A DNA stretch of 64,000 nt from Planctomycetia bacterium (GTDB lineage: Bacteria > Planctomycetota > MHYJ01 > WSZJ01). The stretch is from the NCBI GenBank assembly GCA_020849035.1, contig JADLHC010000110.1:5269-69268 (forward strand), written 5' to 3'. A program made the position numbers and the translations under genes. The notes below the pieces were generated by a model. It saw only the letters and a list, made by a program, of their open reading frames with translations. It made no database searches and had not been told where the DNA came from. Of the stretch, positions 1-64,000 are shown one piece after another (the first letter of the stretch is position 1; every line of letters starts with the position of its first letter).

Positions 1-2
1 TC

Positions 3-878
3 GCCAACCCCGTCAGCGGCCGCGGCCGCGGCGCGCGCGTCGCCGAGAAGGCGGCGATCCGGCTGCGCGACTGGGGGGACGCGGTGGAACTGATGTTCAC
101 GTCGAAGCGCGGGGACGCAAAGGAGTTCGCGAGTCGCGCGGCGGAGTTCGACCGCGTGGTGGCGGTCGGCGGGGACGGCACCGTGAACGAGATCCTGAAC
201 GGCCTGCCGGAGAAGTCGCCGCCGCTCGGGCAGATCCCCGTCGGCACTGCGAACGTCCTCGCCAAGACCTTCGGCATCCCCCGCTCGCCGCGCCACGGCG
301 CCGACGTCATTCACGCCGGTCGCACGCGCGCCTTGGACGTCGGCGTCGCCAACGGCCGCCGCTTCCTCCTCATGGCCTCCGCCGGCTTCGACGCCCAGGT
401 CGTCCACGACTTCCATGCCCAGCGCACCGGCGCCATCCGCATGCACGAGTACTTCACCTGGTCCATCCGCGCGATCTTCAAGTACGAACCCCCGCGCTTC
501 CGCGTCGTCGCCGACGGGCAGAAGCTCCCGGACGCGTCGTTCGTGCTCGCGAGCAACCTTCCGTGCTACGGCGGGCCGCTCGCGTTCACGCGGACGGCGC
601 TCGTGGACGACGGCGCGCTCGACCTGCTGGTCTACAGCGCCTGGGGGAAGCTCAACGTCGTGCGCCTCTTCGCGGAGGCGTTCGCCGGCGACCCGTGCTT
701 CATGCCCGGCATGACCCACGTTCGCGCGAAGTCCATCCGCATCGAGGCCGACGGACCGCTGCCGTGGCAGGTCGACGGCGACCCCGGCGAGACGCTGCCG
801 CTCACCGTCGAGATCCTGCCGCGGGCCGCCACGCTCGTCGTCCCGGATCCAGCGGAGCCCGGGCCTACCTCCCCTTGA
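3..878 (+). CDS. Diacylglycerol/lipid kinase family protein (YegS/BmrU-like); 5' end outside window
   Basis: Frame is open from the window edge (ANPVSGRGRGARVAEKAA...) and contains the DAGK catalytic-domain motif VAVGGDGTVNEILNGL. The ORF track only lists 84..878 from an internal GTG. Confidence 0.8.
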   Translation, partial: ANPVSGRGRGARVAEKAAIRLRDWGDAVELMFTSKRGDAKEFASRAAEFDRVVAVGGDGTVNEILNGLPEKSPPLGQIPVGTANVLAKTFGIPRSPRHGADVIHAGRTRALDVGVANGRRFLLMASAGFDAQVVHDFHAQRTGAIRMHEYFTWSIRAIFKYEPPRFRVVADGQKLPDASFVLASNLPCYGGPLAFTRTALVDDGALDLLVYSAWGKLNVVRLFAEAFAGDPCFMPGMTHVRAKSIRIEADGPLPWQVDGDPGETLPLTVEILPRAATLVVPDPAEPGPTSP

Positions 879-2235
879 ATTCGTCCTGCATGTGCATCTC
901 GAACGCGCCCTCGATCTTCTGGGCCAGGTCCGGGTGGTTGTTCGAGAGGCGGTTCATGAAGCTGCGCGCGTCGGGCATCACGGGGCCGTTGGGAAGGGTC
1001 TCCAGCGTGTCACCCCAGACCTCCAGCAGGTCGGTGAACTTGAATTCGAGGGTCTCGTCGCGCCGCTGCGGGCCACGCGCGGGAATGACGACCGCGTTGT
1101 CGTAGCAGTCCCAGAGGAAGCAGGCCACGCGGTACTCGATCTTCTGCGTCAGTTTCACGTCGTCCGGCGCGTTGGGCGTCTCGAAGTTCCACCCGCGCCA
1201 GACCGGCGCGGCGTCGCCACGCTCGAACGTGAGCGCCGCCCCGACGAAGTTCGCCCACCCCTCCGCCATCGCCCCCGCGGCCGTCTGCTCCTTCGTCATG
1301 TTGTGCGGCGACCCGAGCGAGGGAACGATCACGCAACGGCCGCCGATCAGCGCGTGCCCCAGCTCGTGGCGCACCGTGAAATCGAAGAACTCCTTCCGGT
1401 CGGCCAGCCAGGCCCGCCGCTCGTCCTCCTTCGCCGGCTGGTTCTTCGCGATCCACGCATCGGCCGTCCGCGTGATCACGATCACCTTCTGGACCCCGTC
1501 GCAGTGGTGCCAGAACGGGTCCTTGTTGTCGTCGGGATTCCCGTTCACGGGTTCCCGGTAGAACACCGCCAGCGGCCGCTTCCAGTCGAACTTCACCCCG
1601 AGCGCCTTGAGCCGGCCGATCCCCTCCGCCACGAGACGCTGTACCTCGGCGTCGTCGGTGTAGAAGTCCACGGGCGGGTCCTTCAGGCTCTTCACCTTCT
1701 TCAGCAGGTGCTCGCACGGGACCCTCACCGGGTCGCCCTCGGGATGCTGGTTCACGAGGTGGACGCAGGGGACGTTCGTCCCGGGTTCGCCGTCGGGGTG
1801 CTTCGTGACGAAGTGCTTGCAGGGGGTCTTGACCTTGTCGCCGCCCGGATGTTCCGCGGCCTTGTGCGTGCACGGCGCCATCACCGGGTCCCCGCCGCCG
1901 TGCTCAGGCCGCCCGTTCTTGAGGTGGACGCACGGGACCTTCTTCCCCGTGTCGTCGCCGCCGGGGTGCTCGAGGCGCTGGTGGACGCACGGCACCGTGG
2001 ACTCGTCGCCGTCGGCGTGCTGCACCTTCTTCGGGCACGGGCACGGCGCGAGGTCCCCGCCCGGGTGCTGCTTCGACTTGTGCACGCACGGCGCCTTCCC
2101 GGCCTCGTCGCCGAACGGATGCTCCCAGCGCGGATTCGCCGTCGCCTCGAGCAGGTCGCCCGGCGGGGGCGGCTTGGGAACCTGGGCGGAAGCGGCGGCG
2201 GCCAGCAAGAGGACGGTCAGGGCGTGGCGGGTCAT
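865..2235 (-). CDS. Secreted zincin-like metalloprotease with N-terminal Cys/His-rich tandem repeats
   Basis: Signal peptide MTRHALTVLLLAAAASAQ. About eight repeats of HP(G/D/E)GD-x3-6-PCxH. C-terminal HELGH (HExxH) motif in FTVRHELGHALIGG. Confidence 0.7.
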   Translation of the reverse strand: MTRHALTVLLLAAAASAQVPKPPPPGDLLEATANPRWEHPFGDEAGKAPCVHKSKQHPGGDLAPCPCPKKVQHADGDESTVPCVHQRLEHPGGDDTGKKVPCVHLKNGRPEHGGGDPVMAPCTHKAAEHPGGDKVKTPCKHFVTKHPDGEPGTNVPCVHLVNQHPEGDPVRVPCEHLLKKVKSLKDPPVDFYTDDAEVQRLVAEGIGRLKALGVKFDWKRPLAVFYREPVNGNPDDNKDPFWHHCDGVQKVIVITRTADAWIAKNQPAKEDERRAWLADRKEFFDFTVRHELGHALIGGRCVIVPSLGSPHNMTKEQTAAGAMAEGWANFVGAALTFERGDAAPVWRGWNFETPNAPDDVKLTQKIEYRVACFLWDCYDNAVVIPARGPQRRDETLEFKFTDLLEVWGDTLETLPNGPVMPDARSFMNRLSNNHPDLAQKIEGAFEMHMQDEFKGR

Positions 2236-2274
2236 GGTGCACTCCGGTCGGGGTTGGACGTCGGAATCGAGGGC

Positions 2275-3204
2275 TTACCGCCCCCGCGCCTTCTCGTGCC
2301 AGTACTGCAGGACCTCCTCGAATTCCTTCGCGTCCCGCGTCTCCGCCTTGGCGTAGCCCTGCTTGACGAGCTCGAGGTTCAGGAAGAGCCCGTCCTTCTC
2401 GCGGAAGACCCAGGCGCGGTCGCTCCCGAACGCGTCGCGCTCGGCGCGCCACTTCGGGGAGTCGAGGATGCCGTAGTAGAGGTGGACCCTGGTGCCCTTG
2501 GGAAGCTGCGACTTGAGCCACTCGCGCGTCTCGGTGCCTTCGCGCAGGCCGTGGACGGGCGGGTCGCCGGGCTTCGCGACGCCGACGCCGAGGAAGTGCA
2601 CGGTGATGTTCTTCGTCTCGCCCTTCACGATGATGGTCGCGCCGTCCTCGACCTTGACGACCTCGAACGGGGCGTCCTTCGAGAGGTCCGGCATCGGGTC
2701 CGGCGGAGCGGGCTTCGGAGGCGGGGGCTGCGTGTCGGGCGGCTTCGGCTTCTCCTGCGGCGGCTCGGGCTGCTTGTCCGGCTCCTTCGGCGCGTCGGAC
2801 TTCGGCTGGCGCACCGCGGTCTCGACCTTGCGCTTGAGGTTGTCGATCGGCTCCTGGACTTCCTTGGGCAGGTTCAGGAGTCCGGCGAAATGCAGGCCGA
2901 CCGCGGCGACGACGAGGCCGATCAGGACGCCGAAGACGTTGCGAACGAAATGGGACTTCTTCGGCGTGGAGATCGGCCGCTGGGAGACCGCGGGCTTCGC
3001 GGGCGCGGCGGGGCGCGGCGTGCCCGCGACGGGCGTCGGCGCGGGGCGCGGCGCGGCGCCCGGGTAGACCTGCGGCGGCTCCGTCTGCTGCTCGCGCGGC
3101 GCGTTCGCACGCCGGCATTTCGGGCACGGCGGGTGCCCCGCGCCGGCCGGCACCTCGTACATGTGCCCGCAGGCCGGGCAGGTTCTCAGCGACTTGGCGG
3201 CCAC
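2275..3204 (-). CDS. Membrane-anchored thermonuclease (SNase-like) with N-terminal zinc ribbon
   Basis: N-terminus has CPACG...CPKC. One hydrophobic helix, FGVLIGLVVAAVGLHFAGLL, then a Pro-rich linker. C-terminal SNase-like block VEDGATIIVKG...VHFLGVGVAKPGD...DAFGSDRAWVF...LNLELVKQGYAK. Confidence 0.7.
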   Translation of the reverse strand: MAAKSLRTCPACGHMYEVPAGAGHPPCPKCRRANAPREQQTEPPQVYPGAAPRPAPTPVAGTPRPAAPAKPAVSQRPISTPKKSHFVRNVFGVLIGLVVAAVGLHFAGLLNLPKEVQEPIDNLKRKVETAVRQPKSDAPKEPDKQPEPPQEKPKPPDTQPPPPKPAPPDPMPDLSKDAPFEVVKVEDGATIIVKGETKNITVHFLGVGVAKPGDPPVHGLREGTETREWLKSQLPKGTRVHLYYGILDSPKWRAERDAFGSDRAWVFREKDGLFLNLELVKQGYAKAETRDAKEFEEVLQYWHEKARGR

Positions 3205-3270
3205 GTCGTCTCCCGGTGTTTCAGGAAGCGCCTATTCTGCCTCAATTCGTTCCCGAGTGCAGTTCTCGGC

Positions 3271-3420
3271 CGTATCCGTAGCATCCTTTTTCATCCGCGA
3301 CCCCGCCGTTCGTATCGCCGTTCATCCCTCCTCCACTCCATCCACGAATCCAGGGAAACCGGAGGATGTTCAGGGATAAGAACGGCGGGGTCGCGGATGA
3401 AAGAGGATTTCGGGGATACG
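3271..3420. repeat. Long imperfect inverted repeat (41-nt arms, 68-nt spacer), cargo-less member of an ATCCGCGA-core repeat family
   Basis: Left arm 3271-3311 (cgtatccgtagcatcctttttcatccgcgaccccgccgttc) matches the reverse complement of right arm 3380-3420. The inner 23 nt are perfect and the outer part has about 6 mismatches. Confidence 0.75.
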
Positions 3421-3424
3421 AACG

Positions 3425-4318
3425 TCAGAACAACTGCCCCTTCGGCTTCTCCGCAATCTCCTTCAACTCCGGGAACGCGACGACCAGCGGCTCCGGCACC
3501 TTCACCTTCTTCCCCAGCACCTTCGCCTTCAGCTGCAGCGCGTTCGCCGGCGCCTTCCCCCGGTAGTGGTTGTTCCCGATCACGTACAGCGCCTTCGACC
3601 GCGCCATCATCCGCTTGATCCGCTCCGCCCACGGCTCCAGCTCGGCCGCCGGATAGTAGTAGTCGTACCGCTCGTGCGGCTCGATGTCCTTCGCGAACCA
3701 CTTCTCCACGTTCCTCCCGTGCAGCCGCACGTACCCCACGTCCGCCGTCACGTGCTCGCTCGGCCCCAGGCAGTCGCGCTCCGCCGGCTGGTCCACATTC
3801 ACGAACCCGATCCCCCGCTCCCGCATCCACTCCACCACCTCCGGCCGCTCCCACGACGCGTGCCGCACCTCCACCACCACCGGCCGCGCGAACGCATCCG
3901 CCAGCCGCGCCACCCGCTCCCGCGCCGCCGCCGTGTTCCGGAAACTCCACGGGAACTGCAGCAGAAGCGGCCCCAGCCGCCCCGCCGCCTCGATCGGCGC
4001 GATCCCCTCCAGGAACCGCCGCGCCTCCGCCGCGCCCCACACCGGCTCGCTCGAAGCGGCCCCGACGCGCGCCGCCGGCTCGTGCGTGAACTCCTGCGAC
4101 ACTTTCACCGCGAACGTGAACGCCTTCCCCTCCACCTGCTTCACCCACCCCGCCGACAGCTTCACCTCCGGCGGCCGGTAGAACGTCACGTTCACCTCGG
4201 CGCACTCGAAGTACTCCGAGTAGAACTCCAGCGGCTTCCTCGGCGCGCTCGACGGATAAAACATCCCCGCCCAGTCCGCGAAGGACCACCCGGCGGTGCC
4301 GAACAGGAGGGAGCCCAT
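3425..4318 (-). CDS. DUF72 family protein
   Basis: N-terminus MGSLLFGTAGWSFADWAGMFYP is the typical DUF72 signature. The ORF track start at 4354 would overlap the upstream gene, so the internal ATG at 4318 is preferred. Confidence 0.8.
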   Translation of the reverse strand: MGSLLFGTAGWSFADWAGMFYPSSAPRKPLEFYSEYFECAEVNVTFYRPPEVKLSAGWVKQVEGKAFTFAVKVSQEFTHEPAARVGAASSEPVWGAAEARRFLEGIAPIEAAGRLGPLLLQFPWSFRNTAAARERVARLADAFARPVVVEVRHASWERPEVVEWMRERGIGFVNVDQPAERDCLGPSEHVTADVGYVRLHGRNVEKWFAKDIEPHERYDYYYPAAELEPWAERIKRMMARSKALYVIGNNHYRGKAPANALQLKAKVLGKKVKVPEPLVVAFPELKEIAEKPKGQLF

Positions 4319-4337
4319 GCCGGGATTATGACCGCGC

Positions 4338-4985
4338 CTAGAGCGCGCCACCATCCGGCCAGTTTGACCAGTGCGTATTCGGGTCGAGGGTCGGCCGGTA
4401 TCTGGTCAAGTCGCCGGTCGCCAGGAGTTCGGCGAGCTGGCGAAAGCTCTCGGACTGGCTTGGTCGCTCGCCAACCGACAGATCCGGGTGATTCCAGGCT
4501 TCCAGTTGGAGGACTTGGGGCAGGTCCGGAGGTAGTCGGGCGTGGATCTCCTCCTCCGTCGCGAAAAGAAGGTCGCGGTTGTCCGGGACGAGATCTCGAA
4601 ACACATCGATGAGTCGCCGGGCCTCCTGTCCGGCCTCGATTTGGATCTCCTTGCCTCGTATCTTCAGGCAGTCCACGCCTGACTGGAGGAACTCAGGATT
4701 CTCGGGATCCTCGAGTTCGCCCTCGATCGGAAACAAGAAGTCCTCATTTGCCGTGCCCGGAGCCCGCTTCAGGCAATTCCCGAACAGATGGAGGCAGTTC
4801 TGCAATCCACCTGATCTCGGACTGTAGCCAAGGCACTCGATGACAATCGCCCATCGTCCTTGATCGCGGAATACTCGAAGTCGCGAGTCCACGGGGAACA
4901 CGTATCCGTTGTCCAGCATCGGGAACACGAACCGTGCCGCACAGTCATCGAGTTGCCACAGGATCTCCTCGCGGGTGTAGCTCAC
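4338..4985 (-). CDS. Hypothetical protein
   Basis: 215-aa ORF with protein-like composition, unlike the Arg/Pro-rich shadow ORFs. Locally lower GC. No motif recognised. Confidence 0.55.
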   Translation of the reverse strand: MSYTREEILWQLDDCAARFVFPMLDNGYVFPVDSRLRVFRDQGRWAIVIECLGYSPRSGGLQNCLHLFGNCLKRAPGTANEDFLFPIEGELEDPENPEFLQSGVDCLKIRGKEIQIEAGQEARRLIDVFRDLVPDNRDLLFATEEEIHARLPPDLPQVLQLEAWNHPDLSVGERPSQSESFRQLAELLATGDLTRYRPTLDPNTHWSNWPDGGAL

Positions 4986-5143
4986 GATCTAGTTCCCAAC
5001 ATGGCTTTGACAGCGTCTGACCTGGGGCGTGAGGAGGGCGCTCATGCCGGTACCTCGGTGCGACTCCTGGAAACTTCCCGCGCATCGCACGATCCTCGTC
5101 GACCACCGGACGCCCATGACTCCCATCTCCCTTCTCCCGTCTC

Positions 5144-6736
5144 CTAACTGCCCAGTGCCGCCTTCAGCGCCGCCTTCGCCGCCGAGGCCTCCTTGCCCTT
5201 GCCGTCCTTCACGACCAGTTTCAGCAGGTCCTCGCCGAAGTCCTTCAGCCCCTCCTGCTCGATGAAGTACAGCCCCGCGAACAGGTAGTCGGCGGTCGTC
5301 AGGGCGGGCTCGTTCTTGAGCTGCTTCCAAAGAGCCTTCACATCCGCCTTCGCGAGGTCCTTGATCATCGCGAGCGGGTAGCTGGTGTTGCGCGCGTTGC
5401 GGTCGTCGGGTTTCGGCGAGAGGCGCAGGCGCAGGACGGCGAGTTCGTAGCGCGCGTCGGAGTCGCCGCCGCCTTCGCGGACGAGCAGCCCCAGGAACCG
5501 CTCCGCGAGCTCCCAGCGCTTCCCCTTCTTGTGCTTGAGCCCCGCCTCGAACAGCGCCTTCCGGTACTCCTCCATCGCGGCGGACTTCGCGACCTCGAGC
5601 GCCCAGTTCGGCTGGCCGTCCTTCTCGAACAGCTCCAGCCCCTTGTCGAGGAACTTCGCGACCTCCGACTTCGGAAGCCCCGACTGGTACCCCTTGAGGA
5701 TGCTCGCGAACAGGTCCACCCGCGAGCCCTTCCCCTCCTTCTCCATGAACGTCGCCAGCATCGCCGCGAACTTCGGCTCGTGCCGCAGCGCGTGCATCGC
5801 GGCCTCCTTCACGTCCTCGTCGCGGTCCTCGAGGAGCTCGATGAGGCGGTGGCCGGCGTCCTTGTCGGCGCGCTTGGTCAGCTGCTTCACACCCAGCACG
5901 CGCACCTCCGCCGCCGGGTGCGCCAGGAACGGCTCGACGTCGAGGTTCTCGGGCAGCGGGATGTGCTCGAGGGCCTGCAGCGCGGGGCCGACGATGTTCT
6001 GCGTGTCCTTGTCGTCGAGGAGGCCGACGAGGGTCTTGACGAGGGAAGCGCCGACTTTTTTCGGGCCGAAGTTGAGGAGGGCGATGGCGTGGATGGCGTG
6101 GGAGCGGATGGAAGGGTGTTCCGCGGCGGCGGTGAGTTTGGCCAGCACATCCGCGGCGTCCGGGTTCCGGAGATAGCCGAGCACGCGGATCAGCGCGACC
6201 TTGTGGACGCGCTCCTTCGCGCCGTCCATCGCCTTGCGCGCCGACTCGTACGCCTTCTCGCGGTCCTCGTCCTTGAGCGTGTCGATCAGGCCGCGCAGGA
6301 GGTTCGTGACGTTCTTCACGTACTCGATGTCCTCGTCCGTCGTCTCCTTGAGCAGCGCCTCGAACGCCGGCCGCCCGCCGAGCGAGGCGATCGAGTTCGC
6401 GGCCGCCATGCGCTTCGCCGGGTCGTCCAGGCTCTTCTTCAGCGCGCTCATCGGGTTCCCGCCCAGGTCCTTCACGATCGGCAGGACCTTGTCGCGCGCC
6501 GGCCCGTCGAGAAGCGGCAGGATGAGGTCCACGTGCTTCGGCTTCGCCAGCGCCTTGAGCGCGTCCACGGCGTACTGCCGCACCAGCGCGTTGTCGTCCG
6601 CGCCGGCCTTCGCGAGCGCCGCGACGGTGTCGTCGTCGTTCGCCTCGAGCGCGACCAGGATCCGCGCCGCCGCGCAGCGCAGCTCCGGCTCCCCGCCCTT
6701 CAGGAACCCGCAGATCCGCCGGATCTCGTTGCTCAT
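5144..6736 (-). CDS. HEAT/armadillo-like repeat protein
   Basis: Real start is MSNEIRRICGFLKGG at 6736, with an ATGA overlap onto the stop of the upstream lipoprotein gene. Repeated helical units (ALVRQYAVDALKAL, EVRVLGVKQL, DVKEAAMHALR). The 970-aa ORF-track extension upstream is Ala/Ser/Arg junk. Confidence 0.6.
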   Translation of the reverse strand: MSNEIRRICGFLKGGEPELRCAAARILVALEANDDDTVAALAKAGADDNALVRQYAVDALKALAKPKHVDLILPLLDGPARDKVLPIVKDLGGNPMSALKKSLDDPAKRMAAANSIASLGGRPAFEALLKETTDEDIEYVKNVTNLLRGLIDTLKDEDREKAYESARKAMDGAKERVHKVALIRVLGYLRNPDAADVLAKLTAAAEHPSIRSHAIHAIALLNFGPKKVGASLVKTLVGLLDDKDTQNIVGPALQALEHIPLPENLDVEPFLAHPAAEVRVLGVKQLTKRADKDAGHRLIELLEDRDEDVKEAAMHALRHEPKFAAMLATFMEKEGKGSRVDLFASILKGYQSGLPKSEVAKFLDKGLELFEKDGQPNWALEVAKSAAMEEYRKALFEAGLKHKKGKRWELAERFLGLLVREGGGDSDARYELAVLRLRLSPKPDDRNARNTSYPLAMIKDLAKADVKALWKQLKNEPALTTADYLFAGLYFIEQEGLKDFGEDLLKLVVKDGKGKEASAAKAALKAALGS

Positions 6737-7200
6737 TTCCAGTCCGCCCTGAGCGCCTCGACCATCCACGCCCCCCCGGTCCTCACGAGCGTCGCGGTCA
6801 CGGTCACCTCCGAGTTGAACACGCCGCCTTTCGGGTCGCGCTCCTCGACGATCTCCTTCACCGTCACCGTCGCGCGCTCCCCGGCCACCTCCGCGCCCTG
6901 GAACTGGTGGTGGATCCGCACCACCTTCGCGTTCGTCGTCTCCTCGTACAGCGACGCCGCGTCCTCCCCCGGCTCCCCCGCGAACGCCGCCTTCCACCCC
7001 GCCGCGTCCCGCTTCCCCCGCGCGATCACCAGCCGCTCGTACGCGTCGACCACCCCGCGTTCGTACCTCTCCGCGTTCGTCGGCACGTCCCTCGACTCGA
7101 TCGGCGGACGCTTCTCCCCGTCCTTCTTCCGCCCCGCGAACGGGTCCTTCCCGCACCCGGCGAGGACGGCCGCCACGAGCAGGATCGCGGTCGCGCGCAT
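6733..7200 (-). CDS. Lipoprotein (function unknown)
   Basis: Signal peptide with lipobox: MRATAILLVAAVLAGC. Translationally coupled to the HEAT-repeat gene. Confidence 0.65.
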   Translation of the reverse strand: MRATAILLVAAVLAGCGKDPFAGRKKDGEKRPPIESRDVPTNAERYERGVVDAYERLVIARGKRDAAGWKAAFAGEPGEDAASLYEETTNAKVVRIHHQFQGAEVAGERATVTVKEIVEERDPKGGVFNSEVTVTATLVRTGGAWMVEALRADWK

Positions 7201-7232
7201 CGGGAGCCACTATAGCGCGAACTCCGCTCCCC

Positions 7233-9233
7233 GTGGACTGCGCCGCCGCGCCTATAATTCCGGCCCCGATGGACGAAACCGCCCTCGCCGCCGCACGACA
7301 GCACCTCGCCTCCGGGCGGCACGCCGAGGCCGCGGCCGCCCTCGAGCCGCTCTGCCGCGCGTGGCCGCGGCACGCCGAGGCCGCCCAGGCGCTCGGCCTC
7401 GCGCTCGCGGGGCTCGGGCGCGACCCCGAGGCCCTCGAGTGGCTCGGCCGCGCCGCCGCGCTCGCGCCCGAAGACCCCGCCGCCGCCGTGAACTGGGGCG
7501 CCGCCCTGTCCCGCGCCGGGCGAACCGAGGAAGCGCTGGCGGCCTTCCGCCGCGCCGCCGAGCTCGCCCCAGCCCTTCCCGCCGCCCGCTTCAACCTCGC
7601 CCAGGAGCTCTGGAAGGCCCGCGACGTCGAGGGCGCCGCCCGCGAGATGCGCGCCGCCGCGGCGCTCGACCCGGCCTGCTTCCGCGACCTCGCCCGCATC
7701 GAGGGGGCGCGGGAGGACTGGGAAGCGGCGGCGGCGGCGTGGCGCGCCTGCGCCGCGGCGGGGCTCGCCTCCGCCGAGGCGCGCGCCGGCCTCGCGCTCG
7801 CGCTGGAGAACGCGGGAAAGGACACGGAAGCGCTCGCCGAGTGGCGCCGCCTCGTCGCCGAGGGGCCCGCCTCGACCGCCGCGCGCAACCACGTCGTCGC
7901 GCTCCTCGCGCGCCGCGGGGAGTTCGCGGAGGCCGAGGAAGCGTCCCGCGAGGCGACCGAGGCCGACCCCGCGAACGCCGACGCGTGGCACAACCTGGGC
8001 GCCGTCCGCTCGCTGCGCGGCGACGCAGCCGGTGCCGTCGCCGCGTGGCGCCGCACGCTCCTCGCCGACCCGTCGCGCGTCGAGAGCGCCCGCGAGGCCG
8101 CCGCCGCCCTTCCCCCTCCCCCGGCCGAGCCGGCGGAGATCGACCACGCGGACCCGTTCGGCGACGCGCCCCACCGCGTCGGCGTGCTGACGTTCCGCGC
8201 GCACGGCGCCGACGACGTCTCCCGGGGGCTGGCTCACGCCCTTCCCGCCGTCCTCGCCGACGCCGCCGCCCCCGCGGCCGCCGTCGCCCGCCACGTCGCG
8301 CCGTTCCGCCGCGGCGAACCGCGCCGCGCCGACGTGGCGTTCGACTACTTCGACCCCCACTCCGGCCGCATGGGCGAGCTCACGCGCGCCCTCCGCGCCG
8401 AGCGCTGGGTCTTCGGCGAGATCTCGGAAGACCTCGCGACCCTGCGCGTCCGCCTCTGGACCGCCGGCTCCGCCACCGAACAGTCGGCCACCTTCCCGCT
8501 CGACCCGCGCGACCCCGCCGCCGCCCTCCGCGCCGCCGCCGAAGCCGCCGGCATCCCCCTCGCCGCCGCACCCCCGGACCCCCGCGCCCTCCTCCACCTC
8601 GGCCTCGGCGCCACCTCCGTCGTCGACGACCTCGCCCTCGAACACCTCCTCGCCGCCCTCCGCCCCGCCCCCTGGCCCCTCGCCGAGTCCGAGTTCCTCG
8701 CCCGCGTCCTCGACCTCCTCCATCGCGGCGACCCCGCCGCCGCCCTCCCCTGGCTCGATCGCGCCCTCTCCCTCCGCCCCTCCCCGCGCGCCCACTTCGC
8801 CCGCGGCCAGGCCCTCTTCGCCGCAGGCCGCTTCGACCCCGCCCGCGACGCCTGGGCCGCCGCCGCCGCGCTCGACCCCTCGCTCCGCCCCCCGGCGCTG
8901 CCGTCCGCGTGGCTCGAGCTCCGCGCGGGGCGGCTGGAAGAAGCGGCGCGGCTGTTCGAGCAGGCTTCGAAGTCCTCCGAGGACACCGCGGCCGCACGGG
9001 TCGGCCTCGGATGCGTCGCCGCGGCCCGGGGAGACGAGCCCGCCGCCCGCGCCCGGTTCCACGAGGCGCTGGAGGCGTCGCCGCGGATGCCGGAGGCGCT
9101 GTTCCAGACGGCGCTCTCCTGGTGGCGGGAGGGGAACGCGGAGGAAGCCGTGCGCTGGGGCGGGCGCCTGGAGGCGCACCACGAAGGGCACCCTCTCGTG
9201 GCGGCGCTGGCGCGGATCCTGGGGCGGGCGTAG
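7233..9233 (+). CDS. TPR repeat protein
   Basis: Multiple TPR-like units (AEAAQALGLALAGLGRDPEALEWLGRAAALAP, EEALAAFRRAAELAP, and others). Start uncertain; alternative ATG at 7269. Confidence 0.7.
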   Translation: MDCAAAPIIPAPMDETALAAARQHLASGRHAEAAAALEPLCRAWPRHAEAAQALGLALAGLGRDPEALEWLGRAAALAPEDPAAAVNWGAALSRAGRTEEALAAFRRAAELAPALPAARFNLAQELWKARDVEGAAREMRAAAALDPACFRDLARIEGAREDWEAAAAAWRACAAAGLASAEARAGLALALENAGKDTEALAEWRRLVAEGPASTAARNHVVALLARRGEFAEAEEASREATEADPANADAWHNLGAVRSLRGDAAGAVAAWRRTLLADPSRVESAREAAAALPPPPAEPAEIDHADPFGDAPHRVGVLTFRAHGADDVSRGLAHALPAVLADAAAPAAAVARHVAPFRRGEPRRADVAFDYFDPHSGRMGELTRALRAERWVFGEISEDLATLRVRLWTAGSATEQSATFPLDPRDPAAALRAAAEAAGIPLAAAPPDPRALLHLGLGATSVVDDLALEHLLAALRPAPWPLAESEFLARVLDLLHRGDPAAALPWLDRALSLRPSPRAHFARGQALFAAGRFDPARDAWAAAAALDPSLRPPALPSAWLELRAGRLEEAARLFEQASKSSEDTAAARVGLGCVAAARGDEPAARARFHEALEASPRMPEALFQTALSWWREGNAEEAVRWGGRLEAHHEGHPLVAALARILGRA

Positions 9234-9235
9234 GG

Positions 9236-9592
9236 CTACCCGGCGCGCCGCAGCCGCAGGCGCGCCCGATCGATGGCGTCCACGACGGCCCTGATCCGCC
9301 GGCGGATTTCCAGTCCCGCCTCCCGTCCCAGCAGCCCGTCGTGCAAAGCGAGGTGCACCCGCGCCGCCAGCGCCGCCGCGGCGCCGCGTCCTTCTTCGAA
9401 CCCCGCGTCCGCGGCAACGCCGCCCGCGAGGCCGCGCTCCACGCACGCCGTCACCCGGAGCGCCTGCGCGAACAGCCGCTCGAATTCCCGAGTCCTGCGC
9501 CCCTCGCCGATCGACGGGCACAGCGCTCCGACGACGCCGGTCAGCTCCACGAGCGCGGTCCGCAGCGCAAGCTCCTCCCCGCTACCCCGCAT
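9236..9592 (-). CDS. Four-helix-bundle protein (23S rRNA IVS protein-like family), divergent
   Basis: SIGEGRRTREFERLFAQAL resembles the NIAEG..R.S.KEF..FL.IA core of that family, and the C-terminus is helical. Overlaps the ERCC4 gene end by 11 nt. Confidence 0.45.
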   Translation of the reverse strand: MRGSGEELALRTALVELTGVVGALCPSIGEGRRTREFERLFAQALRVTACVERGLAGGVAADAGFEEGRGAAAALAARVHLALHDGLLGREAGLEIRRRIRAVVDAIDRARLRLRRAG

Positions 9593-10256
9593 CGCGCTGC
9601 TCCTCCTCCCCCCCGCTCTCGTCGTTCAGCAGCTCGTGCATCCGCCGCGCCAGCGTCGGCCCCACCCCCGGCACCTCCCGCCACGCCTCCATCGGCGCGC
9701 AGAAGACGCTCCTCAGGCTCCCGAACGCGTGCAGCAGGTTTCGCGCCCGCTCGGGGCCGACGCCGAAGAACCCCTGAAGCAGGAACAGCCGCCGGTCCGT
9801 GGCATGCCGCGGTTTGCAGAACCGGCGCTCATCCACCTTCGCCGGACGCGCGGCCGCACGGTCGAACTCCGCTTCCGCGAACCTCTGCAGCAGGATCGCC
9901 GTGTCGAGCGGGAACCGCGGCGGGAAGACGCGCAGCCCGAACGACCAGGAGAGCTGCGCGAGGGCCCCGAAGTAGGACTCCTCGCGGCCGTCGCAGGCGG
10001 GGGGCGGGAAGAGCCCCTCGACGACGAGGGCGGCGCGCGGGAACGCGTCGGCGAGGCGGCGGGCCTGGTCGAACGCGCGCCCGTCGGCGATGGAGCGGGC
10101 CAGGTCCAGGGACGTCTTGCGCTCGACGGCCAGCCCGCCGAGCACGTAGTCGCCGACGGGCAGCGGACGAACGCGCACCGGCACCGAGAACCGCTCCGCG
10201 AGCAGGCGCGGGATCCCGGACGCCTCTTCACGGGCGTCGATCTCGATCGTGAGCAT
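9582..10256 (-). CDS. ERCC4-type (XPF/Mus81-like) nuclease with C-terminal helix-hairpin-helix region
   Basis: ERCC4 signature PVGDYVLGGLAVERKTSLDLARSIADGRAFDQ. C-terminus has LLQGFFGVGPERARNLLHAFGS...VPGVGPTLARRM (HhH pair). Start MLTIEID at 10256; the longer ORF-track N-terminus is junk. Confidence 0.75.
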   Translation of the reverse strand: MLTIEIDAREEASGIPRLLAERFSVPVRVRPLPVGDYVLGGLAVERKTSLDLARSIADGRAFDQARRLADAFPRAALVVEGLFPPPACDGREESYFGALAQLSWSFGLRVFPPRFPLDTAILLQRFAEAEFDRAAARPAKVDERRFCKPRHATDRRLFLLQGFFGVGPERARNLLHAFGSLRSVFCAPMEAWREVPGVGPTLARRMHELLNDESGGEEEQRDAG

Positions 10257-10258
10257 GG

Positions 10259-10726
10259 CTACCCGGTCTTTCTGGTCGCGAGGGCGACGGCGGGGTCGCG
10301 CCAGGCGTCGAGGAGATCGAGGAGGACGACGACCTTGAGGAGGAGGTCGAACGCGCGGTCCTCCAGGACCGGGTCCTCCGGGGGCATCGGCGGCGCGAAC
10401 GCTTCGAGGAAGATCCGGGCGCGCCTCAGGGCCCAGGTGAGGCGGGTGAGCAGACGGCCGCGCGGCCGGCCCTGCGCGGGCGACCGCCGCAGGCGGGCGG
10501 CGACGGACGACAGGTCGGGGATCGCCTGGAGCATCGCGCGGACGTCCGCATCCGAGCCGCCCGCGGCCAGCAGGCCGTTGGCCATCTCGTCGCGCTGCCG
10601 CGACACCGTCCCGGCGACCCCCGAGAAGGCCAGCTCCCTGGGGACTCCGGCCAGAACGCGCAGGTCGCAGTCCGCGCACGTCCAAAGCCCCGGCTTCGCG
10701 CCGGGCACGGGCGTCGAGAAGTTCAT
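10259..10726 (-). CDS. Hypothetical protein, operonic with the ERCC4 nuclease
   Basis: 155-aa ORF whose stop lies 2 nt upstream of the ERCC4 start. No recognised motif. Confidence 0.45.
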   Translation of the reverse strand: MNFSTPVPGAKPGLWTCADCDLRVLAGVPRELAFSGVAGTVSRQRDEMANGLLAAGGSDADVRAMLQAIPDLSSVAARLRRSPAQGRPRGRLLTRLTWALRRARIFLEAFAPPMPPEDPVLEDRAFDLLLKVVVLLDLLDAWRDPAVALATRKTG

Positions 10727-10998
10727 GGGGATCTCCTTGTCCTTGGAAAAAGTGGCCCCGAGAAGGCGGCCCGCCGTCCCGCACGGCGGACCGGAGCTCC
10801 CCGGGGCCGGAATGTCCTGCCTCCGGGCCCTGCAACGTCACCTTCCGAACCGGGCGCATCGCGCGGTTTCCCGTGCGGCGCGTCGAACGCGGCCTCCCTC
10901 GGGGGGCAAGCCCGGGAGGGCCGTGGCCCGGAGGCGCCTGTTCATGCCTCCCGGGACGCCGGGGGGCGGAACCGGCCCCCCGGCCTCCCCTCTCCGCT

Positions 10999-11406
10999 CT
11001 AGGCCGGGATCCGCTCCTCCTCCGCCTCCGCGGGCCCCTCCGCCTCCGCCGCCGGCGGCGCCGACTCGCGCGTGCCGCCCTGCGGCAGGTAGACGATCCG
11101 GTCCGAGACGATGCGGATCCGCGAGTTCTTCTTCCCGTCCTGACCCACCCACTCGTCCATCGTCAGCCGCCCCTCCACGCCGATCAGCCGGCCCTTGCGC
11201 AGGTACTGAACCGCAAGCTCGGCCTGGCGGGCCCAGGCGACGACGTCGATGAAGAGATGGTCCTCGCGCTTCTCGCCCTTGGCGGACTTCCAGGTCCTGT
11301 TGCAGGCGACGCGGACGTCGGTGACGGGGACCTGGCTGGGGCCGGCGAAGCGGATCTCGGGGTCCTTGCAGACGTTGCCGATGAGGACGACCTTGTTCAT
11401 GTGCAT
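10999..11406 (-). CDS. ssb: Single-stranded DNA-binding protein
   Basis: OB-fold SSB N-terminus MNKVVLIGNVCKDPEIRF...DVVAWARQAELAVQYLRKGRLIGVEGRL, and an acidic tail ending EEERIPA. Confidence 0.9.
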   Translation of the reverse strand: MHMNKVVLIGNVCKDPEIRFAGPSQVPVTDVRVACNRTWKSAKGEKREDHLFIDVVAWARQAELAVQYLRKGRLIGVEGRLTMDEWVGQDGKKNSRIRIVSDRIVYLPQGGTRESAPPAAEAEGPAEAEEERIPA

Positions 11407-11470
11407 TCGACTACTCCTTTTACTTGTGTTAGCTTTAGGGTCACTACTAAGTTAATTGATATCTGGGCCG

Positions 11471-11503
11471 AAAAAAAACGGCCCCCGGCCTACGGCAGGG
11501 CCG
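11471..11503 (-). terminator. Putative intrinsic terminator of the 11490..12059 gene
   Basis: On the minus strand: CGGCCC, 13-nt loop, GGGCCG, then T8. The hairpin overlaps the stop codon. An alternative GGGCCG-T8-CGGCCC fold is also possible. Confidence 0.5.
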
Positions 11504-12059
11504 ACAACGGCGAACAGTAGGTGTACTCGCGGCCGATCTTCGTCTCCGGATCCTCCTTTCTCAGCACGAGGTGCTTGGCGAACAGGTTGATCAGGCGCGT
11601 GCTGGCCGTGTTCAGCTTGAGCTTGAGCTCGGCGGCCAGGTCGCGGGCGAGAAGCGTTCCGCCCTCCATGCACAGGTCGAGCGTCTCCTTCAGGTACGGG
11701 TTCAGGTCCCCGACGAGCGACCACTTCTTCTTCCCGTCCACGTGCATCAGGCACAGGTCCTTCTGCTTGAGCGCGACTTCGAGCCCCTCGCGGACGGCGT
11801 CGTTGCAGCCGGAGAGGAGGATCGTCCCCTCCCCGTACTCGCCTCCCTCCATGCGGCCGGCGAGCTTGGCGACGATCTCGTCGGCGGCGGAGAAGTCCAG
11901 GATCTCGATCCGGGAGAAATCGAGGACCTCGGCGCCGCCCTTGCGGATGTCGGCGAAGTCCGACTCGATCTTCTCGCGGACGGCGGGCGAGGTCTTGCGG
12001 CCGGACAGGATGCCCCCGAGACCGCATTTCCGGGCGATGGCTCCGACGTCGTGGATCAT
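11490..12059 (-). CDS. STAS-like (DUF4325-like) domain protein with C-terminal winged-helix-like region
   Basis: GGAEVLDFSRIEILDFSAADEIVAKL resembles DUF4325/STAS-like domains. C-terminal ARDLAAELKLKLNTASTRLINLFAKHLV looks like an HTH. Confidence 0.5.
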   Translation of the reverse strand: MIHDVGAIARKCGLGGILSGRKTSPAVREKIESDFADIRKGGAEVLDFSRIEILDFSAADEIVAKLAGRMEGGEYGEGTILLSGCNDAVREGLEVALKQKDLCLMHVDGKKKWSLVGDLNPYLKETLDLCMEGGTLLARDLAAELKLKLNTASTRLINLFAKHLVLRKEDPETKIGREYTYCSPLSALP

Positions 12060-12397
12060 GGTCGTCTCCGCTAGTTCAACTCAGTTGGATGTAATATACA
12101 ACACGTTCCAGCCAAGTCAAGAACCTCTTCAACAAATCTTCTCGATTTTCTTCGTAAACGCAAGCTTCTGTGCAGCCACGACTTGCGGCCCGCCTGGAAA
12201 TCCTGATTTTCCGCGAACCCCGCTTCCCCCCCGCACGATCAACCCCCTGCCATGAAATCGCTTCGAGACTCCATCCGCACGACGAAGGCCTGCTCCCCCG
12301 GTTACCCCACCGGTCGAGCGGCCCATGCCCGGCTCTTCGAAAGCATGAACGTCGCGCAGTGGAGGCTCCGAAGCGGTTAGGCCCGCCGAATCCCAGG

Positions 12398-12446
12398 AAA
12401 ACCGGCGATCCGCCGCCCACGAGCGAAACGGATCGCCGGTTTTTTT
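12398..12446 (+). terminator. Strong intrinsic terminator/attenuator hairpin
   Basis: Perfect 12-bp stem ACCGGCGATCCG (12401-12412) / CGGATCGCCGGT (12429-12440) with a 16-nt loop. Preceded by AAA and followed by a T7 run. Confidence 0.75.
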
Positions 12447-12465
12447 GTTGCCACGGAGGACCGCC

Positions 12466-12573
12466 ATGAAGCCCGAAGCCTGCCAGGACCTGCCCGACCA
12501 CGACGAACTCCGCCCGATCGCCGACCTGGCGGACATGCGGCCCTGCGCCGCGCGCGAGGTGTGTCAAACGTGA
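12466..12573 (+). CDS. Candidate small protein (35 aa, three Cys)
   Basis: GGAGGA lies 5 nt upstream of the ATG. Sequence MKPEACQDLPDHDELRPIADLADMRPCAAREVCQT has strong G/C bias at third positions. Too short for the ORF track. Confidence 0.35.
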   Translation: MKPEACQDLPDHDELRPIADLADMRPCAAREVCQT

Positions 12574-12821
12574 CGCCCTGAGCGAAGGTTGGCCCGATGT
12601 CCTTGAAGAAGGGAGGTGAGCCCGACCAGAAGGAAGCGAGGGGATACCGGCGCTGGATTCCCTTGCGGGGCATTTCCGCCGCCGGCCCGTCCGCGGGACG
12701 CGCGGCACGGCCAGCGCGCCGGCTCCATTTCATCCTCCGGGAGCGTCCGGCGCAGCCGACGGAGAAGCCCTCGTGGACGCGGCGCGGCCGATTAGGCCCG
12801 CCGGTCTGACCCTGCCTTCGC

Positions 12822-12853
12822 GGGGGGCCCGGGAGACCGCTTCCGGGCCCCCC
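12822..12853 (+). other. GC-rich perfect stem-loop of unknown role
   Basis: GGGGGGCCCGG (12822-12832) pairs with CCGGGCCCCCC (12843-12853) across a 10-nt loop. There is no clear U-tract. Confidence 0.45.
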
Positions 12854-12894
12854 GTTCCGTTTCCGGGGCGGCCGTGCGCTGCTACGATCCGCGC

Positions 12895-13368
12895 ATGGCC
12901 GACTTCGACACGTGGGACGGCGAGATGGACCGGCTCCTCAACGCGGTGGGATCCGAGGGCAGGGAGCGCATCGAGGGCCTCCTGAACCGCGCAGCGGAGG
13001 CGGCGAAGAGCGGCCGGTTGCGCGAGGCGGCGGCGACGATCGAGGAGGCGCGCCGCGTCATGGTCGGGAACGGCCTGTTCCGCAGCTGGGACGAGGGAAT
13101 CTGGTGTTTCTCGAGCCTGATCCGGCAGATCCTCGGGATGTCGCAGGAAGAGCCTGTTCCGCAGGAGTATCAGGCGCACCTCGACGCGATCCCGAGCGCG
13201 CGGATGGACGAGCCGATGACCGCGGCGCAGAAGGCGTTCTGGTACGGATCGCCGTCGGCGGAGGTCGGCGGCGAGATCCGGATCGTGCCGGCGGAGCAGG
13301 CCGGGAAGGGCGGCTGCCTCGTGCTGGTCGCCGCGGCGGCTGCGGCGTTGCGCGGCCTGTCAGGTTGA
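12895..13368 (+). CDS. Hypothetical protein with C-terminal hydrophobic tail
   Basis: ORF 12874..13368, with MADFDTWDG at 12895 the likelier start. C-terminus is CLVLVAAAAAALRGLSG. Confidence 0.5.
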   Translation: MADFDTWDGEMDRLLNAVGSEGRERIEGLLNRAAEAAKSGRLREAAATIEEARRVMVGNGLFRSWDEGIWCFSSLIRQILGMSQEEPVPQEYQAHLDAIPSARMDEPMTAAQKAFWYGSPSAEVGGEIRIVPAEQAGKGGCLVLVAAAAAALRGLSG

Positions 13369-13420
13369 CGAAAAAAGGGCGGCTCGGTGAGCCGCCCCCG
13401 TGTCCCTGCTTCCGCCGCTC

Positions 13421-14245
13421 TTACTTCTCGGCCTTCTTCAGCTCGAATTCGATCTCGAGCTCCACCTTCAGTTCGGTCTCTCCGCTGCACGCGGGAGCCG
13501 CGCCCGCCTGACCCGCGATCATGCGCATCGCCGCGGAGGCGGGGTCCGCATCGGGAGCGTCCTTCTGCGAGAGGTCGCGCACGCGCACCGCGCCGCCGAC
13601 CGCGAGGCCCAGCCGCGAAGCGATCGTCTCCGCCCGGGCGCGGGCCTTCCTGACCGCCTCGTCCCACGCTTTCGAGAGCGCCGCCTCGGGGTCGCTGATC
13701 TCGAACCGCACCGGCGACTCGCCGCCCGCGCGGGCCCCGAAGATCGTGAAACCGCCGTCGGCGCCCTCGGCGGCCGCCTCGCCCGCCGCGCCCCGGCCCT
13801 TGTCGAGCAGCGCGCTCACCAGCCCGGCGACGTCCTCAGGCTTCATCCCGTCGACGCCCGGCACCGTCACGCGCACCTGGCTCGACGCCGTCACGTCCGC
13901 CGTCGCGTCGCCGCCGTCGCGGCCGTTGAGCATGACCTGCATCATCCCGCCGCCGCCCTGGGGCGCGAACGACACGCCCGTGTCCTCCACCTTCGCCCCC
14001 TGCGCCTTTTTCTCGGCCAGAATCGCCCCGAGGTCGTCCTTCAGCTGCTTCAGGTTCTTGTTCAGCTTCTCGATCGCGTCCCCCGCCTTCTCCGCCTTCC
14101 CCTTCGCCGCGAACGTCATCACCAGCGTGTCCGGCTTGGCCTTCACCGTGCCCTGCCCTTTCACGGTAATCGTCCGGGCTTCCTCGGCGCCGGCGGCAAG
14201 GGCGAGGACGAGAAGGGCGGGGAGGGCGGCGGCGAAGCGAAGCAT
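13421..14245 (-). CDS. SIMPL domain (DUF541) periplasmic protein
   Basis: Signal peptide followed by ITVKGQGTVKAKPDTLVMTFAAKGKAEKAGDAIEKLNKNLKQL, typical of the SIMPL/DUF541 family. Confidence 0.75.
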   Translation of the reverse strand: MLRFAAALPALLVLALAAGAEEARTITVKGQGTVKAKPDTLVMTFAAKGKAEKAGDAIEKLNKNLKQLKDDLGAILAEKKAQGAKVEDTGVSFAPQGGGGMMQVMLNGRDGGDATADVTASSQVRVTVPGVDGMKPEDVAGLVSALLDKGRGAAGEAAAEGADGGFTIFGARAGGESPVRFEISDPEAALSKAWDEAVRKARARAETIASRLGLAVGGAVRVRDLSQKDAPDADPASAAMRMIAGQAGAAPACSGETELKVELEIEFELKKAEK

Positions 14246-14388
14246 GGGTGGGACTCCGAAAGAGGGGCGCTGGTGTTGGCTTCCGGAATGACTTGCGCCG
14301 GGAGGGTGGAAAGGTTGCAGGAATTTACGGGAATTCCCGTGGAAGGGCGCGCGCTTCGCAACACGTTGTCCAATAACGTCTTGCGGCG

Positions 14389-14913
14389 CTACTGCCGTTT
14401 CTTCTTCCTCTCCAGGAACATCCGCGCCGTCGTCGCCTGCACCGTCATCCCCTGCCGAAGCATGTCGGGAGCGCGCGACAGCCTCGCCTTCACGGTCCCC
14501 AGCGGCACCCCGAGCTCCTTTGCGATCACCGCCAGCTCCTTGCCCTCGTAGAAGCGCATCTCCACCGTTCGGCGGTACGCCTCCGGCAGGGCCGCCACCG
14601 ACGCCCGGATGAACTTCACCACCTCCTCACCGACGAGATCCGCCAGCGGCGACTCTTCGGAAGCTCCTTCCGGTTTCAACGGCGCCGGACGTCTCTTCAC
14701 CGCGACGTGCTTCAGCACTCCCCACAGCCACCCCCGGAACTCCCCTTTCGCCGGGTCGAAGTTCTGGAACGACGCGTAAACCTGGACGAAGGCGTCGTGA
14801 ACGAGGTCCAGGGCGGCTTCCTCGTCCAGCCTGCGCGCGCGGCGGAGCTGGTCCACGAGGGACTGGTACTCCCGGAGGAGGAGGTCGGAGGGGTCGGGCG
14901 TCTTCTCGCTCAT
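14389..14913 (-). CDS. ECF-type RNA polymerase sigma-70 family factor
   Basis: Region 2 (DLVHDAFVQVYASFQNFDP...FRGWLWGVLKHV) and region 4 (LPEAYRRTVEMRFYEGKELAVIAKELGVPLGTVKARLSRA). Confidence 0.8.
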   Translation of the reverse strand: MSEKTPDPSDLLLREYQSLVDQLRRARRLDEEAALDLVHDAFVQVYASFQNFDPAKGEFRGWLWGVLKHVAVKRRPAPLKPEGASEESPLADLVGEEVVKFIRASVAALPEAYRRTVEMRFYEGKELAVIAKELGVPLGTVKARLSRAPDMLRQGMTVQATTARMFLERKKKRQ

Positions 14914-14927
14914 GGCTTCCAGAGAAT

Positions 14928-15482
14928 ATCCGCGGCCGTTTCCGCCCCATCCTCCTTTATCCGCGAATTCCCTTCGCCTTTGCTATCCCGCCCTCGCGCC
15001 AAACTCGCTTCTCACCTTCCTCACGACTTCCACTTTCAATCCTCCGAAGTTCAGCAGCAGTCCCACGGGCATCCTGCCGGCGACCAGGTACGTCAGAAGC
15101 TGGGCCTCATGTGGGGGAGTGAGCTGCTGGACCGCTTTGAGCTCGAGGATGACGCCATCGACGCAGACAAAGTCGGCAGCGAACGTCCCGACGGACTCTC
15201 CCTCGTAGCAAACCTCGAGCGGGACCTCACGCCGGAACGGGATCCCGGCCTTGCGGAGTTCGATGGCGAGCGCGTTTCCGTAGACGACCTCGGGGAGGCC
15301 GGGGCCGAGCCGGTTGTGGACGCGGAACGCGAATCCGATGATGCGCCGGGTGAGGTCGGAGTGGAGGGCGTCGGTGTGGCGCATCATGGGCAGGACTCTA
15401 TCGTACGTATGTATAATGTCAACAGTTCTTCTAATAACAGAATTCGCGGATGAAGCAGGATGGGGCGGAAACGGCCGCGGAT
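14928..15482. mobile_element. Inverted-repeat-bounded cassette carrying a GxxExxY gene
   Basis: 43-nt terminal inverted repeats at 14928-14970 and 15440-15482, with 2 mismatches. They share the core ATCCTnnTTnATCCGCGA with the 3271-3420 hairpin. No transposase or target-site duplication seen. Confidence 0.5.
14983..15387 (-). CDS. GxxExxY protein (PD-(D/E)xK nuclease-like family)
   Basis: Family signature GLPEVVYGNALAIELRKAGIPF...ADFVCVDGVILELKAV...QLLTYL. Start at MMRH; the ORF-track N-terminal extension reads through the repeat arm. Confidence 0.8.
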   Translation of the reverse strand: MMRHTDALHSDLTRRIIGFAFRVHNRLGPGLPEVVYGNALAIELRKAGIPFRREVPLEVCYEGESVGTFAADFVCVDGVILELKAVQQLTPPHEAQLLTYLVAGRMPVGLLLNFGGLKVEVVRKVRSEFGARAG

Positions 15483-15565
15483 GTGAACCGGGAGCGGGGC
15501 TTGCGCGATCAACCCCCCTCACGAATGATCCACCGCCTTCCACTCCTCCCCCGTATCACTCCCTG

Positions 15566-17464
15566 ATGCCTCCCGAACTCCCCCAGGACGTCCAGCCCCA
15601 CGCCGCGGACCCCTCCCGCCGCCTGGGCCGCTACGTCCTGGTCAAGCGGATCGGCAAGGGAGGCCAGTCCGAGGTCTGGCGCGCCTGGGACACCCTTCTC
15701 GCCCGCCACGTCGCCGTCAAGATCCTCAAGGACGCCGAGCCCGAGGACGTCACGCGCTTCCAGCGCGAGGCCAACATCCTCGCGAACCTCCACCACCCGA
15801 ACATCGCCCCCGTCTTCGGCATGGAGCAGGAGGGCGACCGGGCGTTCATCGCGATGCAGCTCGTGGACGGCGAGACGATCGACCGCATGAACGCCCCGCT
15901 GACGCGGAAGGTCGAGTGCCTGCGCGACGCGGCGCGGGCGCTGCACTTCGCCCACAGGCAGGGGATCATCCACCGCGACATCAAGCCGTCGAACATCATG
16001 GCGACGGCGGACGGGCACCTGTACCTGATGGACTTCGGCATCGCCCGCCCGGTCCGCAAGGGCGCGACGATCACGCAGACCGACTTCCTCGTCGGCACCC
16101 CGGCCTACATGTCGCCGGAGCAGGCGCGCGGCGGCCGCTGCGACGAGCGCACGGACGTCTACGCCCTCGGCGCCACGCTCTACAGGCTCGCGACGCACTC
16201 CGACCCGTTCTACGGCGACGACCCCATGCAGGTGCTGCTCAAGGTCACCAACGAGGCCCCGCCGCTCCCGCGCACCCTCGAGCCCTCCATCCCGCGCCCG
16301 GTCGAGGACATCATCCGCGTCGCAATGGCCAAGGAGCCCGGCGCGCGCCACCAGACCGCCGAGGACTTCGCGGCCCAGCTCGACCTGTTCCTGGCGGGGA
16401 AAAAGGTGCGAAGCGCCCCGCGCGAGCGCATCCGCATCCCGCAGGGCGTCTGGATCGGGATCCTCGGCGTCACCACCGTCGCCGCCGTGGCGTGGGCGAT
16501 CTTCAAGCCCCCCGCCGTCCGCGCAAACCCCGGCGGCCCCTCCGTCGTCTCGCCCGAGCCGGCGCCGCCCGCGCCCAAGGACGACGAAGCCGCCCGCGCG
16601 CTCTCCGAGGCCCGCGAGATGCTGGGCCAGCTTCGCGACCTCGACCCCGCCGACCGCCCGGCGCGCGCGAAGCCGATCCGCGACCGTCTGGCGAAAATCC
16701 CCCCCGGGCACCCCGACCGCGCCGGCGCCCTCCTGGAGACGGCGCGCCTCGAGAACCTCCTCGGAAACGCGGTTGCCGCGCTCGCCGCGGCCGACGCCGC
16801 CGTCGAGGCCGACGCCGCGTCCGCCCCCGTCGTCCTGCTCCGCGCCCGCCTCCGCATCAAGCGCGGCCTCTCGCTGCGCACCCGCCGCCTCGCCTCCCTC
16901 GACGGCCCCGCCTCCGCCAACGACCCCACCGACGTCGCCCTCTTCGTCGCCGACGCCGCCGCCGACACCCCCGAAATCCGCGCGCTCTTCCAGGGCGCCG
17001 ACCGCGACCTCGCCGCCTTCCAGCGCCTCTCCCCTTCCGTGGAGCCGGCGGACGCGGCGTTCGTGAAGGGTCTGGCGGCGTTCAACGCGGGGAAGTTCCG
17101 CGAGGCCGCGCTGTCGCTGAAGGCGGCGGCGGAGTCGCTGTGGCTCGGGGCGGACGCGCGGCTGCTGCTGGGAATCGCCCACTACATGTCGGAGAACTTC
17201 GCCGCGGGCGAGGCGTCCCTGGCGCGCGCCGGCTCTGGGGACGACGTGATTGAAGCGCGTCTCCTGCTCGCCATGCTGCTGGGCGTCGAGGTCGCGCGCC
17301 GGGGGCCGCTCGCGATCGACGCGCGCCCCGTCGTCGAACTGCTGGACCACGACTTCGTCGAGCTGGCGAAGGTGCGCCCGAAGTCCGCGGACTGGCTCGC
17401 GCGCGTCCCGCTGTCCGAATACTGGCGGCGGATCTTCCGCCAGTGGATCCAGCGGAATCGTTAG
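15566..17464 (+). CDS. Hanks-type Ser/Thr protein kinase with TM helix and C-terminal helical-repeat domain
   Basis: GKGGQSEVW, VAVKILKD, HRDIKPSNIM, DFGIA, GTPAYMSPE. TM segment WIGILGVTTVAAVAWAIF. Start MPPELPQ at 15566. Confidence 0.85.
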   Translation: MPPELPQDVQPHAADPSRRLGRYVLVKRIGKGGQSEVWRAWDTLLARHVAVKILKDAEPEDVTRFQREANILANLHHPNIAPVFGMEQEGDRAFIAMQLVDGETIDRMNAPLTRKVECLRDAARALHFAHRQGIIHRDIKPSNIMATADGHLYLMDFGIARPVRKGATITQTDFLVGTPAYMSPEQARGGRCDERTDVYALGATLYRLATHSDPFYGDDPMQVLLKVTNEAPPLPRTLEPSIPRPVEDIIRVAMAKEPGARHQTAEDFAAQLDLFLAGKKVRSAPRERIRIPQGVWIGILGVTTVAAVAWAIFKPPAVRANPGGPSVVSPEPAPPAPKDDEAARALSEAREMLGQLRDLDPADRPARAKPIRDRLAKIPPGHPDRAGALLETARLENLLGNAVAALAAADAAVEADAASAPVVLLRARLRIKRGLSLRTRRLASLDGPASANDPTDVALFVADAAADTPEIRALFQGADRDLAAFQRLSPSVEPADAAFVKGLAAFNAGKFREAALSLKAAAESLWLGADARLLLGIAHYMSENFAAGEASLARAGSGDDVIEARLLLAMLLGVEVARRGPLAIDARPVVELLDHDFVELAKVRPKSADWLARVPLSEYWRRIFRQWIQRNR

Positions 17465-18093
17465 CCGGGCTCCGTGACCGCCCCGAGGTGCGCCGCGAGC
17501 AGTTCGCGGTACCACCCCGCCGCCCGCTCCGCACGCCCGGCAAGGTCCTTCGTTCCCCACACGACCGACAGCGTCCGCCGCGTTCCCGCGTGCGTCTTCG
17601 TCCGCTGGCTGTCCTTCACCGGCCCCGCGCACGGCCCTTCGCCGTCAAACAGCATTACCAGACCCGCGACGTCAATCGTCTGCCCCGACGGGTTGAAGAC
17701 GTAGCTGGTGCCTTCGGGGGCGACGCGGATGCGGAAGGGCTCCTTCGCGAGGTCGAGGTCGACGACGCTGATCGGCAGGCCGGAGTGGAGAGAGACGACG
17801 TTGCACGCGTCCACGGCGGCGTTGATCGAGCGGAGGCCGCCCTCGGCCGCGGCGCGCGCGAGGTACTCCGAGGCGGGCTTGCTGCGGCCGGAGGGCTTGA
17901 AGCCGCCGTGGCGGAGGAGGGCGCGGACGGCCTCGCGGACCGCGTCGTCGGACTTGAAGGGCGCGGGGGCGTCGGCGGCGAGCAGCGCCGTCAGCGCCGG
18001 CGGCGGCGCGATCTCGCCGAGAGGCCGCGGGAGATCTGTGACGAAAACGGCTGCTTCGAGAAGCGGGTGCGGATCGCAGACGACGGGGTTCAT
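17461..18093 (-). CDS. B3/B4 tRNA-binding-domain-like protein
   Basis: SINAAVDACNVVSLHSGLPISVVDLD resembles the PheT B3_4 domain. Start MNPVV at 18093. Confidence 0.6.
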   Translation of the reverse strand: MNPVVCDPHPLLEAAVFVTDLPRPLGEIAPPPALTALLAADAPAPFKSDDAVREAVRALLRHGGFKPSGRSKPASEYLARAAAEGGLRSINAAVDACNVVSLHSGLPISVVDLDLAKEPFRIRVAPEGTSYVFNPSGQTIDVAGLVMLFDGEGPCAGPVKDSQRTKTHAGTRRTLSVVWGTKDLAGRAERAAGWYRELLAAHLGAVTEPG

Positions 18094-18160
18094 GGCCGGA
18101 GATGATGCGCGACCGCGCGCCCCGTGGACAGGTTCCGGGCCTGCGGTAGACTCGGCGTAT

Positions 18161-18177
18161 ATCCCCCCCGGGGGGAT
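18161..18177. promoter_or_regulatory. Putative CsoR/RcnR-type operator palindrome
   Basis: ATCCCCCCCGGGGGGAT is a G/C tract flanked by AT. It lies 13 nt upstream of the repressor ATG, overlapping a TATATC -10-like hexamer and followed by GGAGGA. Confidence 0.55.
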
Positions 18178-18189
18178 CCACGGAGGACC

Positions 18190-18456
18190 ATGAGACACGC
18201 CCATCGCCACACCCGCCGGACCGAGGCGGACCGCCGGCTGTCGCGCATCGCCGGCCACGTCGAGGCCATCCGCCGGATGATCCGGGCGGATCGCGACTGC
18301 CCGGAGCTTCTCGTCCAGATCGCCGCGGTCCGCGCCGCCCTGCGGCAGGTCGGACTCGTCGTGCTCAAGGACCACATCTCGGCCTGCCTCGGCTCTTCGC
18401 ATCGCCGCGCCGTCCCGCCCGCGCTCGCCGCCGCCCTCGACCGCTTCCTCAAGTAG
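18190..18456 (+). CDS. CsoR/RcnR/FrmR family metal-sensing transcriptional repressor
   Basis: RLSRIAGHVEAIRRMIRADRDCPELLVQIAAVRAALRQVGLVVLKDHISAC carries the family C...H..C ligand pattern. GGAGGA Shine-Dalgarno sequence upstream. Confidence 0.8.
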   Translation: MRHAHRHTRRTEADRRLSRIAGHVEAIRRMIRADRDCPELLVQIAAVRAALRQVGLVVLKDHISACLGSSHRRAVPPALAAALDRFLK

Positions 18457-18470
18457 CCGGAGAGACGCCC

Positions 18471-19451
18471 ATGATCCGCAACGCCCTCGCCCACACCGCC
18501 ATGAGCCTCGTCTTCACAGCGCTCGGCCTCGCCGCGGGCCGCTGGGCCTGGCGGGCGGCCCCTGCCGCCCCCGCGCCGGTCGCCGACCCGCACGCGCATG
18601 CCGCCGCGGTCTCGCCGCAGGCCCTTCGGAACCTCGGCGTGCGGACGGGAGAAGTGCGACCGTCGTCGTGGACGCGGACGGCGCGGTTCACGGCGGTGGT
18701 GGAAGTGCCGGCAGGCTCGCGGCTGGAAGTGCGGGCGCCGGCGGCGGGGACGGTGGCGGGGTTGAATGTCCGCCCGGGCATGGTCGTGGCGGCCGGGGCG
18801 GCGCTGGCGGCGGTCGGCGACGCGGCGGTGGCGGCGCCCTCGGGGCCGCCGGACTGGGACGTCGTGGACGTGCCGGTGGGCGACGGCAGCGCGGTGCGCG
18901 CCGGGGACGTGATCGCGGTGCTGTCGGACGCGCGCGCGGTGACGCTGCGGGCGACCTCCGCGGGCCCGGACGCTGCGATCCTCCTCGACGCCCTCAAGGC
19001 CGGCACGCCGTGCGGCGCGACGCCGCTCCTCGACGGCACCGGCCCCGTGCTGGCCGACCTGCCGCTCGTGGGCGCCGCGGGCACGGCGGACGTCCTCGCC
19101 GAGGCGCGCAACGAAGTCCTCTCAACCCGGGACGGCGGCCGCACCTGGGCGCTGCGGCCCGGGCAGAAGTACGTGCTGCGCGTGCCGGTGGAGACGCTGA
19201 AGCGCGCCTACGTGCTCCCGGCCGGGGCCGTCGCTTCCGACGGACCCGACAAGGTCGTGTTCCTGCAGAGCGGCGACACGTTCCTGATGCAGAAGGTCGT
19301 CGTGCTGCACCACGACGCGGAGGTCGCCGTCCTCGACGCGAAGGCCTCCGGCCTCGCGCCGGGGGACGTCTGCGTGCTGGAAGGGGCCCCCGCGCTCGCC
19401 CTCGCGCTGCGCGCGGGCGGCAGCACGATCGGCCACGGCCACCCGCACTAG
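18471..19451 (+). CDS. Efflux RND periplasmic adaptor (membrane fusion protein)
   Basis: N-terminal TM anchor and a beta-rich body. Position immediately upstream of, and abutting, the RND pump gene. The call rests mostly on context. Confidence 0.6.
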   Translation: MIRNALAHTAMSLVFTALGLAAGRWAWRAAPAAPAPVADPHAHAAAVSPQALRNLGVRTGEVRPSSWTRTARFTAVVEVPAGSRLEVRAPAAGTVAGLNVRPGMVVAAGAALAAVGDAAVAAPSGPPDWDVVDVPVGDGSAVRAGDVIAVLSDARAVTLRATSAGPDAAILLDALKAGTPCGATPLLDGTGPVLADLPLVGAAGTADVLAEARNEVLSTRDGGRTWALRPGQKYVLRVPVETLKRAYVLPAGAVASDGPDKVVFLQSGDTFLMQKVVVLHHDAEVAVLDAKASGLAPGDVCVLEGAPALALALRAGGSTIGHGHPH

Positions 19452-22400
19452 ATGCTCAGCGCCGCCATCGCCCTCTGCCTGCGCCACCGCGCGCTCGTCG
19501 CGGCGGTCGCGCTCGCCGTCGCGATCGCCGGCGCCCTCGCGGCCGCGCGCACCCCCGTGGACGTCCTCCCCGACCTCGACCGCCCCACCGTCACGATCCT
19601 CACCGAGGTCCACGGCCTCTCCGCGGAAGACGTCGAGCGCCGCGTCACGAAGCCGCTGGAGGACGCGCTCCGCGGCCTGCCCCGCTCGGTCCGCCTCCGC
19701 ACGATCTCGGGACGCGGGTTCTCGCTGGCGTTCGTGGAGTTCGAGTGGGGAAGCGACGTCGCCGCGGACCGCCGCGCCGTCGAGGAGCGCCTGCGCGCCT
19801 CCGCGGCGGCCCTTCCCCCGGGTGCCGTGCCGCGGATGGCGCCGGTGGCGAGCATCATGGGGCAGGTGCAGTTCGTGGGGGTGGCGAGCGCGTCCGGGGG
19901 GACGGACCCGACGGCGCTGCGGGCGCTGGCGGACGATCGGGTGCTGCCGCGGCTGCGCGCGCTGGAGGGCGTCGCGCAGGTGCTGGCGATCGGCGGCGCG
20001 CCGCGCGAGCTGCAGGTCGCCGTGGACCCCACGCGGCTGCGCGACCGCGGCGCGACGCGGCTGGAGGTCGAGCGCGCGGTTCGCGGTGCGGCGCCGGAAT
20101 CGGCTGCTGTCGCGGAAGCGCCGCTCGCCGGCGGCGCGCGCGTCGGCGACGTCGCCGAGGTCGGCGTCGCCCCCACGCCCGCTCCCCTCGGCCTCGCCGG
20201 CGTCAACGGCCGCCCCGGCGTCGTCCTCGTCGTCTTCAAGACCCCCGGCACCGACACCGCCGCCCTCACCCGCCGCGTCGACGCCGCCGTCGCCGAGGTC
20301 GCCGCCGACCTCGCTCCCACGCACCCCGACGTCCGCCTCGCCCCCGACCTCTTCCGCCAGGCCGTCTTCATCGAGCGCTCCGTCTCCAACGTCCGCAACG
20401 CCATCCTCCACGGCTCCCTCCTCGTCCTCGCCGTCCTCCTCCTCTTCCTCGCCAACGTCCGCACCACCGTCATCTCCCTCGCCGCCATCCCCCTCTCCCT
20501 CGCCGTCACCGCCCTCGTCTTCCGCGCCATGGGCCTCACCATCAACACCATGACCCTCGGTGGCCTCGCCGTCGCCGTGGGCGCCCTCGTCGACGACGCC
20601 GTCGTCGACGTCGAGAACGTCTTCCGCCGCCTCCGCGAGAACGCCCGCGCCGCTTCCCCGGCCCCCGGGCTCTGGATCGTCTTCCGCGCGTCCTGCGAAG
20701 TCCGCAACCCGATCCTTTTCGGCACCCTCCTCGCCGTCATCGTCTACGTGCCCCTCTTCTTCCTCAGCGGCATGGAAGGCCGCCTCTTCGCCCCCATCGG
20801 CCTCGCCTACATCCTCAGCACGCTCGCGTCGCTGGTCGTGTCGCTCGCCGTGACTCCGGCGCTCTGCCACGCGCTGCTGGGAAAGGCGTTCGTGGCGCGG
20901 CACGTGGAGGACACGGCGGTGGTGCGGGGGCTGAAGCGCGTCGTGGGGGCGCTGATCGGGCTGGGGATGTCGCAGGCGCTGCGGGTGTGGGCGCTGGTGG
21001 TGTCGCTCGCTGTGGTGGCGGGGGTGGTGCTGGCGACGCGGCCGCGGCAGTTCCTGCCGGCGTTCAACGAGGGGGCGGCGCAGGTGAACCTGATCCTGCC
21101 GGCGGAGACGACGCTGGAGGAGTCGGACCGGTACGGGAGGAAGCTCGAGGAAGTGCTCGTGGGAATCCGCGGGGTGAAGTCGGTCGGGCGGCGGACGGGG
21201 CGGGCGGAGGGGGACGAGCACGTGGACGGCCCGAACGTGACGGAGGCGGTGGTGACGTTCGACGAGGGGGCGGGGCGGCGGCGGGAAGAGCTGATCGAGG
21301 AGATGCGGGCGGCGATCGCGCGCGAGTTGCCGGGGCCGGCGTCCTCCGTCGAGCAGCCGCTGGCGCACCTGCTGAGCCACCTGCTCTCCGGCGTGAACGC
21401 GCAGGTGGCGGTGAAGGTCTACGGCGACGACCTCGAGGTGCTGCGGCGCGCGGCGGCGGACATCGCGGGCGCGCTTCAGCCGGTGCCGGGCGTGCGGGAC
21501 CTTTACGCGGAGCCCCACACGCTTGTCGAGGACGTCGAGGTTCGACCGGACGAGCGGCTCTGTGCGGCGGCGGGGATCGCGCCCGACGACGTGAAGGAGA
21601 CGGTCGAGATCGCGCTCGCCGGCGAAACCTGGGGGGAGGGCCTCCCCGTCGCCGTCCGGCTCCGCGGGACCGGCCGCCCGGACCTCGACGCCGTGCGCGA
21701 CCTCCCCGTGCGCGCCGCCGGCGGCGCCCTCCTGCGCGTCCGCGACGTCGCGACCGTCTCCACCGGCCGCGTCCGCACCCAGGTCCTCCGCGAGAACGGC
21801 GTCCGCCGCGCCGCGGTGCAGTTCAACGTCGCCGGCCGCCCCATCGACGCCACCGTCGCCGACGCCGCCCGCGTCCTCGCCCCCATCCGCGACCGCCTCG
21901 CCGCCTCGGGCTGCACCCTCGTCCTCAGCGGCCAGTTCGAGGCCCAGCAGTCCGCCGCCCGCCGCATCGCCGCCTTCGCCGCCCTCGCCCTCGCCGCCAT
22001 GGCCGCCCTCCTCTTCGCCCACTTCCGCTCCGCCAACCTCGCCCTCCAGGCCCTCCTCGCCATCCCCGCCGCCGTCGCGGGCGGCGCCGCCGCCGTCGTC
22101 GTCACCCGCCAGCCCGTCTCCGTCGCCACCCTCGTCGGCCTCGTCTCCCTCGGCGGCATCGCCACCCGCAACGCCATCCTCCTCCTCGACCACTACCTCC
22201 ACCTCATGCGCGACGAAGGCGTCCCCTTCGGCCCCGACCTCCTCCTCCGCGCCGGCCGCGAACGCATGGTCCCCGTCCTCATGACCGCCCTCTGCACCGG
22301 CATCGGCCTCGTCCCCCTCGCCCTCGCCCCCGACCAGCCCGGCCGCGAACTCCTCTACCCCGTCGCCACCGTCATCCTCGGCGGCCTCGCCTCCGCCACC

Positions 22401-22565
22401 CTCTTCGAGTTCCTCCTCACCCCCGCCCTCTTCTGGCTCTTCGGCCGCTCCCCCGCCGAACGCCTCGCCGCCCGCCGCGACCTGTCCCAGGACGCCCTCG
22501 ATCGCTTCCGCCCCTGGCTCGCCCCGTCGACTACAATCACACCCACCGGAGGCCCCCATGCGTAA
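19452..22565 (+). CDS. CusA/CzcA-family heavy-metal efflux RND transporter
   Basis: 1037 aa. N-terminus VDVLPDLDRPTVTILTEVHGLSAEDVERRVTKPLE is typical of HME-RND pumps. Repeated 6-TM halves. Confidence 0.9.
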   Translation: MLSAAIALCLRHRALVAAVALAVAIAGALAAARTPVDVLPDLDRPTVTILTEVHGLSAEDVERRVTKPLEDALRGLPRSVRLRTISGRGFSLAFVEFEWGSDVAADRRAVEERLRASAAALPPGAVPRMAPVASIMGQVQFVGVASASGGTDPTALRALADDRVLPRLRALEGVAQVLAIGGAPRELQVAVDPTRLRDRGATRLEVERAVRGAAPESAAVAEAPLAGGARVGDVAEVGVAPTPAPLGLAGVNGRPGVVLVVFKTPGTDTAALTRRVDAAVAEVAADLAPTHPDVRLAPDLFRQAVFIERSVSNVRNAILHGSLLVLAVLLLFLANVRTTVISLAAIPLSLAVTALVFRAMGLTINTMTLGGLAVAVGALVDDAVVDVENVFRRLRENARAASPAPGLWIVFRASCEVRNPILFGTLLAVIVYVPLFFLSGMEGRLFAPIGLAYILSTLASLVVSLAVTPALCHALLGKAFVARHVEDTAVVRGLKRVVGALIGLGMSQALRVWALVVSLAVVAGVVLATRPRQFLPAFNEGAAQVNLILPAETTLEESDRYGRKLEEVLVGIRGVKSVGRRTGRAEGDEHVDGPNVTEAVVTFDEGAGRRREELIEEMRAAIARELPGPASSVEQPLAHLLSHLLSGVNAQVAVKVYGDDLEVLRRAAADIAGALQPVPGVRDLYAEPHTLVEDVEVRPDERLCAAAGIAPDDVKETVEIALAGETWGEGLPVAVRLRGTGRPDLDAVRDLPVRAAGGALLRVRDVATVSTGRVRTQVLRENGVRRAAVQFNVAGRPIDATVADAARVLAPIRDRLAASGCTLVLSGQFEAQQSAARRIAAFAALALAAMAALLFAHFRSANLALQALLAIPAAVAGGAAAVVVTRQPVSVATLVGLVSLGGIATRNAILLLDHYLHLMRDEGVPFGPDLLLRAGRERMVPVLMTALCTGIGLVPLALAPDQPGRELLYPVATVILGGLASATLFEFLLTPALFWLFGRSPAERLAARRDLSQDALDRFRPWLAPSTTITPTGGPHA

Positions 22566-23283
22566 GCTCCCCGCCCTCGCCGTTCTCGCCGCCACCGCCC
22601 TCGCCGCCTGGACCGAGGACGCCGCCCCCACGCCCCCCCACGGAGGTACCTGGCTCGACGTCCCCGGCGCCACCGGGAAGTTCGAGATCGTCTGGGCGAA
22701 GGACAAGAAGTCCGCGACCCTCTACAGCCTCGACAAGGACGGCAAGACCCCGCTCGCCCTCAGGACGGCGCCCGAGGTCACCCTGGAAGCGCTCGACGCG
22801 AAGGCCCCGCTGCGCGGCCGCGCGCTCAACCTCAAGGACGGAAGCGCCTCCGAGTTCGACGTCCGCGTCCCGCCCGCCGGCGACGGCGTCCCCCCGAAGG
22901 AGCCTCCCCCCAACACCGGCCCCCACGGCGGCTCCTGGATCGACATCCCCGGCCACGATGCCCTGATCGAGTTCCTGCACGACCCGAAGAACGGCCGCGC
23001 CGTCGTCTGGTTCCTCGACTCGACCGGCGAGAACCCCTTCCCCATCGCCGACGCCCCCGAGTTCAACGTCGACACCCCCCTCGACGGCTTCATCCAGGTC
23101 ACCGGCGTCGCCGTCGGCCTCAAGGACGGCACCGCCTCCCGCTTCGACTTCGAGGGCGCCGACCTCGCCCAGCGCCCCCCGGGCGGCGCGAGCCGCTTCG
23201 CGCTGAAGATCGGCGGCAAGCCCTACCAGGCGCCGGTCCTGAACCGCGAGCACGGGCACATGCACGGGCCGAGGAAGAAGTAA
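22558..23283 (+). CDS. Secreted protein with an internal duplication and His-rich tail (candidate periplasmic metal-binding partner)
   Basis: Overlaps the RND stop by 8 nt. Signal peptide present. Two repeats begin PHGGTWLDVPG and PHGGSWIDIPG. C-terminus is EHGHMHGPRKK. Confidence 0.6.
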   Translation: MRKLPALAVLAATALAAWTEDAAPTPPHGGTWLDVPGATGKFEIVWAKDKKSATLYSLDKDGKTPLALRTAPEVTLEALDAKAPLRGRALNLKDGSASEFDVRVPPAGDGVPPKEPPPNTGPHGGSWIDIPGHDALIEFLHDPKNGRAVVWFLDSTGENPFPIADAPEFNVDTPLDGFIQVTGVAVGLKDGTASRFDFEGADLAQRPPGGASRFALKIGGKPYQAPVLNREHGHMHGPRKK

Positions 23284-23343
23284 GCGTCGCACTTCGTCGC
23301 CGACGGACGGCGGCGCGGGGGCGGTTGCGAATCTCCTGTCAGC

Positions 23344-23931
23344 TTACCTGGCGAACACGTCGGCGATGGCCGGGGCGAATCCCGGCAGGAGGACGCTCTC
23401 GAGCCTCTCGCCCACTGCAAAGAGGCGCGGAGCGGACGTCTCCTGGAGCCGGTAGGTATTCACCGTCGAGGTCGCGGGGTCCACGAACCAGTACTCGACC
23501 ACGCCGGCCTGCCGGTAGAGCTCCGGTTTCACCGTCACGTCGTTCTTCGCGGTTCCCGGGGAGCTCACCTCGACGGCCAGGTCCGGCGCGCCGTGCACGC
23601 CGTCTTCGTGGATCCTCGACGCGTGCTCCTCGAGGACGAGCAGGATGTCCGGCTGCACCACGGACGTGCCCGAGAGGTAGACGTCCAGCGGCGCAATCCG
23701 GAGTGCGCCCATCGGCCTGCGATCGAGATGTTCGCCGAGCATGCGGAAAAGCCGGCCGGCGACGACCTGGTGACGGTCGGAGGGACTCGGCGACCTGAAG
23801 TACTCCCCGTCGAGAAGCTCCCTGCGCGGGGCGTTCTCGGGAAGCGAGCGATAGTGGTCCGCATTGAAGGAGATGGACTGGAGCATAGCGCTGAGGGCGA
23901 TTTTAGCACCGCGGCGGTCCTCAGGTCTCAT
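23344..23931 (-). CDS. Uma2 family (DUF820) endonuclease
   Basis: SPSDRHQVVAGRLFRML...VVQPDILLV...APDLAVEVSSPGTAKNDVTVKPELYRQAGVVEYWFVDP matches the Uma2 PD-(D/E)xK pattern. Confidence 0.75.
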   Translation of the reverse strand: MRPEDRRGAKIALSAMLQSISFNADHYRSLPENAPRRELLDGEYFRSPSPSDRHQVVAGRLFRMLGEHLDRRPMGALRIAPLDVYLSGTSVVQPDILLVLEEHASRIHEDGVHGAPDLAVEVSSPGTAKNDVTVKPELYRQAGVVEYWFVDPATSTVNTYRLQETSAPRLFAVGERLESVLLPGFAPAIADVFAR

Positions 23932-24289
23932 CGAAGAAAGGCGGGGTCAACGAACGCCAGTCCGGATGTTCGACCCCAGGATCGGCGGGGCAGTCGGAAT
24001 GGCCCCAGGAGATTCCCGCATTGATTCGCGGCATTGCGTCCAGGTGACTGACGGTGATCGAAAGCGCGATGTTGTCGCTCGTGCCGAGTACGTCCCGCGG
24101 AAAGCCGCATTCGATCCCAAGCTCGAATGCCTGGAACGAGGTTTGAGATCCGACGGTGTGGCCATAGACATGGACCTGCAGGTCGGGGTGGCGCTTCTTG
24201 AGGACTTCCGCAAGTGCGTCCAGTTGCGGCCGGCACCGGGACTCCAGGTGCTGTGAGATCGGATGCTGAAGAAGTTCATCCTCGTTCAT
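23921..24289 (-). CDS. Hypothetical protein
   Basis: 122-aa reading frame from MNEDELLQ. Lower GC. Its end overlaps the Uma2 start by 11 nt. The ORF-track N-terminal extension looks like junk. Confidence 0.4.
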   Translation of the reverse strand: MNEDELLQHPISQHLESRCRPQLDALAEVLKKRHPDLQVHVYGHTVGSQTSFQAFELGIECGFPRDVLGTSDNIALSITVSHLDAMPRINAGISWGHSDCPADPGVEHPDWRSLTPPFFDET

Positions 24290-24577
24290 CGACGCTGCGA
24301 GTTTACCTCGACTCTCGCCAACCGCGGGACGGCTCGAAATCGCCCGCTGTCTGTCAGTACGCTTCCTCGTCATCGGCGGCACCGCCTGCACGGGCCCGGT
24401 CGAGGTCCGAAAGCTCGCGCAGGGGGGAAGCGAGTTCGCGGAGCTTCTGTGCGGCAAGCTGCAGGTGGGGCACCCGGCGGGCGTGACGGAGTCCCTCGGC
24501 GACCGGCACATGCTCGAGGAGCAGGCGGAACGCCCTCGCTCCTGGAAATATGAATCGACGGCTCCGGCCACAACGCT

Positions 24578-25219
24578 TCACAGCTCGCGCACGACCGGCG
24601 GGTTCACCGGCCGGTACGCCAGGTCGCAGATACTCGCGTTCACGTACGCCACGCCGCCGCGCTCCAGCGCGCCGTACGCCTCGTGGATGTGCCCGAACAC
24701 GTGCACGCGCGGCTTCACTCGCGTCGCGACGGCCTCCTCCAGCGCGTCGCACCCGGCGTCGTCGCCGCCCACCGTCCGGTCGAGGATCCCGCGCGGCGGC
24801 CCGTGCGTCACCAGCACGTCCACGCCGGACGGGATCAGAGCCCACTTCGCCGCCAGGTCCTCCCTCCGCTCGATGTTGAACGCCCAGTGGCAGAACTCCG
24901 GCTGCCACGGCGACCCCCAGAACCGCAGCCCGCGGATCTCCGCGCCGGCGTCCTCGAGGTACACGACGCCGGGGCAGTGCTTCTCCAGGATCTCCCGCGC
25001 GACCTTCGGCTCCCGCTCGAACAGCCAGTCGTGGTTCCCCGCGATCACGACCTTGTGGGGGAAGGGCCGCGCGGCGAGCCAGCGCGCGAAGGACTCGATC
25101 TCCGCGGGGCGCCCCATGCCGGAGACGTCGCCGGCGTGGACGAGGACGTCGCCCGCCGGCAGTTTCACCGCGGCGTGGTGGTTGTGCGTGTCGGAGATCA
25201 GGACGAGGCGGGTCGGCAT
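24578..25219 (-). CDS. Metallophosphoesterase (calcineurin-like)
   Basis: Motifs ISDTHNHH, HAGDVSG, IAGNHD, VFGHIHE. Confidence 0.85.
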   Translation of the reverse strand: MPTRLVLISDTHNHHAAVKLPAGDVLVHAGDVSGMGRPAEIESFARWLAARPFPHKVVIAGNHDWLFEREPKVAREILEKHCPGVVYLEDAGAEIRGLRFWGSPWQPEFCHWAFNIERREDLAAKWALIPSGVDVLVTHGPPRGILDRTVGGDDAGCDALEEAVATRVKPRVHVFGHIHEAYGALERGGVAYVNASICDLAYRPVNPPVVREL

Positions 25220-25283
25220 GCGGAGACGATGCTACGAAGCAGACGCGTTCCTTCCACGCCGGAAACGCGCGGCAACGGCCCGG

Positions 25284-25862
25284 CTACTTCACCCGCCCCG
25301 CCTCGCGCGCGTAAAACCGCATCCGCTCCGAGACCTCCCGCGTCCCTTCCATCTCCGCCCGCCCGCTCACCAGGAACGCCGCGATCTCCGCCGACTCGCC
25401 GCTCAGCTCCTTCACGCGCTGCCGCAGCTCCGCCGACGCCGCCGCGCGCCCCTCCAGCCGCGCCCGGCACAGCCACAGCCGCAGCGCCGCTTCCTGCCGC
25501 GACTCGTCCTCCGGCTTCAGCGCGAGCCGCGCCGCGAAGTCCTCCGCCGCGCCCTTGAAGTCGCCCGTGTCGTAGCGGGCGAGCCCGCGGCGCATGCGCG
25601 CCACCCAGTAGTGCGGCCAGATCCGGATCGCTTCGGTGTAGTCCTCGATCGCGCGCTCGAGCTGCCCCGCGGCGCGCCGCGCGTCGCCGCGCGCCACCCA
25701 CGCGTCCGGGTGCCGCTTGTCCGTCACCACGCGCATCGCCTGCTCGGCGTCCTCGCGCGCCCCGTCGCGCTCGACCGTCTCGACGCCCGCGAACCCGCGA
25801 GGCTGCGCGACCTCCGCGCCCTCCCGGCGAAGCGCCGACCGGTGCACGTAGGCGTCCGCCAT
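25284..25862 (-). CDS. TPR repeat protein (minimal extent; TPR-like sequence continues upstream to an in-frame TGA)
   Basis: TPR units such as ERAIEDYTEAIRIWPHYWVARMRRGLARYDTGDFKGAAEDFAARLALKP. The same frame upstream reads MRLALVVPAFVVTLSAISG-TGA-ATPAAP...; see the finding at 26052-26054. Confidence 0.6.
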   Translation of the reverse strand: MADAYVHRSALRREGAEVAQPRGFAGVETVERDGAREDAEQAMRVVTDKRHPDAWVARGDARRAAGQLERAIEDYTEAIRIWPHYWVARMRRGLARYDTGDFKGAAEDFAARLALKPEDESRQEAALRLWLCRARLEGRAAASAELRQRVKELSGESAEIAAFLVSGRAEMEGTREVSERMRFYAREAGRVK

Positions 25863-26141
25863 CCGCGGGCGGGCGGCGGCGGCGTCCGTGAAGCGCCCCG
25901 CGGCGGGGGTGAGGTCGCCGGAGACCTGGAGGGCGAGGCCGGCGTCGAAATGGGAGCGGGCGAGGGCCGGGTTGGCAGGGGGGAGGCCGGGGGCGGGGTC
26001 GGACGCCGAGGCGACCTGGAAGGGCGTGGGGACGGGGGCGGCCGGGGTGGCTCAACCGCTGATGGCTGAAAGGGTAACGACGAAGGCGGGGACGACGAGA
26101 GCGAGGCGCATACCTGACAGTGCGCATGCCCGCGGAGATCC

Positions 26142-27227
26142 TCAGCGGGATTTCGGCGCGCCGATGGGGGCCAGGCTCCGCCACGAAAGCCAGGTGAGCG
26201 CCGACAGGAAGACCGCCAGGGCTGCCCACAGTCGGAGTGCGACCCAGTCCACGGTCTCCGCCAACGGCGCGTCCGGTAAGCATCCGCCGCAGATCGCGAC
26301 CATGACGCCGCCCGAAGGCGGCGGACGGACGTTCACCTGCAGGCCCTTCGCATCCGCCCAGATCGTGATCCACTGCCGGCCCGTCGCCACCACCTGGACT
26401 TCGACGGCCTTCCCCCGCACCGGCAGGAACACGGCCGACGCCGTCAGCGGCGGATTTCCGGCCTTCTCCGTCGCTTCGAACCCTCGCTGCCGCCCGTCGA
26501 ACCAGCCGCTGTAGACCGCGGAATCGGTCGGACGCTCCGTCATCTCCAGGTCCCACGGCGGGCACCACCCGGGTCCGTCCGAAGCCTCCAGCACCCGGAG
26601 CCTCAATTCCACCGGCATGCCCTCGAGACAGCGCCAGACCCCGAGCACGTCGCCGGTGGCCCCGCCGGCCCGCACGAATCCCTCCGGAACCACGAAGGCC
26701 ACCGGCGGGATGGCGAACCGCACCTTCTCAGCGCCGGGCTCGCCCTCGAGGTTGATGATCGCCTCGAAGTCGCGCAGGAGCGCCGGTTGCCGCGACGCGG
26801 CCCCGCGCAGGAACACTCCGACCGACAGGCCGCCCGCCGGGAGCAGCGCGGCGAACCTCGCTTCCTGCCGGAAGTCGACGCTGACGACGCTCTGCCAGAA
26901 GCTGCTCATCCGGTCCGGCCAGTTCCGCCGCCCGCCCGGCGGCGCAGGCTCGCCGGCGAAGGCTCGCCCCGCCTCCCAGGGCTGCCCCTCGCACCGGGGC
27001 TCGGACACGACAGCGACGATGCAGAGCTCGTCCGACGGCTCCCCCGCCACGCCCGACGGCCTGAAGCGGGTCCCCGGCGCCCCCGGAAGCGTGTCCGCCG
27101 CCGGCGCGAATCCCGCCGGCACCGGGATCTCGAGGTCCTGGATCGGGATCGAGACCGTCTCCGCGGCTGCCTCGGCGCAGGCGATCGCCAGCGGGAGAAT
27201 GAAATTCAGGAGGACAGGGAGTTTCAC
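26142..27227 (-). CDS. Secreted hypothetical protein with C-terminal membrane anchor
   Basis: Signal peptide MKLPVLLNFILPLAIACAEA. C-terminal hydrophobic segment WVALRLWAALAVFLSALTWL. Confidence 0.55.
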   Translation of the reverse strand: MKLPVLLNFILPLAIACAEAAAETVSIPIQDLEIPVPAGFAPAADTLPGAPGTRFRPSGVAGEPSDELCIVAVVSEPRCEGQPWEAGRAFAGEPAPPGGRRNWPDRMSSFWQSVVSVDFRQEARFAALLPAGGLSVGVFLRGAASRQPALLRDFEAIINLEGEPGAEKVRFAIPPVAFVVPEGFVRAGGATGDVLGVWRCLEGMPVELRLRVLEASDGPGWCPPWDLEMTERPTDSAVYSGWFDGRQRGFEATEKAGNPPLTASAVFLPVRGKAVEVQVVATGRQWITIWADAKGLQVNVRPPPSGGVMVAICGGCLPDAPLAETVDWVALRLWAALAVFLSALTWLSWRSLAPIGAPKSR

Positions 27228-27335
27228 GGACGCCTCGCTTGCTGCGCCACCGGGATGATGGTACCTGCCGGGAAATCGACGCCTGCGCCGCGAGTTTCAT
27301 GAGAAAAATCCGGGGGGCGCAGTCGCGGCACGGAC

Positions 27336-28295
27336 GTGGGGAGAATCCCCGCCAGGAGACGTATGATGCACCCCTCTGCCATGGACCACCATCCCGACGA
27401 CGACCTTTCCCCGCGGCTCATTGCCCCGCACTTCCGCCGCCTCGTCAAAGCCGGGAACTTCGGATTGGCCACCCACTGGATTCGCAAGACACCCCCGAAG
27501 CGAGTCCTGCGCACCCGGGACAGCCTCGATGTCGAGTTTGAAGGCGGACACAGCGTGACGATGCGCGCAACCGGAGCGGCACTGGCCTTCACCTGCACCT
27601 GCGGAGCGGGGCCGAAGGCTTGCGGGCACCTCGCCGCCGCCGCGCTCGCCTGGCTCGAAAGGGACTCTCCTCCCGGCGGCCCGTGGGGCCTGTGGCGCGC
27701 CACTCGGTTTGCGGACGTGAAGAACCTGGTTGCAGACGCAGGGACCGTCGAGACCCCGATCATCCCCGGCGAAACTGCCGACAGCGCCACCGCCCGCCTC
27801 CTGCGCCTGGAGGTGCTGCGGCGGGCGCAGCTCGTCCCGGGGGGCCCCGACCTTGGTCTGATGCGCGTCGCCCTGGAAGAAGCCTGCACGCCCAGATCGG
27901 TCCGCGACGCCGGTTCGCCGTCGACCTTCCTGAAGGGTCTCAACCTGATCTTCGAGGAGCTGCTGCACTTCTCGCGGACAGGCGACCCGGAGGCGGCCGT
28001 CGCATGCCTCGAGTACGCGATCGAGCCGTTCCGCGACCTCATCGACCTACTCCCCGCCGACTTCCACTCCGTTTCCGTCAGCCTCGTGAACGTGCTGGGC
28101 TTCCACATCATCGCCTGCAGGCGCGCCCCGTCGGACCCGATCCGGATCGCACGCTGGCTCGGTGTTTCCTATCCGTTCGGAGGGAAGGGAATCCCCGTGC
28201 GCGTCCTGAAGTCCTACCAGGAAGTGCTGGGTGAGAACGGCGTCGCGGAGGCAAAGCGGGTCCACGCGATGATTCGGACGAGGACGAACGCGTAG
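27336..28295 (+). CDS. SWIM zinc-finger domain protein
   Basis: CxCxnCxH pattern in FTCTCGAGPKACGHLAAAAL. Start uncertain (several in-frame Met). Confidence 0.6.
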   Translation: MGRIPARRRMMHPSAMDHHPDDDLSPRLIAPHFRRLVKAGNFGLATHWIRKTPPKRVLRTRDSLDVEFEGGHSVTMRATGAALAFTCTCGAGPKACGHLAAAALAWLERDSPPGGPWGLWRATRFADVKNLVADAGTVETPIIPGETADSATARLLRLEVLRRAQLVPGGPDLGLMRVALEEACTPRSVRDAGSPSTFLKGLNLIFEELLHFSRTGDPEAAVACLEYAIEPFRDLIDLLPADFHSVSVSLVNVLGFHIIACRRAPSDPIRIARWLGVSYPFGGKGIPVRVLKSYQEVLGENGVAEAKRVHAMIRTRTNA

Positions 28296-28356
28296 CAGGC
28301 GCCGGGGCGCGGCGAGGTATGAAGCAGGTTGCGGACGCCGAGTGGAGCCGCGGCTT

Positions 28357-28417
28357 GGGAGCTGGGTTCGAACCACCCTGCGCCCTGGTGAGGGGGACAC
28401 CGGATTTGAAGTGCGGA
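28357..28417 (-). repeat. Degenerate tRNA-Sec-like 3' fragment (att-like repeat, left island boundary)
   Basis: The minus strand reads CACTTCAAATCCGGTG, then a hairpin-prone variable region, then GGTGGTTCGAACCCAGCTCCC. It shares the 15-mer CACCGGATTTGAAGT (28398-28412) with 46510-46524. No 5' half and no intact T-stem. Confidence 0.45.
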
Positions 28418-28557
28418 GGGGTGGGAATCGTGGTGGTGTAAGTGGCGGAGGATGCGCAACTTGCGGCGGGGAATCTGGAAAATTGCGCGCGATCTGGCGA
28501 TGAGCAACGATGTGAGCACCGCCTGCGAACCCCGCTCCGACCCCAGACGATCAAGAC

Positions 28558-30453
28558 GTGGATCTCGATATGCGGAGAGCGGACGTGAAGGCGGAGATGA
28601 TCGAATGGAAGAAGCCCTGCCGCTGCGGCAGCGGCCGCCAGGCGAGGAAGTGCTGCGGACACTCCCCGCGATCCGGGGTCAAGACCGTCGGCAAGTCCGG
28701 CGCCTTTCGCTACGGGGCAATCACCCCGACTTTTCGCGAGATCTTCCCCGGCTTCGCCAACTCCCCCGCGCATCTCCGTGCTGCATTTGGCCTGTTCAAC
28801 CCGGACGAGATGATCGAGGGCATCGCCAGGCTGAATCACCGCACGAGCTACGCCGCTGGAGCCGATGACCCGGCGGAGATGGCCGCTGTGGAAGCCGTGG
28901 CCGGGCCGGAGCTGACGCGGCGACTGCGAGAGTTCGCACAAGACAAGGCCTGCCGGCTGTTCTCCCCGCTTACGTACCTGGCCCGCATCATCGAGACGCT
29001 TCGCTGCCCCGCGAATTCGAACGGGCAGTCTCCGCTCTCGTCGGGGCCTGTTTTCGTCGGCACGCTCCTCCGCATGGCAGATCATGCTGAAGCGGACGCG
29101 GCGGCCGCGATGGAGAGCAGCGGAGCCAATTTTCGGCGATTCGGATTCGGCTCGCTGCTTCGGAACATCCGGTTCAACACGCGGGAGAAGTTCGAGTACC
29201 TGATGGGCCGGACGTACTCCATGTACGTCGATCATCTGCCGCGCGTCCTCAAGAGTGGCAAGGGCTCCATCGACCTCGCGGCGGAGCTCGCAAATCGGAC
29301 GGGGGCAGACTTGAAGACGTTTCTGGTCTGCATGTTCAGCACCTGGGGCTACTACTTCGGGGGGGAGGAGAAGCACGGCCAGTTTCTGAAGCAGCTCGAT
29401 CAGTCGCCTCCAGCCTTCTACCTCACGCAGGTCGTGAACAACTTCAAGCCGGCTTACCAGAGCGCAGCAGCAAGTGCGCTTCGGCTCTTGACGGGAGACA
29501 TGTCGAGTCTGGCAGATGAGGTCTCCAGACTCGAAGGACTCGGCGACCCGATCAACCGGTACGCAGGTCTCGACATTCTCTGGAGACGTCCGCTCTACAA
29601 GACTCCACAGGGATGCTGGTTTCCGGTGGATCGGCACCTGCTGGAGGAGCGGATGACCAGCGGCATCAAGTGGGCCATTCATGACGCCGTCGTCGCGGAT
29701 GCGAAGGCGGTGAAAGGGACGCCTGAGGAGAAGCGCCTCCTGAACCTCAGAGGTGACGTGATGGCGCTGTTCGGGCACGTCCTGGATTCGTACGTGAGCG
29801 ACATCGTCGATCGCATCTGGGGGGAACGCCACAGCGTGACGGTGCTTCGCGATGCCGAAGTTGGCGGAGGCGCGGACTTCAGCATCTTGGACTCCGCCAC
29901 CCCCCATGACGCGGTGGTCATCGAGACAACCGCCTCCGGCATTCGAGTCGCGACCGCCATGTCGGGCGACATGGACCTGATCGACGAGGAAGTCGACAGG
30001 GAGATCTTCTTCAAGACCGTGGGCAAGGAGAAGCGGGGGAAGATGGCGCAGCTGGACTGGACAGTCAGCCAGTTGCGTGCGGGCACGCTCAAGGGGCAAG
30101 GAGCACAGCGGCCGAAGCGGATTTACCCGATTCTCGTTCTGGAGAACGGACTGCCCACGTCGATGGGCCTGTTGGATCACTTCCGCGACCGAGTGAGAGC
30201 CAAGGGCCTGCTTCAGCAGGATGTCGATCGCTTGACGATCATCTCCGTCAGCGAGCTGGAACGGCTGGAACCCATTCTTGGTCGCCCTGGCACTTCTCTG
30301 GCGTCGGTCCTGGAGGAGAAGTCGCGAAGCTCAGCATCATCAGACTCGATGCGGAACTACCTTCATTTCTCAGGTCGAGATGAGTTCAACGAAGTCCTTC
30401 AGCGGCAGTGGGACAGGTTGGAAGACGATGCAGAAGAGGTCCTCATCAAATAG
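28558..30453 (+). CDS. Large hypothetical protein with N-terminal SEC-C metal-binding motif
   Basis: CRCGSGRQARKCCG matches the SecA C-terminal CxCGSGxKxKxCC motif. The remaining ~590 aa were not recognised. A possible nuclease-like segment is ADFSILDS...VVIETTAS. Confidence 0.6.
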   Translation: MDLDMRRADVKAEMIEWKKPCRCGSGRQARKCCGHSPRSGVKTVGKSGAFRYGAITPTFREIFPGFANSPAHLRAAFGLFNPDEMIEGIARLNHRTSYAAGADDPAEMAAVEAVAGPELTRRLREFAQDKACRLFSPLTYLARIIETLRCPANSNGQSPLSSGPVFVGTLLRMADHAEADAAAAMESSGANFRRFGFGSLLRNIRFNTREKFEYLMGRTYSMYVDHLPRVLKSGKGSIDLAAELANRTGADLKTFLVCMFSTWGYYFGGEEKHGQFLKQLDQSPPAFYLTQVVNNFKPAYQSAAASALRLLTGDMSSLADEVSRLEGLGDPINRYAGLDILWRRPLYKTPQGCWFPVDRHLLEERMTSGIKWAIHDAVVADAKAVKGTPEEKRLLNLRGDVMALFGHVLDSYVSDIVDRIWGERHSVTVLRDAEVGGGADFSILDSATPHDAVVIETTASGIRVATAMSGDMDLIDEEVDREIFFKTVGKEKRGKMAQLDWTVSQLRAGTLKGQGAQRPKRIYPILVLENGLPTSMGLLDHFRDRVRAKGLLQQDVDRLTIISVSELERLEPILGRPGTSLASVLEEKSRSSASSDSMRNYLHFSGRDEFNEVLQRQWDRLEDDAEEVLIK

Positions 30454-30546
30454 GAGTTTCGAAAGATGCGGTCGCCGCCTCGGCTAAGGCGTTTTGGAGG
30501 TCGGAGGTGGGGGACGAGGTCGGCAGTAGTGGCGCTCGCGTGGCCA

Positions 30547-32904
30547 TCAGCTGCGACCGATTCTGACGCGGGACCGGATCGCCTCGACTCGGGCGCGCAC
30601 GCTGGTGTAAACATTCACGTCCGGGTCCTCGGCTTCCAGGCCGACTACAACGGCGAATCCTTGCAACTCGGCCTGATGCGCCGGACGAACAGCCTTCGCC
30701 ACAAGGGCCAATCGGTACGACTCACCGTACACGCCCCGCTTCCACTCGAAGAGGTTCTTGTAGACGCTTCCCGAGGACTGCATTCGGTAGGGGTACTTCC
30801 CCCGCCAGAAGATCGGTCGTTTTCCCTTCTTCCCGACGCTCTCCTCTGGCTCGCCGTCAGACTGCTCCGCGGCCGCCTCAATCTCTGATACCGCCTTGAG
30901 CACATCCGCTTCGCTCCGGTCGCCGCGAGCCAGGTGCGTGCCGATTCGAATGCCCGCGATGTTCAGCTCGTCAAAGACGTTGGTTGGAGGGTCGTACGCG
31001 ACAGTGACCCAAATGCGCTTCGAGCCCTTCGACGCTGCAAACTCGCGAGGGACGGGAACCTCGAATAGCTGGACCTCGTTTGGGCGAATCTTGCCTTCGT
31101 GGTAGAGCGTGGCCAGGCGATTCGAGCAGTAGAGCGCACGTTCTTCTTTCGGCACCCCGAATCCGCAGAGTCGCAGTTGCCGCTGTATCTTCCAGGCCAC
31201 GACCTCCTCGGGATGACGCGCCGCATTGACGATCAGCGCGCGCATGAGGTTGGGACTGGCTTCCGGGTGCTTTGCAAGAATTGCCGCGGCGAGATTCGCG
31301 ATCTTCGGGGCTGCCAGGCTAGTGCCTACTTCGTGGACCAGGAGTCTTCCTCCTGCGGCGAAGTCGGGGCGCGTTGTGAGGACGCGGGCCGTTTCGATGT
31401 TGTGCCTGTACGCCTTCAAACCCGTATCGAAGACCCAGTTCCCGGCGACCTCGACTACCTCCGGCTTGATCAATCCCCTTAATGAGCCCGCGCGTGCGAA
31501 CGGGGATGGCGCTCCTGGGTCTGCGACGCGCTCTTCCTCTGCCTTTCGTACGCCAGCGGCTTCACGGGGCGCAATCCCCCCCACGGTCAGGGCGTTCAGA
31601 GACTCGCCAGGTGCGCAAACACGATTGTCGTCATGCTCCATCCAGGTCGGGTACTGCGCGTGGCGCGGCGGGGCGCCAGATTGAAAGTCCCTGTTGCCCG
31701 ATGACACGATCGGAAGTACGCCGTGAGACCGCACGAGTTCGTCGAGTTCAGCACCGAACTTCGTGAGCTTGCTCGCTGGCTCCGCAAGTCCCAAGGAGAG
31801 GTTCAAGATGCGACAGTCCGGAGCGACGTGGTCGACGACATCGCGCAGGAACGGCTGCCGATTCGTGTCGAGCTCGCATTGATCGCCAAGCATGCGCGCA
31901 TTGATCAGTCGAGCCGATGACGTGAACTTGCGAGCATCCACGTGCCGTCGGACCTCCCCGAAGGCGGCGATGCCTGCGACGAGCGTGCCGTGTCCGGCAG
32001 GAACCGCGCTTACGTTCGGAATCGGCGGGCCGAGAGAGGCTGGGAACGATTTGGACTTGGCTGGCATCAGCGACGGCCCGATGAGTGGATGTCCCTCACG
32101 AATTCCCGAGTCCACGATGCAGACAAGGGGCGCAGTCGGTGGCGGAGGTACGACGGGTTGGACATCGTCCAGCCCGAATTCAAGGGAGTGTCTCGCAAGG
32201 CTTCGCGTGTACGGAGGGAGCTCGACTTCCGCAACATCATCCCGGTACTCCAGGAAACTCTGGAGTGCCTGCCCCTTCATCTTCACGCGCGCCGAGACGA
32301 ACGTCGTCCGGAACGCCGTGTCCAGGATCTGTCCGCCTGCCTCCTTGGCAAACGCGCTCAGGGAGTTCAGGCCCTGCGGGCTTACGTGGCCGTCAGGGGC
32401 TGGTAAGAACAGCACGTCAACGATGACCTCCTCCTCCGGACCCTTGGGCCTCGCCATGAGGCGCGGTCCCCTTCGGTCCGTCGCAGACCAGGGCGCGAGG
32501 TGTTCGATCTTGGCGAGCGGGGCTATGGCCTTCTGGCCCGATTCGTAGGACCGCACCCTCGCCGTTAGCTTCGTAAGAGCCCGATCCTGGCCGAAGGCGG
32601 CGATGACCGAGTCGTGCCTGCGCAGGACCGGAGTTAGGCCAACGCTCATCAGCTCGGCGTCGCTGACGTACTGTTTCGGGGGAAGTTCGACCCGAACGAC
32701 GGGAACGTCAGTCGCGAGCTTCGGGAACCTCTTCTCGGCCTCGCCGAAGTGCCCCAAGGCTCGTAGGGCCCCGGATCGGAGGTTCAAGCCGTGCTTCCCG
32801 ACCTCACGCTGAGGCAGAGGCGGAGGTACGAACCTGCCCTTCTTGCGCGCCACGCTTGAAGGCGGACCGAGTCTGAGCAGCGGTCGAAGATCTTCTTCTG
32901 CCAT
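30547..32904 (-). CDS. S8 family (subtilisin-like) serine peptidase, IetS-like
   Basis: Catalytic motifs in subtilase order: VCIVDSGI (Asp), AGHGTLVAG (His), VGTSLAAPKIA (Ser). Located 10 nt downstream of the AAA+ gene on the same strand. Confidence 0.85.
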   Translation of the reverse strand: MAEEDLRPLLRLGPPSSVARKKGRFVPPPLPQREVGKHGLNLRSGALRALGHFGEAEKRFPKLATDVPVVRVELPPKQYVSDAELMSVGLTPVLRRHDSVIAAFGQDRALTKLTARVRSYESGQKAIAPLAKIEHLAPWSATDRRGPRLMARPKGPEEEVIVDVLFLPAPDGHVSPQGLNSLSAFAKEAGGQILDTAFRTTFVSARVKMKGQALQSFLEYRDDVAEVELPPYTRSLARHSLEFGLDDVQPVVPPPPTAPLVCIVDSGIREGHPLIGPSLMPAKSKSFPASLGPPIPNVSAVPAGHGTLVAGIAAFGEVRRHVDARKFTSSARLINARMLGDQCELDTNRQPFLRDVVDHVAPDCRILNLSLGLAEPASKLTKFGAELDELVRSHGVLPIVSSGNRDFQSGAPPRHAQYPTWMEHDDNRVCAPGESLNALTVGGIAPREAAGVRKAEEERVADPGAPSPFARAGSLRGLIKPEVVEVAGNWVFDTGLKAYRHNIETARVLTTRPDFAAGGRLLVHEVGTSLAAPKIANLAAAILAKHPEASPNLMRALIVNAARHPEEVVAWKIQRQLRLCGFGVPKEERALYCSNRLATLYHEGKIRPNEVQLFEVPVPREFAASKGSKRIWVTVAYDPPTNVFDELNIAGIRIGTHLARGDRSEADVLKAVSEIEAAAEQSDGEPEESVGKKGKRPIFWRGKYPYRMQSSGSVYKNLFEWKRGVYGESYRLALVAKAVRPAHQAELQGFAVVVGLEAEDPDVNVYTSVRARVEAIRSRVRIGRS

Positions 32905-32914
32905 TCGGCCGATC

Positions 32915-33757
32915 TTACTCGGCGCGTTGCGTCTTCGTGACGATCTTCAGGCGGGCGGCTTGCTGCTCGATCTCGAGTGCAAGGTCAGTTTCGGCGAGTT
33001 CGCGCGAACCACGCATCGCGAGCGCTTTCATCGCTTCGTGGCAGACTCTCTCCGCGTCCGCGAACGAGAAGCCGCGCATCTTTGCCGCAGCCTTCCTTAG
33101 GTCGAGGCCGGACGTGCTTACCGGGCGAAGGCGAAGCTGCAGCAGCGCAGTCAGGTCCGCCGCCTTTGCCATGGGGAACTCCAGCACATCATCGAAGCGT
33201 CGCCAGAGCGCCTCGTCCAACATCCCTTGGTGATTGGAGGCGGCGACCACGAACTTGTCCCTCGGGTGGGCATCCAGAATTTGAAGGAAGCTGCTGATGA
33301 CGCGCTTTAACTCTCCTACCTCGTGCGGATCGTCGCGACGCTTGCCCAGCGCGTCGAATTCGTCGAAGAACAGGATCGCGTTCTGCTGCGCCGCGAACGT
33401 GAAGACCCGACGAAGGTTGGTCGCGGTCTCCCCGAGATACGAGGACACGATCCCATCGAACCTGGCGTAGAGGAGCTTCATGCCCAACGAACCGGCTAGC
33501 GCCTCGGCGCACACAGTCTTCCCGCACCCGGGCGGTCCGACGAAGATCAGTCGCGAGCGCGGGTGCAGGCCAAGGCCGGCGATCGCGTCTCGGCCGCGGA
33601 ATTCCTGTTCGATCCTCCGGAGGGAGCCACGAATCGCGGGCGTGAAGACAAGTTCGTCGAGGGAGCGGACGGGGTCGCGCATCTCCACCAACAGCGCGTC
33701 CCGATCCGGGTCGCGGGGAAGCGAACCGAAGTGGATGATCTTGCTTGGTTCACCCAT
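32915..33757 (-). CDS. AAA+ ATPase, IetA-like
   Basis: Walker A FVGPPGCGKT, Walker B ILFFDEFD, classical AAA second region of homology. Operonic with the S8 peptidase. Confidence 0.85.
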   Translation of the reverse strand: MGEPSKIIHFGSLPRDPDRDALLVEMRDPVRSLDELVFTPAIRGSLRRIEQEFRGRDAIAGLGLHPRSRLIFVGPPGCGKTVCAEALAGSLGMKLLYARFDGIVSSYLGETATNLRRVFTFAAQQNAILFFDEFDALGKRRDDPHEVGELKRVISSFLQILDAHPRDKFVVAASNHQGMLDEALWRRFDDVLEFPMAKAADLTALLQLRLRPVSTSGLDLRKAAAKMRGFSFADAERVCHEAMKALAMRGSRELAETDLALEIEQQAARLKIVTKTQRAE

Positions 33758-33825
33758 GGTTTTGTCCCTTTTCGCCTCCGCGTACGTAGTCAGTATATCG
33801 GCGGGGTCCCGGAGCTGACACTAAC

Positions 33826-34761
33826 TTAACTTCCGGCGATGGAAGAGGATGCGCTCTTCCTGGCCGGATCGAGCACCCCCACCGCCTCCCTTAAGTTCTT
33901 CTCCTGCAGGTGCGCGTACCGCATCGCCATCGCCAGCGTGGTGTGCCCGAGGAGCTGCTTGATCGCGAGGATCGGCACCCCGGCCTGCGCGAGCCGCGAC
34001 GCGAACGTGTGCCGCAGGTCGTGCCACCGGAACCGCTCGACGCCTGCGCGTTTCAGCGCCGTCCGCCACGCCTCCCCGTTGAACCAGTTCATCGCCTTGC
34101 CCGAGATTGGCCCCGTGAGCACGCACGGCTGGTGCAGGCGCCGCGGGATCGCGGTCAGCGTCTCGCGCAGGGTCGCGTTCATCGGAACGACGCGGTCGCG
34201 TTTCGACTTCGTGTGGCGGATGGTGAGCGTGCCGCGCTCAAAGCTGACGTCGGCCCAGGCCAGACGGCGGAGTTCGCCCGCGCGGAGGCCACTGTGGATG
34301 GAGATCACGATCGCGGGGCGGAGCCAGGGGGCGGCGTGAGCAAGGAGGTTCGCTTCTTCCTCGGGCGAGAGGAAGCGGACCACCGTGTTCTCGATGCGGG
34401 GCTTCTTGACCAGCTTCACGGGTTTGCGCTCGACGAGGTCGGCCTTGAGGGCCTCGCGGAAGACGCCGGAGAGCGAGCAGACCTCCTGATACACGCTGGC
34501 GGGTCTCGCGCCGGCGCGCAGGCGGCGGTCGGCGTACTTCTGGACGTCGGCGGCCTTGACCTCGCGCAGCGTCATCGAGCCGAACGCCGGACGGACGTGC
34601 GTGCCCCACAGGCCGACGTAGCGCGCGCTCGTGCCGGGAGCGAGGTTGGTACGGACGTGGTCGAGGTACTCGCGCTCCACGAACTGCCGCACGGTCGCGG
34701 GCGCCTGCGGGTTCACGAGCGCGTCCACCGACGGCAGCTTCAGGAGCCGTGCCTGCAGCAC
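33826..34761 (-). CDS. Tyrosine recombinase/integrase (N-terminus uncertain, possibly truncated)
   Basis: Catalytic box WHDLRHTFASRL...LLGHTTLAMAMRYAHL and an SAM-like N-domain. The first usable start is GTG at 34761. The 519-aa ORF-track extension is antisense to a plus-strand gene remnant. Confidence 0.8.
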   Translation of the reverse strand: MLQARLLKLPSVDALVNPQAPATVRQFVEREYLDHVRTNLAPGTSARYVGLWGTHVRPAFGSMTLREVKAADVQKYADRRLRAGARPASVYQEVCSLSGVFREALKADLVERKPVKLVKKPRIENTVVRFLSPEEEANLLAHAAPWLRPAIVISIHSGLRAGELRRLAWADVSFERGTLTIRHTKSKRDRVVPMNATLRETLTAIPRRLHQPCVLTGPISGKAMNWFNGEAWRTALKRAGVERFRWHDLRHTFASRLAQAGVPILAIKQLLGHTTLAMAMRYAHLQEKNLREAVGVLDPARKSASSSIAGS

Positions 34762-34812
34762 CTGCTCATTGCGCTCGGCCAGCAGCCACCGCGCGACCTC
34801 CTCCTGCGTTAG

Positions 34813-35625
34813 CGCCGCCGCCGTCCGGGCCGCGACCTGACCGACGGAAAGACGATCCGGCAGGCCCTGAACTACTCCAACAACGCGGGGGTGACCTGGT
34901 GCGTCCTCTCGAACGGTGACCACTACCACTTCTACAAGGCGTCCGACCCGGCGAAGGCGGAGGAAAAGATCTTCTGGAAGCTCTCCCTCACGGAAGACTC
35001 GCCGGAGGAAGTCGCCCAGTTCCTGCGGCTCATCTCCCGCGAGTGCGTCGGCGACAATCCGCTGGAGCAGTTCTGGCGGCAGCGGGCGCTCGACCGGGAC
35101 GTGAAGGCGGCCCTCTAGGCGCTGCTGGCGCGGCCGGACGCGGCGATCGTCAAGCTGGTGAGCCAGGACGTCGCCGGGCGAACCCCGAAGGAGATTGCGG
35201 AGTCCATCCGCCGCCTCGTGCCCCACATGACGATCCCGACGCCGGACCTGATGCAGAAGCCGCGCCGGGAGAGGCGTGCGGAGCCGGGCGCGCGGCGTGT
35301 CGTGAAGGGCGAACTCGCGGCAATCCTCGCCGCGGGCATCCTCCAGGCCCCCGTGACCCTCCGCAGTCGGTACAAGGACGGCCACGTCGAAGCGGTCCTT
35401 CAGGCGGACGGCCAGATCCTCTTCGACGGAACGCTCTACGGCTCCTGCTCGGCGGCGGGGGCCATGGGGAAGAAGAAGGTCGACGGCACCGCGAAAGCCA
35501 CGAACGGCTGGGTGTTCTGGACGTACCGGGACGCCAGCGGCCGCGAAGTTCCTCTGGCCGAAGCCCGTGAGGCTCTCGTCGGGAAGCGTGGAGAACGACG
35601 GGAAGGGGCCGACGCTGGCACCTGA
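34813..35625 (+). pseudogene. Remnant of a restriction-type gene (HsdR_N-like PD-(D/E)xK N-domain plus DUF4357/RAMA-like C-domain), 5'-truncated with an in-frame TAG
   Basis: VTWCVLSNGDHYHFYK is HsdR_N-like. LYGSCSAAGAMGKKKVDGTAKATNGWVFW is RAMA/DUF4357-like. ORFs 34891..35118 and 35158..35625 share a frame separated by TAG at 35116-35118. There is no N-terminus upstream of about 34813. Confidence 0.55.
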
Positions 35626-35744
35626 AGCCCGGGTAATCCTCGGACGGCTTGACGGTCCACTGGACTCACGTAGAGTCCCGCTCGCCAGCCGAGGCTACCC
35701 TGATCCCTCCCCTTTGGCTGCACCAAGCCCTCGGCTGGCAGCTT

Positions 35745-36638
35745 TCACATCCCGGCCACCGCCGCCGCCACCTGCTCGTCCGCAACCCGCGCATACACCA
35801 GCGTGCTGGCGATGCTCCGGTGGTCGAGCGCCCGCTGGACGAGCAGGATGTCCTTCGTCTTGCGATAGAGAGCTGTGGCGAAGGTGTGGCGAAGGCCGTG
35901 CGCAGTGACCCGGCGAGCGATCCCGGCCTCCCGAAGACGCCGCCCGATGATGGCCTGGACCTGCCGGCGACAGAGGCGACGGCGCTGCGTGGAGACGAGC
36001 AGGGCCGGAGAAGTCGAGCCCAGCAGCGCCCGCGCCGCGAGCCACGCCGTCAGCCGCTGTCGAACAGCCTCGGAGAGCCCCTTCCGTACTTCGCCGCCAC
36101 CCTTCAGCCGCCGGAGGAGGACAACGCGCTCTGCGAAGTGCACGTCAGCAGCGTCGAGCGCCACAAGGCTGGACAGGCGTATCCCGGTGCCGAGGAGCAG
36201 CGCCAGGATCGCGGCATCGCGTGTCCCACGCCACCCCGAGGTCCGGTCCAGCGCCTGCCGGAGCCTGTCGCGCTCCTCGTCGGTGAGAAGCTCAGGAACG
36301 CGATGGTCGCGGCGGAACTTGAGTACTCGCGCGGGGTTCGTCGAGAGCTCCCCGGCGTCGAGGAGGAACCGGAAGAACGCCCGCAGCGACATCTTGATCT
36401 TGTCCACGCTCGCCTGGCGCTTGCGGCGGCCATCGGCGGTCTCCGTCGCGCACCTCGCCGTTGCGAAGCGGCAGAGGGTGGAGGAGGAAAGGCGTCGAAC
36501 ATCGGTCGGGACGCGCTCCGTTGCCAGCCACGCCCGGAACTCCCCGAGATCTCGCAGGTAGCTGCTGATCGTATGCGGACTGCGCTGGTTCGCGCGGAGC
36601 TGGGTCTCGAAGTCGCGGATCGCTTGGCCGAGCAGCAT
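35745..36638 (-). CDS. Tyrosine recombinase (XerC/D-like integrase)
   Basis: Start MLLGQAIRDF is preceded by GAGGAGG. Motifs GTGIRLSSL, AHGLRHTFATAL, LDHRSIASTLVYARV. Confidence 0.85.
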   Translation of the reverse strand: MLLGQAIRDFETQLRANQRSPHTISSYLRDLGEFRAWLATERVPTDVRRLSSSTLCRFATARCATETADGRRKRQASVDKIKMSLRAFFRFLLDAGELSTNPARVLKFRRDHRVPELLTDEERDRLRQALDRTSGWRGTRDAAILALLLGTGIRLSSLVALDAADVHFAERVVLLRRLKGGGEVRKGLSEAVRQRLTAWLAARALLGSTSPALLVSTQRRRLCRRQVQAIIGRRLREAGIARRVTAHGLRHTFATALYRKTKDILLVQRALDHRSIASTLVYARVADEQVAAAVAGM

Positions 36639-36865
36639 GGTCGCCTCCTCTGATGGCAGGCGGATGTACGCTCGAAAACGGCCAACCGGCAAGGCATCCG
36701 GGTAGTTCTTGCTCGCAGCGCGGGAGGCTGAGAACCTTGGGGATGAACGGGGGTGGCGCAGGGACTCGCAAGGATAATGCTCCCTGCCTGGCCGCCGCGA
36801 GCGGCATGCATGGGAGCTGAGGATCGCGGTATGCATCGAGTCGAACGGTCTGGGGACCTCTGCGC

Positions 36866-39800
36866 ATGAGGCTCGTTCGCAACTCAGGCAATGACCGTGT
36901 CATCGACCTCCTCCGCCCCATCGTCTCCGAAGGGCGGAATCTCGACGTCGCCACTCCCTGCTTCTCGCTCTTCGCCTTTGAGGCATTCATGCGGGAGGCC
37001 GAGGATCTGGAGAAGTGCCGTCTCGTCCTGCCTCCCGCGGATTCCGATCTGGCGGCTCTTGGATCGACGGCCGATCGCACGGCAAGGAATCGGCTGCACA
37101 CCCGCTGGCTCGCGGGGCGGATGCAGGAGTGGGTTCGGGGGAAGGCCGAGGTGCGTCGCGCGCGGGGCGCGATTCCCCAGGGAACGGTCGTTGTCCGGGA
37201 CAAGGGCGCCCAGCCGATCCTCGCGCTCCTGGGGTCGCTCTCGCTGAGCACGGACGGATTGGGCCTGACCCCCGGGAACCCGATGAGCCTCATTCAGGCG
37301 TCAGAGTCGCCGGAAGAAGCTCGGCAGCTCAGCCAGTGGTTCGACCTCCAGTGGTCGGCGCTTGCGGCGGAGGCGAGCGGCAGGGACTCCCTCCTGGAGG
37401 AACTGCGTCGGTACTCAGACTTGCGGGAGCCGTCTCTCATCTATGCGCTGATCCTTTACCATCTGTTCCGAGATCGGGACGAGGCGCTGGACGAGGAAGA
37501 AGTCGTCAAGTCCTCCACGGGGATTCGGAACACGGTCCTCTGGAAGAAGCTGTATCGGTTCCAGCGAGATGGAGTCGTTGGGGCGTTGGAGAAGCTGCAG
37601 CGATTCGGCGGCTGCATCATCGCCGACAGCGTCGGACTCGGAAAGACGTTCGAGGCGCTGGCAATCGTCAAGTACCACGAACTGCGAAACGACCGGGTCT
37701 TGGTCCTCTGCCCCAAGCGCCTCCGGGACAACTGGACGTTGTACAAGGCAAACGACCGCAGAAACATTCTGGCGCCCGACCGGTTCAACTACGACGTGCT
37801 GAACCACACCGACCTCTCGCGCGACGACGGCATGTCCGGCGACATCGATTTGTCGCACGTGAACTGGGGGAACTACGACCTCGTCGTCATCGACGAGTCC
37901 CACAACTTCCGCAACAAGCAGACGCCGCGCCAGAGCGGGGAAACCCGGTACGACCGGCTGATGCGCAAGATCATCCGCGAAGGCGTCAAGACGCGCGTGC
38001 TGATGCTGTCGGCGACGCCGGTGAACAACCGCCTGGCGGACCTGCGCAACCAGATTGCTTTCGCGACGGAGGGCAACGACGTCGCGCTAGCGGACCATGG
38101 GATAGCGAGCATCGACAGCACGACACGGTTAGCGCAGAAGCAGTTCAATCGTTGGCTCGACTTGGGCGAGAGCGAACGCACCCCGGCACAGCTGATCGAG
38201 ATGCTCGGGTTCGACTATTTCCGGCTGCTGGACCTGCTGACGATCGCGCGCTCGCGTAAGCACGTCGAGAAGTACTACGGGACGGTGGAAACAGGGCGGT
38301 TCCCGGATCGCCTGAAGCCAATCAACATCAAGTCCGACGTCGATCGCGCCGGGCAGTTCCCCTCGATTCGAGACATCAACCAGGAGATCCGTCGCCTCAA
38401 ATTGGCGTCGTACGCTCCACTTCGGTATGTCCTCCCTCACAGGCAGGAGGCGTACGACAAGAAGTACAGCACGCAAGTACGGGGCGGCGAGGGCTTCTTC
38501 CGCCAGGCGGACCGCGAGGAGAGCCTGATCCACCTCCTGCGAGTAAACGTGCTGAAGCGTATGGAAAGCGCAGCCCCGTCGTTCGCCCTCACCGTCGGCC
38601 GCCAGCTTCAGGACGTCGAGCAGACTCTGGCGAGGATCGAGAGTCAGGCTACCGACCTCGAAGAGGTCGACATCGAGGATGTGGATCTCGACGATCCGGC
38701 GTTCGAGAGCTTGCTCGTCGGTCGGAAAGTAAAAGTTCTGCTCAAGGACGTCGACCTGGTGCGCTGGAAACAGGACCTCCTCGAAGATCGCAATCGCCTC
38801 AAGAATCTTCACGCGTCCGCTGTCGAAATCAACGCGGCGCGGGATGCAAAGCTCGCGGCGCTCCGCGAGATGATCGAGAGCAAGGTCAGAAACCCGATCA
38901 ACCCGGGTAACCGCAAGATTCTCGTGTTCACGCACTTCGCGGACACCGCGAGGTATTTGTTCGATGAGCTTTCACCGTGGGCAAGACAGCACCTCGGCGT
39001 CGAGTCCGCGCTCGTCACAGGCGCAGGCAGCAACCTGAGCACCATCGCGGACCTGCGAAAGGACCTGGCCTCGATTCTGTCCGCCTTCGCCCCGCGATCC
39101 AAGGAGCGGCCGGCGGAGCTCGTCAGCGAAGGCGAGATCGACCTCCTCAATGCCACCGATTGCATTTCCGAGGGGCAGAATCTCCAGGACTGCGATTGGC
39201 TCATCAACTATGACATTCACTGGAACCCGGTGAGGATCATCCAGCGCTTCGGGCGAATCGACCGCCTCGGTTCGCCCAACTCGCGCATTCAGCTTGTGAA
39301 CTTCTGGCCGAACATCGAGCTGGAGGAGTACATCAAGCTGGAGCAGCGCGTCAGCGGCCGCATGGTGCTCCTCGATGTCTCGGCGACCGGCGAAGAGAAC
39401 CTGATCGAGCAGCAGTCCGGCAACCAGATGAACGACCTCGAGTACCGCCGAAAGCAGCTCCTGAAGTTGCAGGATGCCGTGATCGATCTCGAAGACCTAT
39501 CCAGTGGTGTGTCCATCGCGGACCTGACGCTGACGGACTTGCGGATTGATCTGGCCACCTATCTCAAGGCCCATCCGGGCGTTCTCGAGGACACGCCACT
39601 GGGCATCACCGCCGTGACTACGGCTGCTGAGGCGGACCTGCAACCCGGAGTTGTGTTCTGCCTGCGCGCCGAAACGGACAGGGCGAAGCTCGCCACGGAT
39701 GCAAGCTATCCGCTCGCCCCGCACTATCTGGTACACGTCGGAGCGGACGGCGCTGTCCGGCTGCCGTTCACACAGGCGAAGCAGATTCTGGACGGACTCA

Positions 39801-40558
39801 AGCGGATCTGCTTCGGCCGCGACCTGCCCGATCGAACCGCGTACGCTCGATTCGACGCGCGCACCCGAGGCGGCGAGGACATGAAGGGGGTTCAGAGTCA
39901 ACTTGCCGCAGCTGCCGCGTGCGTGTTGGGCAAAGGCGAGGAGCGGGCGGCATCCAGCCTGTTCAAGCCCGGGGGGACACTGAGTTTCCCGGGCGACTTC
40001 GCCGGCTCGGGCGACTTCGAGGTCGTCTCGTACCTCGTTGTTCTCCCCGAGGAAAGCCACAGTTACCCCCAAGTCGAACGCACAGAGTGCGCCATCGTCA
40101 CGCTGAGATATGAAAAGCCAGGCGATTCGGCCTTCACGTCCGAAGAGAGGCGCCTGTGCGTCCGTGAGGGTCATGCCTCGCTGAAAACTCAGCTAGCGGC
40201 GGCCATAAGGTCCGAGGACCTGGCGACAGAAGTCGTTCACCTCGGCGATGGCGAGGGATCGTTCTGGGCCGAATTTGCCGTCGTTGCCCTCGGGGCCTTG
40301 ACCCTTTCCGGAGGATTCGCCAATGCTCTCCACATCGTGGGTACGGCGCTGGAGAGCTTTGCCCCTCGCTTGACCACGACCGGGAAGTGGCTGCAGGGCT
40401 GCGCCTGGAGATTGACCCCGAAGCCCGGCGGCGAAGCGCCGAAGCCGGGGTGTTTCGGCGTCCGAAAGTGGTTGGACCGCCGGACGACTCGCTGCAAGCT
40501 CTGCGGGTTTCTCGCCGAGTGCGTGCAGATTGTCGAACCGGGCGGAGGGAAAAAGTGA
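36866..40558 (+). CDS. SNF2-family helicase with N-terminal accessory domain and unusual C-terminal extension
   Basis: Motif I ADSVGLGKTFEA, motif II VVIDESHNFRN, motif VI HWNPVRIIQRFGRIDRLGS. About 165 extra C-terminal residues follow the DFEVVSYLVVL region. Confidence 0.85.
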   Translation: MRLVRNSGNDRVIDLLRPIVSEGRNLDVATPCFSLFAFEAFMREAEDLEKCRLVLPPADSDLAALGSTADRTARNRLHTRWLAGRMQEWVRGKAEVRRARGAIPQGTVVVRDKGAQPILALLGSLSLSTDGLGLTPGNPMSLIQASESPEEARQLSQWFDLQWSALAAEASGRDSLLEELRRYSDLREPSLIYALILYHLFRDRDEALDEEEVVKSSTGIRNTVLWKKLYRFQRDGVVGALEKLQRFGGCIIADSVGLGKTFEALAIVKYHELRNDRVLVLCPKRLRDNWTLYKANDRRNILAPDRFNYDVLNHTDLSRDDGMSGDIDLSHVNWGNYDLVVIDESHNFRNKQTPRQSGETRYDRLMRKIIREGVKTRVLMLSATPVNNRLADLRNQIAFATEGNDVALADHGIASIDSTTRLAQKQFNRWLDLGESERTPAQLIEMLGFDYFRLLDLLTIARSRKHVEKYYGTVETGRFPDRLKPINIKSDVDRAGQFPSIRDINQEIRRLKLASYAPLRYVLPHRQEAYDKKYSTQVRGGEGFFRQADREESLIHLLRVNVLKRMESAAPSFALTVGRQLQDVEQTLARIESQATDLEEVDIEDVDLDDPAFESLLVGRKVKVLLKDVDLVRWKQDLLEDRNRLKNLHASAVEINAARDAKLAALREMIESKVRNPINPGNRKILVFTHFADTARYLFDELSPWARQHLGVESALVTGAGSNLSTIADLRKDLASILSAFAPRSKERPAELVSEGEIDLLNATDCISEGQNLQDCDWLINYDIHWNPVRIIQRFGRIDRLGSPNSRIQLVNFWPNIELEEYIKLEQRVSGRMVLLDVSATGEENLIEQQSGNQMNDLEYRRKQLLKLQDAVIDLEDLSSGVSIADLTLTDLRIDLATYLKAHPGVLEDTPLGITAVTTAAEADLQPGVVFCLRAETDRAKLATDASYPLAPHYLVHVGADGAVRLPFTQAKQILDGLKRICFGRDLPDRTAYARFDARTRGGEDMKGVQSQLAAAAACVLGKGEERAASSLFKPGGTLSFPGDFAGSGDFEVVSYLVVLPEESHSYPQVERTECAIVTLRYEKPGDSAFTSEERRLCVREGHASLKTQLAAAIRSEDLATEVVHLGDGEGSFWAEFAVVALGALTLSGGFANALHIVGTALESFAPRLTTTGKWLQGCAWRLTPKPGGEAPKPGCFGVRKWLDRRTTRCKLCGFLAECVQIVEPGGGKK

Positions 40559-40563
40559 TCGCC

Positions 40564-41334
40564 ATGCAAGAAGCCCTCACGGCAAGCGTCCTTCTGCGGG
40601 TTCTTGACCTCCCCTCCGCTTGTCTCGTCAACCAGCGCATCCCCAAGAAGCTCCTCCTCGAGAACGGCGCGCCAACGGCCGCCGACAAACGCCAGATCAA
40701 CGACGGGATCGAAGAGTTGCTCTGGATCGCGGCGCTCAAACCGACGACCGTCGGCGTCGCCGGGTATCGGGACAGCGTCCGCGAATACTTGGAAATCGCC
40801 GTCCTTCGGTTGACGCTTCGGGCTGGGGCGAAGTCGGCGCGACTGATCGAGCTCGTGCACCGTGCCGTGCCCTATCCCGCGCTCATTATTTCGGAGCCGG
40901 GTCCGCAGGCCGGGCTTTCGGCCGCTCACAAGCGCTGGGCACAGAATGAAGCGGACAAGACCGTGCTCGACGGCGACGTGGTCTTCGCGGAGCTGGACTC
41001 GGAGCGCGACGCGAACGTTTGGCCCACCTTTGCCGCCGCGATGGCCCTGGGCCGCCAGCCGCGCGGCGAGCTCTACGCCCTCTATCAAGGCTGGCTGGAT
41101 ACCCTGCTCGCCCTAAAGGCTGCCCGACTGACAGGCGTTCTCGGCCTTGCCGAGACCGCTGACCAGGCCGCCGTACGGCAGGAGGCGCTCCGCGAGTGCG
41201 CGAAACTGGCGGCCGAAATCGTGCGCCTGCGTGCGGCCGCCGCCAAGGAGAGGCAGATGGCCCGGCAGGTGGGTCTGAACCTGGAACTCAAGCGCGCCGA
41301 GGCGGCCCTCGAATCCGCCCGCGCCCGGTTGTGA
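40564..41334 (+). CDS. DUF4391-like protein
   Basis: Pattern QRIPKKLL...IEELLWIAALKPTTVGV...EIAVLRLTL...VHRAVPYPALII...AAHKRW fits my recollection of DUF4391, which sits between the helicase and methylase in such clusters. Alternative GTG start at 40555 overlaps the helicase stop. Confidence 0.6.
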   Translation: MQEALTASVLLRVLDLPSACLVNQRIPKKLLLENGAPTAADKRQINDGIEELLWIAALKPTTVGVAGYRDSVREYLEIAVLRLTLRAGAKSARLIELVHRAVPYPALIISEPGPQAGLSAAHKRWAQNEADKTVLDGDVVFAELDSERDANVWPTFAAAMALGRQPRGELYALYQGWLDTLLALKAARLTGVLGLAETADQAAVRQEALRECAKLAAEIVRLRAAAAKERQMARQVGLNLELKRAEAALESARARL

Positions 41335-41344
41335 AGGAGGAGCG

Positions 41345-43255
41345 ATGAAGAAGCTGACGCCCGCCGACGCCGAGACTAGGTCCACGGACACCGTGGCCGA
41401 GAACATCGCCAAGCTCAAGGCCCTGTTCCCCGAGATCGTCACCGAAGGACCGACGGGAGCGGCGGTGAATGTGGACACGCTCAAGGGCCTCGTGGGGGAC
41501 GGTACGGTCACGGACGCTGAGGAGAAGTACGGCCTCAACTGGCACGGCAAGCGACGCGCGCGGCAGTTGGCGCTCATGCCATCGACCGGCACCCTGCGTC
41601 CCTGCCCGAAGGAAAGCGTGGATTGGGACAAGACGCAGAACCTGATGATCGAGGGGGACAACCTCGAAGTCCTGAAACTTCTTCAGAAGAGCTACGCGGG
41701 CAAGGTGAAGCTCATCTACATCGACCCGCCCTACAACACCGGAGATGACTTTGTCTATTCAGACGATTTCCAGGACAACATTCGGAATTACCTTGAACTG
41801 ACCGGCCAAGTTGCGGGCGGGCAGAAGGTGATCAGCAACACTGAGGCCAGCGGGCGATTTCATACTGACTGGCTGAACATGATGTATCCACGCCTAAAGC
41901 TGGCTCGCAACCTACTGAGGCCTGATGGGCTTATATTCGTAAGCATCGACGACGGAGAAGTTGGGCATCTAAAGCTCGCGATGAGTGACGTGTTCGGCGA
42001 TGACAACTTCGAGGGACACATCCACTGGCGCAGGCGTCACAATCAACCCAACGATCCCACGAAGATGCTGGCGTTGGTTACGGAGCACGTCTTGGTGTAT
42101 GCGAGAGACAAGAGCGCATACAAAGCGGCAGGGGTTGGGAAGCTCGCGCTGACTGGTGAATTCTCGAACCCCGACGGAGATTCGCGGGGTGATTGGGCCT
42201 CCAAACCCTGGAAGGTGGGGGCCGACCAGTCTGGAAGTCGTTACAAGATAACCACGCCAACGGGGAAGGTGTACGACGAAGATTGGATGGGAGAAGAGGC
42301 CACGTTCAAGGCCCTTCTGGCCGACAAGAGAATGATCTTTCCAGACAAAGGAAATGGCGCTCCACGCAAGAAATACTTCAGAAGCGAGCGGGAGCAAGAA
42401 GGACAGTGTGCGACGAACTGGTGGCCGCACGAGATGTTCGGACATAACCAAGGTGCCAATAGCGCCATGGAGGCGCTGCTAGGCGAGAAGAACGTGTTCA
42501 GCAATCCCAAGCCGATTGAGTTGATCGACGGCATTCTTAGCGTTGGCAACGTCAAAAGCAACGATCTCGTCTTGGACTTCTTCGCCGGTTCCGGAACCAC
42601 CGGCCACGCCGTCATGGCTGGAAACGCCGCCGACGGCGGCAAGCGCCGCTACATCCTCGTCCAGCTTCCCGAGCCTCTCGATCCAGAGAGCAAGGACCAG
42701 AAAGTCGCCGCCGACTACTGCGACAAGCTGAAGAAGCCCCGCAACATCGCCGAGCTGACCAAGGAACGCCTGCGCCGCGCGGCCAAGAAGATCAAGGAAG
42801 AGAACCAAGAGTTCACGGGCGACCTCGGGTTCCGCGTCTTTAAGCTCGACTCCACGAACATCCAGGAGTGGGAGCCCAAGCGCGAGGAGCTAGAAGCGTC
42901 GCTCCTGACAGCGGTCGAGCACCTCAAGACCGGCCGATCGGAAGCTGACATCGTGTACGAATTGCTGCTCAAGCTCGGCCTTGATCTTTGTGTCCCCATC
43001 GAGAAGCGCGCCATCGCGGGCAAGGATGTGCACGCGATCGGCCGCGGCGTCTTGATCGTCTGCCTCGCGGAGAAGATCACCCGCGACGATTTCGAGCCGC
43101 TGGGCCAGGGGATCGTCAAGTGGCACAAGACGCTCGCCCCGGCGGGCGACACAACCTGCGTCTTCCGCGACAGCGCCTTTGCCGACGACGTGGCCAAGAC
43201 GAACCTCGCGGCGATCCTCAGCCAAAACGGAATTGCCAACGTGCGGAGCCTGTAG
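41345..43255 (+). CDS. Site-specific DNA methyltransferase (N6A/N4C, type III Mod-like, beta-class motif order)
   Basis: Motif IV IYIDPPYNTG precedes motif I VLDFFAGSGTTGHAV. Confidence 0.9.
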   Translation: MKKLTPADAETRSTDTVAENIAKLKALFPEIVTEGPTGAAVNVDTLKGLVGDGTVTDAEEKYGLNWHGKRRARQLALMPSTGTLRPCPKESVDWDKTQNLMIEGDNLEVLKLLQKSYAGKVKLIYIDPPYNTGDDFVYSDDFQDNIRNYLELTGQVAGGQKVISNTEASGRFHTDWLNMMYPRLKLARNLLRPDGLIFVSIDDGEVGHLKLAMSDVFGDDNFEGHIHWRRRHNQPNDPTKMLALVTEHVLVYARDKSAYKAAGVGKLALTGEFSNPDGDSRGDWASKPWKVGADQSGSRYKITTPTGKVYDEDWMGEEATFKALLADKRMIFPDKGNGAPRKKYFRSEREQEGQCATNWWPHEMFGHNQGANSAMEALLGEKNVFSNPKPIELIDGILSVGNVKSNDLVLDFFAGSGTTGHAVMAGNAADGGKRRYILVQLPEPLDPESKDQKVAADYCDKLKKPRNIAELTKERLRRAAKKIKEENQEFTGDLGFRVFKLDSTNIQEWEPKREELEASLLTAVEHLKTGRSEADIVYELLLKLGLDLCVPIEKRAIAGKDVHAIGRGVLIVCLAEKITRDDFEPLGQGIVKWHKTLAPAGDTTCVFRDSAFADDVAKTNLAAILSQNGIANVRSL

Positions 43256-43258
43256 CCG

Positions 43259-46200
43259 ATGAAACTGCACTTCGAGCCCAACCTCGACTACCAGCTTCAG
43301 GCCATCGAGGCCGTCTGCGACCTCTTCCGGGGGCAGGAGACATGCCGGACGGAGTTCACCGTGTCGAGGCGACCCGTGGAGCCGAAGACCGTCCAGGGTG
43401 AACTCGGACTCGCGGAACCCAAGCACCTCCAGCTAGAACTGGGCTTGAGCGAATCGGCGCTGGGCATCGGCAACCGCCTCACGCTTCTCGACGATGAGCT
43501 GCTCAAGAACCTGAAGGACATCCAGCTCCGAAACGGCCTGACCCCCTCGGCTTCCCTCGCAGCCGGCGACTTCACCGTGGAGATGGAGACCGGCACAGGC
43601 AAGACCTACGTCTACCTGCGCACTATCTTCGAGCTGAACAAACAGTACGGCTTCACCAAGTTCGTCATCGTAGTGCCCTCCGTGGCTATCAAGGAGGGGG
43701 TCTACAAGTCGCTCCAGATCACCGAGGAGCACTTCAAGGGGCTCTACGCAGGTGTGCCCTTCGACTACTTCCTCTACGACTCGGGCAAGCTCGGCCAGGT
43801 GCGCAACTTTGCCACGAGCCCTCAGATCCAGATCATGGTGGTGACGGTCGGGGCCATCAACAAGAAGGACGTGAACAACCTCTACAAGGACAGCGAGAAG
43901 ACCGGTGGCGAGAAGCCCATCGACCTCATCAAGGCGACACGGCCCATCGTCATCGTGGACGAGCCCCAGAGCGTCGACGGAGGGCTGGAGGGACGCGGCA
44001 AAGAAGCGCTCGACGCCATGAACCCACTCTGCACCTTGCGTTACTCGGCGACACACGTGCACAAGCACCACATGATCTACCGCCTCGATGCTGTGGACGC
44101 CTACGACAAGCGGCTGGTCAAGCAGATCGAGGTTGCCTCGGCGACCATCGAGAACGCGCACAACAAGCCCTACGTGAAGCTAATCACAACTCAGAATAAG
44201 CGCGGGATCATCTCCGCGAAGGTTGAGTTGGACGCGCAGACCGTCAGCGGAGTGTCCCGGCAGGAGATCACGGTCCACGACGGGGACAACCTGGAGCAGA
44301 CGACGGGGCGAGCGGTCTACAAAGACTGCCGAGTCGGCGAAATCCGTGTGGCCAAGGGCAGCGGGTCCATGGAGATCCGCTTCCCGGGCGGCGAACGCTT
44401 CCTGAAGCCGGGAGAAGCCTGGGGAGATGTCGATGCCGCCGCGGTGCAGCGGGAGATGATCCGCAGGACCATCCGCGAGCACCTCGACAAGGAGAAACGC
44501 CTGCGCCCGCAGGGGATCAAGGTGCTATCGCTCTTCTTCATCGATGAAGTCGCGAAGTACCGGCAGTACGACGCGGACGGACGGGCGGTCCAAGGCGACT
44601 ACGCGCGCATCTTCGAGGAGGAGTACCGGCGGCTCGCGAACCATCCCGACTACCGCACCCTGTTCAAGGAGGCAGACCTGACGCGTCCCGCCTCCGACGT
44701 CCACGACGGCTACTTCTCGATCGACAGGAAGGGCGGGTGGACGGACACGGCGGAGGGGAACCAGTCCGGTCGGGACAACGCGGAACGCGCCTATAATCTC
44801 ATCATGAAGGACAAGGAGAGGCTGCTCTCCTTCGAGACCCCGCTGAAGTTCATCTTCTCCCACTCGGCCCTGCGCGAAGGCTGGGACAACCCGAACGTCT
44901 TCCAGATCTGCACGCTGCGTGACATCCGGACCGAGCGCGAGCGCCGGCAGACGATCGGACGCGGGTTGCGGCTCGGCGTGGACCAGGACGGGCAGCGTCG
45001 GCGGGGATTCGATGTGAATACGCTGACCGTAGTCGCCACGGAGAGCTACGAGGACTTCGCCAGAAAACTGCAGAAGGAGATCGAGGAGGAAACCGGCATC
45101 CGGTTCGGGGTCGTCGAGGCACACCAGTTCGCGGTCATCCTCACGGTCGATCCTGAGGGAAAGCCGACTCCGCTGGGATTCGAGAAGTCGAAGGAGGTCT
45201 GGCAGCACCTAAAGAACAAGGGCTACATCGACACCCATGGAAAGGTGCAGGACTCGCTCAGGAAAGCACTGAAGGATGGCTCTCTCGATCTGCCTGAGGA
45301 GTTCGCGGATCTCCACCCGGAAGTCGCCCACATCCTCGGGAAACTCGCCGGTCGGCTGGAGATCAAGACCGCCGACGATCGCCGGCAGGTCCGTCCCCGG
45401 CAGGCCGTGCTCCACGGCCCGGAATTCAAGGCCTTGTGGGATCGCATCAAGCACAAGACGACCTATCGCGTGAATTTCGACAACGAGAAGCTCGTCGAGA
45501 GCTGCACGAAAGCGCTGCGTGAAGCACCGGCCATCCCCAAGACACGCCTCCAGTGGAGAAAGGCCGACATCGCCATCGGGAAGGCGGGCATCGAGGCCAC
45601 GGAGCGGGACGGCGCCGCCACGGTCGTTCTGGAGGAAGGCGACATCGAGCTGCCGGACGTTCTCACGGAAATGCAGGATCGAACCCAGCTGACTCGCCGG
45701 ACCATTTTCAGGATCTTGACCGGCAGCAACCGGCTAGCCGACTTCACGCTGAACCCGCAGAAGTTCATCGACACGGCGGCCGAAGCGATCAACCGATGCA
45801 AGCGACTCGCCATCGTGGACGGGATCAAGTACCAGCGCCTGGGCGACGAGGAGTATTACGCCCAGGAGCTGTTCGAGAGAGAGGAACTGAGGGGATATCT
45901 GAGGAACCTCCTCGAATCCAAAAAGTCGATCTACGAGCAGGTCGTCTACGACTCGGACACCGAGGCCGCCTTCGCCGACCAGCTGGAAAAGAACTCAGCG
46001 ATCAGGGTCTACGCGAAACTCCCAGGATGGTTCTCCGTGCCGACGCCCCTCGGAGGCTACAACCCGGACTGGGCCGTGCTCGTCGAGCAGGACGGCCAGG
46101 AACGGCTGTACTTCGTGGTTGAGACCAAAGGCGCGGCTCTCTTCGCGGACAGCCTGCGCCCCACGGAGAAGGCAAAGGTGGACTGCGGTCGGGAGCACTT

Positions 46201-46324
46201 CAAGGCGGTCGGAGGAGGCGTGGGATTCGCGGTCACCGACAGTTTCAGCGGATTCATGGACGAGGTGGCCCGACGACAGGCGGTCCGAGGACCTGAGGGG
46301 AAGGACCTTGAGCACCGACGTTGA
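43259..46324 (+). CDS. Type III restriction Res-like helicase-nuclease
   Basis: N-terminus MKLHFEPNLDYQLQAIEAV. Helicase motif I METGTGKTYVY and motif II VIVDEPQS. C-terminal PD-(D/E)xK-like YNPDWAVLVEQDGQERLYFVVETKG. Confidence 0.85.
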   Translation: MKLHFEPNLDYQLQAIEAVCDLFRGQETCRTEFTVSRRPVEPKTVQGELGLAEPKHLQLELGLSESALGIGNRLTLLDDELLKNLKDIQLRNGLTPSASLAAGDFTVEMETGTGKTYVYLRTIFELNKQYGFTKFVIVVPSVAIKEGVYKSLQITEEHFKGLYAGVPFDYFLYDSGKLGQVRNFATSPQIQIMVVTVGAINKKDVNNLYKDSEKTGGEKPIDLIKATRPIVIVDEPQSVDGGLEGRGKEALDAMNPLCTLRYSATHVHKHHMIYRLDAVDAYDKRLVKQIEVASATIENAHNKPYVKLITTQNKRGIISAKVELDAQTVSGVSRQEITVHDGDNLEQTTGRAVYKDCRVGEIRVAKGSGSMEIRFPGGERFLKPGEAWGDVDAAAVQREMIRRTIREHLDKEKRLRPQGIKVLSLFFIDEVAKYRQYDADGRAVQGDYARIFEEEYRRLANHPDYRTLFKEADLTRPASDVHDGYFSIDRKGGWTDTAEGNQSGRDNAERAYNLIMKDKERLLSFETPLKFIFSHSALREGWDNPNVFQICTLRDIRTERERRQTIGRGLRLGVDQDGQRRRGFDVNTLTVVATESYEDFARKLQKEIEEETGIRFGVVEAHQFAVILTVDPEGKPTPLGFEKSKEVWQHLKNKGYIDTHGKVQDSLRKALKDGSLDLPEEFADLHPEVAHILGKLAGRLEIKTADDRRQVRPRQAVLHGPEFKALWDRIKHKTTYRVNFDNEKLVESCTKALREAPAIPKTRLQWRKADIAIGKAGIEATERDGAATVVLEEGDIELPDVLTEMQDRTQLTRRTIFRILTGSNRLADFTLNPQKFIDTAAEAINRCKRLAIVDGIKYQRLGDEEYYAQELFEREELRGYLRNLLESKKSIYEQVVYDSDTEAAFADQLEKNSAIRVYAKLPGWFSVPTPLGGYNPDWAVLVEQDGQERLYFVVETKGAALFADSLRPTEKAKVDCGREHFKAVGGGVGFAVTDSFSGFMDEVARRQAVRGPEGKDLEHRR

Positions 46325-46331
46325 GCACTTC

Positions 46332-46381
46332 TTTCCGTCGTCCTGCGTCCCGTTCCGTCGCGCTCCGTCCCTCTCCGTCGC
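46332..46381 (+). repeat. Five 10-bp-phased direct repeats with core TCCGTC
   Basis: Cores at 46334, 46344 (variant TGCGTC), 46354, 46364 and 46374. The array starts 8 nt after the Res stop codon. Confidence 0.7.
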
Positions 46382-46411
46382 AATCCGGACGCACCGAGCC
46401 GCAGACGGGGA

Positions 46412-46449
46412 GGCGCGTAAGTCGCTGCCCGCCCCGCGACTTACGCGCC
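46412..46449. repeat. Perfect 14-bp inverted repeat (hairpin) between the Res gene and the tRNA-like element
   Basis: GGCGCGTAAGTCGC (46412-46425), 10-nt loop, GCGACTTACGCGCC (46436-46449). No U-tract on either strand. Confidence 0.65.
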
Positions 46450-46463
46450 GTAACCCCTTGCAA

Positions 46464-46543
46464 CGGGAGCGCATCGGAATCGAACCGACCAATCCCCTTG
46501 TGGAGGATTCACCGGATTTGAAGTCCGCTTGCTCCGGACTCCC
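46464..46543 (-). tRNA. tRNA-Sec-like element (UCA anticodon loop), apparently lacking a D-arm; probable degenerate selC or att remnant
   Basis: The minus strand reads GGGAGTCC..GCGGA-CTTCAAA-TCCGG, variable hairpin AATCCTCCACAAGGGGATT, T-arm GTCGG-TTCGATT-CCGAT, then GCGCTCCC-G. Only about 20 nt precede the anticodon loop, against about 31 in a normal tRNA. Confidence 0.4.
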
Positions 46544-46566
46544 GTTCGAATCATGTTGTTTCCTGC

Positions 46567-47460
46567 ATGAGAAGACCCTCCCTGATCGCCGCCATCATGC
46601 TGGCCGTCACTTCCCCGGCGCGGGCGGAGGACGTTCCGGGCGCTGAGGATGTGCGGAAGTTCCTCGACTCCGCGGGGTGGGCACTTTCGATGGCCCGGCG
46701 CGACGACTGGGACCACCTTCAGTCCCCGGATTTCCGCGCCCGGGAGGCTTCCCGCGCGAGGGTCCTGCTGGCTCACGCCGCGAAGGGAAACGTCATCGCG
46801 GCAGCCACGGTCTGGCTAGCCTCGGGGCGCCGGCCGGACGCCGGGCTCCCGGTCCCGGAGTTCCTGCAGGCCTCCTTCCCTCCCTGCAGGTTCGGCCGGG
46901 TGCCGGCGTTCCGGCTCGACCTGCCGCGCGTCGAAGAGCTCTCCGTTTCCGGCGGGTCGCTGGAGGCGGTCATCCAGACGGTGCATGACCGCACGCGGAT
47001 CCGGGCTTCCTGGGACGGGAAACGGTTCCTGGTCGACGATGCGCTTCACGGCGCCCGTCCGATGCGCGCCAACTCCCCCGCGGCGAGAGTGTTCGACCAC
47101 TGGAGGATCGCCCTCACGACGCGCGACGGATTCGCGTTGTTCGCGTGCCTCAGCGGCCGGAAGAAGGATCTCCTTCGGAAGGAACACAAACCGAAGGGAC
47201 TCGAACGGGTGTTATTCGCGTCTCGCATCAAGGACGTTCTTCCGATTCTGGCTCTCGGCAACGAACTCAAGCAGACGAAATTCGACCCCGGCGTGGACGA
47301 TGCGATCCTCCGCGGCCCGTGGACGCTCGGCTACGCGTCGCCGACCCGGCAGGTCTACGTGGCTCCGGATCTGCCGCCGGTGGAGATCCTCCTCGAAGGA
47401 AAGCGCTGGATCGTCTCGACCACGCTGGAGGACCTCTTGCCGTTACCGCCAGAGAAGTAG
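46567..47460 (+). CDS. Secreted hypothetical protein
   Basis: Signal peptide MRRPSLIAAIMLAVTSPARA. Protein-like composition. No motif recognised. Confidence 0.55.
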   Translation: MRRPSLIAAIMLAVTSPARAEDVPGAEDVRKFLDSAGWALSMARRDDWDHLQSPDFRAREASRARVLLAHAAKGNVIAAATVWLASGRRPDAGLPVPEFLQASFPPCRFGRVPAFRLDLPRVEELSVSGGSLEAVIQTVHDRTRIRASWDGKRFLVDDALHGARPMRANSPAARVFDHWRIALTTRDGFALFACLSGRKKDLLRKEHKPKGLERVLFASRIKDVLPILALGNELKQTKFDPGVDDAILRGPWTLGYASPTRQVYVAPDLPPVEILLEGKRWIVSTTLEDLLPLPPEK

Positions 47461-47520
47461 GTCCGCGCTCGCCGCCAATCTCCCGTCTCCCATCCCCCAT
47501 CTCCCATCTTCCGTCCTGCC

Positions 47521-48309
47521 CTACCCCTTCAGGATCGCCATCAACTCCGGATCCACATCCTCTTCCCGCGCCGTGTACTCCCGAACGCGCTTCCGAAGCA
47601 GCCTTCTCAGCGATCCGCGGCAGTGCGCGAGGTAGTGCCTCACCTGCGTCTCGCTGACCGCGAACCTCCGCGCGACGAGCTCGTAGGTCACGCCGGGCAT
47701 CTCGTCGCCCATGACGATCGTCTCGCGCGTGTCCCTGGAGAGGCCGCCGGGCTCGAGGCAATACATGCGGAAGACGTCGAACCAGACGGCCTTGCCTTCC
47801 TGGATGAGCTCGATGCGGAGGTCGTCCACGGCGGAGTCGAGGACGCCGCGGAACCATTCGCGGTCGTAGGCGGCGTCGGGGGATTCGTCGGGGGCGGCGG
47901 GCTCGAGGCGGTCGAAGTCGGACTCGCGGGCGTCGAGGCGGAAGACGGGGGTGGCGGGGCGGCGGACGGAGTCGTGGCGTTCGGCGTCTATGAGGAAGTG
48001 GGCGAGGGCGATCTTGAGGTAGCCGCGGAAGGAGCCGCGGTCGGGGGACATGCGGGCGAGGGTGTCCTTCTCGAGGAGGTGGGCGAAGAAGGCCTGGGTG
48101 AGGTCCTTGGCGTCCTCGTTCTTCTTGCGCCAGGCGGCGCGGACGTAGGCGTAGACGGGTTTCCAGTAGGTGCGGAAGAGCCGGTCGAGGCACTCGCGGT
48201 ACTGGGGGGAAGCGGGGTTGGCGGCGGAGAGGATATCGGACCAGTTGGTGGTCTCGAAGGCGCGGGGGGTGCCGCCGATGTTGGTGTCGTGGGACATGGG
48301 CGGGGGCAT
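47521..48309 (-). CDS. Sigma-70 family (ECF-like) RNA polymerase sigma factor
   Basis: N-terminal TNWSDIL motif, region 2-like FRTYWKPVYAYVRAAW...DLTQAFFAHLL, and a C-terminal HTH YELVARRFAVSETQVRHYLAHCRGSLR. Confidence 0.75.
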   Translation of the reverse strand: MPPPMSHDTNIGGTPRAFETTNWSDILSAANPASPQYRECLDRLFRTYWKPVYAYVRAAWRKKNEDAKDLTQAFFAHLLEKDTLARMSPDRGSFRGYLKIALAHFLIDAERHDSVRRPATPVFRLDARESDFDRLEPAAPDESPDAAYDREWFRGVLDSAVDDLRIELIQEGKAVWFDVFRMYCLEPGGLSRDTRETIVMGDEMPGVTYELVARRFAVSETQVRHYLAHCRGSLRRLLRKRVREYTAREEDVDPELMAILKG

Positions 48310-48320
48310 TCTAGCGGAAA

Positions 48321-48410
48321 GGCGGGGGCGAACGGCGGGGGCGTAAGGCGGGGGCGTAGGGCGGGGGCGCGGGGCGCGGGGCGGGGTGGGGGGGCTGGGG
48401 TGGGGGAACC
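48321..48410 (+). repeat. G-rich tandem repeat tract (GGCGGGGGCGTAR x3-4, then further G-runs)
   Basis: ggcgggggcgaac ggcgggggcgtaa ggcgggggcgtag ggcgggggcgc ggggcgcggggcggggtgggggggctggggtggggg, in the divergent intergenic region between the sigma gene and the DUF2089 operon. Confidence 0.65.
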
Positions 48411-48446
48411 TGGAAATGGGTCGGTACCACGTCCGGGGGAGGGAAA

Positions 48447-48497
48447 CTCAATAATTTTAAGTTTAGATTTGACTTTATTGAGAATCTGTATTAGAAT
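48447..48497 (+). promoter_or_regulatory. Sigma-70-type promoter with overlapping 8-bp inverted repeat (candidate operator)
   Basis: TTGACT (48469-48474), 17-nt spacer, TAGAAT (48492-48497). Inverted repeat CTCAATAA (48447-48454) / TTATTGAG (48475-48482). AT-rich island 23 nt upstream of the DUF2089 start. Confidence 0.55.
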
Positions 48498-48519
48498 CAT
48501 TGTGTTAAGAGAGGGAACC

Positions 48520-48873
48520 ATGGACATCTCAAGAGCCCGCTGCGGAAGCTGCGCCAAGCCCATGACCATCGCCAAGATGGTCTGTCAGGACTGCAACCTC
48601 TCCCTCGAAGGCTCCTTCGAAGTCCCACCGCTCGCGTCGCTCCCCCCGGAGGACCAGGTCTTCGTCACCGCCTTCGTCCGCCACCACGGGTCGCTCAAGA
48701 AGATGGAAGAGCTCTTCGACATCTCCTACCCCACCGTCAAGAACCGCCTGAACGCGATCACCGCCCAGCTCGACCGCTCCCTCAAGGCGCCGTCGCCCAA
48801 CGCCGCCGTCCTCGAGCAGCTCGCCCGCGGCGAGATCACCGTCGACGAGGCCCTGGAAAGGCTCGGCCCATGA
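48520..48873 (+). CDS. DUF2089-like zinc-ribbon/HTH protein
   Basis: CGSCAKPM...CQDCNL zinc ribbon followed by FVRHHGSLKKMEELFDISYPTVKNRLNAI. ATGA overlap with the next gene. Confidence 0.7.
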   Translation: MDISRARCGSCAKPMTIAKMVCQDCNLSLEGSFEVPPLASLPPEDQVFVTAFVRHHGSLKKMEELFDISYPTVKNRLNAITAQLDRSLKAPSPNAAVLEQLARGEITVDEALERLGP

Positions 48874-49127
48874 TCCCCGCCCTCCTCCTCGTCGGTGTCG
48901 GCTGGCAGCGCCGCCTGCCCCTCCCGATCCCCCTGTTCCTGCTGTGGCCGCTCGTGGCCGTGGCCGTGCTCGTCACGGCGATCGTCCAGCTCGCGCGCCG
49001 CATCACGCGACCGGCCGCGACCACGCCGCTCTTCCCGCCCGTCCTCGAGGCGCTCTTCCAGCTCTCCGGCCTCAGGGTCGACATCCGTGACCGCGAGGGC
49101 ACGAGCGTCCTCGTGTGGCTGATCTGA
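48870..49127 (+). CDS. Small membrane protein
   Basis: Two hydrophobic segments (IPALLLVGVGW, LPIPLFLLWPLVAVAVLVTAIV). Start is translationally coupled. Confidence 0.5.
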   Translation: MIPALLLVGVGWQRRLPLPIPLFLLWPLVAVAVLVTAIVQLARRITRPAATTPLFPPVLEALFQLSGLRVDIRDREGTSVLVWLI

Positions 49128-49180
49128 CCGTGGACCCCGACCAGGACTTCATCCTCTTCGACAGCGACAAGGAGCCTGCC

Positions 49181-49570
49181 ATGACGACCGAACGACGCCA
49201 GGTGCTCGACATGCTCGCGCAGGGAAAGATCTCGGCGGAGGAAGCGGACCGGCGGCTGGACACGCTCGGCGCGGCGAAGCCCGCCGAGGGCCCCGCGGCC
49301 GGCGGCGCGGCGCCGAAGTTCCTGCGGGTGACCGTGGATTCGCACGACGGGGACAAGGTGAACGTCCGCGTGCCGCTCGCGCTGGTGCGGACCGGGATCA
49401 AGCTGTCCGCGATGATGCCGAAGGAGGCGGGGGAGAAGCTGCAGGCGAGCGGCGTGGACCTGTCGCACCTGAGCGGGCTGAAGGGCGACGAGCTCGTCGA
49501 GGCGCTGCGGGAGCTGCAGGTGGACGTGGATTCGAAGGAGGGGGACCGGGTGAAGGTCTTCTGCGAATAG
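49181..49570 (+). CDS. SHOCT-like/LiaX-N-like domain protein
   Basis: MTTERRQVLDMLAQGKISAEEADRRLDTL motif. AAGGAG lies 6 nt upstream of the ATG at 49181. Confidence 0.55.
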   Translation: MTTERRQVLDMLAQGKISAEEADRRLDTLGAAKPAEGPAAGGAAPKFLRVTVDSHDGDKVNVRVPLALVRTGIKLSAMMPKEAGEKLQASGVDLSHLSGLKGDELVEALRELQVDVDSKEGDRVKVFCE

Positions 49571-49574
49571 GGGG

Positions 49575-50606
49575 CTAGCGCCCCTCGATGACCTGGGCCT
49601 CGGCCTCGACCGGCGGGGCCCAGACTCTTGCGCCGTCCGCGCCGATCCACCAGGCCTGCAGGACGACGGGAATCTTCCCGAGCTCGCGGGCGTCCCGGTT
49701 GACGTCGAACGTCGCGGTGGCGCGGCCGCCGGAGTCGGCGGCGCCGAACGTGAGCTCCCTCATCCCGGGGCCGGCGGGCTTCCAGGCGCCGTCGGCCCCC
49801 GCGGCGGGCGGGTCCTTGAGCGCGTCCTTGCGGATCCACGACACGCCCCAGGCCTGCAGCTTCCCCATCGGGTCGAACACGGCGGCCGTGACCTCGAGGC
49901 GCGCCTTCACGCCCAGCGCGACCGTCGGCTTCGCCTCGACCTTCAGCACCCGCCCCTTCACGAACCCCCGCAGCACCTCGGGGGGCTGCAGGAAGACCAT
50001 CTCCGTCCCCTGGATGCGCGACGTGGCGATGCCGACGAGCCGGCCGCGGCCGTCCACCGCGGGGCCGCCGCTGTTCCCCGGGTTGATGTCGCCGGAGAGC
50101 TGCACGACGACGCACTCCCCCGCCTCGTCGCGCCTCACGGCGGACACCGAGACCTTCGTCACCGACGGCGAAGGATTGTCCCCCGCCGTGGCCAGCGACG
50201 GCCCGAACGGGTACCCCGCGACGTAGACCGCCTCCGTCTCCTTCACCTCCGTCTTCGGCGCCAGGTCGATCGGCGCAGGAGTGTCTTCGGCGGTGAAGCG
50301 CAGGACGGCGAGATCCCGCTCCCTGTCCACGGTCACGACCCGCGCCTCGACCTTCTGCTCCCCGTCCCGCCCGCTCTTCAGGATGACCGTCACCGTCTCC
50401 GTGTCGCGCACGACGTGCTCGCAGGTCAGCACCCACCCGGTCTTCCCGTCCTTCCGGAACAGCGACCCGCTTCCCGTCTCCAGCCCCCGGAATCCCACGT
50501 GCTTCACGTAGACCGTCGCGTCCTTGAGCTTCGAGAGCTGCGCCCCGGGGAGCTCCTGGCCGAAGGCGGGGAGGGCGAGGAGGCAGGCGAGAAGCGTGGC
50601 GCGCAT
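49575..50606 (-). CDS. Secreted trypsin-like (S1 family) serine protease
   Basis: Signal peptide. Catalytic triad contexts TCEHVV (His), DLAVLRF (Asp), GNSGGPAV (Ser). Confidence 0.8.
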   Translation of the reverse strand: MRATLLACLLALPAFGQELPGAQLSKLKDATVYVKHVGFRGLETGSGSLFRKDGKTGWVLTCEHVVRDTETVTVILKSGRDGEQKVEARVVTVDRERDLAVLRFTAEDTPAPIDLAPKTEVKETEAVYVAGYPFGPSLATAGDNPSPSVTKVSVSAVRRDEAGECVVVQLSGDINPGNSGGPAVDGRGRLVGIATSRIQGTEMVFLQPPEVLRGFVKGRVLKVEAKPTVALGVKARLEVTAAVFDPMGKLQAWGVSWIRKDALKDPPAAGADGAWKPAGPGMRELTFGAADSGGRATATFDVNRDARELGKIPVVLQAWWIGADGARVWAPPVEAEAQVIEGR

Positions 50607-50694
50607 GGGGGTTGCCAGTCTAACGGAGGCGCGGGGCGAGGGATCGCCTCAAACCTCCGTGCGTCCGCCCGCCCGAAACGCTACGCTTCCCTTC

Positions 50695-52542
50695 ATGGAG
50701 AGCGAGGCAACCCAGCGCCCCCCGACATCGTACGCCGAGGACATCGCGGCGCACCCCTACCTCAAGAACCGCATCGCGCGCGTCGTGGAGCACATCGACC
50801 GCGGCGCCTTCGGGGCCGTTTACCTCGGCGAGCTCGAGAACCTCTTCGGCCTCATCGCCGAGCGCGTCTGGCTCGGCGAGTCCGCGCTCGCGCCGCTGCT
50901 GGGCATCCCCGCGGCGGAGTTCGAGGCGCGCCGCGGCGACCCCGAGATGCGCCACGCGCTCTACGTCGCTTCCCATGAGCGCTGGACCCAGTATCGCCAC
51001 CTGCGGGAGCAGTCGGCCGAGGCGGCGGAGGACAAGTTCCACGACATCCTGCAGGTGATCGACCCGGCGCTGGTGAGCCGGCAGGTGGCGATCAAGGTGC
51101 TGCGACCGGCGCTCGGTCCCGCGGGGGACCGGGAATCGGAAGCGCGGCTGGCGGAGATCGTGAAGAGCCAGTTCCTGCGGGAGTGCCGGGTTCTGGCGGC
51201 GCTGAACCACCGGAACATCGTGCGGTACTTCGGGCTGGTGGACGACCCGCACTACGGGCTGTGCATGATCCTGGAGTACCTGAACGGGGTGACGCTGTTC
51301 GACGGGCTGACGAAGGGGCTGATGCCGCCCGACAAGGCGGTGGAGCTGGCGATCGGGATCGCGGAGGCGCTGAGGTACTGCCACGAGGGGCCGGGGCACC
51401 CGCCGGTGCTGCACCGGGACCTGAAGCCCGGCAACATCATGATCGTGAGCGAGGAATCGGGGATGCGGCCGGTGCTGATCGACTTCGGCATCGGGAAGTT
51501 CGCGGGGCCGACGCAGACGCAGCTGACGATGCCGGGGGCGATCTCGGGGACGCCGCGGTACATGGCGCCGGAGCAGTGGGAGGGGGACTCGGCGAAGATC
51601 ACGGCGGCGACGGACATGTACGCGCTGAGCCTGGTGCTGTTCGAGATGCTGGCGGGCGAGCCGGCGTACGGCACGAACGACGACGTGACGGCGCTGCGCA
51701 CGATGGCGCTGAACCCGCGGCTGCCGCACCCGAAGGGGCTGCGCGACTTCGAGCACCTGCGGGGCATCTCGCGGCGGCTCGAGGACCTCGTGGAGATCGG
51801 GCGGCGCAAGGACCCGTCGAAGCGCTGGACGATGGGGGAGTTCATCCTGCAGGCGAAGTCGATCTTCCACACGAGGATCTACGAGCAGCCGCCCGAGGAG
51901 CCCAAGTCGCTCACGGAGCTGCGGATCGAGAAGAAGATCCACGACTGGCGCTCCGAGCAGATCGACACGCGGATCCACTTCCTCAAGATCGAGGAGGACG
52001 TCGCCGCGGCGGCGCAGCTCATGCGCGCGCAGCGGTACGAGGAGGCCGGCGCGGCGATGCAGGCGATCGTGAAGGACGTGCTGCCGCTGCCGCGGAGGTA
52101 CGACCCGCTGAAGAGGGAGCTGCTGCGGCGGCTGCTGGCGCTGGCGTGGCTCGAGTCCCGCGCGGGGCTTTTCCCGGCGCTGCCCGGGGCGCTGGACAGC
52201 GCGCGGTCGCTGCTGGGGACGTTCCCGTCGGACGACTACCCGGCGCTGTTCACGCGGTTCCGCTACCTCGAGCGGAGGTTCGAGCCGCACAAGGCGGTGG
52301 TGCTGGCGCTGAACGTCATCCAGGCGAACTTCGTGAACGACGTGCGCAGGGCGATGGCGGCGCTGAACTGCCCGGCGGACCCGGCGAAGGTGCGCGAGCT
52401 GCAGGGGCGCGTCGAGACGGGGAAGGCGATGTTCGCGCCGCTGGATCCGCGGCTGGTCGGCACCGCCGCACACAAACGGACCTCGTACGAGCTGGACCAG
52501 CTGGCGGCGGCGCTGGCGAACCTGCTCGACGCGGGCCGCTAG
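50695..52542 (+). CDS. Hanks-type Ser/Thr protein kinase with long C-terminal helical domain
   Basis: VAIKVLRP, HRDLKPGNIMI, DFGIGK, GTPRYMAPE. Start MESEATQ at 50695. Confidence 0.85.
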   Translation: MESEATQRPPTSYAEDIAAHPYLKNRIARVVEHIDRGAFGAVYLGELENLFGLIAERVWLGESALAPLLGIPAAEFEARRGDPEMRHALYVASHERWTQYRHLREQSAEAAEDKFHDILQVIDPALVSRQVAIKVLRPALGPAGDRESEARLAEIVKSQFLRECRVLAALNHRNIVRYFGLVDDPHYGLCMILEYLNGVTLFDGLTKGLMPPDKAVELAIGIAEALRYCHEGPGHPPVLHRDLKPGNIMIVSEESGMRPVLIDFGIGKFAGPTQTQLTMPGAISGTPRYMAPEQWEGDSAKITAATDMYALSLVLFEMLAGEPAYGTNDDVTALRTMALNPRLPHPKGLRDFEHLRGISRRLEDLVEIGRRKDPSKRWTMGEFILQAKSIFHTRIYEQPPEEPKSLTELRIEKKIHDWRSEQIDTRIHFLKIEEDVAAAAQLMRAQRYEEAGAAMQAIVKDVLPLPRRYDPLKRELLRRLLALAWLESRAGLFPALPGALDSARSLLGTFPSDDYPALFTRFRYLERRFEPHKAVVLALNVIQANFVNDVRRAMAALNCPADPAKVRELQGRVETGKAMFAPLDPRLVGTAAHKRTSYELDQLAAALANLLDAGR

Positions 52543-52671
52543 GCGGCGTCAAACCGCGCTTCCAGCGCTCCCTGCGCCACGCCGTGCAACCGGGCCGGCC
52601 GGCGGCGTTCCGGAGGAGCGCGATGGGGCGCACGGGTTCCCCTGAACCGGACGCGGCGATCCTCCGTTGAA

Positions 52672-53787
52672 ATGGCCAACCCGATGGCCCCCCGTGTTTC
52701 CGCGATCTGCGCCCTGTGCCTCGCCGCCACCGCGGCGAGCCTCGGAGCCGAGGTCTATCTCACGACCGACGGCGGCGAGACCTGGCAAAAACGCGGGCCG
52801 GAGGGTCTCGCGGTCCTGCAGCTGGTCCCGGACCCGAAGGACCCGGCCGTCGCCTGGGCGATCGCGAAGCCGACGGTGGCGAAGGAGGGCGAGGACCTGA
52901 GATTCGCGCCGCCGGCCATCCTGCGGACCGGGGACGCGGGAAAAACCTGGGAGAAGAACGCGGCGTGGCAGGGGCCGGATCCGTTCTGCATCGCCGTGGA
53001 CCCGCTGGACCCGCAGGTCGTATGCGTCGGGGGGACATTCGGCAGAATCGGAAGGTCCACCGACGGCGGGAAGACCTGGGGCCTGATCAACCTCAAGGAA
53101 TCGTGCAAGGACGCCGACGGAACGCCCGTGGCCGTCCAGGACGACATCCTCAGGATCTGCGCCCGCGGCGAGCGGATCCTTGCATCGGGCAGACAGCGCG
53201 GCGACCGCGTCCCGGGCGTGGGCAGGCTGCCGGTGGAGGGCGACGGCTTCGTGCTCATGAGCTCCGACTCGGGGAAGTCGTGGACCCGAATCCGCAGATC
53301 GTGGTCATGTTCGTTCGCGATGGCGGGAGACCGGATTCTCGTGGCGGACACCTGGGGAAGCGCGGACGAGTCGTCCGACGGTGGCAAGACGTGGACGAGC
53401 ATCCGGAAGCTGCAGGACCACGAGATCTACCCCAGTCCCGGCTACGGCGTCTTCTCGGTGTCCCCGGACGGGTCGGAAGTGGCGTACTGGTGTCTCGGAC
53501 AGGCGATGACCAGCAGGAAAGCAGGCGAGTGGACGCCGTGGCCGGGAGAGGACCCGACGAAAGCGGCGGAGCGGATCGCCTGGTGCCGCCCTCGGCGCGT
53601 GGCGATCTTCCAGCACGGCAGCTTCGATGAAGGCGGCGTCCGACGCTACCGCCACTCCTCGAAGCGCTCGCTCCGGGTCTGCGACCGGGACGGCGAGTGG
53701 GTCCCGGTCGCCGTCCCGGACGAGAGGACACCCAGGCTGCTCGAGACGGCCTGCGACCGCTCGGCCGCGTGGCTCGTCGCGGAGTAG
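52672..53787 (+). CDS. Secreted BNR/Asp-box repeat beta-propeller protein
   Basis: Signal peptide. Asp-boxes TTDGGETW, TGDAGKTW, STDGGKTW, SSDSGKSW, SSDGGKTW. Confidence 0.75.
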   Translation: MANPMAPRVSAICALCLAATAASLGAEVYLTTDGGETWQKRGPEGLAVLQLVPDPKDPAVAWAIAKPTVAKEGEDLRFAPPAILRTGDAGKTWEKNAAWQGPDPFCIAVDPLDPQVVCVGGTFGRIGRSTDGGKTWGLINLKESCKDADGTPVAVQDDILRICARGERILASGRQRGDRVPGVGRLPVEGDGFVLMSSDSGKSWTRIRRSWSCSFAMAGDRILVADTWGSADESSDGGKTWTSIRKLQDHEIYPSPGYGVFSVSPDGSEVAYWCLGQAMTSRKAGEWTPWPGEDPTKAAERIAWCRPRRVAIFQHGSFDEGGVRRYRHSSKRSLRVCDRDGEWVPVAVPDERTPRLLETACDRSAAWLVAE

Positions 53788-53812
53788 GGCCGGCCCGGCG
53801 TAGAATCGTCGC

Positions 53813-54709
53813 GTGGACCACGACGTCGCCGTCGCCTGGGACTGGGAGCACGACGAGGCCTTCGTCGCGGACCTCGAGCGGGCGTGCCGCGCCCGGGGAA
53901 TGACGTTCCGGTCGGTGACGCCGGCGACGGTGGACGCCGACCTCGCCACGGCGGCCGAGGGGCGCGTCCGGTGGAAGCTGCTGCTCGACCGCGCATGGGA
54001 GAGCGACCCGCGCTTCCTCCGCCTGAACGACACCGTCGCCGCAGCGGGGACGCGCCTCCTGAACCGCCCCGAGCTGTCGGCGCGGATGGGGAACAAGGCG
54101 GCGGCGCACGCGTTGCTTGCGGGGAAGGGCGTGGCGCTGCCGCGGCTGGTGGATTTCATGCCGTCGGAGTGGTCGGACTTCGCGCTGGCGCGGGCGACGG
54201 AGGGGTGGCGGCGGCCGCTCTGGATCAAGCCGGCGTGCGGCGGCGGCGGCGACGGGGTCCTCGCGCTCGAGGAGGTGCCCGCGCGGTTTCCGCTCGGCGT
54301 CCAGTGGGACCGCGAGCGTTGCGTCCTTCAGGAGGACGCGGCGCCGCTGTCGCTCGACGGGCGGCCGGCGTGGTTCCGCGCGGTCCACGTGCTGGGGACG
54401 ATTCACCTGTTCTGGTGGCACCCGCAGACGCACGTCTTCGCGACGGTCACCGCGGCGGAGGCGGCCGCGCACGGGTTGGGCTGCGTGACCGACGTCGCGC
54501 GCGCCGTCGCGGCCCACTGCGAGCTCGAGATCTTCTCCTCCGAGGTCTCCCTCGTCGCGCCCGGCGTCCCGCTCCTCGTGGACCCCGTGAACGATCCCGT
54601 GGACTTCCGGCGCCGGTCGCGCGCAGCGGACGGGATACCGGACGAGGGGCTGGCGGCGATCGTCGAAGCGGCGGCCGACGGGCTGCGGGCGCTGCTGGCG
54701 GACCTCTGA
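53813..54709 (+). CDS. ATP-grasp-like protein
   Basis: Spacing and motifs such as LWIKPACGGGGDGVLAL and LLVDPVNDPVDF suggest an ATP-grasp fold. GTG start. Weak call. Confidence 0.45.
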   Translation: MDHDVAVAWDWEHDEAFVADLERACRARGMTFRSVTPATVDADLATAAEGRVRWKLLLDRAWESDPRFLRLNDTVAAAGTRLLNRPELSARMGNKAAAHALLAGKGVALPRLVDFMPSEWSDFALARATEGWRRPLWIKPACGGGGDGVLALEEVPARFPLGVQWDRERCVLQEDAAPLSLDGRPAWFRAVHVLGTIHLFWWHPQTHVFATVTAAEAAAHGLGCVTDVARAVAAHCELEIFSSEVSLVAPGVPLLVDPVNDPVDFRRRSRAADGIPDEGLAAIVEAAADGLRALLADL

Positions 54710-54711
54710 GA

Positions 54712-55917
54712 TCAGGGCTGGTCGAACGGCCGCCGCGTCGCACGCGGCGCGCATCTCCGAGAGCTTCCGATCGCCCGGCAACAGCTGCCGGCGGAGCGGC
54801 GATTCCCGAGTTCGCGCGCGATCTCGATCGCCTGCTGGTACAGCACCTCCGCCTCCCCCTCGCGGCCGCTCGCTGCCGCGACGTCGGCCAGGGCGCCCAG
54901 CGCGAGCGCTTCGGCCCGGCGGTTGCCGGACGCGCGGTGAAGCTCCAGCGCGGCGCGGAAGTGCGCGACGGACTCCTCCACGCGTCCGGTCTCCATGCAG
55001 ATGCGGGCCGTCATGTCCAGGGTGTTCGCCTCGGACCGGCGGTCCCCGATTTCACGGTGGATGGCGAGCGCGGCCTGCACGAGGCGCTCCGCCTCCTCCC
55101 GCCTTCCCTGCGCGGAACGGATCCCTGCAATCGCCGCCATCGTCGCCGCCTCTTCCGCGCGGAGCCCGAACTCGCGATGGCGATCGAGGGCTTCCGTGAG
55201 GAGCGCCTCTGCCTCCTGCGGTTTGCCCGCGATGCGAAGCAGCTCTCCCTGGTGCCCGAGGAGGATGCCCTCCAGCCGCCGGTCCCCGCAGGAGCGGAAA
55301 ATGTCGACCGCTTCGGCGGCCGCGCGCTCGGAGTCGGCGATGCGTCCGGTTTCCTTGCAGAGGAGGCTCAGGCTGGCCAGGACCCGCCCGACGGAATGCG
55401 AGTCGCCGAGGGCCCGGAATTCCTCGAGGGCCTGCGAGTAGAGCGGCTCGGCCACGGTGTGCCGGCCCGCCAGCGCAGCCGCATGGCCGGCCTTCCCCAC
55501 GGCCTGTGCGCGCTCGGCGCCGCTGGAAAGCTCAGCGAGTCGCATCCACGCGGCCCTCGCCGCGTCGAGCCGGTAGGCGCGCTCGGCAAGTTGCCCTCCC
55601 CGACGGAGGTAGATGCGCTCGGCGTCGCGAAGCGCGCCTCGCGGCGCAGGGTCCGCGAGAGCGGCGTGGGTCGCGAGCTCGAGCGCGAACGGGTCGCTCG
55701 CGTGGGGCACCCACGGTTCGCGCGTCCCGTACACCAGCGGCGCCCCCGCCGGGGGCCGCCCGCCGCACTTCGCCTCGATCAGCTCAAAGGCCAGCCGGTG
55801 CAGCCGGGTGCGGTCGCCGGGAAGCTGCAACTGGTAGGCCGCGTCGCGCAGGAGCGCGTGGCGGAAGAGGTACGCGACTTCGGCCGGGGGCGGAGTGTCT
55901 GCGCTCACAGGCAGCAT
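54712..55917 (-). CDS. TPR (TPR_12-like) protein starting at a STAND winged-helix-like motif, paralog 1
   Basis: N-terminus AEVAYLFRHALLRDAAYQLQLPGDRTRLHRLAFELIEAKCGGRP, followed by about 40-aa TPR units (LALGALADVAAASGREGEAEVLYQQAIEIARELGNRR and others). Confidence 0.7.
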   Translation of the reverse strand: MLPVSADTPPPAEVAYLFRHALLRDAAYQLQLPGDRTRLHRLAFELIEAKCGGRPPAGAPLVYGTREPWVPHASDPFALELATHAALADPAPRGALRDAERIYLRRGGQLAERAYRLDAARAAWMRLAELSSGAERAQAVGKAGHAAALAGRHTVAEPLYSQALEEFRALGDSHSVGRVLASLSLLCKETGRIADSERAAAEAVDIFRSCGDRRLEGILLGHQGELLRIAGKPQEAEALLTEALDRHREFGLRAEEAATMAAIAGIRSAQGRREEAERLVQAALAIHREIGDRRSEANTLDMTARICMETGRVEESVAHFRAALELHRASGNRRAEALALGALADVAAASGREGEAEVLYQQAIEIARELGNRRSAGSCCRAIGSSRRCAPRATRRPFDQP

Positions 55918-55974
55918 GGTACGCGTATTGGGGTCCCGCCCATGGGACTCGGGCCGGTCCGGGAAGTCGCCCGG

Positions 55975-56448
55975 CTACCCCCAGATCTCCATCTTCATGC
56001 GAACGGTCGTCACGGGACCGCCCTCGGGACACTCGAACAGCGGATCAGGTCCTTCGTCCTCGACCTGGAGTCCGCGACCCTGGAACCACCTCCACGCACC
56101 GGTCGCCTTCACCGTGTCCAATCGAAGCCTGCGACAACCCCCCCGGCGTCCTGCGGAGATCACCGCGAAGACCAGGGCCTCGCCGAGGCCGCGTCTCCTC
56201 CAGGCAGGGTCAACGGCAAGTCCGAAGAGCGTCACTTCAACTCCCTCGATCGCGTACTCGACGGTGCCAACGACGGCTCCCTTCTGTCGGACGACGAGGC
56301 GAAAGGACTCTCCCGGGACCGATATTGCTCGACGCTGCCGGGCCGTTTCTGTGGGGCGGTAGTGAAATCGCAACTCGGCGAACACGCGGTCCCGAAGCGC
56401 CCTGGCCGGCCCTTCGTCCGCCGCTTCGGCTCTGCAGACAGTGATCAC
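55975..56448 (-). CDS. GNAT family N-acetyltransferase
   Basis: Motif A LFGLAVDPAWRRRGLGEALV. GTG start at 56448 forms a GTGA overlap with the stop of the upstream kinase-TPR frame. Confidence 0.75.
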   Translation of the reverse strand: MITVCRAEAADEGPARALRDRVFAELRFHYRPTETARQRRAISVPGESFRLVVRQKGAVVGTVEYAIEGVEVTLFGLAVDPAWRRRGLGEALVFAVISAGRRGGCRRLRLDTVKATGAWRWFQGRGLQVEDEGPDPLFECPEGGPVTTVRMKMEIWG

Positions 56449-59400
56449 CTGCGGAGCGATTCTGCGGCCCGCGAGCGAAGTCCCGGATCCGTTGCGAGCC
56501 GCGCGGCCTGCTCGAGGTCCGGCCGCGCGCCGGCGGCGTCGCCGAGCTCGGCGAGCATTTCGCCGCGGGAGAGGAGGGCCTCGGCGCAGCGGGGGTCGAG
56601 GCCGAGGGCGGCGTTGAACTCGGCGAGGGCGTCGTTGTTGGCGTTGACGCCGCCTTTCTGGCGGATGGCGGCGCCGTGGCGGGCGCGGGCGGCGGCGCAC
56701 CTGGGGGCGAGGGCGACGGCCTGCCGGGCGTCGGCGAACGCGCGGTCGGCGTCGCGGCGCGCGAGGTGGACGAAGGCGCGGTGGGCGAAGGCGTCGGCGG
56801 AGCGCGGGGCGGAGCCCACGGCGGCCTCGGCGTCGGCGAGCGCGCCGGGGACGTCGCCGGAGTCGAGGCGCGCCGACGAGCGGGCGAGGAGCGCTTCCAC
56901 GAGCGCCGGGGCGCGGCGGACGGCCTCGTCGAGTTCGCGGAGGGCGTCGCCGTCGCGGCCGAGGGCGCGCAGGGCGGCGGCGTAGCGGACGCGGTGGGAG
57001 GCGGAGTCGGGGTGGCGGCGGACGGCCTCGCGGAGATCCTCGGCGGCGGCGCGAGGTCGAGCGCGCGCGTGAAGTCGGCGAGCGCTTCCCCGGACTGTCC
57101 GCAAGCCAGGCGAAGGTGGCCGCGGTGGAGGTAGGACTCGGGGGACTCGGCGGCCTTGAGGGACGCGTCGTAGTCGGCGAGGGCGCCGGGGACGTCGCCG
57201 CGGCGCTCGCGGCCGATGCCGCGGAGGCGGAGGAGCGCCGGGTCGGCGGGGCGGGCGCGCAGGGCGGTCTCGGCGTCGTCGAGCGCGGCGGGGTCGCCGG
57301 TGCGGAGGCGCGCTTCGCAGCGTTGCCGCAAGGCGACGACGTCGCGCGGCCGGAATTTCAGGGCCTCGGAGAACGCGGCGATCGCGTCGGCCTCCTTGCC
57401 GTGCAGCCGCAGCCACGCGCGCCCGGCCCACGCCCAGCCGTCCGGGTCCGTCACCGTCGCCTTTGCGTACTCGTCGAGCTGCCGCGCCGCCGTCTCGCCG
57501 TGGCCGTCCGCCAGCGCGAGGATCCCCGCCGCCAGCATCACCTCGCGCCGCTCGCGCGTGTGCCCCTGCACGAGCTTCAGCTCCTCCTCGATCTCCCGCC
57601 GGAGCTCCGACTCGTCCGCGACGTCGCCGCGGTCGTGCCCGTGCCGCAGCGCGCCGTAGCGCTCGAGGCGCAGCATCGCGCGCTCGAGGTGGGCCGTGGG
57701 GAAATACGCCGAGGAGGCGATGGCGCGATCGAGCCACGCAAGCGCGTCGTCGCGCCGCCCCTCGACGCGGTACGCCCGCGCCATCTCGAGGCAGGCGTCG
57801 GGGTTCTTCGGCTGCTCCCGCAGCGCCTCGCGGAACTCGCCGCGCGCGGACTCCGCGAGCGGCGCGAGCTCCGCGACCGTCCAGTCCTTCGTGGACAGCA
57901 GGCGGTCGGCGCGGAGCAGGAGGGCCCTCCCGGCGTCCGCGTGGACGCGCGCGCGCTCGGCCGCCAGCTCCGCGTCGAGGGCCTTGCGCGAGAGCGAGCG
58001 GCGCCAGAGCCAGACGAGCACGACGAGATTCACGGCGCCCGCCGCGACGACCGTCGGCACGCCGCGCGGGTCCGCGGCCCCCGTGATCCCCGCGACGCAG
58101 TACGCGCCCAGCAGGATCCCGAGGCAGGAAGACACCACCACCGGGACCAGCGTGGCGCGGTTGCGACGCAACTTCCGCTTCACCCGCCTCCACCCCGTCA
58201 CCGGCTGCGCCCAGACCGCCTCGCCGCGCCGGTGCCGCGAAAGATCCTCGGCGAACGCGTGCGCGTCCGCGTACCGGTCCTCGCGGCGCTTCTCCATCGC
58301 CTTCAGGCACACCGCCTCAAGCTCCTCGTCCGCCTCGCGCGAGCTCGTCGCCGGCCGCGCCGGCTCGTCCTCGAGAATCCGCCGGTACAGGTCCACCAGC
58401 GACTCCGCCTCGAACGGCATCTTCCCCGTCAGCATCTCGTACAGCATCACCCCCAGCGAGTACACGTCCGTCCGCGCGTCCACCTCCGCCGCCTTCCCCT
58501 GCACCTGCTCGGGCGCCATGTACTGCGGCGTCCCGATCACCGCCTGCTCCCGCGTCAGCTTCGTCCCGAACGCCTCCGCGTGCGCCACGCCGAAGTCCGT
58601 CAGCACCACGCGCCCGCCCCGGTCCACCAGCACGTTGCTCGGCTTCAGGTCCCGGTGAATCACCCCCTTGCCGTGCGCGAACGCCACCGCCCGCGCCACG
58701 TCCTCCAGCATCCGCAGCAGCTCGGGAAGCGCCGTCCGCTTCGCCGCGAGGATGTGGGCCAGCGTCGTGCCTTCGACGTAGTCCATCGCGATGAAGTGCA
58801 CACTCTGCCCCATCGCGTCGCGCGCCATCGCGACCTCGTGGATCGAGACGATGTTCGGGTGAGCGAGCTGCGCCGCGATCGCCGCCTCCCGGTGCAGCCG
58901 CGCGATCACCTTCGCCGTGGACTCGTTCTCCTTCAGCACCTTCAGCGCCACCCGCCGCTTCAGCTCCGGGTCCTCCGCCTCGTGCACCACCGCCACGCCG
59001 CCGCGCCCGATCTCCCGGATCAGCGCGTACTTCCCCAGCCTCGGCCGCGTGTCCGTCGGCGCCTGCACCGCCGGCCGGATCCCGCTCCCCGCCGCCGGCT
59101 TCTTCGCCGCCGCCGGCGCGTGCCCCAGCTCGAGGCCGCACTTCACGCACCGCAGCTTCACCTCCGGCGCATGCCCCGACACGTCGTAGACGCGCCCGCA
59201 CTCGAGGCAGACGCGCAGGCCGACGTCCTGCAGGCCGGCGACGTCGGTGAAGCGCTGGGGGGTGAGCACGCCGCGCGACACGAGCACGTCCGACAGCCGC
59301 ACGTCCTCGCCGGCCGCGCGCCGCCGGTCGCGTTCGTCGAGGCACTCTTCCAGCTGCGCCGTGGTCAGGAACGACTTCTCCAGCGCCGTGCGGCACAACG

Positions 59401-59476
59401 CGGCGTCGCGCGCCTCCTCGCCCGCCGTCTCGGCGAGGAAGTTGCGCAGGCGGTCGGCGGTAGAGGGGGAGGTCAT
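56445..59476 (-). pseudogene. Ser/Thr kinase - TM - TPR protein with an apparent frameshift near 57041-57056
   Basis: Kinase motifs VALKVLKE, HRDLKPSNVLV, DFGVA, GTPQYMAPE. TM segment LVPVVVSSCLGILLGAYCVAGI. TPR sequence continues in frame A up to ADFTRALDLAP, then in another frame (AAEDLREAVRRHPD...) down to 56445. Confidence 0.7.
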
Positions 59477-59519
59477 CGCGGGCGAGTGTACAGCGCCCGC
59501 TCCGTGCGATCATGGGCCC

Positions 59520-61175
59520 GTGTCGACCGCCGAGGAAGCCTACGGATTCCGCCACGCTCTGTTGCGGGAAGCGGCGTACCAGCTGCAGCTCCCCGGCGAC
59601 CGTGCGCGGCTCCACAGGCTCGCGATCCTGGCCACGGAGGCGGCCTGCGGCGGCCGCCTGCCGGCTCCGGGCCCGCTGAGCGTCACCCTGGCCGGCGAGG
59701 CTCCCGCGCATCCGGCCGACGCGTTCGCCGCCGAGCTGGCCGACCACGCGCGCTTCGCCGGCGATTCGCCGGACGTCGCCGCGCTCCGCCGCGCGTTCCT
59801 CCGCCGCGCCGCCCTCCATGCCGAGCGGTCCTGGCGGCTGGAAGAGGCGAAGAGGCGCTGGCGCGAGTTGGCCGACGCGTCGGAAGGCGCGGACCGGGGC
59901 GTGGCGCTCTGCAGGGCCGGCGTCGTCGCCTATCGGGGCGGACAGCCGCGGGCCGCCGAGGAACTCGCCTCGGCCGCGGTCGCGATCCTGCGCGGCGCGG
60001 GCGATCCGGCGACCACGGCCGTCGCCCTCGAAACCCTGGTCATGGCCCTGAAGGACCTGGGCCGCCTCGCCGACGCGGACGCCCTCGCCGCCGAGGCGCT
60101 CGAAGCCGCGCGGAGAGCGGGAGACACTTCCCGCATCGGGTCCGTGCTCCAGCGCGCGGCCGTCATCCACCAGACCCTCGGTCGCGTGGACGATGCCGAA
60201 CGCGACTTCCTCGAGGCCCGCAGGCTGTTCGCGGAGATCGGCAACGCCCACGGGGGAGCCGTCGTCACCGGGAGCCTGGCGATCCTCTACCAGCAGCGCG
60301 GCCGGATCGCGGAAGCGGAGGCGGCCTACCGTGAGGCGATCGCGGCCCATCGCGCGTCCGGCGACCGCCGCTCAGCGGGCATCGGCCTCCAGGGACTCGC
60401 CGGGATCCTGCGAACGACCGGGAGGCTGACGGAAGCGCGGGTCGCGCAGGCCGAAGCCCTCGCCCTCGCCAGGGACGCCGGCGACCGGATCTCCGAGGGC
60501 GTCGCACTGGGCCAGGGCGCCGTGCTGCTCAAGGAGGAGGGACGATTCGAGGAAGCGGAGCGGGCGTTCCGGGACGCGCTGGCGGTTTCGCGCGAGACGG
60601 GCGCCCGCAGCGCCGAGGGCGTCGACCTGCTCAACCTCGGGAACCTCCGCGTGAACATGTCCCGGCCCCAGGACGCCCGGCGCAACTACGCGGAAGCCCT
60701 CGCGATCTTCCGGGAAATCGGAGAACACCGCATGGCGGCCTCCGTCCTTACGAACCTTGCCAGCCTGCAGGTGTCCGCCGGTGAGGTGGAGGAGGCGCGC
60801 CGCAACCTGGAGTCGGCCGTCGAAACGCACCGCGCCGTCCGCGATCCCTTTGCCCTGGGCGTCGCCACCGGCCTGCTGGCGAGGGTCCACGCCGCCGACG
60901 GCAACATCCCCGAGGCGCTTCGCCAGTCTGACGAAGCCCTCGGAATCCTGCGCAGCTGCGGCCACCGCGTCTTCGAGGGCGAGGTCCTCTGCAACGCGTC
61001 GCGAATCCTCCTGCAGGCGGGGCGCACGGAAGAGGCCCGCGCCTCCTGGAACGCGGGCGCGAGCATCCTCCGCGAGCTCGGGAGCACTTCGAGGCTCAAG
61101 CGCCAGGAGGAGGAGTGCCGCGCCGCCTGCGCGAAGGCCGGGATCGCCCCATTCGGGATGCCGGAGAAGAGCTGA
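59520..61175 (+). CDS. TPR protein starting at a STAND winged-helix-like motif, paralog 2
   Basis: GTG start, then VSTAEEAYGFRHALLREAAYQLQLPGDRARLHRLAILATEAACGGRLP and about ten TPR_12-like units. Confidence 0.7.
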   Translation: MSTAEEAYGFRHALLREAAYQLQLPGDRARLHRLAILATEAACGGRLPAPGPLSVTLAGEAPAHPADAFAAELADHARFAGDSPDVAALRRAFLRRAALHAERSWRLEEAKRRWRELADASEGADRGVALCRAGVVAYRGGQPRAAEELASAAVAILRGAGDPATTAVALETLVMALKDLGRLADADALAAEALEAARRAGDTSRIGSVLQRAAVIHQTLGRVDDAERDFLEARRLFAEIGNAHGGAVVTGSLAILYQQRGRIAEAEAAYREAIAAHRASGDRRSAGIGLQGLAGILRTTGRLTEARVAQAEALALARDAGDRISEGVALGQGAVLLKEEGRFEEAERAFRDALAVSRETGARSAEGVDLLNLGNLRVNMSRPQDARRNYAEALAIFREIGEHRMAASVLTNLASLQVSAGEVEEARRNLESAVETHRAVRDPFALGVATGLLARVHAADGNIPEALRQSDEALGILRSCGHRVFEGEVLCNASRILLQAGRTEEARASWNAGASILRELGSTSRLKRQEEECRAACAKAGIAPFGMPEKS

Positions 61176-61224
61176 CGTTGCCGGCCGCGGTCCTGCCGGA
61201 CCCGGTGTGCGATCATGGGCCCGC

Positions 61225-62748
61225 ATGACTGCCGAGCAGGCCTTCCTGTTCCGCCACGCTCTCCTTCGCGACGCCGCGTACCAGCTTCAGCTCCCCGCGG
61301 ATCGTGCGAGGCTGCACGGGCTCTCCGTGGCCGCGATCGAGACGCTCTGCGGGTCCAGGCCGGCGGAAGGAGGAGACGCGGCGATTCCCCATGCGACCGA
61401 CGCATTCGCCGAGGAACTGGCGGAGCATGCCCGGGACGCCGGGGAGACTTGGCGAGACGTTCGCGTCCTGTACGTGCGGAGGGCCGCGGAGTCGGCCGCC
61501 CGGAGATTCCAGCCGGCCGCTGAGTCGCGCTGGTGGCTCGAGCTGGCGGGCCTGGTTTCTTCCGCGCAGGAACGGCGGGTCGCGCTCGCTAAGGCAGGAT
61601 CGGCCAGCCTCACGGCGGGGCGGTTCCGTGACGCCGAGAGAGTCCTTCGGGAGGCCCGCGACCTGCATGCCGGCCGCACGGATGGCGCAGTCCTCCGCTC
61701 GCTCGGCACCGCGCTCCGCGAACTGGGGCGAGTCCCGGAAGCGGTCGCGAGCCTCCGGAGCGCCCTCCGGGTCTTCCGCCGCGCGGGCGACGCCGCGGGA
61801 AGCAGCCAGACGCTGCTGCAGCTGGCTTCTCTACGACAGGACACCGGCCGGCCACGCGAGGCGGAACGCATCCTGCGCGGCCTCATGTGCGAGGACGCTC
61901 CCGGAGGCACGCCCGGCCTGCGCGCCTCGGCCGCCGCAGTCCTGGCCCGCGTTTGCGCACGCACCGGCCGCGCCGCCGAGGCCGCACACCTTTACCGCCT
62001 CGCCCTCCGCCACCTCCGCGCCACCGGCCAGCATCGCGGCGAGGGCATCGTCCTGGGGAATCTCGGCAACCTGCTCGCGGACTCGGGCCGGCTCCGCGAC
62101 GCCGGCCGCGCTTACGCCGCCGCGCTCGTCCTTCACCGGACCCACGGCCTCCGCCGCTCGGAGGCCGTCCTTCTCGCGAACGTCGGCCGGATGCTCGAGC
62201 GGAGGCGACGGTATCCGGAGGCGGGGGCGCGATACCGTGAAGCGCTGGCGCTGATGCGGGAGTCCGGCGACCGGCGTTCCGAAGGCGTGACGTTGGGCAA
62301 CCTCGCCAACACCGAGCGGGCGGCGGGCCGCCTCGAGGAGGCAGGCCTCCTCTACGCGGAGGCGCTGGCTCTTCTGCGGGCCGTGCACGACAGGCATGGA
62401 GAAGGCATCGCGCTGGGAAATGCGGCCGACCTGTACGCGCAGCGCGGGGACCCTGCGGCCGCGGATCGCCTGTTCCGGGAGGCGCTCTCCGTACACCGGA
62501 GCGTGAGGAACCGTCGCGACGAAGGGACGGACCGGCTCCGCCACGCGGTGGTCCTCGCAACCCTGGGCCGGTCGGCCGAGGCGCGCCGCCAGTGGCGCGC
62601 GGGGCGGGCGCGGATGGCGGGCTTCGGCAGGAGGCCTCCGGCGAAACTGCGGGGGCAGATGCGAAGGCTCCTGAAGGACGCCCGGATCCCCGCCGGCGGC
62701 GCGGCGCGGCGGCAGGCCCCTCCTGCGCCAACCCGTCCGCGCCGCTGA
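61225..62748 (+). CDS. TPR protein starting at a STAND winged-helix-like motif, paralog 3
   Basis: MTAEQAFLFRHALLRDAAYQLQLPADRARLHGLSVAAIETLCGSRP, then TPR_12-like units. The ORF-track start at 60757 lies inside the previous gene. Confidence 0.7.
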   Translation: MTAEQAFLFRHALLRDAAYQLQLPADRARLHGLSVAAIETLCGSRPAEGGDAAIPHATDAFAEELAEHARDAGETWRDVRVLYVRRAAESAARRFQPAAESRWWLELAGLVSSAQERRVALAKAGSASLTAGRFRDAERVLREARDLHAGRTDGAVLRSLGTALRELGRVPEAVASLRSALRVFRRAGDAAGSSQTLLQLASLRQDTGRPREAERILRGLMCEDAPGGTPGLRASAAAVLARVCARTGRAAEAAHLYRLALRHLRATGQHRGEGIVLGNLGNLLADSGRLRDAGRAYAAALVLHRTHGLRRSEAVLLANVGRMLERRRRYPEAGARYREALALMRESGDRRSEGVTLGNLANTERAAGRLEEAGLLYAEALALLRAVHDRHGEGIALGNAADLYAQRGDPAAADRLFREALSVHRSVRNRRDEGTDRLRHAVVLATLGRSAEARRQWRAGRARMAGFGRRPPAKLRGQMRRLLKDARIPAGGAARRQAPPAPTRPRR

Positions 62749-62820
62749 ACTTCGCGCAGGCCGGATTCCTGGCGCTTCCGCATGCGATCATGCCCTCGCG
62801 TGAACGCCGAAGCGGCCTAA

Positions 62821-63330
62821 ATGTTCCGACACGCAGTTCTCCGCGACGCCGCTTACCAGCTCCAGCTCCCGCGCGACCGCGCGCGCGCTCACGCCCTCGC
62901 ATTCGAGGCGATCGAGGAGCTCTGCGGCGGACGGCCCGGCGACGCCCCGCTCGACTCGACCAGTCATTCTTCTTTCTGCGCCCATCCGACGGACCCCTTC
63001 GCCGAGGGTCTGGCCGGGCACGCCCTCCTGGGGACGGCTGCGCGGCCGGACCTTGGCGCCCTGGAGGTCACGTATCTCGCCCGGGCCGCGGCCGTCGCCG
63101 AGCGCAGCTTTCGCCAGGCGGACGCCGCCCGGCTCTGGCTGCGCGTCGCGGAACTGACCGGGCAGTAGGTCCTGGCGGACGCGTGGCGCAAGGCGGGCAT
63201 GGCCTTCCGTGACATCGATGCGCAGCGCTCCGAGTCCCTCCGCCGCCGCCCCGCTCCTGCTACCCTGTTGATCCCGGATCGGGAGCGAATCCGCTGTGAA
63301 TGCCATGAGCTTTCCGAATCTTGTCTGTGA
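62821..63330 (+). pseudogene. Decayed fourth paralog of the FRHALLRDAAYQLQLP TPR family
   Basis: MFRHAVLRDAAYQLQLPRDRARAHALAFEAIEELCGGRP. TAA just upstream in the conserved leader. In-frame TAG at 63166-63168 with homology continuing (AWRKAGMAFRD). The TPR body is missing. Confidence 0.55.
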
Positions 63331-63700
63331 TGCGACCCGGAAACTGCCGCAGGACAACATGAGGCATGCCGCCTTTGTGGCCCTTCTCCGGGGGCGCGGG
63401 TGTCAGTTCCTGGAAGGTCGACGTTGCGACCCTGACGACGACCTGCACGGGCCGGAAAGGCGAGAGCTACGCCGAGACCGGCGCCGTGCCGCGGACCGTC
63501 GCGGGCACGTACAACGCCGAGATCCCGGACGCGGCGCCCGCGCCCGGGCACGCGGGGAACTCGAGCCCGCCGCTTTCCTCGACCGCGTCGCGGCCGCCGG
63601 CATCCGGACCTGCGAGGTGCGCATCTCGGACCGCGTGATCGTCTACGAGGGCCACGGCCACTCCTACGCAGAGTCGCTTCACCGCCAGCCGGTGCCTTGA
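63296..63700 (+). CDS. Hypothetical small protein, probably disrupted by two compensating frameshifts
   Basis: Third-position GC bias switches frame at G-runs near 63393-63397 and 63553-63556. A merged reading is MRHAAFVALLRG/AGVSSWKVDVATLTTTCTG...APGHAG/ELEPAAFLDRV...VIVYEGHGHSY. Confidence 0.3.
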   Translation: MNAMSFPNLVCDATRKLPQDNMRHAAFVALLRGRGCQFLEGRRCDPDDDLHGPERRELRRDRRRAADRRGHVQRRDPGRGARARARGELEPAAFLDRVAAAGIRTCEVRISDRVIVYEGHGHSYAESLHRQPVP

Positions 63701-63734
63701 CGCCGGGGCGGGGAGGGCCCAACCTTCTGTCCCC

Positions 63735-64000
63735 ATGCCCGCCCCCCGCGACCCCGACGCCGAGTTCGGCGTCCCTTTCCCCGGCCGCCCCCTCCCCCGC
63801 GACCGCTGGACCACCACCGGCCTCCGCGACCCCGGCGGCGTCTTCGACTGGGGGAGAACGTTCGGGCGGGAAGCGCGCCGCGTCGTGGACCTCGGCTGCG
63901 GCAACGGCCGCTACCTCATCGGCTCCGCCCTCGCCCGCCCCGACTGCGACCACGTCGGCGTGGACGTCGTGCAGGTCGCCGTGGACTACGCCGCCCGGCG
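63735..64000 (+). CDS. Class I SAM-dependent methyltransferase (TrmB-like), 3' end outside window
   Basis: ATG at 63735. The reading frame is open to the window edge with high GC3. SAM-binding motif I VVDLGCGNGRYLIGS. Confidence 0.5.
   Translation, partial: MPAPRDPDAEFGVPFPGRPLPRDRWTTTGLRDPGGVFDWGRTFGREARRVVDLGCGNGRYLIGSALARPDCDHVGVDVVQVAVDYAAR

Follow-up and report, generated by a model that had tools for sequence, protein, structure and literature searches.

Towards the end of the window (the whole 64,000-nucleotide stretch of planctomycete DNA analysed here) lies a cluster of three intact genes and one decayed copy, referred to as members 1 to 4 (Table 1), which share the opening M-x-A-E-x-A-Y-x-FRHALLRDAAYQLQLPxDRARLH. 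The residues F R H A. L R. A A Y Q L Q L P. D R. R. H, followed by E..CG.R.P, are invariant in all four. Members 1-3 match TPR_12 (PF13424) with 100.7, 134.8 and 114.2 bits respectively, all above the gathering threshold of 30.1 bits, and member 2 also matches TPR_MalT (77.4 bits). No TPR is detected by Pfam in the decayed member 4. Only TPR families are recognised by Pfam in the window proteins, the first ~120 residues being without a match, and neither AAA_16 nor any other NTPase is matched in the four proteins. An earlier note on this DNA had described an NTPase-free array of TPR genes opening with the motif, and this description is borne out by the ORF listing, the alignment and Pfam.

Table 1. 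Genes and promoter-like boxes in the part of the window that carries the array.
Feature	Coordinates	Strand	Remarks
Member 1	54712..55908	-	398 aa from GTG 55908 (401 aa if ATG 55917); N-terminal winged-helix His motif, arm, TPR_12 repeats
TACCAT, -10-like hexamer	55916..55921	-	7 nt upstream of member 1 GTG
Ser/Thr kinase-TM-TPR gene	56445..59476	-	Frameshift near 57050-57061, GCC run
GATCAT, -10-like hexamer	59508..59513	+	6 nt upstream of member 2 GTG
Member 2	59520..61175	+	551 aa; divergent to kinase gene
GATCAT, -10-like hexamer	61211..61216	+	8 nt upstream of member 3 ATG
Member 3	61225..62748	+	507 aa
Member 4, decayed	62800..63168	+	N-terminal module only

Two gene boundaries differ from those proposed earlier. 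Member 1 had been started at ATG 55917, but GTG 55908 is most likely its start codon, because the TACCAT hexamer lies 7 nt upstream of this GTG and the ATG falls inside the box; the box suggests, by sequence, a leaderless-type promoter at this gene. The GATCAT hexamers of members 2 and 3 belong to the same leader sequence (GTGCGATCATGGGCCCG), and in that of member 2 a G replaces T at position 1, so that the strict TANNNT pattern is not matched. Genome-wide, TANNNT is present at -14..-12 in 17/39 copies, compared with a background of 0.36%, and the start codon is found 6-7 codons ahead of the Tyr in 28/31 copies. The true start of member 4 is GTG 62800 (VNAEAA*MFRH), where an in-frame TAA (62818-62820) takes the place of the conserved Tyr; the ORF listing and alignment show that the 115-aa remnant after this stop (62821-63168, plus strand) carries the motif. 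This copy had been extended to 63330, but it stops at 63168 with the TPR part missing, and no TPR remnant was found past this position.

The FRH motif and the family that carries it

The motif occurs 143-165 aa after AAA_16 in nine full-length Guanylate_cyc-AAA_16-TPR proteins encoded in the same genome, and ~300-340 aa after the Walker A motif in representatives of the Chloroflexota, Actinomycetota and Alphaproteobacteria; homology of the family to these proteins of cyclase-AAA_16-TPR architecture was demonstrated directly. It also fits the NLR winged-helix consensus FxHxxxQEhxA, in which the His binds the ADP beta-phosphate (PMC7583971). Judged by its sequence and position, it is the post-NTPase His motif of the STAND winged-helix domain, as had been suggested in the earlier note. 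Of this domain the window proteins retain the final strand and the His helix (FRHALLRDAAY) only, the remainder being missing.

The NTPase was also said to be absent from every copy, and this holds beyond the window. In-frame stops occur 3-25 codons upstream of the start in many family copies genome-wide, scanning of the longer open frames upstream gave no Pfam domain, and no P-loop was found upstream of family genes in the Planctomycetota loci. The best 150 matches in a library of 1.84 billion proteins, which are independently called proteins, all begin at residue 1-75, and most at 1-5.

A profile search revealed 42 family copies in the genome, the four in the window included, with members 1 and 2 scoring 157 and 149.7 bits against the N-terminal family HMM. 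The 20 other MAGs counted contain 13-77 copies each (13-77 in seven other genomes of the genus and 16-46 in 13 further MAGs). Pairwise identity between paralogs has a median of 38% and a maximum of 49%; they are old, yet their N-terminus is strongly conserved. The suggestion that the family expands by tandem duplication thus stands in so far as there are many copies, some of them in tandem arrays, but not as recent duplication. Residues F, R, H, R, Y, P, R and H of the motif are invariant in 57 sequences from many MAGs. Amino-acid identity in the N-terminus is 0.67-0.77, compared with ~0.33 in the TPRs, whereas synonymous differences (0.40-0.44) are nearly as high there as elsewhere (0.49-0.57). 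These values show selection on the N-terminus at the protein level, as read from sequence comparison. It is very improbable that the copies represent silent cassettes or pseudogene debris of full-length genes, kept alike by recombination, or an artefact of MAG assembly. Their number, their arrays, the decayed copy in the window and the few other copies that are short (233-263 aa) might be interpreted in this way, but 36/42 copies are intact ORFs of >350 aa despite a mutual identity of <=49%, their start codons are conserved with -10 boxes at a fixed distance, and the same gene structure recurs in 20 or more independent MAGs, some of them assembled into 3-5 contigs. Gene conversion is argued against because synonymous sites in the conserved N-terminus have diverged.

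No conserved gene neighbour of the family loci was found. The Ser/Thr kinase-TM-TPR gene is a neighbour of the family in the window, and the partnership between the two envisaged in the earlier note is putative. Large kinase genes are located beside family loci on four contigs (C110, which holds the window, C20, C33 and C148), in a divergent arrangement in the window and, as coordinates suggest, likewise at C20 and C33. It is nevertheless highly unlikely that the TPR proteins act in trans as sensors or scaffolds for neighbouring Ser/Thr kinases, as a kinase domain is found no more than 2 kb away at 3/30 loci compared with 3.6 expected (P = 0.72), which is chance level in a genome with ~115 kinase genes, and the largest arrays (C152 and C36) have no kinase nearby.

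A single-copy gene that ends where the family begins

The earlier note had proposed looking for a separate AAA_16 gene elsewhere, and a conserved single-copy cyclase-NTPase gene is indeed present on another contig (G000:C29:14911-17295). It encodes a protein of 795 aa, termed here the N-half, with two cyclase domains (Guanylate_cyc, 42.8 bits), AAA_16 and a winged helix that ends exactly at the starting point of the family; no TPR was found in it. The window genes, which had been regarded as stand-alone modules, are accordingly not orphans, this gene being complementary to their start. Its terminal sequence, ...EKEGVLIPAPTGGATTS, matches by eye the ...RGLVxxxxSLLPGD that immediately precedes YxFRH in the full-length paralogs. 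Of the 20 family-holding MAGs searched, 18 contain the N-half; 18 aligned orthologs (787-803 aa, 60-73% identity) have a common stop point, all ending 9-18 aa after EGVL(I/V)PA. Residues D30, D80, N340 and R344 are invariant across 23 sequences, and motif reading suggests that D30/D80 could serve as the metal pair and N340/R344 as the transition-state pair of a class III cyclase.

Both halves tile full-length proteins of the Chloroflexota with a common junction. Residues 1-762 of the N-half align to residues ~10-778 of L104/L105 (E 1e-94 to 1e-99), compared with 1e-26 or worse for the long paralogs from its own genome. Within the full-length Chloroflexota protein L104, the N-half covers residues 27-778 and the C-half 801-1197, the latter aligning to residues 4-445 of member 3 in BLASTP. 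Among 251 evenly sampled Planctomycetota genomes (203 genera), exactly the same 13 contain the N-half and the family, and in one of them (G089) the halves are fused in a single gene, present as a single copy, that encodes a 1103-aa protein with ...ERERVILPEAMRGAAGAEAAYLFRHALMRDAAYHLHLP... and is represented by one family match in that genome. These genomes comprise only 2-3 independent lineages (families f1, f66 and f43), so shared descent alone could give the co-occurrence. In the phylogenetic tree one branch (SH-aLRT 87) separates 99 short from 27 long sequences, and the long sequences nearest to the short ones are of the Chloroflexota tandem-cyclase type.

There is good support for assigning the window genes to a family that represents the C-terminal sensor half of a split STAND signalling protein, and it is very probable that this half arose by gene fission and was then amplified. 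The ancestor would have been a tandem-cyclase / AAA_16 NTPase / winged-helix / TPR protein, a type that persists intact in the Chloroflexota and in one Planctomycetota genome, and the loop that joins the two wing strands of the winged-helix domain would be where the chain was broken. The N-half, one conserved gene per genome, would run from the pair of class III cyclase domains through the NTPase and the helical domain to the first wing strand of the winged helix, ending in ...EGVLIPA and a short variable tail. In the C-half, the opening M-x-AE-x-AY-x-FRHALLRDAAY would comprise the second wing strand and the His helix; the arm and the TPR solenoid follow, and this half has multiplied to 13-77 diverged copies.

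Docking in trans and other candidate roles

From the homology, the complementary ends, the fused relative, the identical phyletic pattern, the selection on the N-terminus and the promoter-like boxes at the start codons, we infer with a probability of roughly 55% that the two halves dock in trans. Each TPR protein would dock by strand addition on the shortened winged helix of the single N-half and supply in trans the His that contacts the ADP beta-phosphate, locking the off state, so that many alternative sensors would gate one engine producing cAMP or cGMP. Several observations count against docking. The stoichiometry of 1 to 13-77 is unusual. Near-closed MAGs contain both halves on one contig (e.g. 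G043 contig C1), but at none of the loci examined are these adjacent, the shortest separation being ~18 kb (G041). In the AlphaFold2 model of the isolated C-half the would-be wing strand is placed within a helix. The model of the N-half, by contrast, counts in favour of docking: its shortened winged helix has a pLDDT of 31-63 (residues 696-795), compared with a confident 85-95 for the cyclase, NTPase and helical domains, although this low confidence may be due simply to the shallow alignment of 23 sequences.

The predicted structures also bear on an unlikely but appreciable alternative, that fission occurred as proposed but the TPR proteins are now lone peptide- or protein-binding scaffolds and the N-half is an independent, sensor-less cyclase. 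The model of member 3 is a confident, self-contained, all-helical TPR solenoid (pLDDT 92.4, pTM 0.87), in which the N-terminal motif forms helices 3-21 and 24-41, a hairpin at the N-terminal end that might act as a solenoid cap or as a new binding or dimerisation surface. Foldseek matches this model to peptide-binding TPR scaffolds such as LGN/Pins and OGT, and the separation of the halves and the lack of a conserved gene neighbour are in keeping with this alternative. However, the segment would hardly be the best-conserved region of the protein if it were a mere cap. The invariant His is the residue that senses the nucleotide in a domain these proteins have lost, and their phyletic distribution coincides exactly with that of an N-half lacking precisely this element.

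It is less likely still that the targets of the TPR proteins are the ~10 full-length cyclase-AAA_16-TPR paralogs of their own genome, which they would modulate as decoys or hetero-oligomer partners competing with the cis winged-helix or sensor arm. A full-length gene is located in a tight same-strand run (short-short-LONG-short) on contig C36, a short gene abuts a long one on C148, and 3/30 loci are found within 1 kb of such a paralog where 0.52 would be expected (P about 0.016), but these represent two independent loci only. The long paralogs already possess a His motif and belong to another clade (motif ...AAYSLLTKRDR.., scoring 23-34 bits against the profile compared with 63-163 for the family); furthermore, the phyletic pattern of the family tracks the N-half. 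Full-length cyclase-AAA_16-TPR forms also occur in other phyla. The full-length cyclase-STAND paralogs abutting two family loci could be alternative or additional partners.

Beyond docking itself, it is possible, if somewhat doubtful, that the two halves constitute a split STAND machine with interchangeable sensors, in which tens of diverged TPR proteins plug their strand and His helix into a single tandem-cyclase/NTPase chassis per cell that is devoid of the His. The sensor would then be a detachable lock, its ligand deciding ADP-for-ATP exchange in the chassis and cyclic nucleotide synthesis, and fission within a domain would have given rise to a combinatorial, repertoire-type signalling or immune-like system.

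Relation to known systems

Immunity and signalling in all domains of life rely on STAND/NLR ATPases as central switches. To our knowledge, these have always been described as single chains with sensor, winged-helix His and NTPase in cis; full-text searches of a library of papers returned no description of such a split system. If the proposal is correct, it offers a ready-made genetic dissection of the STAND switch, with a cut in the winged helix, a repertoire of sensors and a single-copy enzyme half, that would reveal the effect of the His lock in trans and sensor competition for the engine. The finding also provides an origin and a candidate partner for roughly 1-2% of the coding capacity of an uncultured Planctomycetota lineage, in genes currently annotated only as "tetratricopeptide repeat protein".

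The closest relatives are class III adenylate cyclase-AAA_16(STAND)-TPR proteins, for example those of the Mycobacterium tuberculosis Rv0386/Rv1358/Rv2488c type, and the MalT clade of STAND ATPases. The family has in common with them the His motif (FRHALLRDAAY), the arm and the TPR_12/TPR_MalT sensor; in contrast, the window genes encode neither a cyclase nor a P-loop NTPase, and their share of the winged helix is limited to its last strand and helix. The missing parts form a separate single-copy gene, and the sensor half exists in tens of copies. Networks in which many sensors feed one executor are found in NAIP-NLRC4 and in the plant NRC sensor/helper NLRs, to which the split system would be a bacterial parallel. 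The logic of a diversified sensor repertoire converging on a single output module would be the same, but each partner in those networks is a complete NLR with its own NTPase, whereas the sensors described here have none. The arrangement also recalls the gene fusion/fission ("Rosetta stone") pairs reportedly introduced by Marcotte et al. 1999 and Enright et al. 1999, in that two genes correspond to one fused gene elsewhere and have a common phyletic profile; here, however, one of the two products has been amplified 13-77 fold, and the cut runs through a domain instead of separating two domains.

The invariant His of the family has the same sequence pattern and place in the domain order as Apaf-1 His438, NLRC4 His443 and the MHD motif of plant NLRs (PMC7583971). 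The His of these proteins acts in cis on the nucleotide of its own chain, whereas that of the family resides on a polypeptide without a nucleotide-binding domain. Work on Rx that was split artificially and complemented in trans has proved experimentally that STAND parts can reassemble from separate polypeptides (PMC3510248). Rx was cut by design at domain borders, whereas the split proposed here would be natural and located inside the winged helix.

The family of TPR proteins and the identity of its N-terminal motif

The three intact TPR genes of the window and the remnant of a fourth share the N-terminus M-x-A-E-x-A-Y-x-F-R-H-A-L-L-R-D-A-A-Y-Q-L-Q-L-P-x-D-R-A-R-L-H...E..CGGRP; in the remnant the conserved Tyr is replaced by an in-frame TAA and the copy ends without a TPR part. 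Pfam recognises only TPR families in the window proteins (TPR_12 at 100-135 bits, TPR_MalT at up to 77 bits), with no match in the first ~120 residues. The own assembly (5.42 Mb in 349 contigs, 89% complete) yields 54 matches when searched with the N-terminal 119 residues of gene 1, and a family profile built from 31 N-termini gave a clean split in this genome between 42 NTPase-less members (63-163 bits) and nine long proteins (23-34 bits). Seven other genomes of the genus carry 13-77 copies each, and 13 further MAGs carry 16-46.

Coordinates of the principal features (G000, the genome containing the window; G089, a Planctomycetota genome of another family)
Feature	Position	Strand	Description
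Gene 1	window 54712-55917	minus	intact, shared N-terminus
Gene 2	window 59520-61175	plus	intact, shared N-terminus
Gene 3	window 61225-62748	plus	intact, shared N-terminus
Remnant copy	window 62821-63168	plus	actual start GTG 62800
Kinase-TM-TPR gene	window 56445-59476	minus	Ser/Thr kinase
N-half (loci L124, L131)	G000:C29:14911-17295	minus	795 aa
Largest family array (locus L130)	G000:C152:12900-28900		eight consecutive family genes, one more 4 kb upstream
Short-short-long-short run (locus L129)	G000:C36:16449-24218		four tightly packed genes on one strand
Fused homolog	L161:2768-6079 = G089:C65	minus	tandem cyclase, AAA_16, complete winged helix, short TPR part

An ATG or GTG codon lies exactly 6-7 codons ahead of the motif Tyr in 28 of the 31 members, and many have an in-frame stop another 3-25 codons upstream. 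Long upstream open frames are meaningless in themselves, since the DNA around the window genes has a G+C content of ~72-75%, and none of those in the four members that possess them contains a Pfam domain. A search of a library of 1.84 billion proteins with the family profile returned 188 clusters at E <=1e-30; in all of the best 150 library proteins, which come from independent gene callers, the match begins at residue 1-75, and usually at 1-5. The nearby upstream stops, the Pfam-free frames and the gene calls starting at the motif together rule out a hidden upstream NTPase or an assembly error, so that the claim of the earlier note that no copy contains an NTPase stands.

The nine long proteins of the own genome have the architecture Guanylate_cyc-AAA_16-TPR and carry the motif 143-165 residues past the end of AAA_16, in the form FRHALLRDAAY followed by S/G-LL-T/P-K-x-DR.RLH. 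Outside the Planctomycetota, representatives of the Chloroflexota, Alphaproteobacteria and Actinomycetota possess it ~300-340 residues past Walker A, in Guanylate_cyc-AAA_16-TPR or AAA_16-TPR-LuxR proteins. The consensus F-x-H-x-x-x-(R/Q)-(D/E)-h-x-A identifies this as the His motif in the winged helix of STAND/NLR ATPases, and the earlier note was therefore correct in likening it to a winged-helix segment following the NTPase. A sequence search of the PDB with the N-terminal profile gave one match to a designed repeat (E = 0.017), which we judged spurious.

The AlphaFold2 model of gene 3 is an all-helical TPR solenoid (pLDDT 92.4, pTM 0.87) whose first helical hairpin consists of residues 3-21 and 24-41. 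Foldseek comparison of this model with the PDB retrieved only generic peptide-binding TPR scaffolds (LGN/Pins, OGT) and was uninformative on the N-terminal motif. In the main rival to the reading developed below, the TPR proteins now act autonomously as scaffolds and the motif serves as a structural cap, which we consider unlikely; the winged-helix His is invariant across this family, which has no nucleotide-binding domain.

A complementary N-terminal half and the position of the junction

All AAA_16 matches in the own genome were screened for proteins ending at the expected motif site. One clear case emerged, the separate AAA_16 gene for which the earlier note had suggested looking, on a contig whose composition fits the genome (G+C 0.71 versus 0.70). 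This protein (termed the N-half) comprises a tandem class III cyclase-like pair, an AAA_16 NTPase (GEPGLGKT), a helical domain and a partial winged helix. Other truncated NTPase candidates are not complementary halves: C130:87708 encodes a NERD/UvrD helicase, the candidate on contig C244 is a sigma-54 activator, that on C105 an AAA_16-only protein and that on C287 an AAA_16-GAF-HTH_8 regulator. Cyclase-like domain 1 of the N-half retains two Asp residues (D30 and D80) and domain 2 an Asn/Arg pair (N340 and R344), all invariant in 23 N-half sequences. Judged from these sequences, the pair resembles a C1/C2 pseudo-heterodimer, with a single predicted active site per chain.

The winged helix of the N-half terminates ...VKHASILGVRFLTRVLGELLKRSGAVTRPLEELLVEAEKEGVLIPAPTGGATTS-stop, whereas the corresponding stretch of the full-length paralogs is ...LKAASVLGRVFW...ES-KRRGLVFAQGPSLLPGDDQ-YLFRHAL. 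When these sequences are compared by eye, the stop falls in the loop that joins the two wing strands, and it is in this loop that the TPR family starts (M-S-A-E-x-A-Y-L-FRH). In the structural model of the N-half, the cyclase, NTPase and helical domains mostly have a pLDDT of 85-95 and the truncated winged helix (residues 696-795) one of 31-63; this poor confidence could fit an incomplete domain or could reflect a shallow alignment.

The two halves together tile a single protein. In BLASTP, residues 1-762 of the N-half align with residues ~10-778 of the Chloroflexota long proteins at loci L104, L105, L108, L110 and L114 (E 1e-84 to 1e-99), compared with E values of 1e-26 or worse against long paralogs from the own genome, and residues 4-445 of gene 3 align with residues 801-1197 of the L104 protein, its best long match. 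In a tree based on ~130 shared residues a single branch separates 99 short from 27 long sequences (SH-aLRT 87), and the long sequences closest to the short clade are the same Chloroflexota proteins.

An unsplit form is found in G089, in which a 1103-aa protein, MRRFIPEF...ERERVILPEAMRGAAGAEAAYLFRHALMRDAAYHLHLPSARACLH...TPR, is the sole family match. It shares 41% identity with residues 2-792 of the N-half and is a natural reference for the junction. When it is included in a poorly resolved tree of 147 columns, it is placed at the boundary of short and long sequences and the short clade no longer forms one branch.

Distribution, maintenance and genomic context

The N-half is always single-copy. 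One ortholog occurs in 7 of the 8 genomes of the genus (72-73% identity) and in 18 of the 20 MAGs with the TPR family (60-73% identity), in one of which the gene is broken over two contig ends; the MAGs without it are G056 (= G006; just 85% complete) and G048 (completeness not reported). The 18 alignable orthologs are 787-803 aa long and all end 9-18 residues past a conserved (E/R)EGVL(I/V)PA. When an even sample of the Planctomycetota (251 genomes, 203 genera) was searched with thresholds of E <=1e-60 for the N-half and E <=1e-12 for the family, both were found in an identical set of 13 genomes, a pattern with just two or three independent lineages behind it, and neither was found in the other 238. 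Three of the 13 belong to the genus of the window, nine to four genera of family f66, and the remaining one is G089. Mis-binning does not explain this co-occurrence because both halves share a contig in near-closed assemblies (e.g. contig C1 of G043). The split system is common to the genus of the window and the four genera of f66, a family assigned to the same phylum and not the same class, and is absent from all sampled genomes of other families in the window's own order and class. This distribution suggests horizontal transfer or extensive loss.

Within the own genome the paralogs are old, with a median pairwise identity of 38% and a maximum of 49%, and 36 of the 42 copies are intact ORFs of >350 aa. 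The first 30 aligned positions have an amino-acid identity of 0.67-0.77, compared with ~0.33 in the TPRs. Synonymous codon differences at identical residues are nearly as high at the N-terminus (0.40-0.44) as elsewhere (0.49-0.57), and the N-terminus is therefore held by protein-level selection and not by gene conversion. This divergence, together with the conserved start codons and -10 boxes, rules out the possibility that the copies are silent recombination cassettes. Comparison of our copies with 32 sampled from other species yielded no pair at >=55% identity for ortholog dN/dS; for within-genome pairs dS is saturated (0.74-0.99), and omega values of 0.5-0.75 are unreliable.

A TANNNT hexamer begins 12-14 nt 5' of the start codon in 17 of 39 copies (exactly at -12 in twelve), against a background of 0.36%. 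We infer that this spacing is the geometry expected of leaderless transcripts with their own promoters. At this position gene 1 of the window has TACCAT, and genes 2 and 3 both have GATCAT, which is not a strict TANNNT fit. In the largest array, tandem heptamer repeats, (C/A)TCAACC in 3-5 units, replace the box directly 5' of five start codons. Many family members also end, beyond the last TPR, in a conserved sequence, ...MR.ACA.AG(V/I).PF (e.g. window 61100-61175, where gene 2 reads EECRAACAKAGIAPFGMPEKS); this tail is missing from the fused G089 protein.

It had been proposed that the window array might work in trans with the neighbouring kinase. Adjacency to kinases is no better than chance (3 of 30 loci versus 3.6 expected, with ~115 kinase genes in the genome), which leaves the partnership without support, and no other recurrent neighbour family emerged when the flanking ORFs were compared all against all by BLAST. 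The kinase-TM-TPR gene itself changes frame near 57050-57061 in a GCC-rich run (CTCGCGCCGCCGCCGAGG), either through a sequencing or assembly error or as a real frameshift; beyond this point its TPR part is read in a different frame as far as the stop codon at 56445-56447, exactly where the GNAT gene (end 55975) begins.

Full-length cyclase-STAND paralogs adjoin two family loci, on contigs C36 and C148, and closeness to long paralogs is seen for 3 of 30 clusters versus 0.52 expected (P ~0.016), so that the family may have an additional or alternative link to these proteins. On C36 the stop and start of the two leading short genes overlap by 4 nt and the long gene is a 1201-aa-frame cyclase-AAA_16-TPR; this run is possibly an operon joining short and long forms.

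A probable split STAND protein

We conclude, with a probability of about 0.9, that a STAND gene with tandem cyclase domains underwent fission within its winged helix, the enzyme half being kept single-copy while the sensor half was massively amplified and diversified. Full-text literature searches turned up no published account of a system split in this way. It is somewhat probable that the sensor proteins re-dock on the N-half: a TPR protein would dock by strand addition onto the truncated winged helix and would supply the ADP-sensing His in trans. Five grounds point to this, among them the exactly complementary ends, the extreme conservation of the junction elements, the shared phyletic pattern and the Rosetta-stone principle. 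In known STAND proteins the His of this motif touches the ADP beta-phosphate (His438 in Apaf-1 and His443 in NLRC4), and NLRC4 becomes constitutively active once the winged-helix His is lost (PMC7583971).
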